The notes under the pieces: model-generated
What the model was told of the DNA's origin: nothing
Seen by the model: the letters and a program-made list of their open reading frames with translations, nothing else
The model's database searches: none
Virus record (IMG/VR): IMGVR_UViG_2531839146_000012
Source of the DNA: a virus
Lineage: Duplodnaviria; Heunggongvirae; Uroviricota; Caudoviricetes
Strand: one strand, 5' to 3'
DNA: 9,403 nt
Program-made: the position numbers and the translations under genes
Part shown: positions 1 through 9,403 of the stretch, one piece after another
How the letters are laid out: every line of letters begins with the position of its first letter
Numbering within the stretch: the first letter of the stretch is position 1

Positions 1-395
<395 letters not shown>

Positions 396-404
396 ATCAC
401 CAGT

Positions 405-449
405 AGGCGCATAACACATCCAGCGATCAAAGATGTGTTTATGCGCCTG
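405..449. other. Long inverted repeat / stem-loop between the two convergent small ORFs
   Basis: AGGCGCATAACACATC (405-420) pairs with GATGTGTTTATGCGCCT (433-449) across an 11-12 nt loop. No flanking T-run on either strand, so not a canonical intrinsic terminator. Confidence 0.4.
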
Positions 450-461
450 ATAGTGAAATTA

Positions 462-620
462 TTAAAGTCGTTTAGTTAACATCGCCATTGCTTGAGCAAT
501 AATTGCAACAGCGTCCATCTCTTCACTGGAAGCGATGCAAATGCGGTAACTAATAGCCACAATGAATACATCAATAACGAGAAAGTGAATAGTGTGAAGA
601 TGTTTTGAAAGTAAATGCAT
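462..620 (-). CDS. Small hydrophobic hypothetical protein (52 aa), below the ORF-track cutoff
   Basis: Minus-strand ATG (620-618) with GGAGG 5 nt upstream (complement of CCTCC 626-630); translation MHLLSKHLHTIHFLVIDVFIVAISYRICIASSEEMDAVAIIAQAMAMLTKRL; stop at 464-462. One predicted hydrophobic helix. Confidence 0.3.
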   Translation of the reverse strand: MHLLSKHLHTIHFLVIDVFIVAISYRICIASSEEMDAVAIIAQAMAMLTKRL

Positions 621-713
621 AACTTCCTCCGGTTTTGGGATAGGAGGATTAGAACATGCATTAAATGATGTTGCAAGAATGGCAATTTACCCTAATAGTC
701 TACTATTCACCTC

Positions 714-744
714 AATCTACGTCAACCAATATTTGATGTAGATT
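714..744. promoter_or_regulatory. Near-perfect 12-bp inverted repeat (AATCTACGTCAA-N7-TTGATGTAGATT), operator-like
   Basis: Arms at 714-725 and 733-744 with one mismatch, read directly from the sequence. Confidence 0.3.
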
Positions 745-1014
745 TAATTTTCTTTTAAAAACAATATGTTGTTATTTGTTGAATTTTGGGGTTAGGTTGT
801 TTTTTGAACGTTTTCATCAAGTGTAAAGATACGTTTAGCCTTCATAGTGAGTTCAGTTACTGTCTTTTTCTCTGAAATCGGCGCAAACGTGATCATCGCT
901 TGAGGTTGCTGCTCTTACTTCTCAAATTGTGATGGAGAACGATAAAGGTTAGAGGGCACTTTTATTTTTTTAAGCAAGTGTATAGCATAAGAATAATCTA
1001 AAAAGGGAGGTTAT

Positions 1015-1566
1015 ATGCGCAGGTCTGCATTTGTGAGGATGATGATTTTTACAACGTTGTTTGTAGGGGGAACTTCTACCGCAGTTGCTAAAAACTGCAA
1101 AAAAGGAATACCTTGTGGTAACTCGTGTATAGCTGTTGGTAAGACGTGCCGGATTGGCTCTTATGCCCCTTCATCTTATAAAAATCATTCATACTCTTAT
1201 CCTTCATCCTCTATTCGAAGCTCGCAATCAAATAATTCACGAAAAACTGAAGGAGTGAAAACGACTCCTGCTGCCAAAAATTATCTTTGCCAATACTCTA
1301 TTGCATCAATCGAAAACGGACGTTTAGGGGCATTACGTGTTCAGGGATACGCACAAGTAACTTTATATGCAGATAGCTTCAAGGCTAACAGATTAAATGG
1401 AACATATTTGATATCGCCAAAACTGAATGCTAACGGCAAGTTTATGATGGCAGATGATAAAAGCAAGGTTTATGCTTATGATTCTTGGCTATTAAATTTT
1501 GCAATAAGCGATCGTATCACAAGAACGACAGAACAATGGGATCGATGTAAGCTCAATCAAAAATAA
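1015..1566 (+). CDS. Secreted cysteine-rich hypothetical protein (183 aa) with Sec-type signal peptide
   Basis: GGAGG-containing RBS (1005-1010) before ATG 1015. N-terminus MRRSAFVRMMIFTTLFVGGTSTAVA looks like a signal peptide (basic n-region, hydrophobic core, AVA cleavage motif), followed by a 4-Cys cluster CKKGIPCGNSCIAVGKTC, a Ser/Tyr-rich linker and a C-terminal domain with two more Cys. Confidence 0.75.
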   Translation: MRRSAFVRMMIFTTLFVGGTSTAVAKNCKKGIPCGNSCIAVGKTCRIGSYAPSSYKNHSYSYPSSSIRSSQSNNSRKTEGVKTTPAAKNYLCQYSIASIENGRLGALRVQGYAQVTLYADSFKANRLNGTYLISPKLNANGKFMMADDKSKVYAYDSWLLNFAISDRITRTTEQWDRCKLNQK

Positions 1567-1584
1567 CAGTTAGAGAAGCTCTTG

Positions 1585-1641
1585 TAGAGGCATTATTGAG
1601 TTATTGGTTTTAATATTTTTGTGCCTCTATGGGCTTTTTTT
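1585..1641 (+). terminator. Putative terminator region after the secreted-protein gene
   Basis: TAGAGGCA (1585-1592) pairs with TGCCTCTA (1622-1629), followed by GGGC and a 7-T run (1635-1641). The loop is long, so the structure is non-canonical. Confidence 0.35.
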
Positions 1642-1798
1642 GCCTTTTTGCAAAGTAGGAGAGAGCACAGGAATCGTTAAAATTAATTATTGGGGTATTT
1701 AAGGTTATTTTCAGGTGGTTTAAGGGTATTAAACTTGATTTAATTGATTAAAATATAAACAGATAGTCCTGTATCTTATTGATTTATAAGGTTATTTT

Positions 1799-1855
1799 TA
1801 AATAAAGGTAAATAAAAAATAAATAGCCATAAATAGCTATAAATACATCTAAATA
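1799..1855. repeat. Six TAAATA motifs at 10-11 bp (helical) phasing
   Basis: TAAATA starts at 1799, 1809, 1820, 1830, 1840 and 1850. Confidence 0.6.
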
Positions 1856-2275
1856 CCTTTATCCCTTCCCTTATGGCTAGATTGCGAGAAGTGCTTAACG
1901 CGATTTTCAGCGCCCCCCGATCTGGAAAATCCAGAATCCCCAAATATCAGCAAGGAATTTTCTTGCGTAATCAACATCGTTTTTACCTATTAAATCATCA
2001 CACAGAAAGCCTTTCTGTAATGTCTCTCACTAAACTTTCACTAAACACGAGAATGATCGGTTTTATGTCGGATCAGATGCTAGAAACAGCACCACGTCTC
2101 ACAAGGGCTGTAAGCGATGAAACCAGTGTTTATGCGGGTGCAGGTCAAAATATGGGCCAAAATCCATTTAACATAATAATCGTAATATGCACTAAGGAAC
2201 ACATAGAACGCCTTGAATTGATGTATCAGGGGAAAAGTGATGGATTTTTTACGTAGGAGCACGAGAGGGCTTCTG

Positions 2276-2303
2276 TTGACTTTTGTGTGCTATGAAATAT
2301 AAT
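2276..2303 (+). promoter_or_regulatory. Putative sigma70 promoter firing into the repeat region
   Basis: -35 TTGACT (2276-2281), 16-bp spacer, -10 TATAAT (2298-2303). No ORF follows. Confidence 0.4.
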
Positions 2304-2337
2304 TAAAGGTTTTTTGTTTTTATCGTGTGATGTAGTG

Positions 2338-2780
2338 GATTACACAGGGGGATAGATTAAATGGTGTTCTGTTTATACAGGTTTATTTGTTAGATCAACA
2401 ATTTGGCATTTCTAAACAGATGTTTGAACGTTGCCAAATGTATTGACAACACAAGAAAAGGGCTTGCTATGCCACGCATTACACGGAATAAGGCTGTAAA
2501 AACAAAATAAATTTTAAAATTTGCACAAACGAGAAAACTCGTTCAGAAACAAGCAGAACAATTTTTAGCCAACAATTTCTGATGGTGCTCTGTAAACCGC
2601 ATTACACAAGGCTTTGCGAAAGTGATGTAAAAGTGAAGAAAGCTAACATTGCACTTTGAAGCCATTTTTCATTGGATTTTTTAGTAGGGAATTACACAGG
2701 GAATAGAGAGCATTATTCTATGATTTACACAGGGAATATAGGGGATTATGGCACACACATAGAAAGGCATTACACAGAGT
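2338..2780 (+). repeat. Dispersed direct repeats of G(C/G)ATTACAC(A/G)GG (iteron-like), six copies
   Basis: ATTACAC cores at 2339, 2478, 2601, 2691, 2769 and a TTTACAC variant at 2724, each preceded by G(G/C/A) and followed by (A/G)(G/A)G. Confidence 0.6.
2401..2439. promoter_or_regulatory. Nested imperfect palindrome ATTTGGCA...AAACA-GA-TGTTT...TGCCAAAT, operator-like
   Basis: Outer arms 2401-2408 and 2432-2439 are exact reverse complements; an inner palindrome AAACAGATGTTT lies between them. A TTGACA at 2443-2448 follows. Confidence 0.35.
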
Positions 2781-2808
2781 GAGTGCTATGTGATGATTGG
2801 TAGTAACG

Positions 2809-2843
2809 GTAGGTCACTGTGAGCTACCCCCACAGAATTCTGT
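2809..2843. repeat. Isolated copy of the 22-bp repeat core (GGTAGGTCACTGTGAGCTA) followed by CCCCC and a perfect 12-bp palindrome ACAGAATTCTGT
   Basis: 2809-2827 matches the tandem unit at 3028-3135; the palindrome at 2832-2843 is flanked by TACCCC on both sides. Confidence 0.5.
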
Positions 2844-2883
2844 TACCCCTATCAAGTCTGATACCCGATAAGTATAAATAACA

Positions 2884-2981
2884 CCTAGGAAATGATTTCC
2901 GATCTATTTAGGAAGTAACCTAGGAAGTGGTTTCCTACCTACTTAGGAAATGAGTTCCTACCTACCTAGGAAATGAGTTCC
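2884..2981. repeat. Four CCTAGG-GGAAAT-G-A(T/G)TTCC palindromic sites, the last three at 23-bp pitch
   Basis: GGAAATGATTTCC at 2888-2900 is a perfect odd-length palindrome; GGAAGTGGTTTCC at 2923-2935; GGAAATGAGTTCC at 2946-2958 and 2969-2981. Confidence 0.6.
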
Positions 2982-3006
2982 ACCAATACTATAATTAAAT
3001 AATATA

Positions 3007-3022
3007 AATAATATTCTTTATA
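3007..3022. repeat. Exact 16-bp direct repeat AATAATATTCTTTATA, left copy; right copy at 3184-3199
   Basis: Identical 16-mers at 3007-3022 and 3184-3199 bracket the 22-bp tandem array and its AT-rich flank; both continue with similar (C)TATAT sequence. Confidence 0.55.
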
Positions 3023-3027
3023 CTATA

Positions 3028-3135
3028 TAGCTCACTGTGAACTAGGGGGGGTAGTTCACTATGAGCTAGGGGGTAGGTCATAGTGAGCTAGGGGGTAGGT
3101 CATAGTGAGCTAGGGGGTAGGTCACTGTGAACTAC
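3028..3135. repeat. Five tandem 22-bp repeats (unit about TAGGTCATAGTGAGCTAGGGGG), each with a palindromic TCAC-N-GTGA core
   Basis: Units start near 3028, 3050, 3074, 3096 and 3118 with 22-bp period; the first unit is in inverted orientation (AGCTCACTGTGAACTAG). Followed by an AT-rich stretch with (TA)6 at about 3203-3214. Confidence 0.65.
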
Positions 3136-3324
3136 AATAAGACTATTAATAAAACTATATTAGATTATTAATTAGATCATAATAATAATATTCTTTATAT
3201 CTATATATATATATGATCTTTTGCCTTCCGGCGTTAGCTTCACTCTCTGGCAAGCAGCCTTACTCCGCTACCTTTCGGGCTTCGTGGCTGGCCCGTTCCG
3301 CTCACACCGAAAGCAAAGCGTTAC

Positions 3325-3366
3325 TTTCTTCGTGTAACTATCGTGGCGGTAACGCCCACGAAGAAA
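3325..3366 (+). other. Stable hairpin with GNRA-type tetraloop (GGCG-GTAA-CGCC) nested in a 9-bp outer stem
   Basis: TTTCTTCGTG (3325-3334) pairs with CACGAAGAAA (3357-3366); inner GGCGGTAACGCC at 3345-3356. Sits in a locally GC-richer segment (about 3216-3420). Confidence 0.35.
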
Positions 3367-3600
3367 TACTATTGCGCTGTGCGCAGTAAGAGTAATCACC
3401 TAACCAATCATACTGATTGCTTATGTGTTAACTCTCTCTACTCTTAATTACCCTCCTACATATAATAACTCTGTTATTCTCTGTAGTTGTGTAATTACTC
3501 GAAGAGAGAGCGGCTAAAGCTCAATTACACTCTGCTTTCCTCGTGTAATTTCACTAAGCCTCAATACAATTCCACTTCCTACTTCTGTAGTCGTGTAATT
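3330..3600 (-). repeat. Inverted copies of the ATTACAC motif (CGTGTAAT) plus a 20-bp direct repeat CT(C/T)CTGTAGT(T/C)GTGTAATT
   Basis: GTGTAAT at 3489-3495, 3543-3549 and 3593-3599; GTGTAAC variant at 3333-3339; one direct ATTACAC at 3524-3530. The 20-mers at 3479-3498 and 3582-3600 are near-identical. Confidence 0.5.
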
Positions 3601-3640
3601 GTTTTCGGTGGAAAAGCCAGAGGCGACACCGAAAGAGAAT

Positions 3641-3710
3641 TCTGATCTTATTAATCTTATCTATCTTAGTTAATCTTCTTACTTATCTTACTTTATCTAC
3701 TTTATTATTA
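3641..3710. repeat. Pyrimidine-rich cluster of TTATCT / ATCTT motifs (AGATAA on the minus strand)
   Basis: TTATCT at 3657-3662, 3683-3688 and 3693-3698, plus several ATCT variants. Confidence 0.4.
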
Positions 3711-4220
3711 ATAATAGCTTTATAAGCTCTCTGACGCAAGAAACAGCATTCAGGAAGGGAATCACCTTAGAAAAGGTGTTCTTTGCGTCATAATGTGTTT
3801 TATGAGGGATTCAGAGGTGTTTCATAACAGGAATGTATAGAGGATACTTTAGGTAATTAAAAATAAGGGGTCTAAATGCTTCTCTAACAGCATTAAGCAG
3901 GGTAGGGAATGGAAACGCATTGCCTACACATATAGGCTCACTACAGAGCTTTACAGAGCGTTTTATAAAGTGACTCTCTATCTTATATCTACCATCACCT
4001 TTTCATATACCTAACAAATACAAAATAAGCCCCTTAAATAAGCCTCTGGCGAGCTAAACAGCCATTAGATAAGGGAATGTATTGCTTTTATCAAAATCTC
4101 GTTAGAACGCGTTTTAGAGCGTTTTAGACAATAATGAAGAATAGCACTACACAGAAGAGCACGAATAGCTAAGAAAAAATGTAAGTACATGAAAAAGATC
4201 AGATTTTTTGTGAAAAGGTA

Positions 4221-4249
4221 TTGACAAATGTTTCTTTATATGTAATAAT
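4221..4249 (+). promoter_or_regulatory. Putative sigma70 promoter of the early operon
   Basis: -35 TTGACA (4221-4226), 17-bp spacer, extended -10 TGtAATAAT (4241-4249). It lies about 110 nt upstream of the first gene. Confidence 0.5.
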
Positions 4250-4359
4250 AGGTATTAGAGGGACAGAAAAACATTCTTCTCTAAATAATCAAAATCAATG
4301 CACTTTGAAGCCGTCAGGCTTGCAAGGTGTTTTTCTTTTAACTGAATAAGGAGTTTTTT

Positions 4360-4548
4360 ATGAAATGGTTTACCCCGGAGCACGTCATCTCGGCATTTAA
4401 AAAAGGTGAGCTTACACGCCATCAAGTAGTAATGAATCGTAATATGGCAAGGAGTCGAGGTTATCCAGAGCGAGCAGCTTGCTTCAATGAAGCACTCAAG
4501 ATTATTGATGAATTAAGAAAAAATGAAAAAGAATCTGAAACAGAGTAA
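4360..4548 (+). CDS. Small hypothetical protein (62 aa), first gene of the early operon
   Basis: AAGGAG RBS at 4348-4353, 6-nt spacer, ATG 4360. No family recognised. Confidence 0.6.
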   Translation: MKWFTPEHVISAFKKGELTRHQVVMNRNMARSRGYPERAACFNEALKIIDELRKNEKESETE

Positions 4549-4567
4549 AGAATAGAAGGAGAAAACT

Positions 4568-4735
4568 ATGAGCGAAACCAAGAAACCAATTCCGCGCACT
4601 TACCTACACGTTGACCCTGAAATCTTCAAGGTTTTATTTGCTGAAGCCAAGAAAAGGCAAATTATGGTCAGTGATTTGATGTTAGAAATCATTACTGAAG
4701 CAGCAGAGAACATCAAACAAAAAAAGGGTAAGTGA
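4568..4735 (+). CDS. Ribbon-helix-helix (CopG/Arc/MetJ-like) DNA-binding protein, 55 aa; below the ORF-track cutoff
   Basis: AAGGAG at 4555-4560, ATG 4568, stop TGA 4733-4735. Translation MSETKKPIPRTYLHVDPEIFKVLFAEAKKRQIMVSDLMLEIITEAAENIKQKKGK fits a beta-strand / helix / helix layout typical of RHH proteins. Confidence 0.55.
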   Translation: MSETKKPIPRTYLHVDPEIFKVLFAEAKKRQIMVSDLMLEIITEAAENIKQKKGK

Positions 4736-4786
4736 TCCTCATTCACTTTAGTAGCGCATTAAGCGTGATTTATAAGGAGATTTTTA

Positions 4787-5479
4787 ATGATTAATCAACT
4801 AACTTTTACAAAACACTATGACACGTTTGATAATGTATCAAAGATTTATTCTGATAAATTCCCTCAAGGAAAAGATTTAGATCTATTACATATTGTGCTT
4901 TATTTTCGATTCCTTAGTTATCAGGAAAACAACCTTAATTGTTATGAAAGTCACGAAACATTAGCTAAGATTTTTAAGTCTTCAGCGTCAACAATTAAAC
5001 GTAAGATAAACGATCTTAAAGAGATGGGATTATTAGAAACATCCCCACATCCTGATCCGTATATTTCATCTTTGATTTACAATGCTCTCCCTCTCACAGA
5101 TGCACATATTACTCCCCCAGGAGAATCATCACTCTCTGATCTTTCTGAGGCAGAAGAAGCACAGGAACAACCTAAAGGCCATAAACAGCCTTCTTTTGAT
5201 GTTCTTGATGATGATTGGGATGCGCCTTTACCGTGGGAGACGGAAGAAACACCTGTTTCATCAAGTGAAAAGGTAGCTAATGATAATGAGGAGGATGTGT
5301 TAGAGAATTTTGCCTCTCTTATCATCCGGGAGAAACACAGAAGAACAGGAGGATCATCATTTATAGACTTTGCAAATTCACTGGCTTATAGACACGGGCT
5401 AAAACGACCAAATGGTATTGAGGCATATTTTGCTAAGAAACATCCCAAAGTATATGAAGACTTTGATATTCCATTTTAA
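4787..5479 (+). CDS. Winged-HTH protein (HTH_36 / replisome-organizer-like N-domain), acidic linker, C-terminus ending EDFDIPF
   Basis: AAGGAG at 4774-4779, ATG 4787. The N-terminal ...CYESHETLAKIFKSSASTIKRKINDLKEMGLLE matches the usual winged-HTH pattern of phage/plasmid replication organizers. An acidic low-complexity linker (DDDWDAPLPWETEE...) follows; the last residues are YEDFDIPF, stop 5477-5479. Confidence 0.8.
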   Translation: MINQLTFTKHYDTFDNVSKIYSDKFPQGKDLDLLHIVLYFRFLSYQENNLNCYESHETLAKIFKSSASTIKRKINDLKEMGLLETSPHPDPYISSLIYNALPLTDAHITPPGESSLSDLSEAEEAQEQPKGHKQPSFDVLDDDWDAPLPWETEETPVSSSEKVANDNEEDVLENFASLIIREKHRRTGGSSFIDFANSLAYRHGLKRPNGIEAYFAKKHPKVYEDFDIPF

Positions 5480-5490
5480 TAAGGAGGGTT

Positions 5491-5769
5491 ATGATTCAAT
5501 ATTTAGTAAAAAATCAAGTAGACAGAATTCAGTGTAATGACACAGGAAAACGCATCTATGAAACACTTGCTTACCTCTATAAAGGAAAGCCAACACCGCT
5601 AAAATATAGCGATGTGTTACATCGAGCAGGGTGCTCTGAAGATGGTTTAAAATTCTGGCTGAAACAGCTATCAAATTTCGGTGTTATTGAGATTAAAGAA
5701 TTATCTTTCTCTACATTCAATCTCAAAAGACTAAATAGAGAAATAGACTTCATCTATTCCACTCTCTAA
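5491..5769 (+). CDS. Small hypothetical protein (92 aa), possible winged-HTH
   Basis: AAGGAGGG RBS at 5481-5488, ATG 5491; tightly packed after the previous gene. Confidence 0.7.
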   Translation: MIQYLVKNQVDRIQCNDTGKRIYETLAYLYKGKPTPLKYSDVLHRAGCSEDGLKFWLKQLSNFGVIEIKELSFSTFNLKRLNREIDFIYSTL

Positions 5770-5898
5770 AATCTCTCTATGTAATTAAAATATAAAAGGA
5801 AAACATTATTATGATAGTAGCTATGTATTGGTTATTGTTCTTTCTCACGTTAGAAACATATTTCGGGGTGTTTTCCTTTAAAAGAAAAGGAAAAGTAA

Positions 5899-6309
5899 AT
5901 GGCAAAAAGAAAAAACAACGTTGTTAAGAAGATCGGTGATTCAGCTTCTCTTCTAAGTAAACCTAAATCTATTCTAAGACGTAAAGACTTTAAAGAGCTA
6001 GTTACGCTCTCCAAGCAAAATAGCGCCCCTGGCGAATGGAAAACAGAGATCATAGAACATTCTCCCTCTGTGCCTTGTGGAGATGAATTTAACGCCTTAC
6101 AAGAAATCTTATCTTCAACACCTGGCGTATTCTGGAAACCTAGAAAAAGAAAAGAGTATATTGTTGATAGCTCTGATTTACGCAAATACCAGATTTTAGG
6201 ATTTGAAGACTACAACCACTACGTCGGTTATCTCGCCACAAATGGCCTAAATAATTTAGTTCCTGAATTCCAAATTTTAGATAATGCAGATCACTATGGA
6301 GACTTTTAA
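5899..6309 (+). CDS. Hypothetical protein (136 aa) with Lys/Arg-rich N-terminus, ending ...HYGDF
   Basis: Purine-rich RBS (AAAGGAAAAG) before ATG 5899. N-terminus MAKRKNNVVKKIGDSASLLSKPKSILRRKDFKEL. Confidence 0.65.
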   Translation: MAKRKNNVVKKIGDSASLLSKPKSILRRKDFKELVTLSKQNSAPGEWKTEIIEHSPSVPCGDEFNALQEILSSTPGVFWKPRKRKEYIVDSSDLRKYQILGFEDYNHYVGYLATNGLNNLVPEFQILDNADHYGDF

Positions 6310-6310
6310 T

Positions 6311-6649
6311 ATGAACAAAAACACGTATGACACAATTTACTCACTAATTAATTATTATGAGGATGATTACCTCCTGCCTTTAAACCGCGCTGAACTTGAA
6401 GCATACAAAGAAAACACGCCAGCGGCACTAAATGAGGCGTTTAAACACTGGGATTTAGCTGTGAATGCCTTTGAGCACCTCTCTAAGCGTGTAGAGATGC
6501 TCTGTAAGCGTGAGAACGCATATCTAACAGCGGATCAGCTATTTGAGCTATCAAACTGGATAGAAGGTATTGAATCGGACGTTCGCTATGTGGGAGATGG
6601 CCTTGTCGAACTAGCTCAACGCTTAGGCGCTACTATCACAGAAGAATAA
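6311..6649 (+). CDS. Acidic hypothetical protein (112 aa)
   Basis: GGAG at 6298-6301 then ATG 6311. The track start at 6284 would overlap the upstream gene and lacks an RBS. About 21 Asp/Glu versus 10 Lys/Arg by count. Confidence 0.7.
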   Translation: MNKNTYDTIYSLINYYEDDYLLPLNRAELEAYKENTPAALNEAFKHWDLAVNAFEHLSKRVEMLCKRENAYLTADQLFELSNWIEGIESDVRYVGDGLVELAQRLGATITEE

Positions 6650-6678
6650 AAAAAGCAACAAAAAAGTTGTAAAATATC

Positions 6679-6707
6679 TTGACATTTCATATATTGTATG
6701 TTAATAT
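6679..6707 (+). promoter_or_regulatory. Strong sigma70-like promoter ahead of the late genes
   Basis: -35 TTGACA (6679-6684), 17-bp spacer, -10 TAATAT (6702-6707). Confidence 0.6.
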
Positions 6708-6714
6708 AATTATA

Positions 6715-6932
6715 TAGGGTGATTATTTTTCCTTTATTGGTTCGATATTAAAAATTCTTCTTGTCGTTAAAGGGGAGTAAAATCTCCGCTCCCCGCTTCT
6801 CCTCCTTAAGTAATACTGTGTCATTATTACCTCTTTCCTTTGTTATGCATACATCTTGGAGTGTGCATAACATAGGGTAATTACATAGGTACAAGTTAAT
6901 AAAAGGCGGCTTTAAATGCTGCCTTTTATTTT
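6715..6932 (+). ncRNA. Candidate roughly 220-nt leader / small RNA from the promoter to the intrinsic terminator; no ORF
   Basis: Promoter at 6679-6707 and terminator at 6901-6932 with no ORF over 11 codons between them. Alternative hairpins GGGGAG...CTCC...CTCCCC (6772-6794) and a 9-bp stem TGTTATGCA / TGCATAACA (6841-6849 / 6865-6873). Confidence 0.35.
6901..6932 (+). terminator. Rho-independent terminator
   Basis: Stem AAGGCGGC (6903-6910) / GCTGCCTT (6918-6925, one G-U pair), loop TTTAAAT, then TTATTTT. Confidence 0.6.
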
Positions 6933-6994
6933 GCCCGTTATGCAACTTAAAAGTTGTATTTCTTACTTTAAACAAGGTAACAAGGTTTATATAA

Positions 6995-7207
6995 ATGTTG
7001 TTCTTAAATGATAAAGAGCAAATCATCAAGTATCGCGATGAAATGCTAAAGATCAATCCACAAATTACCGAAATGGTAGCTAAATACGCTGGGTGTTCTG
7101 TCGAGGAAGTAGAAAGATGTGTTGAAAAATATTTTTCTCCTTCTTCTCCGTCTACACCTTCCCTTAATGAATTAATCAAATTAAAAGCTAAGGAGATTAC
7201 TAAATGA
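6995..7207 (+). CDS. Small hypothetical protein (70 aa), first late gene
   Basis: ATG 6995 with a weak AAGG RBS; its stop overlaps the next start (ATGA at 7204-7207), suggesting translational coupling. Confidence 0.5.
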   Translation: MLFLNDKEQIIKYRDEMLKINPQITEMVAKYAGCSVEEVERCVEKYFSPSSPSTPSLNELIKLKAKEITK

Positions 7208-7566
7208 TTATTGATTTAGACACTCTGTTTCCAGTTCGAAAGACTTTCACAGATATTGTAAGTTATTGTACTGATCCGTTTGCCTCTGTAGAAAGCAAGG
7301 TTTTTGCTTCTCTTCCTGCTGATGTTGAGTGCGGAGACTTGATCACCAGCACTGGCGCTAAATATGAATCAGGAGATGATATCTATGTTGTTATGAGTGA
7401 ATTTGTAACGGCTGGAGCAAACAAGCCTGTAGATGTGCTACGTAGCAATGCTGGGCTTGTATGCATCAAAGCTGATGCCCTGAATGCTGTAAGTGAAGCA
7501 GCAAAAGCAGCATTAATTAAAAAAGGCTTTCAGCTTGAAGGGTTCCATTCTGTTTTCACTTCTTAA
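7204..7566 (+). CDS. Hypothetical protein (120 aa) immediately upstream of the capsid homolog; possible head accessory (decoration or scaffold-like), unproven
   Basis: AAGGAG at 7191-7196, ATG 7204. The accessory-protein role is suggested by position only. Confidence 0.7.
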   Translation: MIIDLDTLFPVRKTFTDIVSYCTDPFASVESKVFASLPADVECGDLITSTGAKYESGDDIYVVMSEFVTAGANKPVDVLRSNAGLVCIKADALNAVSEAAKAALIKKGFQLEGFHSVFTS

Positions 7567-7584
7567 TAAAAGGAATAATAATAA

Positions 7585-8613
7585 ATGATTCTAGGTAATG
7601 ATTACGTTGATTTAGCTCCTCTGTTCTCTGCGCATAGCACTAGAAATTATCTGCTTTCTACTCTTGATTTTACGGATTCTGTAGGGGTTACATCTCATAA
7701 AGTGGCTGTTAGCCAACTGGTGGAAACTAACGAATCTCTGTTCAACAAAGAAACCTCTCGTTTCTCTTCTGAACATAACGTGACTAAGCGTGAACAAGGT
7801 AAAGAATATCTGATTGAAATCCCGTACTTTTTAAGGGAAGACCTGATCAAACCGCAGGACGTGCAAGGCAAACGTAAACCTGGCACTGATTTTCAGGAAA
7901 CACTCACTGATATTTATGCTGACTATGTTGCTAAACACAATGTTGCATTCCAGCGTACAAAAGAGAGCGTGTTGGCGGCTTCTTTGTTCTCTGGCAAAAC
8001 TTACACGCCTAAAACTGATGATGTTCTTATCGAATGGGGCAAGCTGTTTAACGTATCAGCTATGAAAGCCACTGTGAACGCTTCCAGCACTGACACCACG
8101 AAGATTTTTAAAGAATTTGATCAGATTGCTACTGACATTATCGAGAAAGCACAAAGCCAGGCGGCTGCTGTAGAGCGTATTGTTGTTTTCTGTAAGCCGG
8201 AAGCCTTCTCTGCAATTCGATTCTCTGCTGGTATGGCAAACGCATTCCAGTATGTAAGCCCACTGGAAGAGGGGAACGTTGTGTATCAGCGTCGTGACCT
8301 GCTGCCAGGGGTGACAGCGTTCACTATTCCAGGAACTAACATTGATGTTATTAAACTGGTAGATCCGCTACACCTGGCACATATGACCGCAGACGCTGTA
8401 GCGATTCCGAAGTTTGCTAAAGGCTCTAACGTATATCAGAACATCTACGGGGCTGCTTCCAGCACTTTTGAACTGATTAATGCCGATCCTACTGAGGTCT
8501 ATAGCTACAGCTATGAATCTTCTCGTGGTGATGCTGTGAACGTTGTTACAGAGAATAGCCAGATGGTTGTTAACCACGGTGTAGGCTTCTCCGTTCAAAT
8601 CACTGTTAAATAA
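7585..8613 (+). CDS. Putative phage major capsid protein, T7 gp10-like (342 aa)
   Basis: AAAAGGA RBS, ATG 7585. By eye, the segment AVERIVVFCKPEAFSAIRFSAGMANAFQYVSPLEEGNV aligns with T7 gp10 ...ADRVFYCDPDSYSAILAALMPNAANYAALIDPEKGSI (shared R, C-x-P, SAI, M-x-NA-x-x-Y, P-x-E-x-G) at a similar position in a protein of near-identical length (342 vs 345 aa; T7 sequence from memory). Followed by a strong terminator. Confidence 0.6.
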   Translation: MILGNDYVDLAPLFSAHSTRNYLLSTLDFTDSVGVTSHKVAVSQLVETNESLFNKETSRFSSEHNVTKREQGKEYLIEIPYFLREDLIKPQDVQGKRKPGTDFQETLTDIYADYVAKHNVAFQRTKESVLAASLFSGKTYTPKTDDVLIEWGKLFNVSAMKATVNASSTDTTKIFKEFDQIATDIIEKAQSQAAAVERIVVFCKPEAFSAIRFSAGMANAFQYVSPLEEGNVVYQRRDLLPGVTAFTIPGTNIDVIKLVDPLHLAHMTADAVAIPKFAKGSNVYQNIYGAASSTFELINADPTEVYSYSYESSRGDAVNVVTENSQMVVNHGVGFSVQITVK

Positions 8614-8630
8614 TATTTAACGTGTAATAG

Positions 8631-8664
8631 AGGCGTGGCGTGTATTCACGCTTCGCCTTTTTTT
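8631..8664 (+). terminator. Rho-independent terminator after the capsid-like gene
   Basis: AGGCG-TG-GCGTG / loop TATT / CACGC-TT-CGCCT, followed by a 7-T run (8658-8664). Confidence 0.7.
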
Positions 8665-8698
8665 ATTTATTTTTTAAATTTTGAGAGGTGATTAAAAT

Positions 8699-8902
8699 AT
8701 GGAAGTGATTCTGAAATCAAAAAATGGTGTACACGTACATTTAGATGCTAATGATTCTAGAGGATTGTTAAATCTGAAATATCTATGTTCTCTCCTAGAT
8801 GTTCCATATGAAGGAGTAAAAGCCCGTATGTTCAGACTAAACGAGAGTATTGATCAAGCTCTACACCATTTCTTAAGCAAAGAAGGTGATAAAAATGATT
8901 AA
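8699..8902 (+). CDS. Small hypothetical protein (67 aa)
   Basis: AGAGG RBS, ATG 8699, stop 8900-8902. Confidence 0.5.
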   Translation: MEVILKSKNGVHVHLDANDSRGLLNLKYLCSLLDVPYEGVKARMFRLNESIDQALHHFLSKEGDKND

Positions 8903-8916
8903 TAAGGGGATTTTAA

Positions 8917-9183
8917 ATGTTAGAAATTAACACTTCTAAAATTAAGAACACAGTTACATTTAGTGTAGATAAAGACAGCTTGAAAAAAGCGAAAGACTCT
9001 ATTACAGGCTTAAAGGAATTCGCAGAAAACATCAAGCCAGCTAAATTAAGGTTTGATAATGTCACTAAAGGCTATAAGAAAGCACAAAGTGAAGTAGATA
9101 AGATTACTAAAAAGCAAGCCCAGGCTGATAAAGCTAATGCTAAAGCACAATTAGCCGCTCAACGTGTAGTTGCAAGAGGGTAA
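8917..9183 (+). pseudogene. Lys/Ala/Gln-rich (coiled-coil-like) protein gene truncated by the IS1 insertion
   Basis: AAGGGGA RBS, ATG 8917. The frame runs into the IS1 terminal inverted repeat starting at 9179, and the stop TAA (9181-9183) is supplied by the IS1 end GGTAATGAC. Translation ends ...AQLAAQRVVARG. Confidence 0.5.
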
Positions 9184-9403
9184 TGACTCCAACTTATTGA
9201 TAGTGTTTTATGTTCAGATAATGCCCGATGACTTTGTCATGCAGCTCCACCGATTTTGAGAACGACAGCGACTTCCGTCCCAGCCGTGCCAGGTGCTGCC
9301 TCAGATTCAGGTTATGCCGCTCAATTCGCTGCGTATATCGCTTGCTGATTACGTGCAGCTTTCCCTTCAGGCGGGATTCATACAGCGGCCAGCCATCCGT
9401 CAT
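9179..9403 (-). mobile_element. IS1 right end (partial; continues beyond the window)
   Basis: 9179 onward reads GGTAATGACTCCAACTTATTGATAGTGTTTTATGTTCAG..., the reverse complement of the canonical IS1 right terminus including the GGTAATGACTCCAACTTATTGAT inverted repeat. Confidence 0.9.
9194..9403 (-). CDS. insB: IS1 transposase InsB, C-terminal fragment
   Basis: Track [72 protein letters not shown] is the recognisable C-terminus of IS1 InsB; stop at 9196-9194. Confidence 0.9.

What the first reader, a model, noticed from the sequence alone, without database searches (positions are those of the whole stretch)
1015..1566. Secreted protein with an N-terminal 4-Cys knot, Ser/Tyr-rich linker and C-terminal domain
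A signal peptide followed by CKKGIPCGNSCIAVGKTC suggests a disulfide-stabilised periplasmic or extracellular module. In an AT-rich island this could be an effector, adhesin-like factor, enzyme inhibitor or superinfection-exclusion protein. No family was recognised by eye.
Basis: partly seen in the sequence, partly recalled or inferred. Interest (0 to 1): 0.4.

Follow-up and report, generated by a model that had tools for sequence, protein, structure and literature searches.

The report
Secreted two-module protein on phage-like island
This is a real, conserved accessory gene of a small phage-like island in E. coli; it encodes an exported protein that joins a tiny, widespread, unnamed four-cysteine unit to a beta-barrel domain shared with prophage proteins, and its function is unknown but probably lies in the cell envelope.

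Summary
Window 1015-1566 (+) is a 183-aa gene with a GGGAGG ribosome-binding site, a strong hairpin terminator after the stop, and protein-level purifying selection.

The product has four parts:
- a Sec-type signal peptide (aa 1-25, AVA|KN)
- a cationic module with cysteine spacing C-x5-C-x3-C-x6-C (aa 26-49)
- a Ser/Tyr-rich disordered linker (aa 50-87)
- a confidently predicted all-beta domain (aa 88-180, pLDDT ~95) bracketed by two conserved cysteines

The 4-Cys unit is an undescribed, widespread mini-module (671 clusters). It sits directly after the signal peptide in most carriers. It occurs alone as 41-42-aa precursors, in tandem, or fused to SH3b, SNase, Excalibur and sunset-like domains.

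The gene lies about 1.4 kb inside the thrW-proximal end of a 13-kb integrated, iteron-bearing, satellite-like island. It is the first gene of a variable cargo arm that holds SieB in Klebsiella. A distant Morganella homologue lies in a prophage.

Best reading, inferred: an envelope-tethered binding protein serving phage or competitor conflict. "Knot" is unsupported. Interest is moderate to low.

The parts
714..744 (+). Terminator-like hairpin upstream, about 270 nt before the start codon
   Evidence: Consensus scan: 12-pair stem followed by a T-rich tail. This is a consensus match only.
1005..1010 (+). Ribosome-binding site GGGAGG, four bases before the ATG
   Evidence: Read directly from the sequence.
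1015..1566 (+). Coding sequence, 183 aa plus stop. The RefSeq protein at the matching position in E. coli FORC 064 is WP_001323651.1, 'hypothetical protein'.
   Evidence: ORF list. RefSeq annotation. 69 homologues. Purifying selection.
1015..1089 (+). Signal peptide, aa 1-25, with predicted SPase I cleavage at AVA|KN
   Evidence: n/h/c-region features. The same architecture is kept in homologues although the sequence diverges (pN 0.36-0.49). No lipobox. The RR is not in Tat register and is not conserved.
1090..1161 (+). Cationic 4-Cys mini-module, aa 26-49, KNCKKGIPCGNSCIAVGKTCRIGS (C-x5-C-x3-C-x6-C; 5 K/R, no D/E)
   Evidence: Invariant C, C, G, C, I, C across 149 module copies. 671 clusters at E <= 1e-3. 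pN 0.10-0.13 with saturated synonymous sites. AF2 with a 129-sequence alignment gives pLDDT 76-84 and a beta-hairpin at 32-34/37-39. No Pfam, NCBIfam or PDB sequence match.
1162..1275 (+). Ser/Tyr/Pro-rich low-complexity linker, aa 50-87
   Evidence: 29% Ser, 11% Tyr. pLDDT < 50. Fastest-evolving part (pN 0.39-0.58) and variable in length. A YSYPSSS core is kept in the Enterobacteriaceae homologues.
1276..1563 (+). C-terminal all-beta domain, aa 88-183 (nine strands, aa 88-180), bracketed by conserved Cys92 and Cys178, with a conserved SDR...TEQW..C motif
   Evidence: AF2 pLDDT 93-97. phrog_2578 and phrog_14768 at 1e-17. Nearly invariant columns. Homologous domain after a signal peptide in Klebsiella phage ST11-VIM1phi8.1 and in representatives P0094-P0101 and P0138.
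1569..1643 (+). Intrinsic terminator: long hairpin followed by a U-run, starting 3 nt after the stop
   Evidence: RNA fold dG -28.3 kcal/mol, z -5.0.

Best explanation
The gene is a self-contained accessory ('moron'-type) gene. It is the first gene of the variable cargo arm of a ~13-kb island integrated at tRNA-Thr thrW. The island has its own iteron origin, replication initiator, lambda-E-type capsid protein and tail-like genes.

The product is exported by Sec and cleaved after AVA25. That gives a basic 17.6-kDa periplasmic protein (pI ~9.7) with three parts.
1. A ~22-residue cationic mini-module whose four invariant cysteines most likely form two disulfides.
2. A ~40-residue flexible Ser/Tyr-rich linker.
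3. A small beta-barrel-like domain, probably closed by a Cys92-Cys178 disulfide.

Proposed mechanism (inferred, not shown):
- The 4-Cys module acts as a portable anchoring or targeting unit. It would bind a conserved anionic component of the envelope or matrix.
- It would hold the barrel on a flexible tether.
- The barrel would bind a specific envelope-located target. The most likely target is a protein of an incoming phage or competitor, so the role would be superinfection exclusion or inhibition. That would benefit the island and its host.

Shown here: gene reality, the module boundaries, selection on two modules, the mobile-element location, and the autonomy and spread of the 4-Cys unit.

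Inferred: export, disulfides, the tether logic and the target.
For: Gene and modules.

Mobile-element association:
- The island is bounded by 20-bp direct repeats of the thrW 3' end, and the gene lies ~1.4 kb inside.
- Homologues occupy the same first position of equivalent islands at other chromosomal sites in Enterobacter, Klebsiella, Serratia and E. coli relatives.
- The 33-37%-identical Morganella homologue lies in an E217-like prophage next to an antiterminator Q gene.
- The gene is found in only 98 of 5,426 complete E. coli genomes.

The cargo arm downstream is mosaic. In Klebsiella the next gene carries Pfam SieB, superinfection exclusion protein B.

The C-terminal domain also occurs after a signal peptide in a Klebsiella temperate-phage gene. 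That gene sits among Arc, Bro-N and repressor genes. The domain also occurs in secreted proteins with varied C-terminal extensions, including IalB.

Structural neighbours:
- In the viral library they are small uncharacterised phage proteins, some annotated as lipoproteins.
- In the PDB they are periplasmic or surface binding barrels such as PhiA/PliC, NHBA, HpuA and LolA.

The 4-Cys module behaves as a portable unit:
- Its first Cys is at median position 25, right after the signal peptide.
- It occurs alone as 41-42-aa precursors or as tandem pairs.
- It is fused through linkers to SH3_3/SH3_4 (32 hits), SNase (3), Ada_Zn/sunset (3), Excalibur (2) and GW (1) among 124 representatives.
- It is cationic, with 5 K/R and no acidic residue.
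- Its amino-acid sequence is nearly fixed although synonymous sites are saturated.
Against: - There is no experimental or direct computational evidence of any function.
- PADLOC, Pfam and NCBIfam give nothing.
- SieB adjacency is seen in one genus only. In the window itself the gene stands alone.
- No sigma-70-like promoter was found upstream on the + strand, so expression is unproven.
Cys-Cys distances and barrel closure could therefore not be checked.
- Three of five stand-alone 4-Cys genes lie beside metallo- or redox-protein genes. That fits a metal-binding role better than an anchor role.
- Truncated E. coli protein variants of the gene turn up (P0267, 61 aa, 21 contigs; P0040, 120 aa). 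The gene is therefore dispensable.
Confidence: 0.35

Rival explanations
1. Metal- or redox-related periplasmic protein. The four cysteines of the N-terminal module would coordinate a metal or act as a redox-active thiol centre, and the protein would buffer or deliver a metal in the envelope.
For: - Four invariant Cys, often followed by His (34% at the position after Cys4).
- A stand-alone module gene lies inside a nif cluster between nifQ and Fe-S_biosyn/nifV/feoABC.
- Others lie next to a MauG-like peroxidase plus multihaem cytochrome, and next to a RoxA-like cytochrome plus cupredoxin.
Against: - The spacing C-x5-C-x3-C-x6-C is not a classical CxxC-type metal knuckle (own knowledge).
- Two other stand-alone genes have no such neighbours.
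- Partner domains are mostly SH3b and nucleases, not metalloproteins.
- In an oxidising periplasm with DsbA, disulfides are the default (established knowledge).
- This reading says nothing about the beta-barrel or the mobile-element location.
Confidence: 0.15
2. A PliC/MliC-type periplasmic inhibitor of lysozyme or another peptidoglycan hydrolase, protecting the host from phage, T6SS or animal lytic enzymes.
Against: - No Pfam hit of any kind at E <= 10, which includes the MliC model.
- Foldseek does not list PliC or MliC among its best 50.
Confidence: 0.1
3. A host-interaction or adhesion factor displayed at or beyond the outer membrane, analogous to the barrel domains of neisserial surface lipoproteins.
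For: - The best Foldseek TM-scores are to the NHBA C-terminal barrel (6cuj, probability 1.0, TMt 0.43) and the HpuA barrel (5ee2, TMt 0.39).
- The Ser-rich linker resembles surface-protein stalks.
- The source strains are of animal and human origin.
Against: - E-values are 0.045-0.08, not significant.
- There is no lipobox, no autotransporter or other surface-export signal, and no Slam-like neighbour.
- Homologues are tied to phage-like elements, not to virulence loci.
Confidence: 0.08
4. A function in the island's own life cycle, for example modulating lysis or envelope events during helper-phage induction, rather than a benefit to the host.
For: It is the conserved first gene of the island's left arm in five genera, while the downstream cargo varies.
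Against: - It has its own terminator and a terminator-like hairpin upstream, and it is separated from the core operon by about 2.8 kb of origin region.
- The Morganella homologue lies in an unrelated prophage.
- Truncated E. coli protein variants of the gene turn up.
Confidence: 0.1
5. A decaying or non-functional ORF.
For: Truncated variants exist. No promoter was recognised.
Against: - Strong purifying selection on two modules with saturated synonymous sites.
- >= 99% identity in 98 genomes.
- An intact RBS and terminator.
- A confident fold.
Confidence: 0.03

Closest known systems
PHROG families phrog_2578 and phrog_14768 (phage proteins of unknown function), e.g. the 255-aa protein QBQ71462.1 of Klebsiella phage ST11-VIM1phi8.1
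   Same: Homologous C-terminal domain: E 1e-17 over aa 86-181, and 38% identity to the phage protein. It has the same bracketing Cys pair and SDR...TTEQW..C motif, and it also follows a signal peptide.
   Different: The phage proteins lack the 4-Cys module and linker. They carry other C-terminal extensions instead. None has a known function.
PliC/MliC/PhiA periplasmic lysozyme inhibitors
   Different: No sequence-profile match, and the similarity is no better than to unrelated barrels. This is a resemblance only.
C-terminal beta-barrels of neisserial surface lipoproteins (NHBA, HpuA, TbpB, fHbp)
   Same: Highest TM-scores among the top-listed Foldseek PDB matches (TMt 0.39-0.43).
   Different: The matches are not significant. 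There is no lipobox and no surface-lipoprotein export context.
Prophage- and satellite-encoded envelope exclusion proteins and cargo hotspots (P22 SieA/SieB, T5 Llp, Cor)
   Same: A small envelope-directed protein encoded as an independent unit at the edge of an integrated phage-like element. A SieB-family gene is the next gene in the Klebsiella island. The general concept rests on established knowledge.
   Different: No sequence or profile similarity to any of them. There is no phenotype.
Small Cys-containing accessory modules of secreted bacterial proteins (Excalibur, sunset/Ada-Zn-like, DUF3761)
   Same: Like them, the 4-Cys unit is a short Cys-bearing module that recurs in exported proteins, including SNase nucleases. 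It co-occurs with Excalibur and sunset-like domains.
   Different: It has a distinct pattern (C-x5-C-x3-C-x6-C, with PCG and CI invariant). It is only ~22 residues long, lies at the mature N-terminus in most carriers, and is not covered by Pfam or NCBIfam.
Cyclotides and other cystine-knot peptides
   Same: An eight-residue identity, G-I-P-C-G-x-S-C, with loop 1 of cycloviolacin O2 and cliotide T10. Both are small disulfide-rich peptides.
   Different: E = 0.26, which is chance level. This module has four Cys rather than six, so no knot is possible. Cyclotides are plant products. Not related.

Membership tests
Sec substrate cleaved by signal peptidase I | Positively charged n-region, 7-15-residue hydrophobic h-region, and small residues at -3 and -1 | tested here: met
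   MRRSAFVR (+3), MMIFTTLFVGG, and TSTAVA with A at -3 and -1. The same layout is kept in diverged homologues.
Sec substrate cleaved by signal peptidase I | Positive call by a trained predictor (SignalP) or experimental export | not testable with these tools
   No such predictor is available.
Bacterial lipoprotein (signal peptidase II) | Lipobox [LVI][ASTVI][GAS]C at the cleavage site | tested here: not met
   The residues before Cys28 are A-K-N. 113 of 265 module proteins have AKN there.
Tat substrate | Twin-arginine motif S/T-R-R-x-F-L-K | tested here: not met
   RRSAFV is out of register. Homologues start MGWSSLVR or MAKLKIT, with no RR.
phrog_2578 / phrog_14768 | Significant match to the family HMM | tested here: met
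   E 1.4e-17 and 7e-17 over aa 86-181.
MliC/PliC lysozyme inhibitor (Pfam MliC) | Match to the family HMM | tested here: not met
   No Pfam family at E <= 10.
MliC/PliC lysozyme inhibitor (Pfam MliC) | Eight-stranded barrel superposable on PliC or MliC | tested here: inconclusive
Neisserial surface-lipoprotein barrel (NHBA/HpuA/TbpB) | Significant structural match plus an N-terminal lipobox | tested here: not met
   Foldseek E 0.045-0.08. No lipobox.
Cystine knot / cyclotide | Six cysteines forming three interlocked disulfides | tested here: not met
   The module has only four Cys. The profile hit to cyclotides has E 0.26 over 8 residues.
Known anti-phage defence or exclusion proteins (PADLOC-DB; Pfam SieB) | Match to a defence-protein HMM | tested here: not met
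   No PADLOC family at E <= 10 and no Pfam hit. SieB is a neighbour in Klebsiella, not this protein.
Unnamed 4-Cys mini-module (defined here) | C-x5-C-x3-C-x6-C with G after Cys2 and I after Cys3, usually K-K-G-x-P before Cys2, placed after a signal peptide | tested here: met
   Window aa 28-45 fit the pattern. The invariant columns were taken from 149 copies. 671 clusters at E <= 1e-3.
Disulfide-stabilised module | Cys pairs within bonding distance, oxidised in vivo | not testable with these tools
   Model coordinates are not returned, and there is no biochemical data. AF2 gives only pLDDT 76-84 and a hairpin.

The most novel reading that the evidence does not exclude
The ~22-residue module KNC-KKG-x-PCGN-S/T-CI-x4-K-x-C could be a new, widespread class of secreted bacterial mini-domain with one conserved molecular partner.

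Two forms of this reading are open:
- an envelope- or matrix-anchoring tag, used much as a lipobox or LysM is, to position SH3b, nuclease and phage-derived domains
- in its stand-alone 20-residue form, a ribosomally made, disulfide-stapled cationic peptide with its own activity, either defensin-like or a metal or redox carrier

The window protein would then be a case of a mobile element using this tag to tether a phage-type binding barrel in the periplasm.
Probability: 0.25. Interest if true: 0.6.

Novelty: new variant of a known kind. Interest (0 to 1): 0.33.

Why it matters
If the reading is right, the gene adds an uncharacterised envelope-acting accessory protein to the cargo of a poorly described family of small capsid-encoding islands in Enterobacterales.

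It also brings to light a very conserved four-cysteine mini-module. The module occurs in hundreds of protein clusters across Proteobacteria and Desulfobacterota, and no domain database names it.

Defining what that module binds would annotate many 'hypothetical' secreted proteins at once. It could also give a compact periplasmic targeting tag.

In itself the finding is an ordinary hypothetical secreted cargo gene. Nothing here overturns current understanding.

Tried and rejected
- Pfam, NCBIfam and PADLOC scans of the protein: nothing at E <= 10.
- PDB sequence-profile searches with the C-domain and the 4-Cys profiles: only chance-level hits.
- Literature: no paper contains the motif strings or WP_001323651. 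A satellite/thrW search gave nothing specific.
- Rfam on the whole window: only a sub-threshold L20-leader hit.
- Promoter scan: no + strand sigma-70-like site upstream.
- Pseudogene hypothesis for the gene-free 2.8 kb downstream. I tested whether it holds remains of the cargo genes seen in Enterobacter. It does not (tblastn). It is an iteron origin region instead.
- Possible partnership with a LysM/Peptidase_M23 gene upstream of the homologues. Rejected. From the flanking xdh/ygeV genes and my own knowledge of the K-12 map, it is the chromosomal ygeR next to the glyU attachment site.
- Possible obligatory operon partner, the 165-aa secreted protein. Rejected, because it is absent in the window and replaced in Klebsiella.
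- Conserved neighbours of stand-alone 4-Cys genes. None is consistent, although redox or metal genes appear in 3 of 5 contexts.
Full report
**1. Observation**

The ORF at window 1015-1566 (+) exists as described: 183 aa with an ATG start.
- A GGGAGG Shine-Dalgarno sequence lies at 1005-1010, four bases before the ATG.
- Three bases after the stop codon, the RNA folds into a long hairpin followed by a U-run at 1569-1643. The fold energy is -28.3 kcal/mol, z = -5.0, and none of 200 shuffles folds as well.
- A terminator-like hairpin also precedes the gene at 714-744. The gene therefore looks like an independent unit.
- No sigma-70-like promoter was found upstream on the + strand.
- The window is AT-rich, with GC 0.31-0.47.

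**2. Is it a real gene?**

Yes.
- 69 homologues were found in a 5.8-billion-protein collection. A near-identical cluster is seen in E. coli. Proteins of 56-70% identity occur in Enterobacter, Klebsiella, Citrobacter, Kosakonia, Serratia, Yokenella and others. Proteins of 33-37% identity occur in Morganella.
- Against the Enterobacter, Klebsiella and Serratia genes, synonymous sites are near saturation (pS 0.56-1.03).
- Non-synonymous differences are only 0.10-0.14 in aa 26-49 and aa 88-183. They are 0.36-0.43 in the signal peptide and the linker.
- Selection therefore acts on the protein, and on two separate modules.
- In complete E. coli genomes the gene is rare: 98 of 5,426, always chromosomal, all >= 99% identical.
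- RefSeq calls it 'hypothetical protein', WP_001323651.1.
- Truncated E. coli protein variants of the gene turn up (P0267, P0040).

**3. Anatomy**

*Signal peptide, aa 1-25.*
- It consists of MRRSAFVR (+3 charge), the hydrophobic core MMIFTTLFVGG, and TSTAVA with Ala at -3 and -1.
- This is a classical Sec/SPase I layout. It is kept in homologues whose sequence differs (MGWSSLVRITIGTFLLAGLSFSAYA, MAKLKITAVCLVALSPLLFLSEALA).
- There is no lipobox, because A-K-N precedes the first Cys.
- The RR is not in Tat register and is not conserved.
- No later transmembrane-like segment exists.

*4-Cys module, aa 26-49.* The sequence is KNCKKGIPCGNSCIAVGKTCRIGS. The spacing is C-x5-C-x3-C-x6-C, with five K/R and no acidic residue.

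*Linker, aa 50-87.*
- It is 29% Ser and 11% Tyr, with pLDDT < 50.
- It varies in length among homologues.
- It is the fastest-evolving part.
- A YSYPSSS core is nevertheless kept in the Enterobacteriaceae homologues.

*C-terminal domain, aa 88-180.*
- It has nine beta-strands at pLDDT 93-97.
- Nearly invariant Cys92 lies in the first strand and Cys178 in the last.
- A conserved S-D-R...T-E-Q-W-x-x-C motif is present.
- That the two Cys form a barrel-closing disulfide is an inference.

The mature protein is 158 aa, 17.6 kDa, pI ~9.7.

**4. The C-terminal domain**

Pfam, NCBIfam and PADLOC give nothing. Two PHROG families of unknown function match at 1e-17.

In Klebsiella phage ST11-VIM1phi8.1 the domain (38% identity) lies in a 255-aa protein.
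- There it follows a signal peptide (MRGFITLSLLMASGVAVA|NE) and precedes an unrelated C-terminal region.
- The gene sits in an accessory block with Arc, Bro-N and repressor genes, between the tail genes.

An exhaustive HMMER search of 1.84 billion representatives gave the following:
- Only four representatives have the full two-module architecture (P0025, P0091-P0093).
- About ten have signal peptide + domain + varied C-terminal extensions.
- Two of those carry an IalB domain.

Fold searches gave no specific family.
- Foldseek against the PDB has no hit at E <= 1e-3. The best TM-scores are to the NHBA and HpuA barrels.
- In the viral structure library, four hits pass 1e-3. All are uncharacterised small phage proteins, and one is annotated 'putative lipoprotein'.
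- The afdb50 library was unavailable.

Conclusion: a small beta-barrel-like secreted domain of a phage-associated family, with no characterised relative.

**5. The 4-Cys module**

This is the less ordinary part.

*Spread and position.*
- Most of the 492 representative hits match only profile positions ~6-60, that is, the signal peptide plus the module.
- Among 149 module copies, C1, C7, G8, C11, I12 and C18 are invariant. G4 (95%), P6 (92%) and K3 (89%) are nearly so.
- The consensus is (A)KNC[KR]KG[IKQ]PCGN[ST]CI[SA]xxK[TV]C[RH][IV]G.
- The first Cys lies at median position 25, directly after a signal peptide.
- 19 of 151 proteins have two or three copies.
- A dedicated profile found 671 clusters at E <= 1e-3.

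*Autonomy.*
- The hits include 41-42-aa precursors that are nothing but a signal peptide plus one module. An example is P0311 of Magnetospirillum sulfuroxidans, mature peptide KTCNKGKPCGNSCIALTKTCRK.
- They also include 68-80-aa proteins with two modules.
- The module is therefore an autonomous unit.

*Partner domains.* Among 124 representatives these are bacterial SH3 (SH3_3 24, SH3_4 8), SNase (3), Ada_Zn/sunset-like (3), Excalibur (2) and GW (1). Most proteins have no recognised partner domain.

*Carriers.* Named carriers include Vibrio, Oceanobacter, Aeromonas, Aliidongia, Magnetospirillum, Candidatus Electronema and Pseudoalteromonas phage C5a.

*Annotation and structure.*
- Neither Pfam nor NCBIfam covers the module.
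- No PDB sequence matches. The only curiosity is G-I-P-C-G-x-S-C shared with cyclotides at E 0.26.
- No paper contains the motif.
- With a 129-sequence alignment, AF2 raises pLDDT from ~45 to 76-84 over aa 31-50 and predicts a beta-hairpin at 32-34/37-39.
- Four Cys allow at most two disulfides, so 'knot' is not justified.

*Neighbourhoods of five stand-alone module genes.*
- No constant partner appears.
- Three lie beside metallo- or redox-protein genes: nifQ/Fe-S/feoABC, MauG-like peroxidase plus multihaem cytochrome, and RoxA-like cytochrome plus cupredoxin.
- Two have no such neighbours.

**6. Genomic context**

*The island.*
- The window is part of an island integrated at tRNA-Thr thrW.
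- In strain E423 the island is bounded by 20-bp direct repeats of the tRNA 3' end, 13.2 kb apart. The gene lies ~1.4 kb inside the tRNA-proximal end.
- In FORC 064 the order is proA - thrW - IS66 - two tiny ORFs - the gene - ~2 kb without genes - core genes - integrase.

*Island content.*
- An iteron array, 22 bp x 5 at 3026-3135, with further repeats at 2883-2972 and AT-rich blocks.
- A replication-initiator-like protein at 4787-5479 (HTH_36, phrog_270).
- A lambda-E-type major capsid protein at 7585-8613.
- A tape-measure-like gene and a Dit/tail-like gene.
- A tyrosine integrase.
- No terminase or portal was recognised among the ORFs scanned or annotated.
- It looks like a satellite or a very small defective prophage.
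- In the window's genome, IS100 (window 1-~225) and IS1 (9194-9403) cut into it.

*Equivalent islands.*
- They occur at other chromosomal sites in Enterobacter, Klebsiella, Serratia and E. coli relatives. Each carries a homologue as the first gene of the same arm.
- Variable cargo follows the homologue:
  - a 165-aa secreted protein, >= 94% identical in three contexts
  - a SieB-family membrane protein in Klebsiella
  - a coiled-coil plus zinc-ribbon-like protein
  - a DUF3761 protein
  - a short integrase-like gene
- None of these is present in the window.
- The Morganella homologue lies in an E217-like prophage next to antiterminator Q and glycosyltransferase genes.

**7. Interpretation**

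Shown:
- a real, selected gene on a mobile phage-like element
- a product with the features of an exported protein
- two constrained modules joined by a disordered linker
- one module shared with secreted prophage proteins
- the other a widespread autonomous mini-unit

Inferred:
- The protein is periplasmic.
- Its cysteines are oxidised.
- The cationic 4-Cys unit anchors or targets the protein to a conserved, probably anionic, envelope or matrix component. The grounds are its position at the mature N-terminus in most carriers, the linkers that follow it, its fusion to cell-wall-binding and nuclease domains, and its near-fixed sequence.
- The barrel binds a specific target.

The location in a variable cargo arm, the SieB neighbour and the prophage relatives make a role in phage or competitor conflict the most likely one. 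Candidates are superinfection exclusion or inhibition of an incoming envelope-acting protein. I put this at about one in three.

Rivals are a metal or redox role for the 4-Cys unit, a PliC-type hydrolase inhibitor, a surface or host-interaction factor, a role in the island's own cycle, and a decaying ORF. Each is listed with its evidence in the Rival explanations section.

**8. Comparison and novelty**

The protein belongs to two unknown-function PHROGs and to no characterised family. It fails the tests for lipoprotein, Tat substrate, MliC/PliC (profile), neisserial surface-lipoprotein barrels, cystine knots and known defence proteins.

As a kind of thing it is familiar: a small secreted accessory protein on a prophage-like island. 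The domain combination and the unnamed 4-Cys module are new variants within that kind.

Interest is moderate to low. The most promising thread is the 4-Cys module.

Noticed in passing
window 1650-4360 (iterons 2808-2827 and 3026-3135; repeats 2883-2972; AT-rich blocks 2992-3022 and 3169-3214): A 2.7-kb stretch has no ORF over 60 aa and no RefSeq annotation. It holds five tandem 22-bp iterons (GGGGGTAGGTCATAGTGAGCTA) plus one distant copy, three ~32-bp repeats and AT-rich blocks. It lies upstream of a replication-initiator-like gene (4787-5479). It is probably the island's origin of replication.
   Followed up: partly
window 2403-2439; L004 10795-10831: A 37-bp sequence is 94.6% identical between the E. 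coli window and the equivalent gene-free gap of the Enterobacter island, although the flanks have diverged. It may be a regulatory or recombination site.
   Followed up: no
window 1-~225 and 9194-9403: The left end of the window is the end of an IS100kyp (IS21-family) istB gene. The right end is the C-terminus of IS1 InsB on the minus strand. That insertion cuts the tape-measure-like gene, of which ORF 8917-9183 is the remaining N-terminus.
   Followed up: partly
L001 11405-24623 (window-equivalent island); window 7585-8613: The island is 13.2 kb, bounded by 20-bp direct repeats of the thrW 3' end. It encodes a lambda-E-type capsid protein, a tape-measure-like protein, a Dit/tail-like protein and an integrase. 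No terminase or portal was recognised among the ORFs scanned or annotated. It is satellite-like or a mini-prophage. In strain E423 it lies in tandem with a P22-like prophage remnant.
   Followed up: partly
L013 5001-5129; L016 3050-3178; L018 5001-5126: Stand-alone 41-42-aa genes (signal peptide plus one 4-Cys module) lie beside metallo- or redox-protein genes. One is inside a nif cluster between nifQ and Fe-S_biosyn/nifV/feoABC in Magnetospirillum sulfuroxidans. One follows a MauG-like peroxidase and a multihaem cytochrome. One precedes a RoxA-like cytochrome and a cupredoxin. Two other stand-alone genes show no such neighbours.
   Followed up: partly
L004 8585-9082; L012 7591-8088; L019 6590-7087; L010 7595-8083: A 165-aa secreted protein, >= 94% identical across Enterobacter, Serratia and another Enterobacteriaceae genome, follows the homologues after ~23 nt. 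In Klebsiella a SieB-family membrane protein replaces it. Both are absent from the window.
   Followed up: partly
window 243-395 (+) and 462-620 (-): Two tiny ORFs (50 and 52 aa) between the attachment site and the gene are annotated in RefSeq as conserved hypothetical proteins (WP_000788776.1, WP_000550449.1). The first has no Pfam match.
   Followed up: no
window 8545-8670: A weak Rfam hit to the L20 leader (24 bits against a gathering score of 58.7, E 0.31). It is almost certainly chance.
   Followed up: no
window aa 31-38 of the protein (nt 1105-1128): GIPCGNSC resembles the GIPCGESC start of the cyclotides cycloviolacin O2 and cliotide T10 (E 0.26). This is a curiosity, not homology.
   Followed up: yes

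Follow-up and report, generated by a model that had tools for sequence, protein, structure and literature searches.

A gene-free, probable control region in a satellite-like Escherichia coli island that appears parasitic on large phi92-type phages

We analyzed a 9,403-nucleotide window of DNA (IMGVR_UViG_2531839146_000012) in which positions 1567-4359 appear to form the control region for a small element of E. coli, itself seemingly parasitic on large phi92-type phages. Judged from its sequence, this stretch probably, though not assuredly, serves in cis as the hub of a satellite-like island exploiting virulent Stephanstirmvirinae phages, and it would combine a replication origin, a helper packaging site and regulatory elements. 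The presumed helpers are phi92/Justusliebigvirus and phAPEC8/Phapecoctavirus, virulent myoviruses of 145-150 kb. The preliminary description of this DNA had pointed to a gene-free, repeat-dense stretch, and this was confirmed: about 2.8 kb hold no supported gene, and every repeat family listed there is present where it had been reported. Coordinates are those of the window, and stranded features lie on the plus strand unless stated otherwise.

The window is 100% identical to the chromosome of E. coli MS 85-1. Relatives are present in approximately 755 of 5426 complete E. coli genomes, and 1032 of 1033 matching places are chromosomal. The plasmid or phage genome assumed in the preliminary description gives way to a chromosomal satellite-like island, and comparison with its relatives identifies the window as an IS-truncated copy of an integrative island of ~12-14 kb. 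Intact copies have a tRNA at one end and a tyrosine integrase gene at the other; four of them (L001, L005, L006 and L008) carry the full set of capsid, tape-measure, baseplate-hub and tyrosine integrase genes at tRNA-Thr. The baseplate-hub homologue of the island shares 59-62% identity with a Justusliebigvirus protein, and the tape-measure homologue about 35%. The window copy, interrupted by IS100 and IS1, keeps the capsid gene and 88 tape-measure codons before IS1; most of the tape-measure gene is missing, and beyond it the window contains neither a baseplate-hub nor an integrase gene. Given this damage and these missing genes, the window copy as a whole is probably no longer mobile.

Barth et al. 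2023 predicted this island family to be satellites of Inny, Muut and Mt1B1_P17 and reported that the elements lack the signature genes of capsid-forming PICIs (cf-PICIs) (PMC10448857). One relative, L008 (CP027394), is listed in their Supplementary Table S6 (PMC10448857) and has the modules 2504-2999 and 3946-4348, as well as the gene order, in common with the window, which by its sequence we assign to the same element family. The window's island shares with those satellites, whose genes are bounded by att sites, the initiator, the capsid, tape-measure and baseplate-hub homologues, a tyrosine integrase beside a tRNA, and modular initiator DNA-binding domains that are mirrored in phage T5orf172 chimeras. 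It differs in that the window copy is an IS-truncated remnant.

Several lines of evidence argue against coding capacity in 1567-4359. A Pfam search of its 10 ORFs of at least 40 aa gave 0 matches at E<=1. The 127-codon open frame at 1873-2256 is not a gene, because its codons 1-25 are the copied phage boundary described below, a frameshift or stop disrupts it in 3 of 10 distinct relatives, its variable sites fall 9/6/8 across the codon positions without bias, and a family search found no match. Modules common to distant relatives (75-80% identity) show no 3-base periodicity, and 24 of their 26 indels are not multiples of 3. RefSeq/PGAP leaves the stretch without annotation in nearly all of the ~755 matching genomes, and a tRNA search of the stretch found none. 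The Rfam comparison suggested in the preliminary description returned no family in 1567-4359 at E<=1 (Rfam 15), nor any in five relatives at gathering thresholds. Every intact relative has, at the corresponding position, a gene-free stretch that is 1.5-3.0 kb long.

The predicted origin is built from two iteron arrays, each adjoining a stretch of ~90% A+T. A single type-1 iteron at 2808-2831, on the minus strand and inverted relative to the main array, precedes them; such a lone iteron is also found in islands with a type-2 initiator. The type-2 array at 2883-2981 comprises four 23/35-bp repeats with a TAGGAAATGA(T/G)TTCC palindrome, and the four copies of the TAGGAAATGATTTCC palindrome (GGAAAT-G-ATTTCC) lie within it. 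It is followed by a first A+T-rich stretch (2982-3025, 44 bp, GC 0.11) ending with AATAATATTCTTTATA, a sequence that recurs after the second array. This type-1 array, at 3026-3135, has five 22-bp iterons (4.8 tandem copies) of the form GGGGGTAGGTCA(yr)GTGAGCTA, each an imperfect palindrome, spaced at two helical turns. The second A+T-rich stretch (3136-3214, 79 bp, GC 0.10), which includes (TA)n at 3196-3214, is proposed as the DNA-unwinding element. Both arrays show the features of an iteron origin, namely at least three direct repeats, helical phasing and an A+T-rich neighbor.

The array type co-varies with the N-terminal DNA-binding domain of the island's initiator, of which there are three types: type 1 in 12/12, type 2 in 7/7 and type 3 in 2/2 islands, the array adjoining A+T-rich DNA in every case. 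The type-2 palindrome array is absent from most type-1 islands, although those keep the same ribbon-helix-helix (RHH)-like gene. In L023, the flanks 1401-2826 and 3137-4472 are kept at 90-95% identity to the window, and the swap is confined to the iteron segment and the DNA-binding domain of the initiator, a clean cassette exchange. These observations support the 22-bp iterons at 3026-3135 as cognate to the window's type-1 initiator and point to the repeats at 2883-2981 as iterons of initiator type 2. Since the window encodes a type-1 initiator, the latter array is an orphan here; it would be of the type targeted by the nuclease chimeras of phages Inny and Muut. The origin proposed in the preliminary description is supported by arrays that adjoin A+T-rich DNA and are swapped together with the initiator domain. 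The plasmid-origin search that it also recommended found no plasmid with a related origin in PLSDB. Perfect DnaA boxes (TTWTNCACA) are absent from 1567-4359, which has one-mismatch sites only; such boxes are common in iteron-type origins but not universal.

The predicted initiator, and cognate trans factor, is a 230-aa protein encoded outside the stretch at 4787-5479, 1.7 kb downstream of the repeat arrays. Its N-terminal winged-helix domain is of type 1; it also has a conserved ALPLTDAHITPP motif, and the EDFDIPF at its C-terminus resembles the SSB C-terminal tip. Its initiator-family matches, phrog_270 at 1.9e-9 and HTH_36, are weak-to-moderate profile matches, and the PDB holds no sequence relative of it. 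A 55-aa RHH-like ORF (4568-4735), likewise outside the stretch, is part of the same module. Phage Muut has DNA 100% identical to 4556-4794, a segment that takes in this ORF and the first part of the initiator gene; in Muut it precedes the nuclease chimera. In Inny gp184, type-3 and type-2 domains are joined to a T5orf172/MUG113 endonuclease; in Muut gp154, this nuclease is joined to another winged-helix domain together with one of type 2. The type-2 and type-3 domains of island relatives are ~92-93% identical to those of gp184 and gp154 (tblastn), whereas the window's type-1 domain shares only 32-34% identity with Inny's domain.

The second component is a copy, at 1876-1949, of the inner boundary of the helper's direct terminal repeat (DTR), which we propose from the match as a recognition and cleavage site for the helper terminase. 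Its core, 1876-1921, corresponds to phi92 363-318 at 93.5% identity, a 46-bp match for which a search of 2.3 Gb of phage DNA gave E = 6e-9. The 54 matches at 90-95% identity all fall in phi92-like genomes, a few of them deposited under Campylobacter, Salmonella or Serratia names, at position 318-363 in records that start at the genome end. Because the phi92 DTR spans 1-343 and ends at 343/344, the boundary lies inside the match; the position corresponding to the end of the phage genome is between 1895 and 1896 (GTGCT|TAACGCG). A conserved CAAATATCA follows at 1941-1949. The L008 version matches Phapecoctavirus phages instead (82% over 78 nt, WPEC4 273-350) and crosses the 328/329 boundary of the exact 328-bp terminal duplication of WPEC4. 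Some version of the site is present in all ~30 sampled islands, with strand and place unchanged, as a phi92 type, a phAPEC8 type, a third type (L013) or a phi92/phAPEC8 hybrid (L021). Among the phages, the site differs between the phi92, WPEC4 and Citrobacter phage Tr1 lineages, and the island variants appear to follow the helper lineage.

A second, collinear match to the DTR interior lies at 2391-2446 (phi92 DTR ~129-185), with a score of 22 against a null of 12.2 +/- 1.7 and 0/300 shuffles reaching it. In its phage counterpart, which is promoter-like (TTGACA...TTGCCAAGCC), conservation of the DTR between phi92 and WPEC4 is highest; the island copy is nearly invariant among islands with the module. 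The left genome end of the phage gave no above-chance match (score 14 vs null 15.0 +/- 2.0), and its end motif had 0 matches; only the inner of the two boundaries that DTR packaging would involve has been copied. The packaging site anticipated in the preliminary description is supported in kind, by a 46-74 bp copy of a helper terminal-repeat boundary that lay beyond what that description could detect, but it does not arise from the repeats named there. Metagenome contigs showed no circular overlap and no complete contig ending at the site. The IMG/VR matches carry isolate-genome-style contig identifiers and are therefore probably prophage predictions rather than virome DNA; these public contigs gave no signal for or against encapsidated island DNA.

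Further repeats and hairpins surround these elements. On the 'unique' side of the boundary copy, six TAAATA motifs (1799-1855; starts 1799, 1809, 1820, 1830, 1840 and 1850; GC 0.17) recur at 10-11 bp phasing and are probably bent DNA or a protein-binding array. Over the whole window TAAATA is not enriched (13 vs 9.2 expected), and only this local phased cluster is special. ATTACAC occurs in 11 copies against 1.36 expected, a number reached in 0/200 shuffles. Six ATTACAC(A/G)GG motifs, five exact and one TTTACAC variant, lie at 2339-2779, all oriented towards the origin; between 3489 and 3599 there are three minus-strand copies of ATTACAC and one plus-strand copy. On the other side of the arrays, a GC-richer block of short hairpins (3215-3400, GC 0.53) is generic to several initiator types. 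It is followed by a series of four hairpins (3432-3636), partly built on inverted ATTACAC/GTGTAAT motifs that mostly point back to the origin, and the region 3410-3660 has folding z-scores of -4.8 and -5.4 on the two strands. TTATCT/TCTTA short-period repeats occupy 3645-3708 (GC 0.19).

The regulatory hub of the preliminary description found partial support, in a promoter and a conserved leader terminator of the initiator operon. The promoter (TTGACA-17-AATAAT with an extended -10 TG) is sigma-70-like and lies at 4221-4249, ahead of genes for a 62-aa protein, the 55-aa RHH-like protein and the initiator; its -35 element is conserved in the divergent L008. Repeated AGAGCGTTTTA-type motifs upstream of it (3937-4128, at 3937-3965 and 4098-4128) are candidate operator sites. 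Between the promoter and the first ORF, a 13-bp hairpin followed by a U tract (4300-4345) is proposed as a leader terminator or attenuator: the hairpin persists, with differing loops, across four divergent subfamilies, in one of which the stem is maintained through a paired deletion. Another sigma-70-like promoter at 2276-2303 (TTGACT-16-TATAAT, 11/12 matches) reads towards the origin. It lies inside the segment 1950-2332, which replaces the serine recombinase gene of many relatives; no remnant of that gene was found in the stretch.

Taken as a working hub, these elements suggest the following scheme. At ~2808-3214, the winged-helix initiator would bind its cognate 22-bp iterons and open the adjoining ~90% A+T stretch. 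Lacking both helicase and primase domains, it must recruit a replisome from the host or the helper, a step in which its SSB-tip-like C-terminus possibly serves. The array at 2883-2981 with its own A+T stretch would be an origin cassette of a different initiator type, left over from, or retained after, cassette exchange between islands, which may be driven by phage nucleases with stolen initiator DNA-binding domains. At 1876-1949 and 2391-2446, where the helper's DTR of 330-340 bp is copied at its inner boundary and in one internal element, the helper terminase would recognize replicated island DNA and cut it, packaging would proceed towards the origin side, and the capsid, tape-measure and baseplate-hub homologues that the island itself encodes may be used to build the particles. 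At 3937-4345, the host-type promoter and the leader terminator would gate the initiator operon.

The boundary copy may alternatively serve as a decoy or sensor rather than for packaging the island, a reading we regard as possible but doubtful. As a decoy, it would titrate or misdirect the helper terminase or another DTR-binding phage protein and block phage maturation; as a sensor, it would be a phage-responsive switch inducing the island, for example through expression of the adjacent serine recombinase. The presence of only one of the two DTR boundaries would fit this, as would the failure to find packaged island DNA in public contigs and the serine recombinase gene that most relatives carry between the DTR-derived segments, downstream of the promoter-like DTR element. 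However, the site is retained in recombinase-less variants such as the window, the capsid, tape-measure and baseplate-hub homologues fit particle formation better than pure interference, and packaging and decoy roles are compatible with each other. It is improbable that the main products are structured non-coding RNAs from the hairpin blocks 3215-3660 and 3730-3960, with the repeats secondary; candidates would be an RNA that primes or controls replication, or one that confers immunity as P4 CI does. Folding z-scores of -2.7 to -5.4, stems almost invariant among relatives, a promoter-like element (2276-2303) reading into the region and one clear RNA element, the leader terminator hairpin, speak for such RNAs. 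The z-scores, however, hold on both strands, which fold equally well, as DNA palindromes would, and several stems are made of the protein-site-like ATTACAC motif. The 50-74 predicted pairs per block show no compensatory change, among relatives too little varied for covariation, no Rfam family matched at permissive thresholds, and RNAs would leave the iteron/initiator covariation and the DTR match unexplained.

Two further readings concern the stretch as a whole. The centromere raised in the preliminary description would make it a plasmid-like maintenance region, an autonomous origin with a partition centromere formed by a palindrome array bound by the RHH-like protein. Palindrome arrays do resemble type II centromeres, and the 55-aa RHH-like ORF is encoded beside the initiator. 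Nevertheless, this is very improbable: every island examined lacks a ParA/ParM-type partition gene, all but one of the 1033 matching places are chromosomal, PLSDB has no plasmid with a related origin, and the behavior of the GGAAAT-G-ATTTCC palindromes is that of iterons for a second type of initiator, since they track the type-2 initiator rather than the RHH-like gene and are always followed by an A+T-rich stretch. That the stretch is decayed coding DNA or functionless low-complexity filler is scarcely credible. Two IS elements have damaged this island copy, but the gene-free stretch is positionally kept in every intact relative, protein-family matches, a recombinase remnant and codon periodicity are all lacking, motif enrichment is far above chance, and the phage match falls precisely at a functional site.

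The hub reading has parallels in better-known elements. In pSC101, R6K, P1 and the lambda ori, tandem initiator-binding repeats likewise stand at whole helical turns beside an A+T-rich unwinding element, with the initiator encoded in cis; the island differs in having no perfect DnaA box, in iterons that are themselves palindromes and in being normally integrated, with no related PLSDB plasmid. P4, with the P2 cos site, and cos-type SaPIs carry a short cis site derived from the helper, through which the helper terminase can act on their DNA. The island site likewise matches the helper exactly where the latter is cleaved, and it varies with the helper lineage; packaging in this helper, however, relies on direct terminal repeats instead of cos or headful pac, and the island copies the inner DTR boundary and one internal element without the left-end boundary. 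Like cf-PICIs, the island encodes its own major capsid protein, but its annotated intact copies have no terminase, protease, portal, adaptor or Pri-Rep genes.

A further likeness is to PLE of Vibrio cholerae, which has a semi-palindromic iteron origin in a non-coding region, an initiator without a helicase and replicon modules exchanged among variants (PMC8263062). Its helper phage also carries a chimera of an initiator DNA-binding domain and a T5orf172 nuclease: ICP1 Odn cuts the PLE origin iterons (PMC8263062), and the Inny and Muut chimeras have its architecture. Host, helper and integrase type are unrelated, and the island hub has, in addition, the copied DTR boundary of its helper as well as two origin cassettes that stand in tandem and differ in specificity. 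By analogy, the hub would work like the PLE non-coding origin region, a functional parallel rather than membership. Barth et al. 2023 dealt with proteins only, and their text and supplements contain no iterons, origin sequence, long non-coding stretch, terminal repeat or packaging site for these elements (PMC10448857). The anatomy of the non-coding hub appears to be new, and from sequence we infer that members of this island family may replicate, excise and be packaged.

The non-coding stretch of the window (1567-4359, here the hub) carries a copy of the inner boundary of a phage direct terminal repeat (DTR) and repeat arrays that correspond to the type of initiator protein encoded nearby. The preliminary description had presented this stretch as gene-free and densely packed with repeat families; every feature it listed was found, with motif enrichment far above chance, and the lack of coding capacity was confirmed by Pfam, frame disruption, periodicity and RefSeq annotation alike. 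A hidden or decayed gene was considered and rejected. None of the ten ORFs of at least 40 aa matched Pfam, and tblastn recovered no recombinase remnant. The 127-codon frame is disrupted in 3 of 10 distinct relatives, its variable sites being spread 9/6/8 across the three codon positions. Modules common to distant relatives at 75-80% identity lack the three-base periodicity that is present in the control, a neighbouring 62-aa ORF, and 24 of their 26 indels are not multiples of three. Almost all matching genomes have no RefSeq annotation under this stretch. Rfam returned nothing at E≤1 in the window hub or at the gathering threshold in five relatives, and a tRNA scan found none.

The window represents a chromosomal island of E. 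coli. Between an IS100 end (istB, 1-215) and IS1 (9178-9403), its 8962 bases are 100% identical to the E. coli MS 85-1 chromosome. Relatives occur in 755 of 5426 complete E. coli genomes, with 1032 of 1033 matching places chromosomal, and a capsid query for other species against GTDB representatives returned one Escherichia sp. contig only. Intact relatives are islands of about 12-14 kb, mostly beside tRNA-Thr (thrW, beside proA) and otherwise beside tRNA-Gly or near thiM. They begin with a few small ORFs, often an opposite-strand small serine recombinase gene, and 1.5-3.0 kb of gene-free DNA, followed by an operon for a 62-aa protein, a ribbon-helix-helix (RHH)-like 55-aa protein and a winged-helix protein of 220-240 aa, and then by further small ORFs, a late block and a tyrosine integrase gene. 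The late block encodes a capsid protein E homologue, a 609-aa tape-measure-like protein and a baseplate-hub-like protein. The baseplate-hub homologue is 59-62% and the tape-measure homologue about 35% identical to Justusliebigvirus proteins, whose genes are neighbours in the phages as well; the capsid protein has a distant relationship at best to any phage capsid. In the window, IS1 interrupts the tape-measure gene after 88 codons, so this copy is a remnant.

Beside the hub, a 183-aa ORF (1015-1566), Cys-rich at its start and with an N-terminus resembling a signal peptide, matches two PHROGs of unknown function (1.4e-17) and is present in some islands only; we regard it as apparent accessory cargo. 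Ahead of the capsid block is another, smaller gene-free stretch (6650-6994), with a strong promoter-like site (TTGACA-17-TAATAT with TG, 6679-6707) and, by eye, a palindrome (about 6843-6880) and a terminator-like hairpin (about 6901-6932). This stretch is probably a late-operon control region. An Rfam L20_leader match at 8545-8670 is weak (24 bits, threshold 58.7) and reflects nothing but the intrinsic terminator 3' of the capsid gene (8630-8654 plus a T-run).

Comparison with 30-odd relatives shows that the hub is a mosaic whose modules swap independently among islands. Module A (about 1567-2346) comprises the phased TAAATA array and the phage-derived site; module B (2333/2504-2999), ATTACACAGGG motifs, a single lone iteron and a palindrome array; module C (3000-3945), the 22-bp repeats, A+T-rich DNA, hairpin blocks and TTATCT repeats; and module D (3946-4348), the promoter region. 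The motif ATTACAC occurs in six rightward copies at 2339-2779 and four, mostly leftward, copies at 3489-3599, a pair of clusters that brackets the origin, and showed no enrichment in the phage segments examined. The hairpin blocks (3215-3640), which may act at the RNA or at the DNA level, fold far more strongly than shuffled sequence on either strand; covariation amounts to at most 1 compensatory pair among 14-16 distinct sequences with 23-65 variable columns, the relatives being too similar for covariation to show. Some E. coli genomes have up to 4-5 island or hub matches at different tRNA sites. Such co-residence would explain frequent cassette exchange and perhaps also orphan iteron arrays.

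When 1567-4359 was searched sensitively against 50,697 phage records, one kind of match emerged: 1876-1921 aligns with 54 phi92-like genomes at 93.5% identity (E = 6e-9), at positions 318-363 in every listed phi92-like record that begins at the genome end. The phi92 DTR is annotated at 1-343 and is identical at both ends, so its inner boundary (…CGCGTTA|AGCAC…) falls mid-match, between window positions 1895 and 1896. The O104:H4 island L008 (CP027394) lacks the phi92-type version and has in the same place a diverged one that matches 65 Phapecoctavirus-type genomes (82% over 78 nt against WPEC4 273-350). Given the exact 328-bp terminal duplication in the deposited WPEC4 sequence, the boundary (…CGCGTTA|AGCAC…) again lies within the match. 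Every sampled island has a boundary copy (1876-1949 in the window), constant in strand and position, in a phi92-type, phAPEC8-type, third (island L013) or hybrid (island L021) version. When three phage lineages are aligned with four island variants, AACGC remains constant at the cut position, as does CAAATATC some 45 nt inside the repeat. A second, collinear match lies deeper in, between window 2391-2446 and about 129-185 of the phi92 DTR (score 22 against a shuffle null of 12.2 ± 1.7; 0/300 shuffles). This part of the DTR is the best conserved between phi92 and WPEC4 and is promoter-like. A search of the island for a copy of the phage left genome end, or for a second cut site, found neither. 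The earlier suggestion of a packaging site was right in kind, with the DTR-boundary copy matching phage genomes as its basis.

As a sign of encapsidation, a terminal overlap or an end at the cut site was sought in metagenome contigs, and none of the 14 complete ones checked (of 25) had either; IMG/VR matches bear isolate-genome-style identifiers. Two contigs, L053 (Ga0233370_1000059, 13,247 bp) and L060 (12,583 bp), run between the att boundaries of the island without any terminal overlap: on the left (tRNA) side they start at the tRNA-Thr gene or immediately ahead of it, and on the far side they stop a little beyond the integrase gene. Their ends are most simply explained by assembly breaks at a variable island.

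In regions 823-902 and 1884-1896, the boundary copy seems to bear traces of rearrangement. Window 880-900 (ggcgcaaacgtgatcatcgct) corresponds to the 'unique-side' half of a phAPEC8-type boundary copy and departs from the related islands L015 and L008 at most 1 nt from the cut-equivalent position (gct|taacg). The segment 901-1895 looks like an insertion exactly at the terminase-cut-equivalent position; within it lie the 183-aa ORF, a terminator, the TAAATA array and the unique side of the phi92-type site. The site in L021 is a phAPEC8/phi92 hybrid, and recombination seems to occur at the cut position. This apparent insertion within 1 nt of the cut and the L021 hybrid point to a possible exchange between phi92-type and phAPEC8-type helpers, in which islands would swap the boundary copy through recombination at the terminase cut position. 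In most relatives, a minus-strand serine recombinase gene of the invertase/resolvase type (179-183 aa; L006 9347-9886, L008 8246-8797, also L012-L017) lies between the two segments derived from the DTR, on the downstream side of the promoter-like DTR element. The window has an unrelated 383-bp segment (1950-2332) instead of this gene, and tblastn found no remnant of it.

The 230-aa winged-helix protein (4787-5479) matches phage replication-initiator families (phrog_270 at 1.9e-9 and several others) and also HTH_36. Its N-terminal domain is of three unrelated types among relatives (about 25% mutual identity; type 1 in the window), and the middle motif ALPLTDAHITPP and the C-terminus are common to all. 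Each initiator type is paired with its own repeat array, directly adjoining a stretch of about 90% A+T: type 1 with the 22-bp iteron GGGGGTAGGTCAyrGTGAGCTA (2-6 copies, array in 12 of 12 islands), type 2 with the 23-bp palindrome TAGGAAATGAGTTCC (2-5 copies, 7 of 7) and type 3 with GTAACGAnnnGTTACA (4-5 copies, 2 of 2). The cleanest swap is seen in island L023, which retains the window flanks 1401-2826 and 3137-4472 at 90-95% identity and has type-3 repeats in place of 2826-3137, alongside a type-3 initiator.

Both type-1 and type-2 arrays are present in the window and in two other type-1 islands. In the window, the orphan type-2 array (2883-2981) and the cognate type-1 array (3026-3135) are each followed by an A+T-rich stretch (GC 0.11 and 0.10, respectively), with AATAATATTCTTTATA common to both. 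On this arrangement, we read the GGAAAT-G-ATTTCC palindromes and the row of five 22-bp repeats as two tandem origin cassettes of different predicted specificity. An origin had been proposed for this stretch and, with iteron arrays beside A+T-rich DNA matched to initiator type, that proposal was supported; the centromere role also proposed was not supported, the palindromes behaving as a type-2 origin cassette instead. No perfect DnaA box was found, and no plasmid origin in PLSDB is related to the hub. The initiator and the RHH-like protein have no sequence relatives in the PDB; PADLOC gave weak helix-turn-helix matches only, for the initiator-like protein, and NCBIfam no function-naming match. 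The C-terminus reads D(F)D(I/L)PF in each of the three initiator types (EDFDIPF in the window, 5459-5479; DSLPF in type 2; L001-L017 likewise), an end which we take to resemble the C-terminal tip of E. coli SSB (DFDDDIPF). The SSB tip docks many replication proteins, and its likeness here could be a replisome-recruiting device of a helicase-less initiator.

The regulatory role suggested earlier was partly right, with an operon promoter and a putative leader terminator as its basis. A strong sigma-70-like promoter (TTGACA-17-AATAAT with an upstream TG, 4221-4249) is separated from the first ORF by a 13-bp hairpin with a U tract (4300-4345). The hairpin is kept in four divergent subfamilies with differing loops, and in one subfamily a paired deletion preserves the stem; we read it as a putative leader terminator gating the initiator operon. 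Further upstream, repeats of a AGAGCGTTTTA-type motif, at 3937-3965 and at 4098-4128, form candidate operators. The 5' half of the terminator stem (CA(T/A)TGCACTTTGAAGCC, 4296-4312) recurs 1.65 kb upstream at 2647-2663, in the ATTACAC array; this copy is not conserved in L008 and so may be chance or a leftover.

The initiator operon links the islands to phage-encoded nucleases. DNA of the Justusliebigvirus phage Muut is 100% identical to window 4556-4794 (the RHH-like gene plus the first part of the initiator gene), and that of phage Inny aligns with 4556-5125 in two pieces, at 96.8%. In these phages, a chimeric nuclease gene follows the RHH-like gene. Inny gp184 (L010, the Inny record, 3233-4336) joins a type-3 domain and a type-2 domain to a T5orf172/MUG113 (GIY-YIG-superfamily) endonuclease, which matches phrog_681 at 3.9e-18. 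Muut gp154 (L046, the Muut record, 2732-3730) has another winged-helix domain, a type-2 domain and the same nuclease. Each protein has two consecutive DNA-binding domains of satellite type, of which the second is type 2 in both. By tblastn, this second domain is about 92% identical to the type-2 initiators of L008 and L013; Barth et al. 2023 had described it as without detectable homology to satellite repA genes (PMC10448857). The type-1 domain has no close relative in phage records, its sole match being Inny at 34% identity. The chimeras are built like ICP1 Odn, a nuclease that binds the PLE origin iterons and cuts them; PLE escapes by iteron restructuring or replicon module exchange (PMC8263062).

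Barth, Dunham and Seed 2023 noticed such chimeras in Inny, Muut and Mt1B1_P17 and predicted from them 224 putative E. coli satellites with gene content as in the present islands (PMC10448857); L008 appears in their Table S6. The element family and the protein-level arms race were therefore already known, as predictions. Iterons, origin sequence, the non-coding stretch, terminal repeats and a packaging site are absent from the text and supplements of that study (PMC10448857). Apart from this study, our literature search found neither a report on satellites of phi92-type phages nor a follow-up paper. What appears new is the cis-hub anatomy, including a copy of the helper DTR boundary whose sequence tracks phage genus and iteron cassettes that differ according to initiator type.

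From these sequence relationships we infer each molecular step of the following course. Infection by a matching Stephanstirmvirinae phage would induce the island and expression of the initiator operon. The initiator would bind its iterons, melt the adjoining A+T-rich DNA and recruit a replisome, perhaps via its SSB-tip-like DFDIPF end. The helper terminase would then recognise the copied DTR boundary and cut there. In T7, the right genome end is packaged first; if the helpers are T7-like, the copied boundary would be the initiation cut, with packaging proceeding rightwards in window coordinates. Island DNA would be packaged in particles shaped by the island capsid and tail-length proteins. Phages would counter-attack with nucleases bearing stolen initiator domains, which may drive cassette exchange and leave tandem or orphan arrays. 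The second iteron array could serve as a decoy for origin-directed phage nucleases or give access to the initiator of a co-resident island. Taken together, it is possible, although we consider it rather unlikely, that these are the first satellites to hijack the DTR packaging of large virulent myoviruses via a single copied boundary, that this boundary sets helper range and that the second array is deliberately kept.

The family is common, present in about 1 in 7 complete E. coli genomes including O104:H4, O26 and O111, and had so far been predicted from proteins only. The cis-hub anatomy is directly testable, and the iteron cassette map provides the exact substrates for the predicted origin-directed nucleases of Inny and Muut. 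The boundary copy points to phi92-like and phAPEC8-like phages, which are under consideration for therapy, as likely helpers, pinpoints the putatively hijacked step to the nucleotide, and offers a handle on the poorly known recognition of genome ends by the terminases of Stephanstirmvirinae. If the islands interfere with their helper phages, the type of boundary copy could help to forecast the resistance of strains to therapeutic phages.

Follow-up and report, generated by a model that had tools for sequence, protein, structure and literature searches.

The island and its gene-free region

The analysed stretch, hereafter the window, comprises 9,403 bp of E. coli DNA and is bordered by two insertion sequences, IS100 at positions 1-215 and IS1 at positions 9178-9403. 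Between them lies an AT-rich island, which is present in 754 of 5426 complete E. coli genomes; 1031 of the 1032 places where it was located are chromosomal. Intact copies measure ca. 12.4 kb, adjoin a tRNA-Thr (thrW), tRNA-Gly or tRNA-Ser gene and carry a tyrosine integrase gene at the far end. CP4-6 of strain K-12, which also occupies the thrW site, proved to be a different element and was rejected as a copy of the island. The IMG/VR matches are mostly prophage calls from isolate genomes and are uninformative on the physical ends of the element, and no description of the island family was found in the searched literature.

Concerning the gene content, a lambda-E-type major capsid protein (capsid E) is encoded at 7585-8613 and a Rep/DnaD-like wHTH protein at 4787-5479. 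Beyond the point where IS1 cuts the island, intact copies also code for a tape-measure-like protein of 612 aa and a Dit-like tail protein. Neither a portal nor a terminase was detected in the island. Relatives of the capsid protein were found only in islands of Enterobacterales, the nearest phage capsids being 23-25% identical. As it encodes its own capsid and a Rep-like protein and has no recognisable portal or terminase, the island looks like a helper-dependent satellite.

The copy in the window is truncated. IS1 breaks the tape-measure-like gene (8917-9183), of which the first 88 codons are left, the genes for the Dit-like protein and the integrase are missing, and IS100 abuts the left end; this copy is therefore probably immobile. 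As for the cargo, a protein of 183 aa with a signal-peptide-like N-terminus and a Cys-rich segment is encoded at 1015-1566. It varies between island copies, being present in some of them only, and its C-terminal half matches PHROGs 2578 and 14768 (E ~1e-17), to which no function is assigned in that collection. In L002, the full element spans positions 12001-24460. Regulatory and replication genes are mosaic between island copies, and one island protein, of 50 aa, has entries in 21,530 blocks of the assembly collection.

One segment of the island (4556-5125) is shared with muut and inny, two virulent phages of the phi92 type. Identity is 97-100%, with 100% over 4556-4794, which indicates a recent exchange between island and phage. 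This segment contains the gene for a 55-aa protein and the N-terminus of the Rep-like protein, the homologue in inny being a protein of 367 aa. The phi92-like phages (Justusliebigvirus) are virulent myoviruses of ~146-150 kb.

PGAP annotates no gene between ~1567 and 4360 in any relative of the island, and the repeat array described below sits in this gene-free, repeat-rich and AT-rich stretch of 2.8 kb (1567-4360). Further along the same stretch, TTACACAG(G) motifs were found at 2340-2790, 23-bp repeats at 2918-2981, five palindromic 22-bp repeats between AT-rich blocks at 3026-3135, inverted GTGTAAT motifs at 3320-3600 and ATCTTA repeats at 3645-3708. The region 1567-4360 is probably the replication origin and control region.

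The TAAATA array and its conserved module

On the plus strand, exact TAAATA hexamers start at 1799, 1809, 1820, 1830, 1840 and 1850, i.e. at spacings of 10, 11, 10, 10 and 10 bp, and the sixth copy ends on position 1855. The plus strand reads tTAAATAaaggTAAATAaaaaaTAAATAgccaTAAATAgctaTAAATAcatcTAAATAcctt here. Of 22 TAAATA hexamers on both strands of the window, six thus fall within 57 bp. When chains of any hexamer at 10-11 bp spacing were considered, the longest in the real window had six copies; in 300 first-order Markov simulations with the composition of the window the longest had three, a length reached once, and another 300 simulations at the local composition of 73% AT also gave a maximum of three. 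The six phased motifs noticed in the initial annotation are thereby confirmed. A search through viral contigs for runs of four TAAATA spaced by 10 bp brought up unrelated tandem repeats rich in AT, for the most part in giant-virus bins, and was uninformative; Rfam gave no match in the array region.

The six copies are units of one 10-bp tandem repeat, and not independent events. Tandem Repeats Finder recovers only the best-preserved part (1819-1845, period 10, 2.7 copies), and the units read TAAATAAAGG, TAAATAAAAAA, TAAATAGCCA, TAAATAGCTA, TAAATACATC and TAAATACCTT. Between units, the hexamer is 100% identical, whereas the 4-nt spacers show a pairwise identity of 25%, like random sequence. Counted as cells departing from the column majority, this amounts to none of 36 for the hexamer vs. 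13 of 24 for the spacers (Fisher p = 5e-7). Since simple decay of duplicated units would also have struck the hexamers, both the TAAATA motif and its phase have been under long-term constraint. This contrast makes an array of sites on one face of the helix, as proposed initially, the best-supported reading of the motif. Recent polymorphism, on the other hand, is not significantly lower in hexamers (5/36) than in spacers (6/25; p = 0.33).

As for the composition, positions 1760-1859 are 79% AT and rank 14th among the 931 windows of 100 bp. Taking as phased A-tracts runs of at least 4 bp without a TpA step that recur in a 10-11 bp phase at least 3-4 times, the array belongs to this class, with one AAAT per unit and a mean spacing of 10.2 bp.

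The array is part of a conserved non-coding module (1634-1949, hereafter type A), which is kept even though the flanking cargo differs. To its left stands the gene for the 183-aa secreted-type protein, or nothing; to its right, either a near-invariant non-coding sequence of 310 bp, as in the window, or a gene for a small serine recombinase that ends with its stop codon directly against the module. The AT-rich left part (1634-1798) contains AAGGTTATTTT-type repeats at 1699-1714 and 1786-1801 (repeat family D9), and BLAST matches in divergent E. coli islands start at position 1634, whatever the sequence further left. Between the array and the next block, positions 1856-1875 (CTTTATCCCTTCCCTTATGG) consist of decayed repeat units and a linker; in other strains, one to two extra degenerate units (TAAATC, TGAATA, TGAAGC) are found there. 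After a block at 1876-1921, described in the next section, the module ends with positions 1922-1949, where a hairpin (TCTGGA-AAA-TCCAGA, 1921-1935) is followed by CCCCAAATATCA (1938-1949), which is common to phi92 (as CCCCCTCAAATATCA) and to all satellite variants. Next comes a terminator-like hairpin (1950-1966), which lies on the minus strand and has the AAATATCA motif as its T-tail. In the recombinase-carrying variants, the equivalent hairpin contains the stop codon of the serine recombinase.

The ~310 bp at 1950-2260 are nearly invariant between strains and apparently non-coding. In other variants they are replaced by the small serine recombinase (179-183 aa), and a strong promoter-like site (2276-2303) follows them.

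The module is carried by 428 E. coli genomes, strains 20KM2222 and E423 being examples of type A. Copy number was surveyed in 34 type A loci from genomes and metagenomes. Four exact TAAATA copies were found in 4 loci, five in 10, six in 15, seven in 2 and eight in 3, and the length differences are always gains or losses of 10 or 20 bp. Such indels rule out that the array codes for protein on either strand. A coding reading was rejected on the same grounds, the two overlapping ORFs (1776-1943 on the minus strand and 1873-2256 on the plus strand) being moreover unannotated and without any family match. In ORF 1873-2256, which has no PGAP call, the few substitutions mostly alter the amino acid, and the stop codon is read through in one strain.

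Hexamer-breaking point changes (CAAATA, TTAATA, CAAGTA, TAAATT) are mostly located in edge units. These data bear on the possibility that the array is a neutral minisatellite, which arose as a 10-bp unit expanded by strand slippage in AT-rich, non-coding DNA and which hitchhikes with a functional block. The variation from 4 to 8 copies through unit gain or loss would agree with such an origin, as would the decay of edge units to CAAATA, TTAATA, TAAATC, TGAATA and TGAAGC, the similar recent polymorphism of hexamers and spacers, and the lack of the array in sister variants with the same gene set. However, the contrast between hexamer and spacer cells is unlike the decay of duplicates, none of the 34 loci has fewer than four exact units, and the internal units are almost invariant, so that we regard a neutral minisatellite as unlikely.

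A copy of a phage terminal-repeat boundary beside the array

The sequence to the right of the array had been described initially as a GC-rich island. It does adjoin the array, but that description missed the presence of a near-identical phi92-type terminal-repeat boundary, and the nature of this neighbour changes the most likely function of the array. The module was searched with sensitive BLAST against 50,697 phage records, and only one short piece of it matched phages, namely positions 1876-1921, with 93.5% identity to 56 phi92-like records; the version of this block in the L002 island is 95.7% identical to the phi92-like phages. In the records that begin at the physical end (phi92, W22, PHB05 and VEcB), the match is located at nt 318-363. 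The annotated left direct terminal repeat of phi92 covers nt 1-343, and the match therefore straddles the inner boundary of this 343-bp repeat. A terminal repeat of 342 bp was determined by PhageTerm for the congener BME3 (PMC12210895).

Local BLAST showed that positions 1896-1921 match the final 26 nt of the phi92 genome, in reverse complement, with 100% identity, and that positions 1876-1895 correspond to phi92 nt 363-344, just outside the left terminal repeat. The block 1876-1921 is thus a copy of the terminal-repeat boundary of a putative helper phage, with the phage end between 1895 and 1896 (GTGCT/TAACGCG). Taken together, both identities indicate that the island carries the junction found in phage concatemers between the terminal repeat and the unique left DNA, the place at which cutting produces the right end of the genome. 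In Klebsiella and Citrobacter relatives of phi92, the alignment extends to position 1949, the similarity past 1921 being weaker. The block 1876-1949 is probably a mimic of a packaging or end-cutting signal, and this phage-end mimic is more remarkable than the array itself.

The array and the phage-end copy are linked. In the window, the array ends 40 bp from the position equal to the phi92 genome end, on the side matching unique phage DNA. It is present in all 34 type A loci, always at 40-62 bp from the cut position (42, 50 and 62 in other strains), and was never seen without the phi92-type left half of the block. Within the island, neither a second copy of the cut site nor a copy of the phi92 left-end junction was found above the scores of shuffled queries or within 3 mismatches per 18-mer; an AAAGTAGG 8-mer (1651) and a GTAGGAG (2253) are similar to the left end of phi92, but at chance level. 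Phased TAAATA pairs were absent from the ends of phi92, from inny and from the complete A150 genome. The helper phages thus lack a TAAATA array both beside their own cut site and elsewhere, which implies that the helper terminase can do without it.

Many copies of the same island have neither the array nor the phi92-type left half. In type C islands the block reads ...aaatcggcgcagacgtgatcaatgt/TTAACGCGAAGATCAGCGGCGTCAGG...CAAATATCA, whereas type B combines the left half of type C with the right half of type A; yet another version of the block is found in islands of Buttiauxella and Citrobacter. Types B, C and D, all without the array, are presumably functional. Over 85 bp, the block of type C shares 81% identity with phages of the phAPEC8 type (Phapecoctavirus, the sister genus), the match lying at nt 273-357 of WPEC4 and, in general, some 270-360 nt away from the record ends. 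The KKP 3954 record has a terminal repeat of 309 bp, which starts inside the block, between TTAACGCGAA and TTTTCGG. At one and the same position, type A thus matches phi92-like phages and type C those like phAPEC8, and the block tracks the helper genus. A packaging-signal mimic would be expected to show just this, two island variants copying the same functional position in two helper genera, and the pattern is otherwise hard to explain.

Type C matches were located at L133 (7633-7715) and also at L134, L136, L142, L146 and L147, and type B at L007 and L140. Type B looks like a recombinant of A and C, with a breakpoint at TTAACGCGA, which is the predicted cut site. A search of the type B flank against phages gave no match.

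DNA curvature, binding partners and a candidate role in packaging

Curvature was predicted with three wedge models; a control A6 array, used to check the implementation, gave 27 degrees per turn in phase vs. 6.7 out of phase. The array peaks at 15-18 degrees per turn at ~1839, corresponding to the 98.6-99.3 percentile of the window. The window contains 18 peaks above the 97.5 percentile, and 15-31 of 200 composition-matched shuffles of the array (8-15%) reached the native curvature. Intrinsic bending, suggested by the initial annotation, is thus weakly supported by a predicted peak near the 99th percentile, which is not exceptional in the window. The strongest predicted curvature of the window is that of the repeat GCGTTTTAGAGCGTTTTAGA (4098-4130), with 23 degrees per turn at ~4119, some 100 bp upstream of a strong promoter-like site (4221-4249) preceding the gene for a 62-aa protein.

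A comparison of islands with unrelated left flanks (type A, type C and Citrobacter/Buttiauxella) showed in all of them a predicted curvature peak at or above the 98.5 percentile of the locus, 28-56 bp left of the cut position, with the three models. The chance of such a bend per locus is 0.01-0.09, and the product over the three unrelated flanks is ~1e-4 to 2e-5. In the phages themselves, the flanks show no notable predicted curvature, with values of 0.11-0.19 in the phi92 type and of 8-11 degrees per turn in KKP 3954. As the bend recurs in unrelated island flanks and the phage flanks are unremarkable, a bend outside the mimic looks like a feature of the satellite, and the TAAATA array looks like the type A form of this predicted bend. 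That the hexamer is so exactly conserved suggests that TAAATA is also read by a protein. An unwinding element was rejected, since the Citrobacter/Buttiauxella flanks are 54-55% AT and low duplex stability is thus not conserved, unlike the predicted bend.

Among the proteins that could bind such DNA, H-NS favours AT-rich sequences that contain TpA steps and A-tracts. For DNA of 79% AT in E. coli, the default candidate partner is still a nucleoid protein of the host, for example H-NS, and H-NS binding at the array is plausible from this composition. The array might then be merely AT-rich, mildly curved xenogeneic DNA that nucleates H-NS or StpA, helping to silence the island while it is in a lysogen-like state and having no direct role in packaging. 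The AT-richness of the 2.8-kb gene-free region, the curvature near the 99th percentile and the fact that no satellite protein co-varies with the array would all fit. In common with phased A-tract and H-NS sites, the array has AAAT every 10.2 bp; it differs from them by its short tracts (A3T) and by a bend of about two-thirds that of the control A6 array, which is no outlier in the window. Unlike H-NS nucleation sites, it has no match within 2 mismatches to the 10-bp high-affinity H-NS motif TCGATAAATT (tCGATAAATT-type), the nearest one being at 1674. Moreover, H-NS needs no exactly conserved, strictly phased hexamer, yet here the hexamer is invariant and the spacers are random, and the island variants B, C and D have no array. 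Silencing by H-NS or StpA is accordingly a possibility to which we give limited credence. For IHF, also named in the initial annotation, no core motif was found near the array.

The other functions suggested there, an UP element or a centromere-like repeat, fared worse, so that of the first interpretation as a whole the phasing on one face and the mild curvature stand and the specific functional guesses are not supported. The A/T-rich phased tracts do resemble UP elements, which would enhance a promoter, and type II centromeres (parC/ParR), including parC of plasmid R1, likewise consist of tandem 10-11-bp direct repeats that face the same side of the helix. However, no sigma-70-like -35/-10 pair lies in reach on either strand; a single promoter-like site was found in 1560-2000 (1714-1686, minus strand), vs. 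a mean of 2.0 in shuffled sequences, and none lies 40-60 bp from the array. Unlike in parC/ParR systems, the array is not at a promoter, no ParA, ParM or ParB gene and no partition ATPase/adaptor operon were found in the window or the full element L002, and the element is integrated, almost all its places being chromosomal. Both functions are very improbable.

A third possibility is an operator or filament array for a small DNA-binding protein comparable to P2 Cox, 186 Apl or a ribbon-helix-helix protein, made by the satellite or its helper and switching transcription or excision upon infection. The Cox boxes of P2/P4 and the Apl sites of 186 consist of about six short direct repeats at one-turn spacing, which are bound cooperatively and bend the DNA, and the P4 array senses the helper. 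The TAAATA array has the same layout, with an invariant hexamer, and the island encodes several small proteins, among which the 55-aa one, of ribbon-helix-helix type in our own reading, is 100% identical to muut at the DNA level. This assignment, however, obtained no match in Pfam, NCBIfam or PDB. The motif differs from those of Cox and Apl, the island yielded no recognisable Cox/Xis-like gene, and no promoter coincides with the array, which lies at least 1 kb from the tRNA end and outside any attP arm. Neither the phi92-like genome nor the surroundings of the shared gene in inny contain phased TAAATA pairs. Furthermore, a search for a partner by covariation showed that the alleles of the 50-, 62-, 55-, 230-, 92-, 136-, 121-, 70- and 120-aa proteins and of the capsid are independent of module type (A, B or C), and those of the 55-aa, 62-aa, 92-aa and Rep-like proteins of the presence of the array. 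An operator array is thus quite unlikely.

Three related candidates were rejected. An array of excisionase/Cox sites would be expected within ~200 bp of the attP core, whereas the array is ~1.0 kb from the tRNA end in L003-L005; in the window, it is 1.6 kb from the left edge of the island, truncated by IS100, and the integrase is at the far end. Replication iterons measure 17-22 bp, as opposed to a unit of 10 bp here, and the Rep alleles (94-100% identical, 50-60% identical or absent) vary independently of the array; better iteron candidates were noted at 2340-3600. Finally, the T4-type late-promoter motif TATAAATA, which an array of helper late promoters would contain, has no occurrence in the 114 upstream regions of a 146-kb phi92-like genome. 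TAAATA itself is barely enriched in these 114 regions (14 occurrences vs. ~7 expected), and the words that are enriched upstream of phi92-like genes are terminators, ribosome-binding sites and TATTGACA. In rV5, the late genes have a TggTAaAAtA motif, and homologues of gp55 and gp33 are absent (PMC3606486).

The reading that we favour, while holding it tentatively, is that the array is a satellite-specific architectural or protein-binding arm of a helper-mimicking site for packaging, i.e. for the processing of genome ends. Upon infection by a helper, the island would replicate, and the helper terminase would recognise the phage-end mimic and cut it at 1895/1896. The six TAAATA sites, aligned on one face just outside the cut, would bend the DNA or load a wrapping protein, and the bent or wrapped array would help the cutting and packaging complex to assemble. 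We thus infer from sequence comparison that the island may be packaged by phi92-type phages, that its copy of the phage end may be cut and that the array may contribute to this. In favour of this role speak the phage-end copy with its helper-specific variants, the linkage of the array to it, the constraint on the hexamer, the predicted bend that recurs in unrelated flanks, the apparent dependence on a helper and the DNA shared with muut and inny. The moderate curvature, reached by 8-15% of shuffles, the unremarkable flanks of the phages, the absence of the array from types B, C and D and from the helpers, the failure to find a co-varying protein partner, and the hexamer-breaking mutations that are segregating, with polymorphism not significantly lower in hexamers than in spacers, all count against this packaging role.

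Known packaging sites offer a partial parallel. In lambda cosB and SPP1 pacL, repeated, phased or bent DNA is found tens of bp beside the terminase cut, where the small subunit or the terminase assembles. The array likewise lies tens of bp to one side of the proposed cut. It differs from cosB and pacL in that the cut in the island is deduced solely from the identity to a phage terminal-repeat boundary, that the helper has no such array, and that no small terminase subunit or IHF site was found for the island. Satellite P4 carries the cos site of its helper P2, and PICIs carry cos or pac, so that the helper terminase packages the island. Here too, a chromosomal island has a copy of the packaging signal of its putative helper; but the putative helpers are virulent myoviruses of 146-150 kb with short exact terminal repeats, instead of temperate cos or headful phages, the copy covers the inner repeat boundary only, the other boundary not having been found, and the island encodes its own capsid protein.

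A more specific scenario, which we put forward as speculative, is that the satellite evolved a one-face TAAATA filament or bend beside a stolen helper-end site, and thereby beats the phage as a terminase substrate. Jointly with this, the module would characterise a hitherto undescribed satellite family whose members encode a capsid and have the virulent, terminal-repeat-bearing Stephanstirmvirinae as helpers, with end mimics of phi92-like (type A) and phAPEC8-like (type C) phages. No paper on satellites of phi92- or phAPEC8-like phages was found in the searched literature, which is not proof of novelty. We know of no characterised satellite signal for packaging from short exact terminal repeats, and the literature search returned none.

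Should the array be only H-NS-bound filler or a neutral minisatellite, it would be ordinary, and the phage-end mimic would still be of interest. The packaging-arm reading, for its part, provides a testable site, with a predicted cut at 1895/1896 and the array 40 bp away, and the natural allelic series of 4 to 8 copies, together with the array-less sister variants, could be used to ask what makes a good terminase substrate. Phages of the phi92 type are used in phage therapy cocktails. If the packaging-arm reading is true, the 57-bp repeat would belong to the handle through which the particles of large virulent phages are loaded with a very common E. coli island.

Follow-up and report, generated by a model that had tools for sequence, protein, structure and literature searches.

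Introduction

The origin of replication (ori) of phage λ, the site of O protein action, possesses four to five dyad-symmetric iterons of ~20 bp, with an AT-rich block and a palindromic region following in that order; the N-terminal domain of O binds DNA and determines specificity, and is distinct from its C-terminal domain. In satellite phage P4 the type I iterons (TGTTCACC) are bound by the α protein, and ori and crr, both cis-acting for replication, form two separated and opposed clusters of a short asymmetric word of 7–8 bp. The left and right DnaA-box arrays of E. coli oriC are opposed, and P1 oriR carries DnaA boxes at both ends; in Archaea, inverted asymmetric initiator sites (ORB) around an AT-rich element set the direction of helicase loading. 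The pSC101 par locus and the ssi/primosome hairpins are protein-free, cis-acting direct or inverted repeats, capable of forming hairpins, which lie beside an iteron origin.

The locus described here lies in the 2.7-kb non-coding region of an E. coli island, a capsid-encoding satellite, and was analyzed in a window of 9,403 nucleotides (the whole stretch of DNA under study). Such satellites appear to parasitize φ92-like lytic phages; a literature search found no paper on satellites of φ92-like phages or on the motif ATTACAC. Two oppositely oriented clusters of this motif flank a set of tandem repeats, as the first-pass annotation of the window had stated, and the region between them is a predicted λ-like origin. 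The likeness to λ concerns this core: dyad-symmetric iterons in tandem next to an AT-rich block, together with a cognate HTH initiator that has the domain plan of O. By comparison with λ, the island origin lies in non-coding DNA and not within the initiator gene, and it has two iteron-plus-AT modules in tandem, whereas in λ the origin is not flanked by arrays of another short, oriented motif. The island resembles P4 as a satellite with two separated, opposed clusters of a short asymmetric word. In P4, however, the initiator itself binds this word and no second set of iterons exists, whereas the island initiator would read the tandem iterons, the short word of the island does not depend on the type of initiator, and a primase-helicase gene is lacking. 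With oriC and P1 oriR the island has in common asymmetric, opposed sites on either side of the origin, such as organize an oriented complex; TTRCAC cannot, however, be aligned to the DnaA box (TTATNCACA) without a gap, and the island sites are spaced irregularly, tens of bp apart. ORB offers an analogy of logic only, coming as it does from another domain of life where other proteins act. The right-hand module of the island is reminiscent of pSC101 par and ssi but has no sequence similarity to them, and those elements lack a mirror array across the origin.

We suggest, tentatively and from sequence comparison, that the ATTACAC words may be oriented sites recognized by some sequence-specific DNA-binding factor that is not the initiator, and as such likely accessory elements of the origin.

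Copies of the motif

The window contains 11 exact copies of ATTACAC on both strands, where 1.36 are expected, a number attained in none of 200 shuffles. Within positions 1600–4360, with the tandem iterons masked, it is the top 7-mer (nine copies versus 0.41 expected; Poisson p ~6e-10). Motif discovery, which the first-pass annotation had suggested, thus returns the same word, which leads all 7-mers of the 2.7-kb non-coding region in enrichment, and the word is polar in relatives. The left cluster (2339–2775) consists of six to eight copies, all on the plus strand, and the right cluster (3332–3599) of three to four copies on the minus strand. The six direct copies first described are real, since a search with the 12-mer GSATTACACRGG, allowing up to 2 mismatches, places them at the starts of left sites 1 to 6 (Table 1). 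The inverted copies at 3489, 3543, and 3593 are equally real, the right cluster having in addition a plus-strand copy at 3524, and so is the 20-bp repeat, of which 3480–3496 and 3584–3600 are 94% identical and 3321–3339 is a third relative.

Further members are ATTGCAC at 2648, within a 16-nt word that recurs at 4297, TTTGCAC at 2520, and GTTACAC (minus strand) at 3332, together with degenerate plus-strand copies at 1997 and 4146. Sites are spaced 33–139 bp apart without helical phasing. The family-wide word is a-TT-R-CAC-r-a, with a favored A six bases further on. The logo of 57 distinct sites is compact and asymmetric with informative flanks (A at −1 and +6); it carries no information content 15–25 bp downstream, that is, no −10 signal.

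Table 1. Coordinates of motif copies and predicted origin features in the window
Feature	Position	Strand	Remarks
ATTACAC, exact	2339, 2478, 2601, 2691, 2769, 3524	+	
ATTACAC, exact	3489, 3543, 3593, 5532, 8622	−	
Left site 1	2337..2350	+	GGATTACACAGGGG
Left site 2	2476..2489	+	GCATTACACGGAAT
Left site 3	2599..2612	+	GCATTACACAAGGC; ACTACAC in some relatives
Left ATTGCAC-variant site	2648..2654	+	kept in all lineages
Left site 4	2689..2702	+	GAATTACACAGGGA
Left site 5	2722..2735	+	GATTTACACAGGGA; local 28-nt duplicate of site 4
Left site 6	2767..2780	+	GCATTACACAGAGT; ~37 bp from first iteron
Orphan iteron copies	2808..2866		one each: inverted B, ACAGAATTCTGT type, CCCCTATCAAGTCTGATACC type
Four 23-bp dyad-symmetric "C" iterons	2883..2981	+	ACCTAGGAAATGAGTTCCTACCT
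AT-rich block after C iterons	2982–3025		
Five 22-bp dyad-symmetric "B" iterons	3026..3135	+	TAGGTCACTGTGAGCTAGGGGG
AT-rich block after B iterons	3136–3214		
Right module	3215..3640		conserved, non-coding, hairpin-rich, G+C-richer than surroundings; inverted motif copies in stems
Right-module hairpins	near 3326–3363, 3373–3385, 3432–3510, 3512–3560, 3567–3600, 3603–3633		
Right site, GTTACAC variant	3332..3338	−	in stem TTCTTCGTG/CACGAAGAA
Right site, ATTACAC	3489..3495	−	3′ arm of 38-nt inverted repeat 3432–3510
Palindrome AATTACAC-N12-GTGTAATT	3523..3550		3524 (+) plus 3543 (−)
Right site, ATTACAC	3593..3599	−	3′ arm of hairpin 3567–3600; direct repeat of 3480–3496 unit
Degenerate copy GCACTACACAGA	4144..4155	+	~70 bp upstream of early promoter (4221–4249); membership uncertain
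Replication initiator (predicted)	4787..5479	+	HTH_36, phage O-like/replication-initiation PHROG matches
Isolated copy	8622..8628	−	after capsid gene

Conservation and polarity

Relatives of the region are found in ~750 of 5426 complete E. coli genomes, as well as in Klebsiella, Enterobacter, Citrobacter, and Cronobacter; a genome-collection scan with the capsid protein recovered one close relative only. A second E. coli lineage, whose right module is barely alignable, shows the same polarity with the word ATT(A/G)CAC (left site 6 is ATTGCAC there), the patterns being ++++/−− or −−− in islands L007, L008, L057, L058, and L060. When E. coli islands are searched for polar 7-mers the first rank falls to ATTACAC or ATTGCAC, and in six distant genera TTGCAC ranks first among 4096 hexamers for the arrangement "+ left, − right" (23 versus 5). 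The core columns of the motif are more conserved than its flanks (0.96 versus 0.88; permutation p = 0.03), with 32/35 core and 134/181 flank positions conserved against L007. Left site 4 is invariant in 19/19 aligned islands, those of 70–79% identity included.

The first-pass annotation had looked to related elements for conservation of motif number or position. Polarity is kept in the relatives; copy number and spacing are not, and the distant genera have only one to five copies per side at irregular distances. The conserved polarity argues for function and is compatible with an oriented DNA-binding factor, and the inward arrangement, kept across several enterobacterial genera, suggests that these are probably the sites of an accessory factor and not those of the initiator.

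The right module

The inverted motif copies lie in a conserved, hairpin-rich right module that the first-pass annotation had not noted. Protein coding was ruled out for this module, since close relatives show 1-nt indels. It folds more stably than its shuffles in 9/9 loci (z −2 to −9), the minus strand usually being the stronger (+0.5 versus −3.2 in L063; −3.2 versus −7.2 in L064). This raises a somewhat unlikely alternative, that the motif has no protein partner and is the stem sequence of hairpins in single-stranded nucleic acid, either a structured RNA from the right module or extruded or single-stranded origin DNA acting as a priming or primosome-assembly signal, with the left copies as pairing partners or decoys for the GTGTAAT arms. 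Consistent with it, the G+C-richer module is 95–99% identical in 395/437 E. coli genomes, where its copies are nearly identical, and is homologous across genera. One stem carries a compensatory A-T to C-G change as well as a position with G.U on the minus strand only. Complementarity is kept while the stem sequence varies by genus (TTCTTCGTG/CACGAAGAA versus TTGTGCAA/TTGCACAA), and the GGCTAAAGCTC...TTCACTAAGCC hairpin, which encloses the palindrome, is conserved in Enterobacter and Klebsiella.

However, the left array, which has the most copies, has no secondary structure beyond expectation (z about 0 to −2), and most of its copies lack a local partner. RNAalifold on a seven-genus alignment of the module returned a weak consensus with an unfavorable covariation term (+1.16), the Rfam 15 covariance models gave no match to 1600–4400 at E ≤ 1 (C4/CI family included), and promoter scans revealed no conserved promoter for either of the module's strands. 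Nor does pairing explain the flank preferences. Since the left array lacks excess structure, duplex recognition is the simplest reading there; on the right, where the copies lie in stems whose sequence drifts between genera, the word could be a by-product of structure.

Transcription through the arrays

A near-consensus promoter, TTGACT-16-TATAAT (2276–2303), is directed into the left array, the first early protein has a very weak match to an "RNA-binding regulator" (E = 0.035; 14 bits against a cut-off of 100), and a repressor gene is not obvious in the island. AUURCAC might then be present in transcripts that run into the origin from left and right, as a site for an RNA-binding regulator or for immunity or antisense pairing like that of the P4 CI RNA. 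We regard this as improbable, for the promoter belongs to a swappable upstream module that is missing from recombinase-type islands which keep the array, there is no conserved leftward promoter to the right of the module, Rfam gives no hit even with the C4/CI family included, and some islands lack the 62-aa protein. Transcription converging on the origin was ruled out, there being no conserved promoters. As the −35 box of a sigma-70 promoter the motif was likewise rejected; it lacks a −10 hexamer 16–18 bp downstream, and promoter scans find none at the sites. The transcriptional control envisaged in the first-pass annotation lacks support, as neither a −10 element following the sites nor conserved promoters are present.

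Module boundaries

Homology to the recombinase-type island variants starts exactly at left site 1 (2337), and breakpoints among island variants coincide with sites 1 and 4. The deletion in L006 begins exactly at site 5 and ends at site 6, in L009 the DNA separating the two 20-bp repeats is gone, and sites 4 and 5 are a local duplication. The words could therefore be short shared homologies at module boundaries, recombination scars or hot spots of a mosaic element, which lack any role themselves and are maintained by descent and local duplication. This seems to us quite unlikely. Descent alone fails to account for strict polarity about the iterons where the flanks of the lineages cannot be aligned, and the rank of TTGCAC as the most polar hexamer in six other genera and the higher conservation of the core columns are left without explanation.

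Initiator specificity

The origin core iterons measure 22–24 bp overall, and the B type is the one matching the initiator of the E. coli island under study. The initiator N-terminal domain is swapped together with the iteron type, the B, C, and ACAGAA-type tandem iterons each going with one of three types of this domain. With these three types, and with two more, the ATTACAC arrays remain the same. Since they are present with every initiator type the arrays are, by this distribution, not Rep iterons; the motif shows no similarity to the 22–24-bp iterons. Origin handcuffing by the initiator, one of the roles first put forward, lacks support here because it is with the tandem iterons, not with the motif, that the N-terminal wHTH domain covaries. 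That the words are extra initiator sites for titration or origin pairing, like the P1 incA/incC iterons or P4 ori/crr, is very improbable: in P1, F, and P4 two oppositely oriented clusters do flank the origin core, a layout seen here as well, and the initiator gene lies 1.2 kb downstream, but the wHTH domain swaps while the arrays stay constant, and the motif is unlike any of the iterons.

Candidate binding factors

If a protein reads the motif, one question is which. The motif matched no host site class among those compared. The DnaA box (TTWTNCACA, at most 1–2 mismatches) was rejected as the family-wide TTGCAC needs a 2-base gap; 2723–2731 (ATTTACACA) alone comes within one mismatch (8/9), the other copies having A at position 2 and any base at position 1, and DnaA-box-like 9-mers show no enrichment across the window (16 versus 27 expected). 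With the IHF site (WATCAANNNNTTR; reverse YAANNNNTTGATW) the logo has in common TTG and A-richness at −6/−5, but an invariant CAC stands where IHF has ATW, and this class was also rejected. The core of Ter, GTTGTAAC in a site of ~21 bp, is approached by 3330–3339 (TCGTGTAACT) only; the other copies read GTGTAAT, family-wide GTGCAA, and Tus-Ter was rejected by eye. Sigma-54 promoters, CsrA GGA sites, and the H-NS nucleation motif, whose consensus sequences were compared by eye, gave no fit.

The P1 box A word ATTTCAC is one base from the motif; no ParB is present, and Pfam, PHROGs, and NCBIfam scans of the ORFs tested (window 1015–8613) revealed neither ParA/ParB nor ParM/ParR. The partition complex proposed earlier is thus not borne out, the element being an integrated satellite with no par genes. 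Derivation from the helper was rejected as well: a complete φ92-like genome (146 kb), that of the presumed helper, has 28 copies of ATTACAC versus 29 expected, with no 1-kb cluster of more than three and no strand polarity, and BLAST of the whole non-coding region gave only the 46–78-bp match at a terminal-repeat edge.

Three binders had been nominated in the first-pass annotation. The first (4787–5479) is the predicted initiator; the RHH protein and the 92-aa wHTH protein (5491–5769) are dispensable, and each of them, like the 62-aa early protein, is missing from some array-bearing islands. Pfam and NCBIfam scans of the 62-aa, RHH, and 92-aa proteins, and PDB sequence searches with the 62-aa and 92-aa proteins, yielded nothing usable. 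The AlphaFold model of the universal 136-aa protein is poor (pLDDT 60).

A possible two-layer origin

The two arrays face inward onto a predicted λ-like origin, in which dyad iterons and AT-rich unwinding blocks are combined with an O-like initiator. Were the words indeed oriented sites for a factor other than the initiator, binding to them would assemble a nucleoprotein complex with mirror symmetry about the iterons, which might aid or control opening, helicase loading, or priming bidirectionally during satellite replication. The right-side sites, in the inverted repeats of a hairpin-prone module, might be readable as duplex or extruded.

A more specific proposal, which we offer as speculative and rather doubtful, is that TTRCAC is the word of an origin-organizing factor (of the host, the infecting virulent phage, or a universal uncharacterized protein of the family) specific to this undescribed family of capsid-encoding satellites, and that the arrays and hairpin module constitute a second, initiator-independent layer of the origin. 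This layer would recruit or orient the replisome of the helper or host; specificity would be conferred by the interchangeable Rep-iteron cassette, and access to the replication machinery would come from the TTRCAC layer. If a non-initiator factor binds, the origin would consist of an exchangeable Rep-iteron cassette in a conserved oriented frame, which would explain how initiators are freely swapped with replication retained and would provide a handle on how a satellite of virulent phages connects to the replisome. The polar word is also a simple signature for finding origins across this widespread island family.

Isolated copies

The copy reported after the capsid gene (8622) exists but is not conserved, being kept in close E. 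coli relatives only and missing from seven distant relatives. Because ~1.4 copies are expected by chance, this copy and that at 5532 are probably chance occurrences.

Motif members and sequence logo

ATTACAC occurs 11 times in the window where 1.36 copies are expected; once the tandem repeats are masked, no other 7-mer of 1600-4360 is as enriched (9 copies versus 0.41 expected). The six direct 12-mers described in the first-pass annotation lie where it placed them, and the inverted copies at 3489, 3543 and 3593, together with the 20-bp repeat, are real. The copy that it noted after the capsid gene is present, but only close E. coli relatives keep it and it falls within chance expectation. Additional members are listed in the table. 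A logo derived from 57 distinct sites reads a-TT-R-CAC-r-a with a favoured A six bases downstream, and it contains no -10-like signal. This logo matches neither an IHF site nor a sigma-70 promoter; a test of the motif as a DnaA box was negative, and by eye there is no fit to a Ter site.

Additional motif members and elements of the origin core in the window
Feature	Position	Strand
Motif, ATTGCAC	2648	
Motif, TTTGCAC	2520	
Motif, GTTACAC	3332	-
Motif, ATTACAC	3524	+
Motif, degenerate	1997 and 4146	+
Single orphan copies of three iteron types	2808-2866	
Four 23-bp dyad-symmetric units, then AT-rich block	2883-2981 (units)	
Five 22-bp dyad-symmetric units, then second AT-rich block	3026-3135 (units)	

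The palindrome at 1997-2021, ATCACACAGAAAGCCTTTCTGTAAT, is composed of a degenerate plus-strand copy, which is ATTACAC in most relatives, and a minus-strand copy. A 16-nt word, A(T/A)TGCACTTTGAAGCC, is found in the left array (2648-2663) and again at 4297-4312, closely downstream of the 4221-4249 promoter in the early-operon 5′ leader; the distant island L008 also retains both copies, and a search for a complementary copy of the word found none. A near-consensus sigma-70 promoter (2276-2303; TTGACT-16-TATAAT) is directed rightwards into the left array and origin, with no ORF for 2 kb downstream. It is present in the window, L008 and the intact island L001, and absent from the recombinase-type islands.

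Conservation of polarity

An unbiased search of the E. coli islands for 7-mers lying on the plus strand left of the iterons and the minus strand to their right returned ATTACAC or ATTGCAC first. The second E. coli lineage (L007, L008 and L057-L060) is 70-79% identical on the left and barely alignable on the right; it carries four to five ATT(A/G)CAC on the plus strand left of the iterons and one to three ATTGCAC on the minus strand to their right. In the left alignment the columns of the motif core are more conserved than the rest (0.96 versus 0.88, p=0.03), and identity to L007 is 32/35 in the core versus 134/181 elsewhere. The inner sites are spaced by 47, 43, 33 and 45 bp in the window and by 47, 43 and 88 bp in the second lineage; spacing is irregular in other genera.

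Distant relatives, fetched via capsid homologues from Citrobacter, Klebsiella, Enterobacter, Dryocola, Cronobacter and one metagenome, share synteny and have iterons of their own, with just 1-3 ATTRCAC each. TTGCAC is the most polar of all 4096 hexamers in these six loci (23 concordant versus 5 discordant sites), followed by TGGCAC, TAGCAC and ATTGCA. The first-pass annotation had suggested looking to related elements for conservation of motif number or position; across the homologous islands searched, its polarity is conserved whereas copy numbers are not.

Origin core and initiator

The origin core is like that of phage lambda. Its two AT-rich blocks have a 31-nt stretch in common (2992 and 3169), and other islands possess just one of the two iteron sets or, alternatively, a third type. 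The gene at 4787-5479 encodes a 230-aa protein that matches HTH_36 and several phage replication-initiator/O-like PHROGs. Across 19 islands, iteron type goes with the N-terminal half of this initiator while the C-terminal half is unchanged: between the window and islands L015, L018, L022 and L050 the N-terminal ~130 residues are exchanged (30-40% identity or unalignable), whereas the C-terminal ~100 are 77-96% identical. This pairing, which follows the same logic as lambda O, identifies the tandem units as the initiator's sites.

The arrangement +++++ left and -+-- right was seen with all three initiator types and two further types; the ATTACAC arrays are not initiator sites. Three island proteins had been proposed as binders in the first-pass annotation. 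The product of 4787-5479 is disfavoured, since the arrays do not change with initiator type and its sites are the tandem iterons. The other two are each missing from islands that retain oriented copies: the RHH protein from L006, L007, L018, L059 and L068, and the 92-aa wHTH protein from L008, L058 and L060. Oriented copies are likewise kept in L062 and L065, which lack the 62-aa first early protein. No partition genes were detected, contrary to the suggestion of a partition complex.

The origin at 2808-3214 is a mosaic in which C-type and B-type iteron-plus-AT-block modules stand in tandem, both complete. The B type alone matches the initiator of the window, so that the C set is either an orphan or allows cross-talk with other islands.

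Possible function of the oriented words

Our leading, if tentative, reading is that a sequence-specific factor distinct from the initiator recognises the TTRCAC words as oriented sites, and that these would act as accessory elements framing the lambda-like origin in mirror symmetry. The data show the enrichment of the words, their polarity and its conservation, their independence of initiator type and their lack of enrichment in the presumed helper; we infer that a protein binds them, which protein this would be, and an effect on copy control, priming, helicase loading or opening. The arrangement, with short asymmetric words grouped in two opposed clusters, is reminiscent of P4 ori/crr, of the iteron sets of P1 and F, of the oppositely directed DnaA-box arrays in oriC and of archaeal ORBs. 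To our knowledge, the word is the initiator's own site in all of these; here, in contrast, the second word is independent of the exchangeable initiator-iteron cassette and keeps its polarity across genera.

The main alternative, that the word is nothing but stem sequence in a structure of single-stranded RNA or DNA, is unlikely: it fits the right module (3215-3640) but not the unstructured left array. The module folds far better than shuffles at all loci tested (z -2 to -9), the minus strand usually being stronger, and no such excess was found in the 400 nt left of the iterons. Minus-strand copies are the 3′ arms of hairpins of which the 5′ arms are imperfect plus-strand copies (AATTACCC, AATTACAC and AATTCCAC). 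The central stem in Enterobacter, ACTTACAC/GTGCAAGT, shows one A-T to C-G compensatory change, and one further pair is G.U on the minus strand only; in other stems the sequence changes and complementarity stays. The module has a higher G+C content than the sequence around it. In 395 of the 437 E. coli genomes carrying it (at several chromosomal sites) it is 95-99% identical; it is unchanged beside different iteron types, and its homology is recognizable in Klebsiella, Enterobacter, Dryocola, Citrobacter and Cronobacter. An RNA reading of the module is countered by a weak consensus fold across seven genera, no Rfam match and no conserved promoter found to read it. Close relatives differ here by one-base indels, which excludes a protein gene. 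A role of the motif at the RNA level is improbable.

At 3373-3385 lies a small hairpin, TGCGCTGTGCGCA, that hardly varies between E. coli, Klebsiella, Enterobacter and Dryocola; the Citrobacter and Cronobacter version is CGCCGTGTGCG. The hairpin is also found in the second E. coli lineage (L007, about 4750-4765), the right module of which is otherwise unlike that of the window.

That the motif is a by-product of recombination is equally improbable. Island variants have their breakpoints at sites 1 and 4 of the left array (2337 and 2689), a deletion in L006 spans site 5 to site 6, and in L009 the DNA separating the two 20-bp repeats is gone, from which we conclude that the repeats are also recombination substrates. 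Handcuffing via the motif by the initiator, whose sites are the tandem units, is scarcely credible.

Island family and presumed helper

The window represents most of a ~12.5-kb island, both ends being cut by insertion sequences: 1-150 by eye resembles the tail end of an IstB gene of the IS21 family, and 9194-9403 is part of an IS1 element (IS1A in the annotation of relatives). Intact E. coli relatives adjoin tRNA-Thr/proA or pao genes. At least 80% of the window is present in 119 of 5426 complete E. coli genomes, and sequence similar to 2250-3720 in 751. The intact copy L001 contains, in order, small cargo genes, a 2.6-kb stretch without annotated gene and the early operon, followed by genes for a major capsid protein of lambda gpE type, a long hypothetical protein, a Dit-like protein annotated as "baseplate" and a tyrosine integrase.

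Positions 1876-1921 match, at 93-97%, the left direct terminal repeat of phi92-like phages at its right edge, which points to a virulent phage of this kind as helper; the island looks like a phage satellite. The match (46-78 bp, reverse orientation) extends to about 1949, with 93-97% identity to Escherichia phages and 76-81% to Klebsiella and Citrobacter phages of the phi92-like Stephanstirmvirinae; it corresponds to 318-363 of phi92, where the terminal repeat is annotated as 1-343. It lies in the upstream module that also holds the 1997-2021 palindrome, and recurs in the related islands L063 (3775-3816) and L064 (4837-4887). Possibly it mimics a signal of the helper for packaging or for cutting the terminal repeat. 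The motif itself is not a helper word: a phi92-like genome contains 28 ATTACAC against 29 expected, with neither cluster nor polarity.

In the literature searched we found no description of this island family and no paper on satellites of phi92-like phages; the family itself may be more novel than the motif arrangement. Its members (the whole window, L001 9001-21500 and L062-L068) combine an early operon with swappable initiator, their own lambda gpE-type capsid, a ~615-aa protein, a Dit-like protein and an integrase, without terminase or portal, and occur widely in E. coli, Klebsiella, Enterobacter, Citrobacter, Cronobacter and Dryocola. Left of the non-coding region, the content of the cargo slot varies (window 1015-1566 compared with the same position in L005, L007 and L057-L060): the window has a secreted 183-aa protein there, many E. 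coli islands have a serine recombinase encoded on the opposite strand, and islands of other genera have a small tyrosine recombinase.

Follow-up and report, generated by a model that had tools for sequence, protein, structure and literature searches.

A 14-nt repeat joining a repeat hub to a replication-operon leader is most likely a coincidence of one haplotype, and its conserved copy forms an arm of a predicted terminator-like hairpin

We have compared the two copies of an exact 14-nt repeat, TGCACTTTGAAGCC, that occurs on the + strand of a 9,403-nt stretch of viral DNA (the whole stretch analysed, hereafter the window) at 2650-2663 (copy 1) and at 4299-4312 (copy 2). In our judgement the two probably do not form a functional pair. 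Copy 2 would instead be an arm of a terminator or attenuator in the leader of a replication operon, and copy 1 would have come to match it through substitutions in one lineage. The features to which we refer are as follows.

2596-2642 (47 nt): nearly invariant non-coding block directly 5' of copy 1, CATTACACAAGG...GCGAAAGTGATGTAAAAGTGAAGAAAG
2650-2663, + strand: copy 1 of the 14-mer, apparently a lineage-specific variant of a conserved hub sequence with the family consensus TGCACTTTTAAGCT
4221-4249, + strand: predicted sigma-70-type promoter, with TTGACA at 4221-4226, a 17-nt spacer, AATAAT at 4244-4249 and a TG upstream of the -10
4259-4282, + strand: small, weak 5' stem-loop of the predicted leader transcript, from the RNAfold minimum-free-energy structure
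4299-4312, + strand: copy 2 of the 14-mer, of which 4300-4312 is the 5' arm of the leader hairpin
4300-4339, + strand: intrinsic-terminator-like element, with arm GCACTTTGAAGCC at 4300-4312, loop GTCA at 4313-4316, arm GGCTTGCAAGGTG at 4317-4329 and T-run TTTTTCTTTT at 4330-4339
4348-4362, + strand: RBS AAGGAG and ATG of the first operon gene, from the sequence and the ORF list, conserved in alignments
4360-5479, + strand: ORF1 (62 aa), ORF2 (55 aa) and ORF3 (230 aa), the first three genes behind the leader, from the ORF list
6679-6932, + strand: second predicted promoter (TTGACA at 6679-6684, TAATAT at 6702-6707) with its own leader hairpin and T-run (6898-6932), upstream of the capsid operon

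Both matches of the 14-bp repeat on which the original prediction was built were recovered exactly, and they are the only matches to TGCACTTTGAAGCC in the whole window when both strands are searched with up to two mismatches. The 14-mer has no internal symmetry. The match widens to 17 nt with one mismatch (2647-2663, CATTGCACTTTGAAGCC, versus 4296-4312, CAATGCACTTTGAAGCC), and gapped local alignment of the two copies gave no similarity beyond this 17-nt core. Chance levels were taken from dinucleotide-preserving shuffles (n = 400) of the 9.4-kb window. At least one exact direct 14-mer repeat of any sequence arose in 119 of the 400 whole-window shuffles (30%), with a mean of 0.34 per shuffle, which favors chance, an alternative that had been offered from the outset. 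When the non-coding region 1600-4360 (2.76 kb) was shuffled alone, an exact 14-mer repeat arose in 7 of 400 (1.75%), which makes one uncommon by chance there. For TGCACTTTGAAGCC itself 0.06 matches are expected, in what is a post hoc test. The similarity of the copies by local alignment has p = 0.002 with the window's haplotype and p = 0.155 with the majority haplotype. The repeat is real, yet within chance for a whole-window scan.

Copy 2 does lie, as had been claimed, between the early promoter (predicted at 4221-4249) and the first RBS. The predicted promoter agrees with 11 of 12 consensus positions and its -35 is invariant among relatives; a divergent subfamily has another, promoter-like -10 (TGGTAAAGT) at the same spacing. 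The hairpin that contains copy 2 is situated approximately 45-85 nt downstream of the predicted transcription start (near 4256) and just upstream of the operon RBS. Among the genes behind it, ORF3 is a replication-initiator-like HTH protein, matching HTH_36 (E = 2.9e-5; 24.2 bits, just under the Pfam cut-off of 25 bits) and phrog_270, 'replication initiation protein' (E = 1.9e-9). A scan of genome contigs with ORF3 added only one locus. ORF1, ORF2 and ORF4-6 were searched as antiterminators or regulators against Pfam, PHROGs, NCBIfam and PDB sequences with nothing significant, and a match of ORF1 to an 'RNA-binding regulator' was rejected at 14 bits, far under the 100-bit cut-off.

The leader hairpin has 12 bp and one bulge (G4322), and folds alone at -17.5 kcal/mol. 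It is the dominant structure when the leader is folded with RNAfold (minimum free energy -24.5 kcal/mol, z = -2.3) and the only consensus structure that RNAalifold returned among the leaders; the stem-loop at 4259-4282 was not recovered by RNAalifold. A stable G+C-containing stem-loop and a U-rich tract directly 3' of the stem, by which terminators are recognized, are both present, and a simple terminator scan left the hairpin out because of its bulge. The predicted leader RNA of ~80 nt comprises the 5' stem-loop, a conserved A/U-rich single-stranded segment (CUCUAAAUAAUCAAAAU), the terminator hairpin and a U-tail.

In 50 of 53 distinct leaders copy 2 varies only at its first base, which is T or C. 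Both arms of the hairpin are almost unchanged in ~50 distinct leaders, including those with a different promoter -10 and a different ORF1, and the T-run is nearly invariant in 36. Between the fixed arms the loop varies from 3 to 6 nt (GTCA, CAA, CAAGA, CAACAA). In the alignment 99.5% of cells are paired, versus 21-52% when the partner is slid. One leader type (L037/L102) has lost one A and one T, one base per arm, so that a whole pair is removed, and in another leader (L062) a G-C pair has turned into G-U. No pair is changed on both sides, the arms being invariant, and there is no covariation. Sequence identity, conservation pattern and predicted fold are direct results here; the evidence for the hairpin as a structure is thermodynamic, together with the variable loop and a single matched loss of a pair, and includes no classical covariation. 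Copy 2 appears to owe its conservation to its place as the 5' arm of this terminator-like hairpin, which by itself would be a sufficient explanation. The invariance of the arm sequences exceeds the need of a plain terminator and may point to a partner that recognizes their sequence. A search of the elements for further conserved copies or complements of either arm found none.

The leader of the capsid operon has the architecture of the first leader and a hairpin of unrelated sequence (-18.1 kcal/mol), and its promoter and hairpin are kept in 22 distinct sequences. This hairpin lies ~200 nt after the predicted promoter.

Copy 1 lies inside the repeat hub, as had also been claimed, where it is surrounded by ATTACAC boxes. 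The hub contains these boxes, 22-bp tandem repeats and CCTAGGAAATGAGTTCC repeats, all upstream of the initiator-like operon, and is presumed to be an origin or regulatory region. The 14-mer is not a repeated unit of the hub and occurs there once. It sits 1.65 kb upstream of copy 2 and 1.57 kb upstream of the operon promoter, outside the leader transcript. Variants of copy 1 were sampled through the block at 2596-2642, which served as an unbiased anchor: each of its columns is at least 70-90% conserved among 62 distinct sequences, its 26-nt core occurs in 22 viral and 65 metagenome stretches, and the block was found in 528 E. coli genomes. The exact form of copy 1 is present at 10 of the 90 sampled loci (7 of the 62 distinct sequences), and the haplotype of the window in 46 of the 528 carrier genomes, so that ~9-11% of carriers have it. 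APEC O1 (NC_008563) is among the carriers of the element, and strain 94-3024 (CP009106) shows the copy 1 haplotype of the window. More than 20 haplotypes, with indels and substitutions among them, occur at the site in the 90 loci. The site of copy 1 is not hypervariable: its columns are conserved, but toward a different consensus. This family consensus, TGCACTTTTAAGCT, is identical to copy 2 at 12 of 14 positions, and G2659 and C2663 of the window are minority alleles among the 62 distinct sequences. Every exact copy 1 carries a linked third substitution (GCCAT), and a 13/14 intermediate haplotype (TAAGCC) was seen at the site; together these fit one stepwise origin of the exact copy. Exact copy 1 seems to mark a single haplotype.

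Conservation of both copies in homologs had been proposed as a check on the original prediction. Copy 2 came through it and copy 1, as the same sequence, did not. Only one of the copies being conserved is essentially the outcome under which the prediction was to be given up, and its shared target site for a regulatory protein or sRNA is unsupported, the family consensus at copy 1 being different from copy 2. A pair of sites would be conserved as the same sequence in relatives, and the two copies are not. The exact match of copy 1 to copy 2 is most likely a lineage-specific coincidence and not a functional pair. The 12/14 resemblance at the homologous hub position persists family-wide, which leaves a slight chance of a weak link between the hub site and the leader.

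Several other readings of copy 1 were tried and rejected. Pairing of GGCTTTGCGAAAGTG (2609-2623) with copy 1 in a long-range hairpin is no better than shuffles (z = +0.68), and the variation of the 5' partner among relatives (GGCTTT, GGATTT, GGGTTT, GGCGCA) is not compensated. Copy 1 as a decayed terminator paralog, retaining the 5' arm and a TTTTTC run after deletion of the loop and 3' arm, was dropped since alignment gives the 17-nt core only. A 40-aa ORF on the minus strand (2543-2665), with an ATG overlapping copy 1, was dropped since the ATG is missing in most relatives (...AAGCTAC). Rfam, searched over the whole window with a permissive E-value, gave no match near either copy or in the hub; its sole result was a sub-threshold L20-leader match at the capsid-gene terminator.

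The likeliest role of the leader hairpin would be that of an intrinsic terminator acting as an attenuator. Activity of the predicted promoter, termination at the hairpin and some means of relieving it are our inferences. Most transcripts would then stop as an ~80-nt leader RNA, and expression of the replication genes would require leakage or a release from termination. The capsid operon would be laid out likewise, as promoter, leader and terminator. In the sub-lineage that includes the window, point substitutions would have turned TGCACTTTTAAGCT into the sequence of copy 2.

Both copies could instead be DNA sites of one regulatory protein, for example the HTH protein of ORF3 or the small ORF2, coupling the hub or origin to the promoter region of the replication operon. 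The two sites are on the same strand, in non-coding DNA, identical over 14 nt (or 17 nt with one mismatch), and the homologous hub position keeps a resemblance of 12-14 of 14 positions; the invariance of the hairpin arms in sequence would also suit a protein site. We nevertheless hold this to be extremely unlikely. Two bases of the family consensus at copy 1 are not those of copy 2, the site accommodates both indels and substitutions, and only about a tenth of carriers (the ~9-11% above) have the exact form. The 14-mer lacks the internal symmetry mentioned earlier, conservation around copy 2 reaches into the 3' arm and T-run as the hairpin explains, and the spacing of the arms varies with the loop, unlike that of a fixed-spacing DNA operator. 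Control by RNA-RNA pairing as in satellite P4, in which a hub transcript (antisense over copy 1, or GGCTTTGCGAAAGTG at 2609-2623) pairs with the 5' arm of the hairpin and alters termination, deserves as little credence. In its favor, termination would fail if copy 2, an arm of the predicted leader terminator, were masked; the stretch GGCTT...AAAGTG, which precedes copy 1, shows partial complementarity to the 14-mer; and short leader repeats with a complementary small RNA have their precedent in P4. The copies have the same sense, however, and pairing would need a hub transcript from the minus strand, for which a promoter scan found no promoter. Two mismatches would break the pairing in most relatives, the complement at 2609-2623 varies uncompensated, and shuffled sequence folds as well as the copy 1 region does. 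Neither a conserved complement of either arm elsewhere in the elements nor an Rfam match in the hub was found.

That the hairpin is real but mainly something other than an attenuator, either the 3' terminus of a short small RNA acting in trans or an element of mRNA stability or processing, is unlikely, although less so. The layout of the predicted ~80-nt leader, from stem-loop through CUCUAAAUAAUCAAAAU and terminator to U-tail, is typical of small RNAs, and arms more invariant than a terminator requires would fit. Such a role is compatible with attenuation and does not exclude it, and copy 1 would play no part here either. Most far-reaching, and very improbable in our estimate, is a scheme in which the leader hairpin is the recognition element of a sequence-specific switch, operated by an antiterminator protein or RNA, by which a thrW satellite of phi92-like phages, not described before, would start replication at helper infection. 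The hub site, 12/14 family-wide and 14/14 in the window's lineage, would then be a second, weaker binding site or a decoy for the same factor and would link origin activity to read-through of the attenuator.

The operon is part of a ~12-kb island integrated at thrW, which also contains the capsid gene and segments of phi92-like phage DNA. The DNA common to the island and phi92-like phages includes the terminal-repeat boundary of those phages, and the DNA of ORF2 is 100% identical to gene muut_153 of phage muut. The island looks like a phage satellite, and muut, a phi92-like phage, is a candidate helper. The whole genome of muut contains no 14-mer, hairpin, hub repeat or arm complement, and the leader had no BLAST match in 50,697 phage records; a site shared with the helper phage was rejected on these two results. 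The literature held nothing relevant on a satellite of phi92, Justusliebigvirus or phAPEC8 or on a thrW capsid satellite. As a coincidence of one haplotype, the 14-mer repeat gives no lead toward a regulatory site pair, and the real feature appears to be an ordinary intrinsic-terminator-like attenuator in the leader. That both operons begin with a predicted strong promoter and a terminator-like hairpin yields a testable idea, in which the element is silenced by attenuation and switched on by antitermination. The island, with its capsid gene, iteron hub and phi92-like DNA, is of more interest than the repeat.

As at iteron-type origins, copy 1 lies among hub repeats upstream of an operon for an initiator-like HTH protein; unlike an iteron, the 14-mer occurs once in the hub and is not a repeated unit. 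Immunity of satellite P4 relies on short repeats in a leader and a small RNA complementary to them, the CI RNA, whose seqB pairs with seqA and seqC of the replication-operon leader. The island resembles P4 in being a satellite-like element with a short repeat and apparent premature termination in a replication operon leader. The two P4 repeats are contained in the regulated transcript and can pair with the processed RNA, whereas copy 1 of the island is found 1.57 kb before the promoter, differs from copy 2 in most relatives and lacks a conserved complement. Repeats inside the transcript with a conserved complementary RNA segment, the mark of P4-type control, are thus not what the island has, and the likeness to P4 would be a functional analogy at most. 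In lambda PR'-tR', an intrinsic terminator serves as the leader attenuator, is overcome by Q antitermination and yields the short 6S leader RNA. Unlike lambda, the window has no identified Q-like or N-like antiterminator, and the first putative terminator of the island is much nearer its promoter (~+45 to +85). The island shares with PR'-tR' a predicted strong, constitutive-looking sigma-70 promoter followed by a stable stem-loop and U-tract before the first gene, and does so twice, the capsid operon repeating the promoter-hairpin layout. For the leader as a possible small RNA, the lambda 6S and Stx-phage StxS leader transcripts provide the comparison.

Exact copies of the 14-mer TGCACTTTGAAGCC lie at 2650-2663 (copy 1, in the hub, a non-coding repeat region upstream of the replication operon) and at 4299-4312 (copy 2, in the operon's leader), both on the + strand, as the original prediction had described. 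No further match was found in the window on either strand with up to two mismatches allowed, and the identity stretches to 17 nt with one mismatch. Although only 0.06 matches to this specific 14-mer are expected, the word was picked because it is repeated, so the fair test is the frequency of any exact direct 14-mer repeat. Such repeats were counted in 400 dinucleotide-preserving shuffles. At least one was present in 119 (30%) of the shuffles of the window (mean 0.34 per shuffle), which places the repeat within chance on a whole-window scan; for non-coding 1600-4360 alone (2.76 kb) the figure was 7 of 400. Though genuine as sequence, the repeat is most likely no biological feature but a one-haplotype coincidence between a conserved arm of a terminator-like hairpin and a hub sequence ancestrally resembling that arm at 12 of 14 positions.

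As judged from the predicted fold, copy 2 forms the 5' arm of a hairpin that resembles an intrinsic terminator, located in the replication operon leader, where we infer termination. The leader follows a promoter:

4221-4249, + strand: predicted sigma-70-type promoter (TTGACA, 17 nt, AATAAT, TG upstream), 11 of 12 consensus positions

Folding of the presumed leader (4256-4362) gave a single dominant hairpin in which GCACUUUGAAGCC pairs with GGCUUGCAAGGUG across the loop GUCA, leaving one G of the second arm bulged; on its own it folds at -17.5 kcal/mol. UUUUUCUUUU lies directly 3' of it, and AAGGAG and the ORF1 ATG follow 9-20 nt beyond the hairpin and T-run. Because of the bulge, a simple terminator scan did not list this hairpin. 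Relatives drawn from IMG/VR, metagenomes and one Escherichia genome provided a homologous leader in 80 loci, or 53 distinct sequences, among which the 13-mer arm GCACTTTGAAGCC is identical in all except three types. The arm is also kept in a subfamily with only 70-79% identity in flanking DNA, where the -10 region is different (TGGTAAAGT) and ORF1 has diverged (MKYFTPQD..., in place of MKWFTPEH...). In the L037/L102 leader type the 5' arm lacks one A and the 3' arm one T, so that a whole pair is gone; three other relatives show a G-C pair changed to G-U (L062), a rearranged bulge (L082) and one broken pair (L074). RNAalifold returned the hairpin as the only consensus structure of the aligned leaders; the T-run is nearly invariant. 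A pair count gave 99.5% of cells paired vs 21-52% when the partner was slid by 1-3 columns, and contained no two-sided change at any pair because the arms do not vary. The loop does vary in length (GTCA, CAA, CAAGA, CAACAA), which favours an RNA stem over a DNA operator whose half-sites are a fixed distance apart. The hairpin of the window's loop class is present in at least 413 complete E. coli genomes.

Copy 1 was sampled without bias through an invariant 26-mer just upstream, GCGAAAGTGATGTAAAAGTGAAGAAA. Its columns are reasonably conserved, but the consensus is TGCACTTTTAAGCT, from which the window departs through the minority alleles G2659 and C2663. More than 20 haplotypes, single-base indels among them, were found in 90 loci, and the exact 14-mer in 10 of these (7 of 62 distinct sequences). 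All exact forms share a third linked substitution (…GCCAT…), and a 13/14 intermediate (…TAAGCC…) also occurs, which fits a single stepwise origin. In complete E. coli genomes the invariant block adjoining copy 1 was found in 528, and the window's copy 1 haplotype in 46. The best local alignment of the copy 1 region to the leader reached p=0.002 for the window haplotype, and for the majority haplotype was no better than shuffles (p=0.155). The proposal that the copies are a functional pair, as a shared regulatory protein site or sRNA target, is not supported: only copy 2 is conserved as this sequence in related elements, essentially the outcome that the original prediction had named as its refutation. 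Beside it lies a conserved block:

2596-2642: 47-nt non-coding block CATTACACAAGG..GCGAAAGTGATGTAAAAGTGAAGAAAG, almost invariant even in subfamilies ~75% identical around it, with AAAGTGA twice, ~11 nt apart

Since the copies have the same sense, pairing with the leader would be possible only for a minus-strand hub transcript; a promoter scan found no promoter for one, and the duplex would carry two mismatches in most relatives. Folding of the copy 1 region was no more stable than that of shuffles, and Rfam gave nothing near either copy. In four full elements, neither arm had a further conserved copy or a conserved complement. The leader matched no phage record, and the complete genome of phage muut, which has 239 bp at 100% identity to the window, is without the 14-mer, the hairpin or any hub repeat. 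As a further candidate partner, the partly complementary stretch 2609-2623 was rejected, as it varies without compensation.

The window covers part of a ~12-kb island, which is a more interesting object than the repeat and of which no description was found in the searchable literature. It is cut on the left by what we take, from reading the sequence, to be an IS21-family element, and on the right by an annotated IS1; the integrase end is absent from the window. Intact islands adjoin tRNA-Thr (thrW) and carry, in order, ~3 kb without annotated genes, a small-gene operon, a major capsid gene (its protein matches PF03864), a 611-aa gene, a baseplate-like gene and the integrase. Island matches occur in ~720 of 5,426 complete E. 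coli genomes. Two metagenome loci (L042 and L045) are deletion copies in which ~3810/3850-5410 (window numbering) is missing, with the promoter, leader hairpin, ORF1, ORF2 and most of ORF3; the hub and downstream genes are kept. Part 215-1633 is carried by some relatives only, so its 183-aa ORF (1015-1566), with a signal-peptide-like N-terminus and a Cys-rich segment, is possibly cargo.

The non-coding region is a repeat hub of ATTACAC boxes, 22-bp tandem units and CCTAGGAAATGAGTTCC units, which we take to be an origin or regulatory region.

Features of the island fragment and hub
1-215: putative left IS21-family end, bounding the fragment
2338-2775, + strand: six ATTACAC boxes
2808-2831: one inverted copy of the 22-bp unit
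2883-2975: three or four CCTAGGAAATGAGTTCC units
3026-3135: five tandem 22-bp units
3321-3600, - strand: four or five ATTACAC boxes
4787-5479: ORF3, HTH_36 domain, matching phage replication-initiator families
9183-9403: right IS1, truncating the 611-aa gene

With its ATTACAC boxes flanking the 22-bp and CCTAGGAAATGAGTTCC units, the hub at 2330-3610 resembles an iteron origin that would serve the initiator-like ORF3 protein. Within this A+T-rich hub, 3210-3650 is G+C-richer and has several inverted repeats (e.g. 3432-3510); neither an Rfam match nor a convincing ORF was seen there, and it could be a structured RNA or a DNA structure.

Some island DNA is shared with phages. At 1876-1921, 40-46 nt are 93-97% identical to phi92-like (Justusliebigvirus) phages. 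The phi92 counterpart is 318-357 and the annotated left direct terminal repeat 1-343, so the shared stretch straddles the repeat's inner boundary. It may mimic a helper packaging or terminal-repeat signal, in which case the island would be a satellite of phi92-like phages. The muut identity lies at 4556-4794 (muut 81027-81265; ~97% to phage inny) and spans all of ORF2 (55 aa, = muut_153) and the ORF3 start; it implies that the island and these virulent phages have recently exchanged DNA. Inspection by eye suggests a small ribbon-helix-helix protein for ORF2, a reading for which no family or PDB hit was obtained. At 8918-9004, the start of the gene truncated by IS1 matches, with 85% identity across 87 nt, the 5' end of muut_231, a 660-aa hypothetical gene in the phage structural region.

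In the control that we propose for the replication operon, transcripts from the strong predicted promoter would mostly stop at the leader hairpin as an ~80-nt RNA, and expression of ORF1-3 and the downstream genes would need read-through. The short RNA could have a function of its own, and the invariance of both arms, stricter than a terminator needs, would be compatible with a partner that recognises their sequence. The capsid operon, with a leader of ~200 nt, has corresponding features:

6679-6707: predicted strong promoter, TTGACA/17 nt/TAATAT, conserved
6898-6932: leader hairpin and T-run, -18.1 kcal/mol, conserved, preceding the first gene (6995)

The two -10 boxes are directly followed by similar sequences (TATTAGAGGG and TATATAGGG). 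That both operons have a promoter-leader-terminator design suggests that the whole element is under antitermination or leaky attenuation control. Family and PDB sequence searches of the window's ORFs identified no antiterminator. Such control of the element would resemble that at lambda PR'-tR'.

Follow-up and report, generated by a model that had tools for sequence, protein, structure and literature searches.

The locus that we analyzed, a 9,403-bp stretch of viral DNA (IMG/VR record IMGVR_UViG_2531839146_000012; hereafter the window), contains within 98 bp of non-coding sequence four copies of a short GGAAAT-type palindrome. The question that it raises is which protein recognizes these palindromes, and to what end. 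A first-pass annotation, made on the basis of the letters only, had suggested the binding sites of a dimeric regulator and, as a second analogy, a packaging site. A comparison with related elements leads to a different answer, namely that the palindromes are quite probably the iterons of a replication origin whose initiator is not encoded by the element itself.

A phage satellite of E. coli

The window represents an IS-damaged copy of a family of ~11-kb phage satellites of E. coli. Its main features are listed in Table 1. Since the tape-measure-like gene is cut by the IS1 element, this copy of the satellite is probably defective. Using megablast coverage thresholds, on which this and the other genome counts below rest, the ~11-kb integrative element was recovered in around 700 of 5426 complete E. 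coli genomes, with intact copies residing at tRNA-Thr, tRNA-Gly, tRNA-Leu or a LysR-family gene. In its intact form the element comprises, read from left to right, a 2-3-kb stretch without annotated genes, several small ORFs, the gene for a 230-aa HTH protein, and the genes for a major capsid protein of the lambda-E type, a tape-measure-like protein, a Dit-like tail protein and a tyrosine integrase. A terminase gene is lacking.

The family was described bioinformatically by Barth, Dunham and Seed in 2023 (PMC10448857). They reported 224 putative satellites, which were predicted to be targets of the 'odn' nuclease homologues of coliphages Inny, Muut and Mt1B1_P17, and one of our loci, L007 (CP010140), is listed in their supplementary table. 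The genes in the window and in its intact relatives agree with the gene set of Odn-targeted satellites given there (no terminase or portal, a tRNA or lysR site), and the likeness extends to the integrase, the decoration-like, capsid, tape-measure and baseplate/Dit-like proteins and the modular Rep N-terminus. The present analysis differs in its subject, as the paper makes no mention of iterons, palindromes, the non-coding region or an origin of the E. coli satellites. A literature search for a prior account of these origins recovered this paper only, in which they are not treated.

Two further observations concern the gene content. The left end of the element is a variable cargo slot, which in the window holds an ORF for a secreted-looking protein of 183 aa (1015-1566) and an ORF of 127 aa, and which in some other satellites holds, on the minus strand and directly to the left of the non-coding region, a small gene resembling serine recombinases/DNA invertases (Resolvase + HTH; L003 7889-8428, L007 7966-8517 and L008 7809-8348). 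The capsid protein has no close relative in cultured phages; its best matches, at ~25% identity, are in Pseudomonas Pakpunavirus-like myoviruses, and the Pakpunavirus-like capsid lineage has been grouped with the Stephanstirmvirinae (PMC12846349).

Table 1. Features of the window and of its non-coding region (positions refer to the 9,403-bp window).
Feature	Position	Strand	Description
IS21-family IstB remnant	1-149		Left boundary
Leader with single sites of other families	2803-2863		E-like half-site (2803)
D' site	2808-2831		GGTAGGTCACTGTGAGCTACCCCC; in leader
A site	2832-2843		ACAGAATTCTGT; in leader
B site	2850-2863		TATCAAGTCTGATA; in leader
Putative C-type iteron 1	2886-2902		TAGGAAATGATTTCCGA; contains the perfect-palindrome core 2888-2900
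Extra half-site	2909-2916		TAGGAAGT; within the 35-bp gap; conserved in cognate T3 elements
Putative C-type iteron 2	2921-2937		TAGGAAGTGGTTTCCTA
Putative C-type iteron 3	2944-2960		TAGGAAATGAGTTCCTA
Putative C-type iteron 4	2967-2983		TAGGAAATGAGTTCCAC
AT-rich stretch after C array	2984-3027		44 bp; putative DNA-unwinding element of the orphan module
D-type 22-bp array	3026-3135		Five palindromes of 17 bp (3028-3134), TAGnTCAnnnTGAnCTA, spaced by 22 bp; the resident T1 Rep is predicted to have its cognate iterons here
Second AT-rich stretch	3136-3215		GC 10-18%; putative unwinding element of the resident T1/D origin
Rep-like gene	4787-5479	+	230 aa; HTH_36 domain at the N-terminus of type T1, cognate to D, not C; C-terminal domain conserved between types on this backbone
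Gene in decoration-protein position	7204-7566		No family match
Capsid protein	7585-8613		Phage_cap_E
Tape-measure-like gene, N-terminus	8917-9183		Ends after 88 codons beside IS1; 610 aa in intact relatives
IS1 transposase	9194-9403	minus	Right boundary

The palindromes and their surroundings

The first of the four cores, GGAAATGATTTCC at 2888-2900, is a perfect palindrome of 13 bp. It is followed by GGAAGTGGTTTCC (2923-2935) and by two copies of GGAAATGAGTTCC (2946-2958 and 2969-2981), so that the start-to-start distances are 35, 23 and 23 bp. The underlying pattern GGAANNNNNTTCC (GGAA-N5-TTCC) has four matches in the complete window when both strands are considered, all of them within 2888-2981, where 0.13 would be expected, and none out of 200 shuffled sequences reached this number. 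The four palindromes of the first-pass annotation, three of them at 23-bp spacing, are thereby confirmed. The CCTAGG that was said to precede each copy is indeed present at the edge of the core, but it overlaps the first GG of that core and reads CTTAGG in copy 3. The true symmetric unit of the sites, referred to below as C sites, is 17 bp long (TAGGAA-N5-TTCCTA), and the GGAA-N5-TTCC symmetry would fit a dimeric DNA-binding protein, as was proposed. The motif was also looked for in related elements and found there in the same four-copy architecture, including the half-site.

The C sites are part of a non-coding region of ~2 kb in which the arrayed palindromes belong to five families: A (ACAGAATTCTGT), B (TATCAA-N3-TGATA), C, D (the 22-bp array) and E (GTAAC-N5-GTTAC). 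Downstream of every array with several copies there is an AT-rich stretch. In nearly all elements single copies of other families are located upstream of the main array, and in locus L006 three C sites are followed by two D sites and then by the four A sites that are cognate to its Rep. Within the window, the D array lies 45 bp downstream of the C array with an AT-rich stretch in between, and the sequence AATAATATTCTTTATA ends both the AT-rich stretch after C and that after D (direct repeat D6), making it a plausible recombination joint. Iteron origins are characterized by tandem sites (at least three copies of 17-23 bp at roughly helical spacing) next to AT-rich DNA, and both properties were found for the C array, the GC content being 18% over 2975-3024. 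DnaA boxes (TTWTNCACA) were absent from 2300-4300, the sole match in the whole window being at 6862. A scan of the window with the Rfam covariance models yielded only a sub-threshold chance match, located outside the region of the arrays. The non-coding region as a whole had no match in phages and almost none in plasmids.

Several other elements of the region were recorded. Directly after the second AT-rich stretch there is a GC-rich block (3216-3400, up to 64% GC), which is highly conserved across Rep types; RNA folding of this block gave a modest z of about -2.1 relative to shuffled sequences on both strands, and no Rfam match was found for it. A repeat family ATTACACRG (often ATTACACAGGGAAT) has 17 matches in the window against 3.6 expected. 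Six copies are located on the plus strand upstream of the arrays (2339-2777) and three on the minus strand downstream (3487-3599), so that they flank the arrays in inverted orientation; in L007, which has a diverged backbone, motifs of the type TGTGCAATA occur in their place. Tandem repeats of ~9 bp (TCTTACTTA-like) with a super-period of 22 bp are present at 3645-3708, in AT-rich sequence with a strong skew of C over G. Near-consensus sigma-70-like promoters (11/12 matches each) were identified on the plus strand at 2276-2303, facing the gene-free region and the arrays, and at 4221-4249, in front of orf62 (4360). It is possible that the origin is transcribed through, or that a long non-coding RNA is produced. 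Finally, backbone-II T3 satellites carry after the AT-rich stretch of the C array a near-perfect palindrome of 33 bp (GGGATACCCGTTAGGGAGTCTAACGGGTATCCC; L007 9261-9293), which is absent from the window.

Co-variation between the arrays and the DNA-binding domain of Rep

The HTH protein encoded downstream of the non-coding region (Rep) combines a conserved C-terminal half with an N-terminal domain that occurs in five unrelated-looking types, T1 to T5. All five types match the winged-helix domain HTH_36 in Pfam; RepA_N, the name used in the published description, was not among the Pfam matches at E <= 0.1. The Rep of the window matches PHROG families of replication initiators and O-like proteins (E = 1.9e-9), and the annotation that PGAP assigns to the protein is 'transcriptional regulator'. 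Neither the T1 nor the T3 Rep had a usable match in sequence searches of the PDB. The available Rep homologues are all ~95-100% identical, and a search of the contigs of the genome with Rep identified one locus only.

Array and Rep type were scored in 35 distinct loci of satellites, taken from genomes of E. coli and from IMG/VR, the motif patterns for the array scans being defined from the first loci. In 35 out of 35 loci the array that is nearest to rep, and is followed by an AT-rich stretch, matched the type of the Rep N-terminus: T1 is associated with D (15 loci), T2 with B (2 loci), T3 with C (9 loci), T4 with A (8 loci) and T5 with E (1 locus). These pairings were set up on the first 9 loci and then held on 26 further loci, although many of the 35 are close relatives, so that the set contains around 8 independent type-by-backbone combinations. 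The comparative data thus tie the C sites to HTH_36 type T3, in support of the earlier view that they form a family separate from the 22-bp array.

Judged by the sequences, the association is not merely a matter of shared lineage, since the same pairing recurs on two backbones, the alleles of the neighbouring small ORFs are independent of it and the exchanged sequences form two separate blocks. Types T1, T3 and T4 each occur on both backbones (with capsid proteins ~95% and 74% identical to that of the window) with their array unchanged, and the small-ORF alleles do not track the arrays. Pairwise alignment of the window with elements of type T2, T4 and T5 revealed identities of at least ~95% outside two blocks, one with the arrays (~2820-3180) and the other with the N-terminus of Rep (~4785-5200), between which lie 1.6 kb of conserved DNA. 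When the window is aligned with L014 (T3), the second block extends further, as the orf55 region also differs. As to the small ORFs upstream of rep, those at 4360-4548 and 4568-4735 both occur as two diverged alleles (~95% versus ~62% and 100% versus ~46%, respectively), which assort independently of Rep type and of one another.

A similar organization is known for phage lambda, the origin of which contains four palindromic iterons of ~18 bp that are bound by dimers of the O N-terminal domain and are located next to an AT-rich stretch. Lambda O consists of a swappable N-terminal and a conserved C-terminal domain, and among lambdoid phages the N-terminal domain and the iterons are swapped together. 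The likeness to the satellites is reinforced by the match of the satellite Rep with the 'O-like' families of PHROG. The lambda origin lies inside the O gene, which makes iterons and domain inseparable and precludes a build-up of orphan arrays, whereas in the satellites the iterons and the Rep domain are 1.7-1.9 kb apart.

The second system to which the satellites can be compared is that of the PLE satellites of Vibrio cholerae, in which the DNA-binding domain of RepA co-varies with the iterons of the origin with strict specificity, and in which the phage nuclease Odn cuts at the iterons (PMC8263062). Shared with PLE (PMC7145576, PMC8263062) are the putative origin of semi-palindromic iterons in a non-coding region, the initiator with an N-terminal DNA-binding domain that co-varies with these iterons and a conserved C-terminal domain, and the occurrence in lytic phages of a fusion between the initiator DNA-binding domain and a T5orf172 nuclease, as in ICP1 Odn. 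The differences are that PLE has two specificity types where the E. coli satellites have five, that the domain of the latter scores as HTH_36 and not as RepA_N in Pfam, that the coliphage nucleases have two tandem domains of which one is constant (T3), and that the putative E. coli origins are composite and contain orphan arrays of other specificities. Because the co-variation signature is the same as that of the experimentally validated PLE RepA/ori replicon (PMC8263062), we read the C palindromes as T3 iterons.

The swapping of arrays and Rep domain also bears on the other functions that the palindromes might have. They could form the operator array of a transcriptional regulator, with the HTH protein acting as a master repressor of the type found in satellites, a possibility that agrees with the label 'regulator' in the first-pass annotation and with that given by PGAP. 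Lambdoid operators occur as triplets of palindromic sites, which the 17-bp palindromes at 23-bp spacing resemble, and a phage nuclease could equally have copied the DNA-binding domain of a repressor. We nevertheless consider this quite improbable. A consensus scan revealed no promoter-like site in 2880-2990, the nearest strong ones being those at 2276-2303 and 4221-4249, and the nearest downstream gene (orf62) is ~1.4 kb away. Moreover, an AT-rich stretch follows every multi-copy array, the PHROG matches of the protein are replication initiators and O-like proteins, and the combination of a swappable N-terminal and a conserved C-terminal domain is that of lambda O and PLE RepA. The label 'regulator' is thus not supported.

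The packaging analogy has in its favour that a satellite without terminase must be recognised somewhere by the packaging machinery of its helper (PMC10448857), for which a pac/cos-like site bound by the small terminase of the helper phage could serve. Considering that the array family tracks the Rep domain and not the capsid or tail genes, that near-identical structural genes accompany different arrays, and that both the C array and the alternative B array had chance matches only when compared by BLAST with 50,697 phage records, such a role is highly unlikely and the analogy is not supported. The fact that otherwise near-identical elements carry different arrays might also be explained if the sites were bound by a protein of the host, or by one of the helper phage that has no relation to Rep, as in a decoy for a phage repressor or initiator. 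This explanation appears very improbable: the sites had no matches in phage genomes, and an external protein is unnecessary given that the arrays and the Rep N-terminal domain are exchanged together. On the latter ground we also rejected the idea that the variable arrays serve the repressors or initiators of a helper phage as decoys or operators, as it is the N-terminus of the element's own Rep that changes with them.

A probable orphan array in the window

The pairing of T3 with C implies that the C array of the window lacks its partner. The window encodes a T1 Rep, and the best match of a T3 query within it showed 33% identity, indicating that no T3 domain is encoded. As the resident Rep is of type T1 and the C array goes with T3, the array is an orphan here. 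The cognate initiator is encoded on the same element in L007, L010-L014 and L044-L046. The C array of the window and its AT-rich stretch are base-for-base identical to those of L014, a T3 element with the same backbone, in which C is the last array before rep.

Additional clusters of sites are also known from iteron plasmids (P1, F, R6K), where tandem Rep sites of 17-22 bp lie by an AT-rich region and extra clusters are found outside the minimal origin. Such extra clusters bind the plasmid's own Rep, and those of plasmid P1 (incA) and F (incC) act in copy-number control or handcuffing. The satellite shares with these plasmids the tandem sites, the AT-rich region and the additional cluster, but it differs in that the Rep type to which the orphan array corresponds is absent from the element. 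By analogy, the GGAAAT palindromes could be auxiliary iterons that are cross-bound by the resident T1 Rep for copy-number control or handcuffing. The C and D sites are indeed alike in their geometry and outer bases (17 bp, TAGG...CTA), the T1 and T3 domains are homologous (32-33% identity), and the array is well conserved in T1 elements. However, many T1 elements are without any C array (L008, L020-L023, L030, L031), the C and D consensus sequences match at 8 of 17 positions only, and the diverged RepA domains of PLE do not cross-activate each other's origins (PMC8263062), which makes cross-binding an unlikely explanation. Returning to the orphan T3 module, an EMSA of the C array with the proteins of this island, as suggested in the first-pass annotation, would probably fail, since the cognate T3 protein is not encoded here.

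The window-type C array was recovered in 156 of the 5426 complete E. coli genomes. T3 rep was present in 223 and T1 rep in 239 of these genomes (~4% each), and the carriers of T1 or T3 rep include EHEC O26/O103 and O104:H4 strains. In several genomes of the O26/O103 type with the T1-plus-C arrangement no T3 domain was found, the match being confined to a 49-bp junction. The C array is better conserved than its flanks, with 1 substitution over its 98 bp, whereas in the flanks ~10% of the columns are variable when indels are counted.

Phage nucleases with a T3 domain

A tblastn search of phages with the Rep of the window returned a single protein, inny_184, which consists of two tandem HTH_36 domains followed by a MUG113/T5orf172 nuclease domain. 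The first HTH_36 domain is of type T5 (82% amino acid identity) and the second of type T3 (89%). The same order holds for muut_154 (T2, 99%, then T3), for QNJ49226 of Mt1B1_P17 (T4, 82%, then T3) and for an ORF of phage BI-EHEC (T4-like, then T3). With the contig described below, there are five sequences of Stephanstirmvirinae(-like) phages in which a variable Rep domain (T5, T2, T4, T4 and T1, respectively) is combined with a constant T3 domain. In the four complete genes the T3 domain is followed by the T5orf172/MUG113 nuclease domain (phrog_681 endonuclease, E = 3.9e-18). Over 261 nt, the T3 domain of the phages shares 97-99% nucleotide identity with rep in satellites L046 and L014 (88-90% at the amino acid level). 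In this respect our results differ from the earlier description, according to which the second odn domain has no detectable homology to the repA genes of the cognate satellites (PMC10448857). The BI-EHEC gene (OL505078; L051 1114-2079), which encodes an odn homologue of 321 aa, is absent from the GenBank annotation.

The fifth sequence is located on a 97-kb phage contig (L029/L052; IMGVR_UViG_3300045988_074297) that shares 98.9% identity with Inny along the 2.4 kb preceding the gene. Its odn-like gene occupies the locus of the Inny gene and encodes a protein of which the first 128 residues are 100% identical to the T1 Rep of the window; they are followed by a T3 domain that is ended by the edge of the contig. 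This dual T1 and T3 specificity is an exact match to the D and C arrays of the window. Among the sequenced cultured phages in the collection searched, no T1 version of odn was found. With a T1 Rep domain and no upstream arrays, L029 would seem to be an exception to the co-variation, but it represents a phage odn gene and not a satellite.

For the C array there is thus a phage protein that carries the matching Rep DNA-binding domain together with a T5orf172/GIY-YIG nuclease. ICP1 Odn requires the iterons of PLE for cutting (PMC8263062). Given this requirement and the fusion of the phage T3 domain to a nuclease, the C array is predicted to be a target of the T3 domain of the Odn-like nucleases.

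A model for the C array and its implications

From the repeats, the architecture, the co-variation and the sequence identities described above we infer binding, origin activity, cleavage by the nuclease and an order of events, as follows. A dimer of the T3 Rep would bind each 17-bp palindrome via its N-terminal HTH_36 domain, at sites spaced about two helical turns apart, after which the bound complex would open the adjoining AT-rich stretch and the conserved C-terminal domain of Rep would recruit the replisome. In the window, the resident T1 Rep would use the 22-bp D array and the second AT-rich stretch as its origin. A segment composed of the 22-bp array, the AT-rich stretch and the T1 domain probably replaced a T3 replicon by recombination, by which the C module was left behind, and this module would then be silent unless T3 Rep is supplied in trans. 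Overall, we regard it as quite likely that the palindromes are T3-type iterons and constitute an orphan origin module of the E. coli phage satellite. The functional part of the model follows the analogy with PLE and Odn. Points that speak against this explanation are the close relationship of many of the 35 loci, the single locus behind the pairing of T5 with E, the lack of DnaA boxes in the region and the Pfam assignment to HTH_36 instead of RepA_N. In addition, an orphan array that can still be cut by a phage nuclease would seem costly, yet the array is present in 156 of 5426 genomes and conserved. Its conservation could reflect another function in these elements, or recent clonal spread.

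The nested order of the arrays would suggest a gain of new replicon modules on the side of rep and a shrinkage of older arrays. On this basis one could read the non-coding region as the layered trace of successive replicon replacements, with an arms race against origin-directed phage nucleases as the driving force, a broader proposal that we make tentatively and that is rather doubtful as yet. Each new combination of array, AT-rich stretch and Rep domain would have been acquired on the rep side, older arrays (E, D', A, B) would have been reduced to one or two copies, and the most recent former origin would have been kept whole (C in the window; C and then D in L006). If the record is indeed layered, the orphan C array could allow replication by the T3 Rep of a co-resident or incoming relative, and the locus would be a multi-specificity origin. 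Alternatively, the C array would be an Achilles heel, which would explain the constant T3 module in every known odn homologue of the coliphages.

An iteron origin with a co-varying initiator domain that is targeted by an Odn-like phage nuclease is an already known kind of system. What appears to be undescribed is the assignment of the origin in these satellites, the composite origin with orphan arrays and the finding that the constant domain of the nucleases is of type T3. The analysis identifies the probable replication origins of a widespread family of E. coli satellites and assigns each of the five repeat families to a Rep domain type. In addition, it predicts a concrete DNA target for the constant domain that the Odn-like nucleases have in the Stephanstirmvirinae, which are lytic coliphages, and thereby opens a second arms race between phage nucleases and satellites to direct tests in a tractable host. 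In the evolution of satellites, origins of a composite nature with orphan arrays would be new, and the orphan arrays matter for predicting which satellites a phage can overcome.

Follow-up and report, generated by a model that had tools for sequence, protein, structure and literature searches.

Some plasmid origins are flanked by sites of the single-strand initiation (ssi) or primosome-assembly (PAS) kind. In oriV of the IncQ plasmid RSF1010, iterons are followed by an AT-rich stretch and then by the conserved ssiA and ssiB hairpins. The PAS of the phiX174 type and the primase site of the G4 type are structured single-stranded DNAs of 50–140 nt that are recognised by host PriA or DnaG. Such sites are found next to origins and carry stable hairpin loops of a GNRA-like type; the G4 origin sequence contains a CGAAAG hairpin loop. 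Loops of this type are thus stable in DNA hairpins too, while three-way junctions together with GNRA-type loops are more typical of RNAs. A structured module that flanks an iteron origin is thus a kind of element with precedents; the sequence and fold of the module described here are, as far as the comparisons below reach, new and outside every Rfam family.

The module lies in a low-GC chromosomal island. The window, by which we mean the whole stretch of 9,403 nt that was analysed, consists of this island cut by IS100 (1–215) and IS1 (9178–9403). Uninterrupted relatives are ~12 kb long, are inserted at thrW beside yagP/paoD (islands L001 and L003) or at glyU (islands L002 and L004), and all share one layout, the parts of which are as follows.

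Left end of the island: variable cargo, which may be a serine or tyrosine recombinase or, in L005, a TIR protein.
After the cargo: 2–3 kb without annotated genes.
2883–2981, unstranded: iteron array A, three 23-bp palindromes TAGGAA-N5-TTCCTA, followed by an AT-rich stretch.
3028–3134, unstranded: iteron array B, five 22-bp palindromes TAGNTCA-N3-TGARCTA with GGGGG between them.
3136–3215, unstranded: AT-rich stretch, GC 0.11, with GATC at 3175–3178 and 3215–3218, ending at the element.
4221–4249: near-consensus promoter of the island operon.
Operon products: two small proteins, the winged-helix protein of the next entry, several proteins without assigned function, and a major capsid protein of the Phage_cap_E family.
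4787–5479, + strand: the Rep-like winged-helix HTH protein (230 aa), presumed to be the initiator acting on array B.
Right of the window in relatives: a tape-measure-like protein, a Dit-like protein and a tyrosine integrase.

The Rep-like protein matched HTH_36 in Pfam just below the curated cut-off (2.9e-5, 24.2 bits; cut-off 25), and matched replication-initiation and O-like families in PHROG (best 1.9e-9). A first protein search with it as query returned near-identical E. coli copies only, with no diversity. The Phage_cap_E capsid family is tiny (78 clusters among 1.8 billion representatives). The island proteins that were scanned included none recognised as a terminase, and no helicase loader or primase was recognised in the island. 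The results describe a phage-satellite-like island family of E. coli and its relatives that is little studied and looks under-described; a literature search on the island (CP-933I, thrW satellite), the core sequence and EHEC sRNAs, among them Esr41 of OI-43, found nothing relevant. Window positions 4556–5125 shared 97–100% identity with muut and inny (Justusliebigvirus phages), where the N-terminal domain of Rep forms the head of a 367-aa protein, and this shared domain makes the two phages helper candidates.

We surveyed the distribution of the element with 241 bases around the finding, which were present in 437 of 5426 complete E. coli genomes (~8%). All 437 copies were chromosomal, almost all were 95–100% identical, and 421 spanned most of the query. 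By blastn, the element had no match in 72,556 plasmids (PLSDB) or 50,697 phage records, and the iteron region had no match in phages. Diverged copies occurred in Citrobacter, another Escherichia species and metagenomes, giving ~19 distinct sequences in total from genomes and metagenomes. They comprised two low-identity E. coli matches (L004 and L005), Escherichia sp. L006 and Citrobacter L013 from a capsid-anchored scan of species genomes, and loci from a metagenome scan by core pattern, which returned 23. The capsid alignment yielded eight loci, two of which carried the element. IMG/VR was a further source of diverged copies: an exact-pattern scan with the window-type hairpin gave no match there, and a core-pattern scan gave nine contigs, apparently these same islands identified as prophages. 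Positions 3113–3386 were identical across four islands whose other non-coding DNA was 91–98% identical to that of the window, and the segment was the best-conserved stretch of the island's whole non-coding region.

The order of parts was the same in every variant read, with palindromic iterons followed by an AT-rich stretch and then by the element, which starts ~80–110 nt right of the last iteron in constant orientation. The AT-rich stretches mostly contained two or three GATC sites, and those after arrays A and B share a 31-mer. Array A was missing from L001, an island otherwise 96% identical, indicating that it is a separable module. The nearest iteron type tracked the N-terminal 110 aa of the Rep-like protein (12 loci, eight iteron types): N-terminal identity was 77–90% between proteins with matching iterons, compared to 56% or less between those with differing iterons. 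Additionally, the viral contigs L042 and L047, read by eye, carry similar iterons followed by (TA)n, apparently inside a replication gene. This tracking and the lambda-like layout of the two contigs suggest that the repeats are iterons, and that iterons and AT-rich stretch together make up the island origin, which may work in a lambda-like manner. Array B, nearest to the element, presumably holds the binding sites of the island's Rep-like protein, and 3136–3215 is the presumed DNA-unwinding element. L006 combined a window-type module (98.5% identical) with iterons and Rep of the L013 (Citrobacter) type; the module is independent of Rep type. From these sequence relationships we conclude that the module is a putative Rep-independent flank of the island origin.

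The element had been singled out by the original prediction as a locally GC-richer segment at 3216–3420, and base counts bore this out, with a GC content of 0.512 compared to 0.113 in 3136–3215, 0.38 in 3421–3620 and 0.377 in the whole window. The hairpin described at 3325–3366 was also found as claimed, with a 10-bp outer stem UUUCUUCGUG/CACGAAGAAA and the inner stem GGCG-GUAA-CGCC. Its folding energy was -17.7 kcal/mol (z = -4.12; 0 of 200 shuffles as stable). For the whole segment compared to shuffles, z was -2.9 (+ strand) and -3.3 (- strand) with RNA folding, and -3.95 (+ strand) and -5.66 (- strand) with DNA folding. The parts of the module are the following.

3221–3305, + strand: 5' domain, ~85 nt, almost invariant in sequence.
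3221–3225 with 3249–3253, + strand: helix P1, UUGCC/GGCAA, proposed by RNAalifold.
3255–3259 with 3286–3290, + strand: helix P2, CAGCC/GGCUG, likewise a proposal of RNAalifold.
3271–3278, + strand: internal hairpin CC-UUUC-GG inside P2, predicted by the same program (RNAalifold).
3306–3324, + strand: variable linker; elsewhere a small GCAA-capped hairpin, AGC-GCAA-GCU or AC-GCAA-GU.
3325–3366, + strand: three-way junction, which in the window takes the form of the hairpin (from folding and covariance model R1).
3325–3334 with 3357–3366, + strand: outer helix P3, lengthened to 10 bp in the window.
~3335–3344, + strand: arm H5, vestigial in the window via a 1-nt deletion and intact in L006 and L036.
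3345–3356, + strand: arm H6, GGCG-GUAA-CGCC, GUAA-capped.
Between the junction and H8 in this list: H7, an optional hairpin of the 3' domain.
3372–3386, + strand: H8, UU-GCGC-UGU-GCGC-AG.
3405–3419, + strand: H9, CAAUCA-UAC-UGAUUG, kept by compensatory changes.

In the 5' domain, the window, L004 and L005 agreed at every position of 3247–3284, where other variants had substitutions at one to three positions (A/U, C/U, U/A). The only other variation consisted of two 1-nt indels. The fifth pair of P1 was C-G in eight variants, U.G in six and G.G in one. As the sequence hardly varies, P1, P2 and the internal hairpin are kept as putative pairings. L036 is a recombinant within this domain. The distant islands L008 and L010 have a different 485-aa protein at the Rep position and lack both the iterons and the 5' domain, with the box-hairpin units kept, indicating that the module does not extend to the whole of the wider family.

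The 3' domain varies in sequence but keeps a constant architecture. We built a covariance model (R1, 23 pairs) from four sequences of one subtype; it recovered every variant, and its match in the window was 3294–3388. Across 16 distinct sequences, 98.9% of the cells in the R1 helices were standard pairs, compared to 81.8% after shuffling, and 13 of the 23 pairs showed double-sided changes, counts that refer to an alignment fitted to R1 and to ~16 variants that are related and recombining rather than independent lineages. The covariation score, obtained on the same alignment, was 0.305 compared to 0.102 for shuffled data (0 of 500 shuffles reached 0.305), and was at most 0.037 with partners slid by one to three columns. 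In the junction helices (P3, H5 and H6), 11 of 13 pairs had double changes and 98–100% of cells paired. The variants included GUGCAA/UUGCAC, GUGCC/GGCAC and UCGUGC/GCACGA for P3, UGGC/GCCA, AGGC/GCCU and AAAC/GUUU for H5, and CCG/CGG, UGAC/GUCA, CUGAC/GUCAG and GGCG/CGCC for H6. Compatible variation was also seen in H9, which still formed a hairpin with a 2-nt deletion in L048 and L052, and in the two-pair extension of H8, where the flanking pairs were U.G, U-A or C-G around a core, GCGCUGUGCGC, that was invariant wherever present. The covariation analysis that the original prediction had proposed thus showed the predicted pairing to be conserved across homologues. It is well supported that the segment is a structured nucleic-acid element whose helices are maintained by compensatory substitutions. 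The module is ~200 nt long (window ~3221–3420) and probably continues rightward.

More hairpin units, built on a YGUGYAAU box, lie in the right arm beyond the module (3479–3635), and the same box occurs inverted in the left arm in five copies (2339–2779). A DnaA-box reading of the ATTACACA boxes was rejected, with just six of nine matches by eye. The decamer ACACCGAAAG, which had been reported as occurring twice, was found at 3304–3313 as stated, and its second copy was at 3626–3635, one base off the 3625–3634 given. Chance alone should produce about 40 pairs of repeated 10-mers in 9.4 kb, and other variants kept neither copy. The repeat was therefore discarded as a meaningful feature and treated as chance or type-specific. 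A pairing system like seqA/seqC of P4 was rejected for it as well, since the repeat is not conserved and no conserved antisense targets were found.

The tested helices contained 15 wobble pairs on the + strand compared to one on the - strand, and the + strand loops included GUAA, GUGA, GAGA and GCAA. Taken with the C-G/U.G alternation in P1, these results indicate that the functional single strand is probably the + strand. In every variant the - strand had the lower folding energy, probably because it is rich in G. Strand choice by folding energy alone was thus rejected, as it pointed to the - strand in every variant whereas the wobbles favour the + strand.

The module is invariant despite diverged island proteins, keeps a fixed place and orientation, folds, and lies in an island with no recognised loader or primase, a combination that is best fitted by a cis signal read by the host. 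Our tentative reading, to which we give somewhat less than an even chance, is that the module belongs to a lambda-like origin as a cis-acting part independent of Rep, that it acts as a folded + strand, and that it serves the host as a priming or loading signal. In such a model, the Rep-like protein would bind the four to five palindromic iterons of the island and open the AT-rich stretch, allowing the + strand of the module to fold. This folded form, comprising the 5' domain, the junction and the hairpins, would then be recognised by a conserved host factor and act as a priming or helicase-loading signal comparable to an ssi/primosome-assembly site. A primer laid down at the module would start leftward leading-strand synthesis, and DnaB would move rightwards. 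For this model we infer single-stranded DNA rather than a transcript as the active form, and a conserved host factor as the partner of the module. The junction and the GUAA, GUGA, GAGA and GCAA loops count against DNA as the active form, being more typical of RNAs.

The main alternative is that the + strand is a structured non-coding RNA of at least 200 nt, acting either at the origin, in cis, or on a target of the host or helper phage, in trans; in cis it would be a primer, an R-loop former or a means of transcriptional activation, as with ColE1 RNA II or the lambda ori. We regard this as a realistic possibility that falls well short of probable. It agrees with the covarying helices including the three-way junction, with the GNRA and GCAA loops, with the excess of + strand wobble pairs (15 to one), and with the GC enrichment against an AT-rich background. 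A near-consensus promoter at 2276–2303 points towards the module region, so that read-through transcription of the module is possible, and mycobacteriophages provide a precedent for RNA-based prophage origins (PMC7157519). The Rfam scan that the original prediction had called for matched no family, even at relaxed thresholds (Rfam 15; whole window at E <= 5, 3130–3720 at E <= 10), which argues against an RNA. The only matches were at chance level, a miRNA and a snoRNA at 12–17 bits, compared to gathering scores of 80–85, and none overlapped the conserved core; a tRNA/tmRNA scan found none. Similarly, a consensus scan of 15 variants found no conserved sigma-70 promoter or intrinsic terminator at the borders of the element, the only conserved promoter in that scan being that of the downstream operon. 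In some AT-rich stretches, -10-like hexamers overlapped the final iteron; in that of the L004/L014/L023 type there was no -35/-10 match at all. None of the hairpins had a U-tract after it.

A stand-alone sRNA gene was rejected on the same grounds, as its own promoter and terminator are not conserved at the borders in the 15 variants, and GCGC-UGU-GCGC was rejected as an intrinsic terminator because a conserved U-tract follows it on neither strand. The lack of a conserved promoter and terminator fits a role at the DNA level. Between the 5' domain and the islands, no conserved antisense target of at least 9 nt was found in seven variants, and an RNA acting in trans would not require a fixed place beside the unwinding stretch. 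The claim that the segment is a structured RNA rather than ordinary intergenic DNA therefore stands in part: the structured nucleic acid, with helices kept by compensatory changes in ~16 variants, is borne out, whereas its identity as RNA is not, as no Rfam family matches, no promoter or terminator is conserved and a folded single DNA strand fits equally. It is conceivable, if doubtful, that the module, possibly with the hairpin units up to ~3640, is a new large structured RNA family, made by capsid-encoding phage satellites that themselves form a family not described before. Such a family could prime or activate the origin or engage a conserved host or helper factor, and it would be common, unchanged, to islands with swapped Rep and iteron specificity.

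A further alternative is a duplex DNA site for a protein, for example a pac/cos-like signal for the helper terminase or a nucleoprotein platform serving a host or island factor, in which the hairpin potential would be a by-product of palindromic half-sites. The 5' domain is indeed conserved in primary sequence without needing structure, many of the hairpins are perfect palindromes with 3-nt loops (e.g. GCGC-TGT-GCGC), and, as the island has no recognised terminase, a packaging site recognised by the helper must exist somewhere. The nested junction arms, by contrast, covary while their sequence is replaced outright, which is unexpected for half-site spacers; the wobble asymmetry favours one folded strand; and the absence of similarity to the 50,697 phage records argues against a copied helper pac/cos. 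We consider a duplex site unlikely.

A protein-coding role was considered for the following frame.

3213–3389, + strand: 58-codon open frame, annotated as WP_001323649.1 (hypothetical protein) in some RefSeq genomes.

The frame runs from an ATG at 3213 to a TAA at 3389 and, as had been noted originally, has no ribosome-binding site; only (TA)n lies upstream, with no Shine-Dalgarno sequence. The open frame with its ATG and the RefSeq annotation would allow a 58-aa protein, perhaps made from a leaderless mRNA, which we hold to be highly improbable. The ATG was present in window-type sequences only, with AAAGATC at that place in all others, the frame crosses two 1-nt indels within the conserved core, and its stop codon was lost by a 1-nt deletion in the near-identical L001 and L003. 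Additionally, the 58-aa product had no match in Pfam or PHROG, and the second (C-terminal) half of the frame overlies the covarying helices and varies by their compensatory changes. The core has few A and T bases, which is enough to leave all three + strand frames open there. These results effectively exclude the 58-codon frame as a conserved gene.

That the segment is decaying foreign DNA or an old-gene remnant without present function, as its composition unlike the flanks had suggested, is hardly credible, given that it is the best-conserved non-coding part of the island (with 3113–3386 identical in four islands), is native to the island family with a fixed place relative to iterons and operon, and has been retained, with compensatory changes, across diverged variants.

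The results show that ~8% of complete E. coli genomes carry an unannotated element with the covariation signature of a functional fold, and that this element marks the presumed origin of a compact island family missing from the searched phage and plasmid collections. If the module is a priming or loading signal recognised by the host, this would explain how one host replisome is recruited by many Rep/iteron pairs. If it is an RNA, it would be a new class of structured RNA linked to satellite replication. On either reading, the module is a precise, mutable target for studies of the island's replication and of the phage that mobilises it.

Among known systems, the CI/C4 antisense RNA of P4 resembles the module in that it too is structured and lies in the long non-coding leader of a satellite. 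It differs in that no Rfam family, C4 included, was found in the window (E = 5) or in 3130–3720 (E = 10), and in that the seven variants had no conserved complementary 9-mers between the 5' domain and the island. ColE1 RNA II and the RNA-based prophage origins (PMC7157519) likewise have structured non-coding sequence adjoining the start of replication. Unlike them, the island has an initiator protein and iterons, and it has neither a promoter at the right distance nor an Rfam match.

Compared to the phiX174 PAS and the G4 intergenic origin, the module showed similarity at chance level only, with local alignment scores of 8–12 against shuffle means of 8.5–9.8 and maxima of 12–19. Since the PAS and ssi classes are defined by function, such chance-level alignment is compatible with an ssi-like role. 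The island differs from the lambda ori in having its origin in non-coding DNA, ~1.6 kb upstream of rep, in its extra conserved structured flank, and in having no recognised lambda P-like loader. What the two have in common is a set of four to five palindromic iterons spaced at ~22 bp, an AT-rich stretch after it, and an initiator with O-like PHROG matches; the closely similar iterons of L042 and L047, which are apparently located in a replication gene, reproduce the classical lambda arrangement. Unlike IncQ oriV, the island has no recognised plasmid-type primase (RepB'), its module, which includes a three-way junction, is far larger, and the module has no similarity to PLSDB plasmids. In its layout, the island origin resembles IncQ oriV in running from Rep-specific iterons through an AT-rich stretch to a hairpin module that is independent of iteron specificity.

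Insertion sequences cut both ends of the island, and the window therefore lacks the integrase end seen in the related genomic islands L001 and L003. The features of the window, by position, are as follows:
1-215: end of IS100 istB, the left truncation of the island
1950-2333: swappable cassette, compared with 10356-11032 of the related island L002
2276-2303: near-consensus sigma-70 promoter (TTGACT-16-TATAAT), directly 3' of a 127-codon ORF
within 2339-2779, plus strand: five copies of the box ATTACACAGGG, in the non-coding left arm of the presumed origin
3325-3366, 3479-3510, 3523-3550 and 3602-3635: hairpin units of the right arm, with YGTGYAAT as their 5' strands
3732-3790: imperfect palindrome of 19 nt, TGACGCAAGAAAC...GTTCTTTGCGTCA
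9178-9403: IS1, the right truncation of the island

The island belongs to a family of ~12 kb islands (window 216-9177; L001 8001-20461; L003 7434-19658) integrated at thrW or glyU, whose genes encode the Rep-like protein, a Phage_cap_E capsid protein and a tyrosine integrase, together with a tape-measure-like protein (609 aa) and a Dit-like protein (237 aa). The cargo at the left end varies, consisting of recombinases or, in L005, a TIR protein. Only 78 clusters, out of 1.8 billion representatives, make up the whole capsid family, and the island family appears to be a kind of satellite not yet described.

Ahead of the array corresponding to its own Rep-like protein, an island has palindromic iterons of two to four different kinds (compare array A, 2883-2981, and array B, 3028-3134, in the window, and 9420-9940 in L003). 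The extra arrays might serve as spare origins, as incompatibility determinants or as decoys; array A is wholly absent from L001. The AT-rich stretches that follow the two window arrays share a 31-mer (2992-3022 and 3169-3199). On either side of the presumed origin the purine skew is mirror-imaged, and the right arm (within 3330-3635) carries YGTGYAAT, the inverse of the left-arm box.

The swappable cassette contains the 127-codon ORF in the window, for which no family match was found, a serine recombinase in L002 and L005, and a small tyrosine recombinase in L004. These recombinases may serve to resolve multimers of an episomal form of the island. The promoter at 2276-2303 faces the non-coding left arm, toward the origin, and may drive transcription across it. 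Beyond the right arm, before the operon promoter, lies the palindrome at 3732-3790, which encloses a terminator-like hairpin (3763-3778). A match to the Rfam L20_leader was weak (24 bits against a gathering score of 58.7) and fell at 8545-8670, just 3' of the capsid gene. A GC-rich hairpin with a U-tract after it, at ~8633-8665, supplied most of the matching in the alignment, and the feature is therefore taken to be an intrinsic terminator and not an L20 leader.

Among the variant copies, the metagenomic L036 (5315-5518) is a recombinant within the 5' domain of the folded non-coding segment, being of the window type at both ends with an other-type centre, GGGCTACGTTGGCTGGCCTCG, and its hairpin arm H6 has the loop AUAA, not GUAA. 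More distant islands occur in Buttiauxella and Kluyvera (L008 4620-6150; L010 4500-5990), with a capsid 64% identical. There, a 485-aa replication protein replaces Rep, and both the palindromic iterons and the 5' domain are absent; GTGCAA-hairpin units and the TCGCT(A/T)CGCTCAC motif are retained.

The DNA at window 4556-5125, which holds a 55-aa ORF and the start of the Rep-like gene (its first ~110 codons), is 97-100% identical to that of the Justusliebigvirus phages muut and inny (L039 4001-4625), in which the same N-terminal domain stands at the head of a 367-aa protein. This identity suggests a link to a helper, or that DNA-binding domains have been exchanged. The iteron region had no match in the phage collection. 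Iterons closely resembling island array B, GGTAGTTCA-N-TGAACTAGGGG, were present in two viral contigs (L042 6390-6540, reverse strand; L047 5720-5880), followed in both by an AT-rich stretch, which is (TA)n in L042. With the unannotated flanks read by eye, these iterons apparently lie inside a replication gene, the arrangement of a lambda-type origin.

Follow-up and report, generated by a model that had tools for sequence, protein, structure and literature searches.

Small ribbon-helix-helix (RHH) proteins control several plasmid and phage systems. CopG represses the copG-repB promoter, ORF56 binds its own promoter, and Arc and Mnt control the immI region of the temperate phage P22 via palindromic operators. 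ParG and omega are RHH proteins that bind repeat arrays. In the conflict between phages and their satellites, the Vibrio phage ICP1 encodes Odn (Gp88), which joins a DNA-binding domain like that of PLE RepA to a T5orf172 nuclease and cleaves the origin of the satellite (PMC8263062). Satellites are also known to encode repressors that act on helper genes (PMC8096241), as PLE CapR does. The RHH protein considered here is a new sequence family with a well-known fold and a familiar gene arrangement.

The window, i.e. the whole stretch of DNA that was analysed (9,403 nucleotides), is a truncated copy of a phage satellite cut by IS100 and IS1, which form its two ends (IS100 at ~1-215, IS1 at ~9190-9403). 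Of 5426 complete E. coli genomes, 571 (~10%) contain the satellite island, almost always in the chromosome. Intact satellites measure ~12.6 kb and lie between tRNA-Thr (thrW, beside proA) and a tyrosine integrase; they comprise a variable cargo gene, a non-coding region of ~2.1 kb and a long series of rightward genes. The first part of this series consists of orf62, the RHH gene, a Rep-like gene and four small genes, and the last part of genes for a Phage_cap_E major capsid protein, a 67-aa protein, a 609-aa protein and a Dit-like tail protein. This anatomy is that of a phage satellite. Islands of Klebsiella and Enterobacter have the same gene order at another chromosomal site (a ~62-aa gene, RHH and an HTH_36 gene of 207-247 aa, with the capsid and a ~611-aa gene farther on). 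The satellite capsid shares only 22-25% identity with capsids of phages; among E. coli phages, Phapecoctavirus, of the subfamily Stephanstirmvirinae, comes nearest by this protein. No paper tying a satellite to Stephanstirmvirinae, Justusliebigvirus, phi92 or thrW was found in the searchable literature, and the thrW-integrated E. coli satellite family is apparently undescribed to date.

The window copy has lost the integrase and the Dit-like gene, and of the 609-aa gene it keeps only an 88-aa stub (8917-9183), so that it is probably immobile. A related IS-flanked copy is found on an APEC IncF plasmid. At the cargo position (1015-1566) the window encodes a 183-aa protein with an apparent signal peptide and no family match; the same gene occupies this position in L007, and a serine recombinase does so in L004, L008 and L016 (L numbers designate the loci compared with the window). 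A Rfam scan of the whole window returned no family. At ~3200-4200, between the origin and the early promoter, ~1 kb of well-conserved DNA, with no convincing ORF and no Rfam match, could contain an ncRNA, regulatory sites or a site for packaging. Upstream of the first promoter (P1, below), the non-coding block with the highest conservation is found at 4084-4129 (it contains TCGTTAGAACGCGTTTTAGAGCGTTTTAGAC and is made of ~10-bp tandem units). It is invariant even among divergent satellite lineages, has a weaker copy at 3940-3965, and is 87% identical to L009 3001-3046, from the T5-like Klebsiella phage KPN4 (Sugarlandvirus), where the counterpart belongs to 2 kb of DNA without annotation. A 345-bp gap before the capsid-side genes (6650-6994) contains a second predicted near-consensus promoter (6679-6707), whose leader of ~290 nt carries two good inverted repeats (6837-6876 and 6898-6930).

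The early operon is ordered as predicted promoter (4221-4249), putative leader terminator (4300-4340), orf62, RHH and winged-HTH Rep-like gene. Its features are the following, all on the plus strand:

4221-4249, plus strand: P1, predicted near-consensus sigma-70 promoter (TTGACA, 17 nt, TGnAATAAT)
4300-4340, plus strand: leader hairpin (4300-4330) and T-run (4331-4340), between P1 and orf62
4360-4548, plus strand: orf62, first gene of the early operon, no family match
4553-4786, plus strand: RHH cassette (RBS, ORF and 51-nt spacer), a mosaic module that assorts on its own
4556-4561, plus strand: Shine-Dalgarno sequence of the RHH gene, AAGGAG, with a 6-nt spacer to the ATG
4568-4735, plus strand: RHH gene (predicted strand at ~residues 9-16, helix 17-29/30, helix 34-53, short basic tail)
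4732-4769, plus strand: RHH-rep spacer element (GTGAT 4732-4736, TCAC 4743-4746, TAGTAGCGC 4749-4757, GTGAT 4765-4769)
4787-5479, plus strand: Rep-like gene, 230 aa, allele A (N-terminal winged HTH, acidic linker, C-terminus EDFDIPF)

An earlier note on this DNA had proposed an unlisted 55-aa gene with an AAGGAG ribosome-binding site in the gap between 4548 and 4787, below the length cutoff of the ORF list; coordinates, ribosome-binding site, gap and length were all confirmed. The ORF starts with ATG and stops with TGA (4733-4735), and its 55-aa product is MSETKKPIPRTYLHVDPEIFKVLFAEAKKRQIMVSDLMLEIITEAAENIKQKKGK. It occupies the interval between the stop of the 62-aa ORF (4548) and the start of the 230-aa ORF (4787), and was absent from the list because the default cutoff of the ORF lister was 60 aa. 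The same protein is annotated in related copies by RefSeq (WP_000005056.1, WP_000005054.1) and in phage muut by GenBank (muut_153). AAGGAG or GGAG is retained before the start codon in every lineage, and frame and length (55-57 codons) are preserved down to ~30-35% identity, in Klebsiella and Enterobacter. The dN/dS ratio was 0.07-0.45 across all informative pairs (0.07-0.11 for close copies; 0.1-0.6 for distant copies, in which synonymous sites are saturated). On this comparative evidence, the ORF is a real conserved gene and more than a chance ORF.

Homologues were sought at several scales. A search of 5.8 billion proteins gave 8 close clusters, and a profile search gave 47 clusters from Escherichia, Klebsiella, Enterobacter and Dryocola. 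An exhaustive HMM search of 1.84 billion representatives returned only 8 proteins, and the family is therefore considered as small and enterobacterial; a locus search using the single protein returned only E. coli plus one MAG contig. Two exact inverted repeats lie within the ORF, one of 9 bp (4675-4683 / 4709-4717, TTTGATGTT/AACATCAAA, 25 nt apart) and one of 8 bp (4597-4604 / 4727-4734, CACTTACC/GGTAAGTG, ~120 nt apart); their conservation is uninformative, the cassette being near-identical wherever it is present.

The RHH fold announced by the same note is borne out by the predicted structure of the 55-aa product and by its structural neighbours. The model displays the strand-helix-helix topology of the superfamily within ~45 residues; its best Foldseek match is 1par (Arc), and its best BFVD match is an 'Arc-type ribbon-helix-helix'. 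Further neighbours include CopG (1b01, 2cpg, 1ea4) and omega/ParG-type proteins (1irq, 2bnw, 1p94). DSSP gives no strand in the predicted monomer because the partner chain is absent from the model. In an alignment of 24 RHH-family sequences, T11 is invariant, L13 nearly so, and only V, I or L occurs at position 15; positions 10, 12 and 14 differ between subfamilies. Helix 1 is preceded by a P-D/E-E cap, and helix 2 by an S/T-D/E cap. An alternating polar/hydrophobic strand, a hydrophobic core and helix caps, as expected of the superfamily, are thus all present.

Sequence libraries do not recognise the protein. Pfam, PHROGs, NCBIfam and PADLOC gave no match to it, PDB searches with the sequence and with the profile gave nothing significant, and curated RHH models (Pfam RHH_1, Arc, RHH_3/4 etc., NCBIfam and PHROGs) did not retrieve it; one of the 24 family members matches Pfam RHH_4, at E = 0.17. 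Superfamily membership therefore rests on fold, not on sequence. Alignment with Arc and CopG using hhalign found the right register at a probability of only 3-6% (for CopG, P 0.0066 and probability 6%), and the strand PRTYLHV aligns without gaps with PQFNLRW of Arc. Given the modelled structure, ORF 4568-4735 very probably encodes a real RHH protein. Like other RHH proteins, it would dimerise via its N-terminal strand, and the dimeric ribbon would enter the major groove of DNA, with residues 10, 12 and 14 (R-Y-H here) as the expected base-reading positions; we infer dimerisation and DNA binding from the fold only.

Many of the structural neighbours are RHH antitoxins (MazE-mt9, CopA_SO, VapB, TacA, AtaR, ParD), which would suit the antitoxin of a type II toxin-antitoxin pair. 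However, orf62 and the Rep-like gene match no toxin family, and orf62 does not co-vary with RHH. The protein also has no C-terminal toxin-binding extension, because the fold takes residues 9-53 of 55 and the chain ends 2 residues after helix 2. With neither an adjacent toxin nor this extension, an antitoxin role is scarcely credible.

P1 agrees with the consensus at 11 of 12 positions and has an extended -10 as well; conservation of TTGACAAA and of the -10 extends to every E. coli lineage and to Enterobacter. The leader hairpin has an MFE of -17.5 kcal/mol (z = -3.39; 1 of 200 shuffles as stable) and is conserved in 7 lineages, with 3 pairs altered on both sides (compensatory); a simple terminator scan did not pick up this bulged structure at 4300-4340. 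Placed between P1 and orf62, it would terminate or attenuate transcription, and we infer that RHH is expressed from a strong predicted promoter gated by this element. As a side observation, the hairpin suggests induction of the early operon via antitermination. A gene of 60-63 aa precedes RHH in all satellites, and orf62 varies independently of RHH (58-60% nucleotide identity where RHH has 98-99%).

The Rep-like protein matches HTH_36 and the PHROG replication-initiation families 270, 428, 391 and 678, has no helicase, primase or nuclease domain, and is likely an iteron binder of replication-initiator type. In E. coli, replication and repair proteins are recruited by the C-terminal tip of SSB. 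We take the C-terminus of the Rep-like protein (window 5456-5476; EDFDIPF, with DDFDIPF, YDSIPF and EDFDLPF in other alleles) to resemble this tip (..DFDDDIPF); by mimicking the SSB tail, it could attract host factors to the origin of the satellite.

The gap between RHH and rep is 51 nt long, without a predicted terminator, and the position of RHH upstream of the initiator is conserved in the satellites of E. coli, Klebsiella and Enterobacter. A minimal RHH protein is thus encoded directly upstream of a predicted co-transcribed initiator-like gene, as in systems of the CopG/ORF56 type. By this analogy, the RHH protein would be a small transcriptional regulator tuning its co-transcribed replication module. 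That it is a DNA-binding regulator of the early or replication module is, in our estimate, an evenly balanced proposition.

The earlier note had assigned the protein another target, namely the palindromic repeats of the origin-like region, as an operator or centromere binder. This region of the window contains six 22-bp palindromes (TAGGTCA..TGAGCTA, at 2808 and 3026-3135), four GGAAAT palindromes (2883-2981) and AT-rich blocks, and the proposal is in line with ParG and omega, since the window has arrays of the kind that such RHH proteins bind. Comparison between satellites was informative on this point. At least four alleles of the Rep N-terminal winged HTH were distinguished:

Rep allele A: window, L004
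Rep allele B: L003, L005, L006, L007
Rep allele C: L008
Rep allele D: L016

Every Rep allele whose origin was examined has its own iterons: GTAACG-N-CGTTAC for allele B (origins of L005 and L007 examined), ACAGAATTCTGT and TATCA-N-TGATA for allele C, and a mosaic for allele D. RHH1 (identical or V22I) pairs with Rep alleles A and B, and RHH2 (~40-47% identical to RHH1) with alleles C and D. The 22-bp and GGAAAT palindromes are found only in allele-A satellites (window and L004). In L003, L005, L006 and L007, which belong to three lineages and encode RHH1 with allele B, the 2.4 kb upstream contain 0 window palindromes, L005 and L007 having B-type iterons. Because the palindromes are missing despite the same RHH and track the Rep N-terminal allele, they belong to Rep, not to RHH. 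The phages muut and inny (see below) also encode RHH but share no other DNA with the non-coding region of the window. There are ~two repeat families per origin allele, so that a second binder is needed, and C1-type arrays (ACAGAATTCTGT) are present in both RHH2 satellites examined, a correspondence confounded by shared ancestry (n = 2); perhaps a second allele-specific binder serves the palindromes too, besides Rep. Overall, binding of the palindromes by the RHH protein is very improbable. The centromere-binder role did not survive either: no ParA-type partner was found in the window or in intact islands, and a ParG/omega-type reading was rejected for want of this partner gene and because repeat arrays follow Rep. 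Window 2800-2866 contains, side by side, single copies of the iterons of other alleles (GGTAGTAACG for B, CCCCCACAGAATTCTGTTA for C1 and CCCCTATCAAGTCTGATA for C2), and this adjacency suggests a mosaic origin built by allele swapping.

The RHH gene assorts differently from its neighbours. In L005 and L006 the cassette is 98-99% identical to that of the window, versus 58-60% for orf62 and ~53% for rep; in L003 the corresponding values are 98%, 78% and 53%, and the other proteins of this locus are only 13-31% identical to those of the window. L008 shows the opposite pattern, with flanks at 96-99% and a cassette at only 63-78%. Window 4556-4794 is 100% identical to phage muut. As read from these identity profiles, the RHH gene with its RBS and spacer is a self-contained mosaic module, which recombines independently of promoter, orf62, Rep allele and origin iterons.

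The primary sequence of the spacer is kept in every lineage (GTGAT, (A/T)TCAC, AGTAGC, GTGAT), and in Klebsiella the first GTG(G)AT falls outside the RHH ORF. The spacer variant follows the RHH type, never the Rep allele, in all five combinations seen, including RHH1 and spacer 1 with Rep domain C in muut. An RNA hairpin in the spacer was considered and rejected (only -4.3 kcal/mol, zero compensatory pairs). Since the cassette assorts independently of every other non-coding region, the cis target of RHH is most probably inside it. This target would travel with the cassette, the GTGAT/TCAC/AGTAGC element being the best, though weak, candidate: it may be the cis site of RHH, or an element controlling rep expression. 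Subfamilies with different predicted base-reading residues (R-Y-H, R-C-H, K-Y-T) all retain the element, and this fits a generic rep expression signal as well as an operator. Phage Mt1B1_P17 retains the 3' half of the spacer without an RHH gene, which counts against an operator. The spacer is accordingly a doubtful candidate for the operator of RHH. Its ATCAC/GTGAT words are reminiscent of omega heptads, a likeness that we take as a lead only.

Other sites were searched around the gene. No inverted repeat of at least 10 nt was found in 4130-4800, and no palindrome or conserved repeat overlaps P1. Enrichment of TAGTAGCGC, TCAC-N16-20-GTGA, TTTTAGAGCG and TAGTAGNGNATTA in the window was in no case above shuffles. 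A second copy of the spacer core (6617-6640, minus strand), upstream of the second promoter, is absent from L004 and L007; being confined to the window, it was not considered as a conserved site. The inverted repeat AATGTTT/AAACATT flanking P1 was also discarded, as it is not conserved in L005 and L006 despite the same RHH. An unbiased search for repeated words near RHH in all RHH1 satellites gave, outside the cassette, just short 7-mers and no candidate site. RHH1 and RHH2 satellites, whose RHH types are ~40% identical, have a near-identical promoter region, so that if RHH acts at P1, both types must read the same site.

Outside satellites, the gene was found in only two phages among 50,697 phage records: muut and inny (three database records), which are lytic Justusliebigvirus of ~146 kb. 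In sister phages the genes flanking the insertion are contiguous, and the cassette with the next gene is therefore an accessory insertion in a variable locus. This next gene is a chimera, also encountered in a phage of another genus, and the part of the window homologous to the phage chimeras is 4787-~5150:

L001 4232-5230: muut_154, chimeric gene of phage muut
L002 4233-5336: inny_184, chimeric gene of phage inny
L014 2194-3180: QNJ49226, chimeric gene of phage Mt1B1_P17

The first ~125 or ~165 residues of the chimera are the satellite Rep N-terminal domain, of allele C in muut_154 and of allele B in inny_184, 95-99% identical at the nucleotide level to chromosomal satellites. The rest of the chimera, past the junction ..QLPPTE|WKMFKK, consists of another HTH_36 domain and, at the C-terminus, a MUG113/T5orf172-like domain (MUG113 at 22.3-22.5 bits, marginal versus the cutoff of 22.3; T5orf172 at 15.3-15.5 bits, below the cutoff of 20). 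Mt1B1_P17 carries the same chimera with allele D, 90-91.5% identical to satellites in 43 genomes, preceded by the 3' half of spacer 2 and no RHH. Three lytic Stephanstirmvirinae phages thus have alleles C, B and D, at 90-99% nucleotide identity and with a shared break point, ..QLPPTE, and in all three the N-terminal DNA-binding domain comes from a satellite origin-binding protein, as in Odn-like proteins. The flanks of muut and inny are ~99% identical, yet different Rep N-terminal alleles lie between the same cassette and the same junction. Together these phages show that RHH travels with the replication-specificity module; the chimera of Mt1B1_P17, which lacks RHH, shows that RHH is not an obligatory partner of the chimera. 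The transfers look very recent, and the retention of RHH in phages therefore says nothing about selection.

The phage copies bear on two further explanations. Instead of its own operon, the protein may have the helper phage as its target in trans, or take part in the conflict between phage and satellite, either repressing helper genes like PLE CapR or, as a phage copy, keeping the early or replication module of the satellite shut. A cassette 100% identical in lytic muut and nearly so in inny, located in an accessory variable locus directly upstream of a Rep-derived chimera, would agree with this, and satellite repressors of helper genes are known (PMC8096241). On the other hand, no candidate site is shared between satellite non-coding DNA and the phages, the gene is in just 2 of the 50,697 phage records, the Mt1B1_P17 chimera does without it, and retention after such recent transfers is uninformative on selection; we regard action in trans as unlikely. 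The second explanation is that the cassette matters in phages, and perhaps in general, as DNA: it would be a 5' homology arm which, with the conserved linker ..VKAVP(D/E)QLPPTE, permits swaps of the Rep N-terminal domain, the protein being dispensable there. The sharp identity boundaries at the cassette edges agree with this, as do muut and inny, with their ~99% identical flanks, different alleles, same cassette and same ..QLPPTE|WKMFKK junction. But purifying selection acts on the ORF, and every satellite lineage keeps it intact to ~30-35% identity, as a mere homology arm would not require; such an arm accounts for the phage copies only, and this explanation appears equally improbable.

Regulation of its own replication module by RHH is thus kept as the preferred reading, and a broader, tentative one may be built around it. 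The cassette would be the conserved 'handle' of a swappable module (RHH, spacer and Rep N-terminal domain) traded between capsid-encoding enterobacterial satellites and lytic Stephanstirmvirinae. The phages would fuse the captured origin-binding domain to a T5orf172-type nuclease directed against the satellite origin, an E. coli counterpart of ICP1 Odn that would have arisen three times or more, with different alleles. Two of the phages would moreover co-express the satellite RHH, to control the weapon or to keep the replication module shut. Taken jointly, these three statements are a possibility that we would not put higher than tentative.

Alone, the RHH protein is one more small RHH regulator, but its sequence family is recognised by no library. 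The satellite whose regulatory and replication module it marks is present in about one tenth of complete E. coli genomes, and its cassette is the clearest sequence trace of recent DNA exchange between satellites and lytic phages of the phi92/phAPEC8 type, several of which are under study for therapy. If the chimeras are nucleases directed against satellites, the ICP1-PLE arms race over origin targeting would have a second, tractable case in E. coli, and RHH would be the obvious first handle on the control of the early operon. What is more novel than RHH itself is the satellite family, together with the phage chimeras.

Compared with known systems, omega of pSM19035 and ParG of TP228 share the RHH fold (1irq, 2bnw, 1p94) with the satellite protein; here, in contrast, there is no ParA partner and no contiguous heptad array, and arrays follow Rep. 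Arc and Mnt of P22 are alike in that Arc is the best Foldseek match (1par), with a gapless strand alignment, and unlike in a sequence identity of ~16% and in that no palindrome accompanies the RHH gene. Odn resembles the phage chimeras in being the product of a lytic-phage gene that combines a satellite origin-binding domain with a T5orf172/GIY-YIG-type domain (PMC8263062). Host, phage family and satellite family are different, and Odn has 42% amino-acid identity to RepA (PMC8263062), far below the nucleotide identity of the chimeras to satellites; no co-captured RHH gene is reported for Odn. It is the closest known system to the phage chimera, whose nuclease role is predicted only, and not to RHH. 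For RHH itself, ORF56 of the Sulfolobus plasmid pRN1 is a copy-control RHH protein encoded upstream of orf904, and the satellite gene likewise precedes an initiator-like gene; ORF56 is however archaeal, without sequence homology, and its partner is a primase-polymerase/helicase. CopG (RepA) of pMV158 differs by having no detectable sequence homology to the satellite protein, which is encoded by the second gene of its operon, behind a putative leader terminator, with no pseudo-symmetric operator found at the promoter and with a downstream Rep of the wHTH iteron-binder type instead of a rolling-circle nuclease. The two are alike in size (~45-55 aa), in consisting of a sole RHH domain, and in their position immediately upstream of a co-transcribed initiator (repB in pMV158).

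Follow-up and report, generated by a model that had tools for sequence, protein, structure and literature searches.

The locus and its protein

The window, the whole stretch of 9,403 nucleotides analyzed here, is part of the chromosome of E. coli MS 85-1. At 4787 to 5479 on the plus strand it carries an intact open reading frame (ORF) for a 230-aa winged-helix protein with an EDFDIPF terminus (WP_000609979.1), which databases label "hypothetical protein" or "transcriptional regulator." The ATG start lies 7 nt 3' of an AAGGAG Shine-Dalgarno sequence, and the encoded C terminus, ...HPKVYEDFDIPF, is followed by TAA. The gene is the third in a rightward early operon, all features of which are on the plus strand: a promoter-like site, TTGACA-17-AATAAT (4221-4249), a leader hairpin with a U-run 5' of the operon (4300-4339), a 62-aa ORF (4360-4548), and a 55-aa ORF (4568-4735) that is ribbon-helix-helix-like by eye and found no match in family searches. 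The order of these two upstream ORFs is syntenic in distant relatives, as is the presence of an approximately 2-kb gene-free region upstream of the operon that holds several repeat families. Searches against Rfam returned nothing credible in the window.

The operon belongs to an island that appears to be widespread in E. coli, its 3-kb module being present in 660 of 5,426 complete genomes (~12%). The island is about 12 kb long and is bounded by direct repeats of 19 to 23 bp, found at 22 and 12159 in locus L051, at 234 and 12246 in L050, and at 11427 and 24004 in L002; these we take to match the 3' ends of the tRNA genes thrW and glyU. ARAGORN, run on the loci examined here, detected no complete tRNA. 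Contigs of about 12 kb end in the att direct repeats and have no terminal overlap, thus giving no sign of a circular form. Insertions of IS100 and IS1 enlarge the island to 16 kb in the window strain. Besides the origin region and the operon, the island contains genes for a serine recombinase (or other cargo in its place), for five small proteins of unknown kind, for a tyrosine integrase, and for structural-type proteins that are major-capsid-E-like, tape-measure-like, and Dit-like (tail). With every island protein scanned, no helicase, primase, polymerase, or loader gene was found, and no terminase or portal was recognized among them. A related, shorter island (L005 to L007) keeps the recombinase, origin, and initiator module, with defense cargo replacing the structural genes. 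In locus L001 a typical P4-like element with a TOPRIM/DUF927 gene adjoins the island and provides a contrast. We regard the island as an undescribed satellite-like element outside the described E. coli satellite families. A phage or plasmid origin of the 230-aa protein itself was rejected, since no full-length homolog occurs in 50,697 phage records or in 72,556 plasmid records.

Residues 1 to 112 of the protein (4787-5122, plus strand) make up its N-terminal winged-helix domain, of the allele that we call W, which is closed by the family-invariant motif ALPLTDAHxxPP. An AlphaFold2 (AF2) model built with 16 homologs shows residues 10 to 110 as a winged helix with pLDDT above 90, in agreement with the N-terminal winged helix-turn-helix of the initial annotation. 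The HTH_36 or DnaD-like profile suggested at that stage was found in part: Pfam HTH_36 (PF13730) scored 24.2 bits, below its gathering cutoff of 25, whereas PHROG families with replication-initiation, O-like, or DnaD-like annotations matched the protein at E values of 2e-9 to 3e-4, the O-like ones weakly. The K-type allele described below reaches 25.2 bits against HTH_36. Searches of NCBIfam and PADLOC gave nothing specific for the protein, and the best matches in a PDB sequence search were generic MarR/ArsR-type helix-turn-helix regulators. The modeled N-domain is best described as probably a DnaD-NTD/RepA_N-like winged helix, the resemblance being one of fold only.

Residues 113 to 166 (5123-5284, plus strand) form a disordered acidic linker, as judged from pLDDT below 50 and from composition (16 D/E versus 3 K/R, pI 4.05). 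It includes a conserved short motif, FDVLDDDWDAPLPW, at residues 137 to 150 (5195-5236, plus strand), which in relatives reads PD[LF]DD[IL]PFx[WC]DAPxY. The first half of this motif is an internal copy resembling an SSB tip (DFDDLPF-like in relatives), in which no free carboxylate is possible. Beyond the linker, residues 167 to 219 (5285-5443, plus strand) constitute a small basic four-helix domain with a pI of 9.3, delimited by the AF2 model and composition; a confident or informative structural relative of this domain was looked for and none was found. The tip EDFDIPF, an SSB-Ct-type peptide, occupies residues 224 to 230 (5456-5476, plus strand). The long acidic linker noted initially is therefore present, and it is disordered, but it does not carry the tip, which is attached directly to the folded four-helix domain. 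Residues 220 to 227 are helical in the AF2 model and continuous with that domain, and the last 10 residues have a mean pLDDT of 80 in the full model and 69 in a domain-only model. Neither Pfam, PHROG, nor NCBIfam gave an SSB or OB-fold match anywhere in the protein, and the model consists of a winged helix and a helical domain, without an OB fold.

Repeat arrays and N-domain alleles

Two of the repeat families upstream of the operon bear on what the winged helix may recognize. Array B, at 3026 to 3135, consists of five 22-bp repeats, each unit being a 17-bp palindrome, TAGGTCAYWGTGAGCTA, followed by GGGGG; the sites lie at 3028-3044, 3052-3068, 3074-3090, 3096-3112, and 3118-3134, and an isolated sixth B-type site is at 2810 to 2826. 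The array is flanked by two tracts that are candidate DNA-unwinding elements, one on the left that is 93% AT (2985-3025) and one on the right that is 90% AT (3136-3212). Phased palindromic iterons adjoining AT-rich tracts in this way are, by analogy, the anatomy of a lambda-type origin. Array B stands about 1.65 kb upstream of the gene, with a conserved noncoding block between, and there are no repeats inside the gene (4787-5479). DnaA boxes are not enriched, with 3 near-matches versus 2.8 expected. Array A, at 2883 to 2981, is made up of 23-bp repeats with the core GGAAATGAGTTCC and then the conserved CACCAATACTATA.

Natural variation of the N-domain offers a way of pairing proteins with repeats. 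Three unrelated N-domain alleles are found in E. coli: W, that of the window (257 genomes), K (225 genomes), and E (173 genomes). They are combined with different C-terminal halves, C1 to C3, in natural chimeras, namely, W+C1, W+C2, K+C1, K+C2, K+C3, E+C1, and E+C2. At W-type loci, four or more B sites (TAGGTCAYWGTGAGCTA with GGGGG) are present in 9 of 11, and at K-type loci, three or more A sites (23 bp, core GGAAATGAGTTCC) are present in all 4. E-type loci have five or more sites of a further type, C (AACAGAAnnCTGTTA), in 4 of 5. A K-like protein that is 67% identical is accompanied by a GGCAATGATTACC array instead of array A. Over these 20 loci, the type of array tracks the N-domain allele and is independent of the C-terminal type. 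Loci of other genera (L008 to L011), whose proteins are 34 to 44% identical, have their own 22-bp arrays at the equivalent position.

Since it is the N allele, and not the C-terminal half, that goes with the type of array, the cognate sites of the window protein are predicted to be the five repeats of array B at 3026 to 3135 and not the ATTACACAGGG repeats, which the initial annotation had proposed as its iteron-like partner. That proposal did not survive the comparison: the ATTACACAGGG repeats are unchanged in islands with three or more N-domain alleles and do not track the protein, which rules them out as its cognate site. Their unaltered presence alongside every allele assigns them to a different factor. 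Array A, which goes with the K-type N-domain, is in the window probably a noncognate K-type leftover and the trace of a past allele exchange.

The C-terminal tip and its carriers

The C-terminal tip of SSB is a hub that guides more than 12 genome-maintenance proteins to single-stranded DNA, and RecQ is among the partners of the SSB-Ct. Translation of the SSB gene of E. coli K-12 gives a protein with the end ...PPMDFDDDIPF, whose last four residues are identical to those of the window protein; the tail of the window protein is the SSB tail minus two Asp residues. The look-alike recognized in the initial annotation is thus real (EDFDIPF versus MDFDDDIPF). The pockets that receive the SSB tip have been described in DnaG, chi, PriA, ExoI, and RecO, where a hydrophobic cavity takes up the terminal Phe, a conserved Arg meets its carboxylate, and a basic rim accommodates the acidic residues (PMC5872125). 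Both PriA and PriC reach SSB-coated DNA through contact with the SSB-Ct (PMC9917605).

A search of 1.84 billion representative proteins returned 41 proteins at an E value of 0.001 or less, a small family, to which a genome scan with a 6-sequence alignment added further members. Conservation was counted over 24 nonredundant tails of the family, down to 23% identity. The terminal Phe is present in all 24, as it is in all intact E. coli alleles; position -1 is Pro in 20 and position -2 is Ile or Leu in 21, while positions -3 to -6 are mostly Asp or Glu and an aromatic residue stands 4 to 5 residues from the end. Whether homologs keep the acidic Pro-Phe end, a matter raised with the first description of the tail, can be answered with yes. 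Ends of full-length members include DDFEIPF, DDFDIPF, EEFELPF, EFDPIPF, FFDPIPF, EFEDLPF, YDSIPF, and SAVPF, and some tails are weakly acidic (QSTIPF, QSAVPF, and TIYDSLPF). Members from Enterobacter, Serratia, Buttiauxella, and Citrobacter have comparable tails. All family members found are from Enterobacterales; we take the Bacillota label of one metagenome-assembled genome (L013) to be a binning error, because the last residues of its gene are the same as those of the E. coli locus L012. A mimic of the FtsZ C-terminal peptide (DIPAFL) was ruled out, as the Ile-Phe spacing differs; the FtsZ motif, moreover, is not terminal.

Among 120 close homologs, the last six residues show only I/L variation, and the preceding domain is the most variable part. 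A control set of 188 unrelated ORFs of at least 150 aa from the loci examined contains 6 with a terminal F and 1 with a terminal PF, but no acidic-x-[ILVP]PF end. Set against this control, a family with F in 24/24 tails and PF in 20/24 indicates a likeness that exceeds chance, and the pattern of conservation marks the tail as being under selection. The tip is also kept when the domain that bears it is exchanged. The three C-terminal halves found in E. coli end ...VYEDFDIPF (C1), ...STIYDSLPF (C2), and ...ETEEDDFDIPF (C3), all of them acidic-[IL]PF ends on different domains, and more divergent members (P0131, P0151, and the protein of L011) retain the tip on an unrelated C-terminal domain.

This retention bears on two alternative explanations. 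The protein could be an ordinary transcription factor whose terminal residues are a structural cap, the likeness to SSB being coincidental. Winged helices are generic, the best PDB sequence matches are to MarR/ArsR-type regulators, and HTH_36 stays below its cutoff, all of which would suit such a protein. A cap, however, would hardly be retained while the domain to be capped is swapped, nor would coincidence place the same heptapeptide otherwise on SSBs, replication helicases, and primases, and we consider this explanation highly improbable. In the second explanation the acidic tip acts within the molecule, folding back on the basic C-terminal domain or the winged helix to gate DNA binding, a role that would be compatible with partner recruitment. 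Acidic tails of SSB, T7 gp2.5, and T4 gp32 gate DNA binding, and in the window protein a basic domain (pI 9.3) adjoins both the acidic tip and the acidic linker, with the AF2 helix at 220 to 227 continuous with that domain. Charge alone, however, cannot demand an invariant terminal Phe, Pro at -1, and Ile or Leu at -2 over three unrelated C-terminal domains, and we judge gating of this kind very unlikely to be what the tip is for.

The distribution of such tips on other proteins was surveyed in two scans. In the first, 2.9 million viral contigs were searched for [DE][DE]F[DE]IPF followed by TRR, which yielded 34 stretches, all at true stop codons and none at TGG. Twelve of these are from the family of the window protein and about 13 are OB-fold SSBs; PF00436 matched all seven of the latter that were checked, two of which end exactly in EDFDIPF. 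Overall, PF00436 SSBs from viral contigs have EDFDIPF or DDFDIPF ends. The others include three SF2 helicases, two primase-DnaB_C fusions, and one Gp3-like protein. The second scan, for [DE]3-IPF-TAA, gave at least 120 matches. The ten longest non-SSB ORFs among the matches listed include a T7-gp4-like primase-helicase, a DUF927 protein, an AEP primase, an SF2 helicase, and AAA-type ATPases, with three of the ten lacking a Pfam match; ten further ORFs among the matches listed, when compared with PHROGs, mostly fell into families of unknown function, with a gp2.5-like SSB and a second SSB family also represented. Across the scans, gp4-like and other phage helicases and primases have ...DD(F)DIPF ends. 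No structural or lysis protein was present among the classified matches, which are a minority of the at least ~65 non-SSB ORFs of the second scan. Because the classified carriers included no such protein, the EDFDIPF-type peptide can be read as a replisome-context module, and by its residues the window tip is indistinguishable from the tips of real SSBs. The wider census suggests that phage helicases and primases commonly carry grafted SSB tips and that this has received too little notice.

The same counts bear on the possibility that the tip is a motif of the hexapeptide class (QLxLxL) that binds the beta sliding clamp, so that an initiator would recruit the clamp to its origin. The clamp motif of Hda is QLSLPL, and the C terminus of Pol IV is likewise of the hexapeptide class. 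Hydrophobic residues in DFDIPF fall at i, i+2, and i+4, as they do in QLSLPL, although this pattern is seen in the window tail only; two members end in QSAVPF and QSTIPF; and the internal LDDLPF-like copy in the linker would be in keeping with clamp motifs, which function internally. Plasmid initiators with clamp-binding motifs are known, the iteron-plasmid initiator TrfA of RK2 having the motif QLSLF (PMC4980987). Against a clamp motif, Gln at motif position 1 is absent from 22/24 tails, the distance from the upstream aromatic residue to [IL]PF varies by 1 to 2 residues, the Phe is always the very last residue, and genuine OB-fold SSBs, whose tails are defined as SSB-Ct, end in the identical heptapeptide. 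Clamp binding is therefore an unlikely account of the tip.

A candidate initiator and known systems

Two uses of an SSB-type tip on a DNA-binding protein were put forward initially, tethering of SSB-interacting host factors to the element's DNA and competition with SSB for its partners. The second can be widened into a decoy or sensor, in which the tail competes with SSB for partners in takeover or anti-defense or serves, on a regulator or repressor, as bait for the SSB-tail binders of a helper phage and so reports helper infection. PICI repressors are lifted by helper proteins, recombinases among them, which provides a precedent; the tail is identical to SSB tips, the island looks helper dependent (capsid, tape-measure-like, and Dit-like genes, without terminase or portal), and one of the database names of the protein is "transcriptional regulator." The gene, however, is the third in a rightward early operon rather than a divergent repressor beside the integrase, its predicted sites are phased multicopy palindromes flanked by AT tracts rather than promoter operators, and its N-domain resembles those of initiators. 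A pure competitor, moreover, would have no need for a sequence-specific DNA-binding domain that covaries with iterons. A decoy or sensor seems to us rather unlikely, and the tethering idea fits the anatomy of the locus better than a pure competitor role does.

We favor, at roughly even confidence, a reading in which the protein initiates replication of the ~12-kb satellite-like island, itself integrated at a tRNA gene, by binding its origin much as lambda O or the Rep of an iteron plasmid does, and in which the SSB-type tip draws SSB-binding proteins of the host to that origin. Conservation of the tip suggests that it may be through this peptide that the island plugs its replication origin into the host machinery. 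Dimers of the winged helix would bind the five 22-bp palindromes at 3026 to 3135 and, once bound, would assist in melting the AT tracts on either side. The resulting cluster of some ten EDFDIPF tips would dock into the SSB-Ct pockets of host proteins and so concentrate one or more SSB partners at the site. The most useful candidates would be PriA or PriC, which would lead to DnaB-DnaC loading, DnaG primase, and the clamp-loader subunit chi. In this manner the tip would take the place of a dedicated helicase loader of the lambda P type.

Several features of the locus sit less easily with recruitment by the tip. It is mounted on a folded domain, with residues 220 to 227 helical in the AF2 model, rather than on a long flexible linker; the DFDDLPF-like copy inside the linker is without a free carboxylate; and some family tails, QSTIPF, QSAVPF, and TIYDSLPF, are weakly acidic. 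The iterons are 1.65 kb from the gene in an element whose operon encodes other DNA-binding proteins, and DnaA boxes are not enriched.

A broader proposal, which we offer more tentatively, has two parts. One is that an initiator with host SSB docking tips may assemble a primosome or replisome at a duplex origin by the replication-restart/SSB-interactome route (PriA/PriC to DnaB; DnaG; chi), without DnaA boxes or an element-encoded loader. The other is that the SSB tip may be a portable "replisome plug" that mobile elements have fitted, on separate occasions, to initiators, SF2 helicases, primase-helicases, and AEP primases.

Full-text literature searches found no report of an SSB tip on a non-SSB origin-binding initiator; the "Tai" tail-interference paper proved to be unrelated. 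That initiators borrow motifs of the host replisome is established by TrfA, and the SSB tip on what we predict to be an initiator appears to be the new part. Should the tip work as proposed, it would represent a new and simple route by which a minimal mobile element recruits a host pathway of helicase loading or priming to a double-stranded origin. It would also be a natural reagent, a DNA-tethered SSB tip, with which to ask which SSB partners suffice for the start of replication. As the island is undescribed and present in about one in eight complete E. coli genomes (~12%), its replication module matters in practice for work on E. coli genomes.

Comparison with bacterial SSB brings out both the likeness and its limits. 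As in the SSB-Ct, the window peptide is at the extreme C terminus, with a terminal Phe, Pro at -1, Ile or Leu at -2, acidic residues before these, and an aromatic residue upstream, and the whole heptapeptide is identical to some phage SSB tips. Unlike in SSB, it is borne by a winged-helix protein without an OB fold that is predicted to bind double-stranded DNA, and it follows a folded domain, whereas the SSB tip follows a long glycine/proline-rich linker; the window tail also has two Asp residues fewer than that of E. coli. A parallel for a tip outside SSB is in T7, where the tails of gp4 and gp2.5 use the same polymerase site. In a model of gp2.5 with the polymerase, the gp2.5 C terminus was aligned onto the polymerase-bound DTDF peptide, a mimic of the gp4 tail (PDB 6P7E; PMC12339929). 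There, too, a replication protein that is not an SSB shares the acidic, Phe-terminal tail of SSB, but in T7 the tail reads ...DTDF and binds a polymerase that belongs to the phage itself, whereas the window tail is of the host type, ...DIPF, and is on a predicted origin-binding protein.

Known E. coli phage satellites have their own primase/helicase-type replication protein (alpha or Pri-Rep), and capsid-forming PICIs add a portal, protease, small terminase, and adaptors. Unlike P4-like elements, PICIs, and capsid-forming PICIs, the island has no primase/helicase-type replication protein of its own, and unlike the last of these it is without a full head module, only the major-capsid-E-like, tape-measure-like, and Dit-like proteins and the integrase being recognized. 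The DnaD NTD and the NTD of pSK41 RepA (RepA_N) have no significant sequence match to the window protein, and the C-terminal domains of DnaD and RepA_N are absent from it.

Among the closest parallels are lambda O and RK2 TrfA. In lambda, the origin is inside the O gene, and the partner of O, P, is a helicase loader. Like O, the window protein has an N-terminal domain that, from the covariation, appears specific for palindromic iterons in a phased array adjoining an AT-rich tract; the N-terminal specificity half and the C-terminal interaction half are swapped between relatives, as in O; and the PHROG families named O-like match it weakly. The window protein departs from O in that its candidate origin is 1.65 kb upstream instead of inside the gene, the island is without a P-like loader gene, and the C-terminal half is unrelated and ends in the SSB-type tip. 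That end is where the parallel with TrfA begins, as both would be initiators that use a short linear motif, taken over from replisome proteins of the host, to bring a host replisome component to their origins. The motif of TrfA is internal and its target is the beta clamp, whereas that of the window protein is terminal and its presumed target is the SSB-Ct pocket.

Mosaic of the predicted origin region and conserved non-coding block

A non-coding block of ~430 nt, downstream of the iterons and ahead of the operon promoter (window 3200-3650), has homologous counterparts in five related islands, at L005 8812-9276, L009 8573-9090, L010 8721-9224, L011 8546-9086 and L015 8580-9082. The block is conserved among islands whose proteins are just 25-44% identical (nhmmer E values of 1e-15 to 1e-36), and it contains invariant, hairpin-like islands, TTGCGCTGTGCGC and GAGCGGCTAAAGCTC. 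RNAalifold found compensatory changes at 18 pairs, and a comparison of the block with Rfam gave no match. The block may encode a structured RNA, or it may act as single-stranded DNA, for example as a site for priming or primosome assembly, and either strand may be the active one. Between it and the promoter is a 79% AT tract made up of degenerate repeats of the TCTTA type, 9 and 22 nt long (3645-3708), and this tract is conserved throughout the E. coli islands.

The predicted origin region is a mosaic. Upstream of the repeat array predicted to be cognate to the window's own W-type putative initiator, the stretch 2810-2981 contains one site of the W type (2810-2826), one of the E type, CACAGAATTCTGTTA (about 2831-2845), and an array of the K type (2883-2981). 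These look like remnants of recombination among islands that differ in initiator allele. A further repeat family, of the ATTACACAGGG type, has five copies within 2339-2779; allowing up to 2 mismatches, the window as a whole has 12 matches where 1.9 would be expected. The family is kept in the E. coli islands regardless of initiator allele, and some other conserved factor probably binds these repeats, for instance the small ribbon-helix-helix-like protein, the recombinase or the integrase.

Operon leader and neighboring reading frames

The operon leader contains a 13-bp hairpin with a U-run (4300-4339; -17.5 kcal/mol, z -3.05), the shape of which recurs at L005 9620-9656 with two compensatory base-pair changes. 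Its position, after the promoter but ahead of the first gene, and its shape suggest an attenuator of transcription. Directly downstream of the putative initiator gene, a 92-amino-acid ORF (5491-5769) begins 11 nt past the stop and has a faint PHROG match to winged-helix or replication-initiator proteins (E 0.09). Most capsid-carrying islands have this ORF, its DNA being found in 421 genomes, and in others it is truncated or absent. A 183-amino-acid ORF (1015-1566) with a hydrophobic N-terminus matches PHROG 2578/14768, of unknown function (E 1e-17), and sits at a cargo position held in other islands by a serine recombinase.

Gene content, ends and decay of the island

Window 7585-9183 and locus L002 (18593-23860) together show the structural genes and integrase of the ~12-kb island. 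They encode a major-capsid-E-like protein, a 609-amino-acid tape-measure-like protein, a Dit-like tail protein and the integrase; no portal, terminase or protease was found among the island's genes. The island is flanked by 19- to 23-bp direct repeats that resemble tRNA 3' ends, and about 12% of the complete genomes of E. coli carry it. It is apparently a satellite-like element undescribed so far. The window's copy is partly decayed, as an IS1 copy with an InsB-like ORF on the minus strand breaks the tape-measure-like gene in MS 85-1 (9194-9403 and 8917-9183) and IS100 lies directly left of the window in L001.

SSB-tip-like motifs in the proposed initiator and in phage replication proteins

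The disordered linker of the putative initiator contains a second conserved linear motif, FDVLDDDWDAPLPW, at residues 137-150 (window 5195-5236). In relatives it reads PD[LF]DD[IL]PFx[WC]DAPxY, an internal copy resembling the SSB tip followed by a WDAPxY element. Among the matches listed, phage proteins ending in ...DD(F)[DE]IPF include SF2 helicases, primase-DnaB_C fusions, a T7-gp4-like primase-helicase, a DUF927 protein and an AEP primase; these proteins are encoded on viral contigs L020, L023, L031, L033, L091, L100, L141 and L145. The occurrence of this host-SSB-type tip on such varied phage replication proteins suggests a replisome-docking module that has been widely grafted.

Follow-up and report, generated by a model that had tools for sequence, protein, structure and literature searches.

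The window, that is, the whole stretch of 9,403 nt that was analysed, contains a 345-bp gap (6650-6994) between a gene for a 112-aa protein and the first gene of a capsid operon. The gap holds a sigma-70 promoter (P_L), an untranslated leader, an intrinsic terminator and two near-identical palindromes (O1 and O2), together called the cassette here (Table 1). The original prediction had placed there a strong TTGACA-17-TAATAT promoter, a leader of about 220 nt without ORF that includes a 9-bp inverted repeat, a terminator at 6901-6932 about 60 bp before the first gene, and a 16-bp palindrome on either side. The promoter could be read directly from the sequence, the other elements were found where they had been placed, and the layout as a whole proved to be real and conserved across genera.

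Table 1. Features of the cassette and the adjoining genes (coordinates of the window)
Feature	Coordinates	Strand	Details
Gene just upstream of P_L	6311-6649	+	112 aa, from M10 of a 121-codon ORF
Operator-like palindrome O1	6655-6670	.	GCAAC-N6-GTTGT, GCAACAAAAAAGTTGT; centre about -51.5 from the predicted start
Sigma-70 promoter P_L	6679-6707	+	-35 TTGACA 6679-6684, 17-bp spacer, -10 TAATAT 6702-6707
Predicted untranslated leader / short terminated RNA	6714-6932	+	about 219 nt, from start to end of U-tract
TAGGGT motif	6715-6720	+	about +2 to +7; -10-like, A2 and T6 present
Hairpin HP1	6772-6794	+	GGGGAGU / GCUCCCC; -12.2 kcal/mol; 2/200 shuffles fold as well
Pyrimidine-rich tract with CUCC repeats	6783-6808	+	includes CCUCCUUA at 6801-6808
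Long hairpin HP2	6816-6888	+	-27.6 kcal/mol, z = -4.3; core arms 6837-6852 and 6861-6876
Intrinsic terminator	6898-6932	+	arms 6898-6910 and 6918-6930; 13-bp stem, 7-nt loop; A-tract upstream
Operator-like palindrome O2	6942-6957	.	GCAAC-N6-GTTGT, GCAACTTAAAAGTTGT; centre about +236, 38 bp before the ATG
First operon gene	6995-7207	+	70 aa; downstream of the leader
Second operon gene	7204-7566	+	120 aa; capsid operon
Major capsid gene	7585-8613	+	Phage_cap_E; whole capsid operon 6995-8613
Second terminator	8630-8665		after the capsid gene, closing the capsid operon

The island and its genes

As judged from their sequences, the genes downstream of the cassette make up the capsid operon of a satellite-like island that is so far uncharacterised. 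They had been predicted as late genes; they do form a structural (capsid) operon, but it belongs to a small satellite-like integrative island rather than to a complete phage. The island is interrupted by IS100 and IS1 in the window, and its intact size is about 12-13 kb. Its own capsid protein is of the lambda E type, the nearest relatives among isolated phages being only about 25% identical, and a Dit-like gene lies in the island alongside the E-type capsid gene. Nearly all island genes carry a hypothetical annotation. Pfam recognised no portal, terminase or lysis gene in the examined part of the island, where several genes were without family match, and a limited literature search found no description of the island family.

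Among 5426 complete E. coli genomes, 754 (about 1 in 7) carry the island, and 306 of these carriers have the leader type of the window. One carrier is E. coli O26:H11 11368, with the leader at 327515-327863 of NC_013361; another is NT1N31, whose leader shows 100% identity. The island is also present in Klebsiella, Enterobacter, Citrobacter, Cronobacter, Serratia and Sodalis. Searching genome contigs with the capsid protein alone returned one close locus only. The K-12 cryptic prophage CP4-6 was considered as a copy of the island and rejected; the integration site is common to both, the island itself is not. When the gap was compared by BLAST with 50,697 phage records, only short chance matches were obtained, which argues against a known phage as the source of the cassette.

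The gene just upstream of P_L is syntenic in six of the nine island types compared. It encodes an acidic protein, modelled as a three-helix bundle, that gave no significant fold matches. Neither the 112-aa nor the 121-aa form had a match in Pfam, PHROGs or PADLOC, and against PDB sequences one marginal match was obtained (GldM, E = 0.014), which is unrelated to antitermination. A Q-like role for this protein was rejected on the PDB sequence comparison and on its model, a generic three-helix bundle. No Q, N or other antiterminator was found by Pfam, PHROGs and PADLOC among the 10 proteins of the window; a Q encoded by a helper is conceivable. A 136-aa island protein, which is universally conserved, gave a poor AlphaFold model (pLDDT 52.6). 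Further small island proteins, which together with the 136-aa and 112-aa proteins are candidates for binding O1 and O2, are a 62-aa protein, a 55-aa RHH-like protein, a 92-aa winged-helix-like protein and a 67-aa HTH-like protein whose gene follows the capsid gene.

Promoter, leader RNA and terminator

P_L scored 10/12 plus TG in a consensus scan. It has an extended -10 (TGn at 6699-6701), which was absent from the original description; promoter-like sites as a class were not enriched in the window. The start is predicted near 6714. Only 29 bp separate the early operon from P_L, with no terminator between them. The early region of the island spans 4221-6649. Copies or near variants of the TAGGGT motif are kept 5-8 nt past the -10 family-wide. 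Since TAGGG(T) was found at the early promoter of the island too, the motif is not specific to late control; it may be a start-site or 5'-stem feature instead of a pause signal. In Citrobacter-type leaders a CCC further downstream is the pairing partner of its GGG, and some of the changes there are compensatory.

No conserved ORF was found in the leader of the window and its E. coli relatives. The sole ORF on the + strand has 39 codons and a TTG start without Shine-Dalgarno sequence. On the minus strand a 33-codon ORF (6723-6824) has a good Shine-Dalgarno sequence; it was rejected as a gene, since most E. coli relatives have a 1-nt indel that disrupts the frame. The minimum free energy of the whole leader was -65.2 kcal/mol, with z = -5.7 for the + strand versus -3.9 for the - strand. 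HP1 occupies a position at which relatives have a larger GC-rich hairpin with UUCUUCUUGUCGUU before it and CUCC after it. Homology of the two was rejected as resemblance only: a covariance model (R1) of the Citrobacter-type leaders hit the right place in the window (6726-6790) without significance (7.6 bits, E = 1.3), and it matched none of the Klebsiella, Serratia, Dryocola and Sodalis leader types. The core of HP2 is formed by the predicted inverted repeat, TGTTATGCA (6841-6849) / TGCATAACA (6864-6872). In HP2, the E. coli variants carry a single central-loop substitution and, around 6825-6836 of the outer stem, a handful of changes and short indels, none of them recognisably compensatory. 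Support for the hairpins of the window is purely thermodynamic, as variants within E. coli hardly differ from one another; the 34 distinct E. coli leaders differ almost solely by CT-repeat indels and a 17-bp deletion.

The terminator folds with -17.8 kcal/mol (z = -6.6), and its U-tract TTTTATTTT (6924-6932) ends 62 nt before the ATG at 6995. A pattern scan missed it, the most likely reason being that the stem extends by A/U pairs into the T-run. No Rfam match was obtained for the leader when the whole window was searched with cmscan (release 15, E <= 1); the sole match in the window was a spurious L20-leader at the terminator after the capsid gene. ARAGORN found nothing relevant. A C-over-G cluster was detected in the window (p = 0.0035) and was not significant across the family; Rho-utilisation was rejected as a family feature, as the cluster lacked significance in most relatives.

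Conservation of the cassette and its palindromes

The comparison set comprised 119 related loci; at least 9 genera were represented, among them Escherichia, Citrobacter, Enterobacter, Cronobacter, Klebsiella, Dryocola, Serratia and Sodalis. These loci share one plan. A TTGACA-17/18-TGnTAnnnT promoter lies 20-30 bp past the stop of the upstream gene in nearly all of them, TAGGG(T) lies at the predicted start, and an ORF-free leader of 220 to about 1000 nt follows. At least one intrinsic terminator is present, at an equivalent position in most leader types, and several long leaders hold at least two. The length and sequence of the leader change almost completely between island types and cannot be aligned; a global alignment across types was not meaningful, and RNAalifold on an 895-column alignment gained little. 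Among 35 E. coli-type loci, nucleotide diversity was 0.007-0.019 in the gap (leader pi = 0.017) versus 0.05-0.17 at flanking third codon positions, i.e. the gap is 3-10 times less variable. Covariation was clear for a hairpin of the Citrobacter/Enterobacter-type leaders, in which 95.8% of the cells were paired, and 44 compensatory cells were counted versus 15 in shuffles. By these sequence comparisons, the layout is conserved across genera and is under purifying selection.

O1 and O2 lie 287 bp apart and are the only two matches to their pattern in the window (0.37 expected; at least two in 13 of 200 shuffles). Within the window alone the pair is suggestive; the comparative data make the case decisive. 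The half-sites of O1 had zero substitutions in 34 E. coli-type sequences, while its 6-bp spacer was changed in one sequence and had a 1-nt deletion in another. A promoter palindrome yAAC-N6-GTTr was found in 14 of 22 representatives, 12 of which also have a copy between the terminator and the first gene, and the background density of the pattern is 0.2 per kb. The promoter copy occurs in two fixed registers, at -23/-24 from the start of the -35 or at +9 to +12 within the spacer; the second site lies 631-673 bp before the capsid start. In many relatives the spacer-register site overlaps the extended -10, a repressor-like position, whereas O1 of the window lies upstream of the -35 and not across the core promoter. 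The pair was absent from Klebsiella, Serratia, Dryocola and one E. coli lineage, and the presence or absence of no island protein family tracked that of the sites.

In the relatives, the TAAC and GTT columns are invariant, and the A/T-rich 6-bp spacer is unconstrained and is found in both orientations (GGAAAT vs GCTTTC). With invariant half-sites and a free spacer, the palindromes behave as DNA operators, the binding being putative. The original prediction had only implied such operators by proposing EMSA, and the pattern agrees with that suggestion. Operators of 434/P22-type phages have the form ACAA-N6-TTGT. O1 and O2 resemble them as short inverted repeats with half-site centres about 10 bp apart and an uncontacted A/T-rich spacer, and as two copies that would act on one promoter region; they differ in the half-site itself, in that no repressor gene was recognised, and in the location of the second site, 287 bp away and beyond the terminator. 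An interpretation as recombination sites was rejected, since almost every lineage has different 6-bp spacers in its two copies.

Lambda N/nut and HK022 put act by RNA antitermination. As RNA, O1 and O2 would form 5-bp hairpins with A-rich loops, loosely like boxB, and leaders with several terminators call for a processive mechanism, as in these systems. However, the hairpins of the cassette are weak (-4.3 and -6.5 kcal/mol), so that boxB-like elements are disfavoured; since the loop is free and orientation-independent in the relatives, a DNA operator fits and a specific RNA loop does not. N/nut also differs in that O1 lies upstream of the P_L start, and neither an N-like protein nor boxA was found here.

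Control of capsid production: proposed mechanism and alternatives

The layout had been likened to lambdoid pR'-tR' control. The geometry of promoter, short RNA and terminator agreed with this, whereas no Q- or N-like protein was found by Pfam, PHROGs, PDB sequence or fold comparison. With the lambda geometry taken from NC_001416, the short RNA is about 219 nt here and about 194 nt in lambda, the promoter lies 29 bp and 44 bp past the upstream gene, and the -10 and start regions read TAATAT-7 nt-TAGGGT and TAAATT-6 nt-AACGAT-GGG, respectively. At the sequence level, a constitutive-looking sigma-70 promoter is followed by an intrinsic terminator with structural genes downstream in both. The lambda Q-binding element is located between the -35 and -10, which is also where many relatives of the island have their palindrome. 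The differences are that a Q homologue is absent and the upstream protein is an acidic three-helix bundle, that a second operator lies past the terminator (O2 would have no role in the classical Q mechanism), that TAGGG occurs at the early promoter as well, and that the element is a 12-13-kb island in whose examined part Pfam recognised no portal, terminase or lysis gene. By analogy, the cassette is best read as a new form of lambda pR'-tR'-type control for which no Q homologue was found in the window.

The cassette very probably provides on/off control of capsid production, as far as sequence can tell. We infer from the sequence the start site, the termination efficiency and the read-through of P_L transcripts. 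In the reading that we prefer, with a probability of about 0.5, the cassette is the control region of the capsid operon, where termination would be the default, the capsid genes would need read-through and a putative dimeric protein would act on the operator pair. The near-consensus P_L would fire into the structured untranslated leader of about 219 nt, and by default polymerase would halt at the terminator at its end, so that the product would be a short RNA, with capsid mRNA scarce or absent. Transcription arriving from the terminator-less early operon would be halted there as well, and the capsid genes would be transcribed only once polymerase has been made termination-resistant. The most likely route would be processive, factor-dependent antitermination established at P_L or close to it, in the manner of lambdoid pR'-tR', with a factor from a helper phage or an unrecognised island protein. 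Candidate helpers are resident lambdoid or P22-like prophages, and Justusliebigvirus muut and inny, which have 239 bp in common with the island. The multiple terminator-like hairpins in long leaders, together with the terminator after the capsid gene, fit processive antitermination better than an attenuator with a single terminator. A dimeric DNA-binding protein recognising yAAC-N6-GTTr would sit on O1 at the promoter and on O2 past the terminator, and would either repress P_L, possibly by looping the 287 bp, or flag the cassette to the read-through factor. A regulatory role of the short RNA itself is possible in addition.

The timing and means of capsid production are key to the role of the element as satellite, decoy or transfer agent, and the cassette, as the most conserved non-coding part of the island, is the obvious control point. 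The result offers a testable switch with promoter, RNA, terminator and two operators, natural variants, and an RNA element supported by covariation in relatives. If the read-through factor is neither Q-like nor N-like, a new antitermination mechanism would follow. In a bolder version, which we consider unlikely, the cassette would be an RNA- or DNA-based switch of a new type by which a capsid satellite senses its helper. An abundant structured leader RNA, about 220 nt long in E. coli and up to 1 kb in relatives, where covariation supports some domains, would act with the bracketing operators to recruit a non-Q, non-N factor that renders polymerase terminator-resistant, in a new processive antitermination system, and the terminated RNA might double as an island immunity or anti-helper sRNA.

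The strongest alternative, although a somewhat unlikely one, is a stand-alone sRNA: P_L would fire constitutively from the resident island, and the functional product, the terminated RNA of about 219 nt, would act in immunity or as a riboregulator of host or helper. In its favour, promoter and terminator are both strong, the RNA is predicted to be highly structured, and its sequence is strongly conserved throughout; of the traits of Hfq-dependent sRNAs, generic ones are present, namely a U-tailed terminator preceded by A-rich sequence. The seed would be the CUCC-rich, anti-Shine-Dalgarno-like tract with CCUCCUUA, which is identical to the 16S rRNA 3' end; all leader types show + strand enrichment of CUCC and, with the exception of that of the window, depletion of GGAG. 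However, leaders that range from 220 to about 1000 nt and are replaced in sequence between types would be atypical of an sRNA that acts in trans through a conserved seed, and the position directly before a promoterless operon argues for a leader role. Complementarity of the leader to the rest of the window is at chance level (longest 11 nt, versus 10-12 nt in shuffles), and an antisense RNA with a target in the window was rejected. Precedent comes from StxS, an sRNA that Stx phages make when transcription from pR' ends early (PMC7547250): a short RNA is the default product of a terminated late promoter in both cases, and such a by-product can be a regulator. The leader of the cassette has no sequence or Rfam relationship to StxS, and the window yielded no target complementary to that leader. 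The sRNA and leader roles are not mutually exclusive; if the short RNA regulates, it would be a widespread mobile-element sRNA missing from Rfam.

The CI RNA of satellite P4 is a second model for such a product. In P4 immunity, the constitutive P_LE drives a long leader in which CI RNA, itself cut from the leader, directs premature termination; this mechanism controls the replication operon and needs complementary seqA/seqB/seqC repeats. The island is likewise a satellite-type element with a strong promoter, a long leader and a default transcription stop, but capsid genes are controlled here, and no equivalents of seqA/seqB/seqC were found in the window. No immunity RNA of the P4 CI or P1 C4 type was detected, either as a match to Rfam release 15 (E <= 1), which we take to include the C4 antisense RNA family, or as above-chance complementarity of the leader within the window.

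We regard as distinctly unlikely a control by repression only, in which the operator-bound protein would repress P_L, and the terminator, leaky or bypassed, would mainly end the early operon with no dedicated antiterminator. The promoter palindrome covering the extended -10 in many relatives, the lack of an antiterminator homologue among the window proteins and the missing terminator between the early operon and P_L are consistent with it, and the A-tract/U-tract symmetry makes the terminator potentially bidirectional. However, the terminator lies downstream of P_L, hence P_L transcripts would be blocked too. It is also strong (with a 9-nt U-rich tail) and often duplicated in relatives, leaders of 220-1000 nt with conserved structured elements would be needless, and O1 of the window is off the core promoter.

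A cis-acting attenuator or riboswitch-like leader, in which alternative pairings would gate the terminator upon a ligand, a protein or translation, is improbable. The direct repeats AUAGGGUrAUUA and UUUCCUUUrUU can exchange pairing partners. Before the 3' arm of the terminator is made, the minimum free energy fold pairs CCGCUU (6793-6798) with 6904-6909 in the 5' arm, and this arm is 48% unpaired. This alternative pairing has about 6 bp and is far weaker than the terminator. Moreover, a leader peptide and a match to an Rfam riboswitch or leader family are absent, nothing comparable is kept between leader types, and the several terminators in relatives do not suit a single switch.

That the gap is decayed coding sequence or spacer with chance motifs and no dedicated function is scarcely credible: the palindrome pair is only marginally unexpected within the window and promoter-like sites are not enriched, but the layout kept across genera, the low diversity relative to neighbouring third codon positions, the strongly negative structure z-scores and the covariation in relatives all speak against it.

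A control region ahead of the capsid operon

The cassette in the 345-bp gene-free gap ahead of the capsid operon is a real, conserved and selected control region, and what it yields by default is most probably a short, structured RNA. The elements of the original prediction were recovered on direct reading (Table): the TTGACA-17-TAATAT promoter (P_L, the capsid-operon promoter), the ORF-free leader of roughly 220 nt, the terminator shortly before the first gene, the 9-bp inverted repeat inside the leader, and two near-identical palindromes bracketing the cassette, O1 by P_L and O2 between the terminator and the first gene. In addition, P_L carries an extended -10 (TGn at 6699-6701) and scored 10/12 with TG in the consensus promoter scan. 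TAGGGT, which shares the bases A2 and T6 with -10 elements, lies 7 nt downstream of its -10. From the predicted start at about 6714, the leader RNA would measure about 219 nt up to the U-tract, and the terminator end lies 62 nt before the first gene start at 6995. The terminator was absent from the pattern scan, most likely because an A/U stem extension takes up part of the T-run. The inverted repeat, TGTTATGCA/TGCATAACA, forms the core of leader hairpin HP2. The minimum free energy of the entire leader was -65.2 kcal/mol, with z = -5.7 on the plus strand versus z = -3.9 on the minus strand.

No credible ORF was found on either strand of the gap. The plus strand holds a 39-codon TTG ORF without a Shine-Dalgarno sequence. 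An arginine-rich 33-codon ORF antisense to the leader (minus strand, 6723-6824) has a good Shine-Dalgarno sequence (GAGG, 5 nt, ATG) and was rejected as a gene, its frame being broken by a 1-nt indel in most E. coli relatives.

Features of the window
Feature	Position	Strand	Description
Six copies of ATTACACAGGG	2330-2780		in ORF-free 2262-4360 stretch
Three ACCTAGGAAATGATTTCCTACCTA-like repeats	2883-2972		in ORF-free 2262-4360 stretch
Five 22-bp iterons GGGGGTAGGTCATAGTGAGCTA	3026-3135		AT-rich blocks either side, 2992-3022 and 3169-3214
Early promoter	4221-4249	+	TTGACA-17-TGtAATAAT; 11/12 plus TG; followed by TAGAGGG
O1	6655-6670		GCAACAAAAAAGTTGT; palindrome by P_L
P_L promoter	6679-6707	+	-35 TTGACA 6679-6684; 17-bp spacer; -10 TAATAT 6702-6707; direct reading of 6400-7300
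Hairpin HP1	6772-6794	+	-12.2 kcal/mol
Hairpin HP2	6816-6888	+	-27.6 kcal/mol, z = -4.3
Intrinsic terminator	6898-6930	+	13-bp stem, 7-nt loop; -17.8 kcal/mol, z = -6.6
U-tract	6924-6932	+	TTTTATTTT; 3' end of the intrinsic terminator
O2	6942-6957		GCAACTTAAAAGTTGT; palindrome between terminator and first gene
Intrinsic terminator, strong	8630-8665	+	directly after capsid gene; source of a spurious Rfam L20-leader match
67-aa gene	8699-8902	+	after the 8630-8665 terminator

Via capsid-protein homologues (38 to 98% identical to that of the window), 119 loci were collected from Escherichia, Citrobacter, Enterobacter, Cronobacter, Klebsiella, Dryocola, Serratia, Sodalis and metagenomes. In every one of them a 66-75-aa gene is preceded by 345 to about 1000 bp of gene-free DNA, and in nearly all TTGACA-17/18-(TGn)TAnnnT stands 20-30 bp past the stop of the upstream gene, with TAGGG(T) or a near variant 5-8 nt after the -10. 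In most leader types an intrinsic terminator lies within the last 60-110 bp ahead of the first gene; two or more terminator-like hairpins occur in many of the longer ones.

Nucleotide diversity over 35 distinct E. coli-type loci was 0.019 for O1 plus promoter, 0.017 for the leader, 0.015 for the terminator and 0.007 for the terminator-to-ATG segment including O2. Compared with the flanking genes (0.05-0.17 at third codon positions, 0.014-0.037 at first plus second positions), the gap is thus constrained at least as much as protein-coding sequence. The 34 distinct E. coli-type leader variants differ mainly by CT-repeat indels and a 17-bp deletion, and covariation is not detectable in the window's own leader because it is too conserved. 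In Citrobacter/Enterobacter-type leaders, covariation is clear for one hairpin, about 85 nt long, with UUCUUCUUUGUCGUUCCGAAGG on its 5' side and AUCUCC on its 3' side: compensatory changes occurred at 11 of 18 pairs, 95.8% of cells were paired versus 79% in shuffles, compensatory cells numbered 44 versus 15, and the signal was lost on sliding the partners by one to three columns. The window has a matching order of UUCUUCUUGUCGUU, the shorter GC hairpin HP1 and CUUCUCCUCC. This is rated as resemblance only, since the covariance model built from these relatives scored only 7.6 bits (E = 1.3) at this place and did not detect other leader types. CUCC is enriched on the plus strand in all leader types (4-15 per kb versus 2-4 per kb in the loci), the window's CUCC-rich tract including CCUCCUUA (6801-6808), while GGAG is depleted in all types but the window's own. 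A C-over-G cluster, a possible Rho site, was significant in the window only.

Putative operators O1 and O2

O1 and O2 are the sole matches to their motif in the window (0.37 expected; at least two in 13 of 200 shuffles), so that on window statistics alone the pair is marginal. Among 22 representatives, 14 have a yAAC-N6-GTTr site at the promoter, and its register is exactly one of two: 23-24 bp ahead of the -35 start, where the window has it, or 9-12 bp downstream of that start, within the spacer and overlapping the extended -10. In 12 of the 14 a second copy stands past the terminator and ahead of the first gene, 631-673 bp upstream of the capsid start; the background density is 0.2 per kb. 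In the alignment of 22 Citrobacter/Enterobacter-type leaders the TAAC and GTT columns are invariant, while the six-base spacer is free and occurs in either orientation (GCTTTC, AGAAAA, AAATAA, ACTTCC). As RNA hairpins O1 and O2 are weak (-4.3 and -6.5 kcal/mol). Together, the invariant half-sites, free spacer and weak hairpins point to putative DNA operators of a dimeric protein, and the pair is taken as part of the device. The orientation-independent spacer and the hairpin energies disfavour an RNA element, and a recombination site was rejected, the 6-bp spacers of the two copies being different in nearly all lineages.

The motif was absent in Klebsiella, Serratia, Dryocola and one divergent E. 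coli lineage, where other palindromes occur. In the Klebsiella-type locus L007 these palindromes (at 4845-4895 and 4975-4992 of that locus) are a pair of AGGAAT-N-TTCCTA upstream of the promoter, which we take to resemble the RcsAB box, and one GTTAC-N6-GTAAC in the leader, at about +8 to +23. In the window, a perfect 12-bp palindrome, AACAACGTTGTT, at 5914-5925 joins the O1/O2 half-sites without spacer at the start of a 136-aa gene; in Citrobacter-type relatives, the homologue of this gene has a TAAC-N6-GTTA site, the third in these islands, about 160 bp ahead of it.

Comparison with lambda pR'-tR'

The geometry of the cassette is close to that of lambda pR'-tR' (NC_001416), as judged from the two sequences. 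In lambda, Q ends 44 bp before TTGACT-17-TAAATT, AACGAT-GGG follows six nt after the -10 (TAGGGT at 7 nt in the window), and termination at tR' falls about 194 nt downstream of the start (about 219 nt in the window). The original suggestion of pR'-tR'-like control or a stand-alone sRNA is partly supported. The layout is conserved, selected and near lambda in geometry; the proteins of the window gave no match to an antiterminator family. The gene adjoining P_L keeps its position in six of nine island types compared, and its product is acidic and predicted to fold as a three-helix bundle (pLDDT 75), for which no fold match was informative. The model of the universally conserved 136-aa protein was unusable (pLDDT 52.6). 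For these reasons the cassette is not filed as a Q system. It is likened to lambdoid control of the pR'-tR' type, and the island family that carries it is undescribed. TAGGG(T) is found after the early-promoter -10 too, in most types examined (L017 and L010 lack it; the window's copy is TAGAGGG), and its GGG pairs with a downstream CCC in relatives, so it may belong to the start site or to a 5' stem and not signal a pause.

By default, transcription from P_L would halt at the terminator, yielding the short structured RNA, and the early operon, which lacks its own terminator, would read into the same stop; capsid expression should therefore need read-through. Processive antitermination is favoured as the way past, because the promoter ahead of the terminator is so strong that it should need no activation, because early transcripts would meet the same stop, and because longer leaders hold multiple terminators and another follows the capsid gene. 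Attenuation, in which alternative pairing within the leader would control the terminator, has a 6-bp alternative pairing as its sole basis. A P4-CI-like mechanism found no support, complementary repeats not exceeding chance.

The carrier island

The window is not a phage genome but part of a satellite-like island. Its termini are IS elements, IS100 at 1-215 (IS21-family istB end) and IS1 at 9178-9403, the latter cutting short a gene of about 612 aa that begins at 8917. The DNA between them is 92-96% identical to a chromosomal island of 754 of 5426 complete E. coli genomes, which is almost never plasmid-borne. The island of E. coli strain E423 measures about 13 kb, carries a tyrosine integrase gene at one of its ends and adjoins yagP-paoD, the site held by cryptic prophage CP4-6 in K-12. 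A repeat of about 59 bp flanks it (8377-8435 and about 21603 in that locus) and matches the K-12 CP4-6/yagP junction; apart from the shared integration site, CP4-6 is unrelated.

Every gene in the window lies on the plus strand. The strong early promoter is followed by two small genes (one ribbon-helix-helix-like), an HTH_36/replication-initiator-like gene, three small genes and the gap, then by a 70-aa gene, a 120-aa gene and the Phage_cap_E major capsid gene; relatives have genes farther downstream for a protein of about 620 aa and for a Dit-like tail protein. The "late genes" originally proposed are accordingly the capsid operon of a satellite-like island. The closest relatives of the capsid protein among isolated phages are only about 25% identical. 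With the terminator directly after the capsid gene, the structural region is divided by at least two terminators. The Citrobacter homologue of the 67-aa protein gave only weak HTH-like Pfam matches (E about 0.04-0.05).

The 2.1 kb at 2262-4360, without a credible ORF and also unannotated in RefSeq, are probably the replication origin and regulatory region of the island; its counterpart in relatives, also gene-free, is about 1.8 kb long. Pieces of the early promoter and early leader are duplicated at 2436-2449 and 2647-2663. A 239-bp stretch (4556-4794), spanning the 55-aa ribbon-helix-helix-like gene, matches Justusliebigvirus muut and inny, virulent phages of 146 kb, at 100% identity, which is evidence that DNA was recently exchanged with a large lytic phage; a phage of this kind is a possible helper or antagonist of the island. 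Many related islands (L004, L011, L013, L015 and others) have the full-length integrase at one end and a second, short Phage_integrase-domain gene (186-204 aa) at the other, at about 20-800 in locus coordinates.
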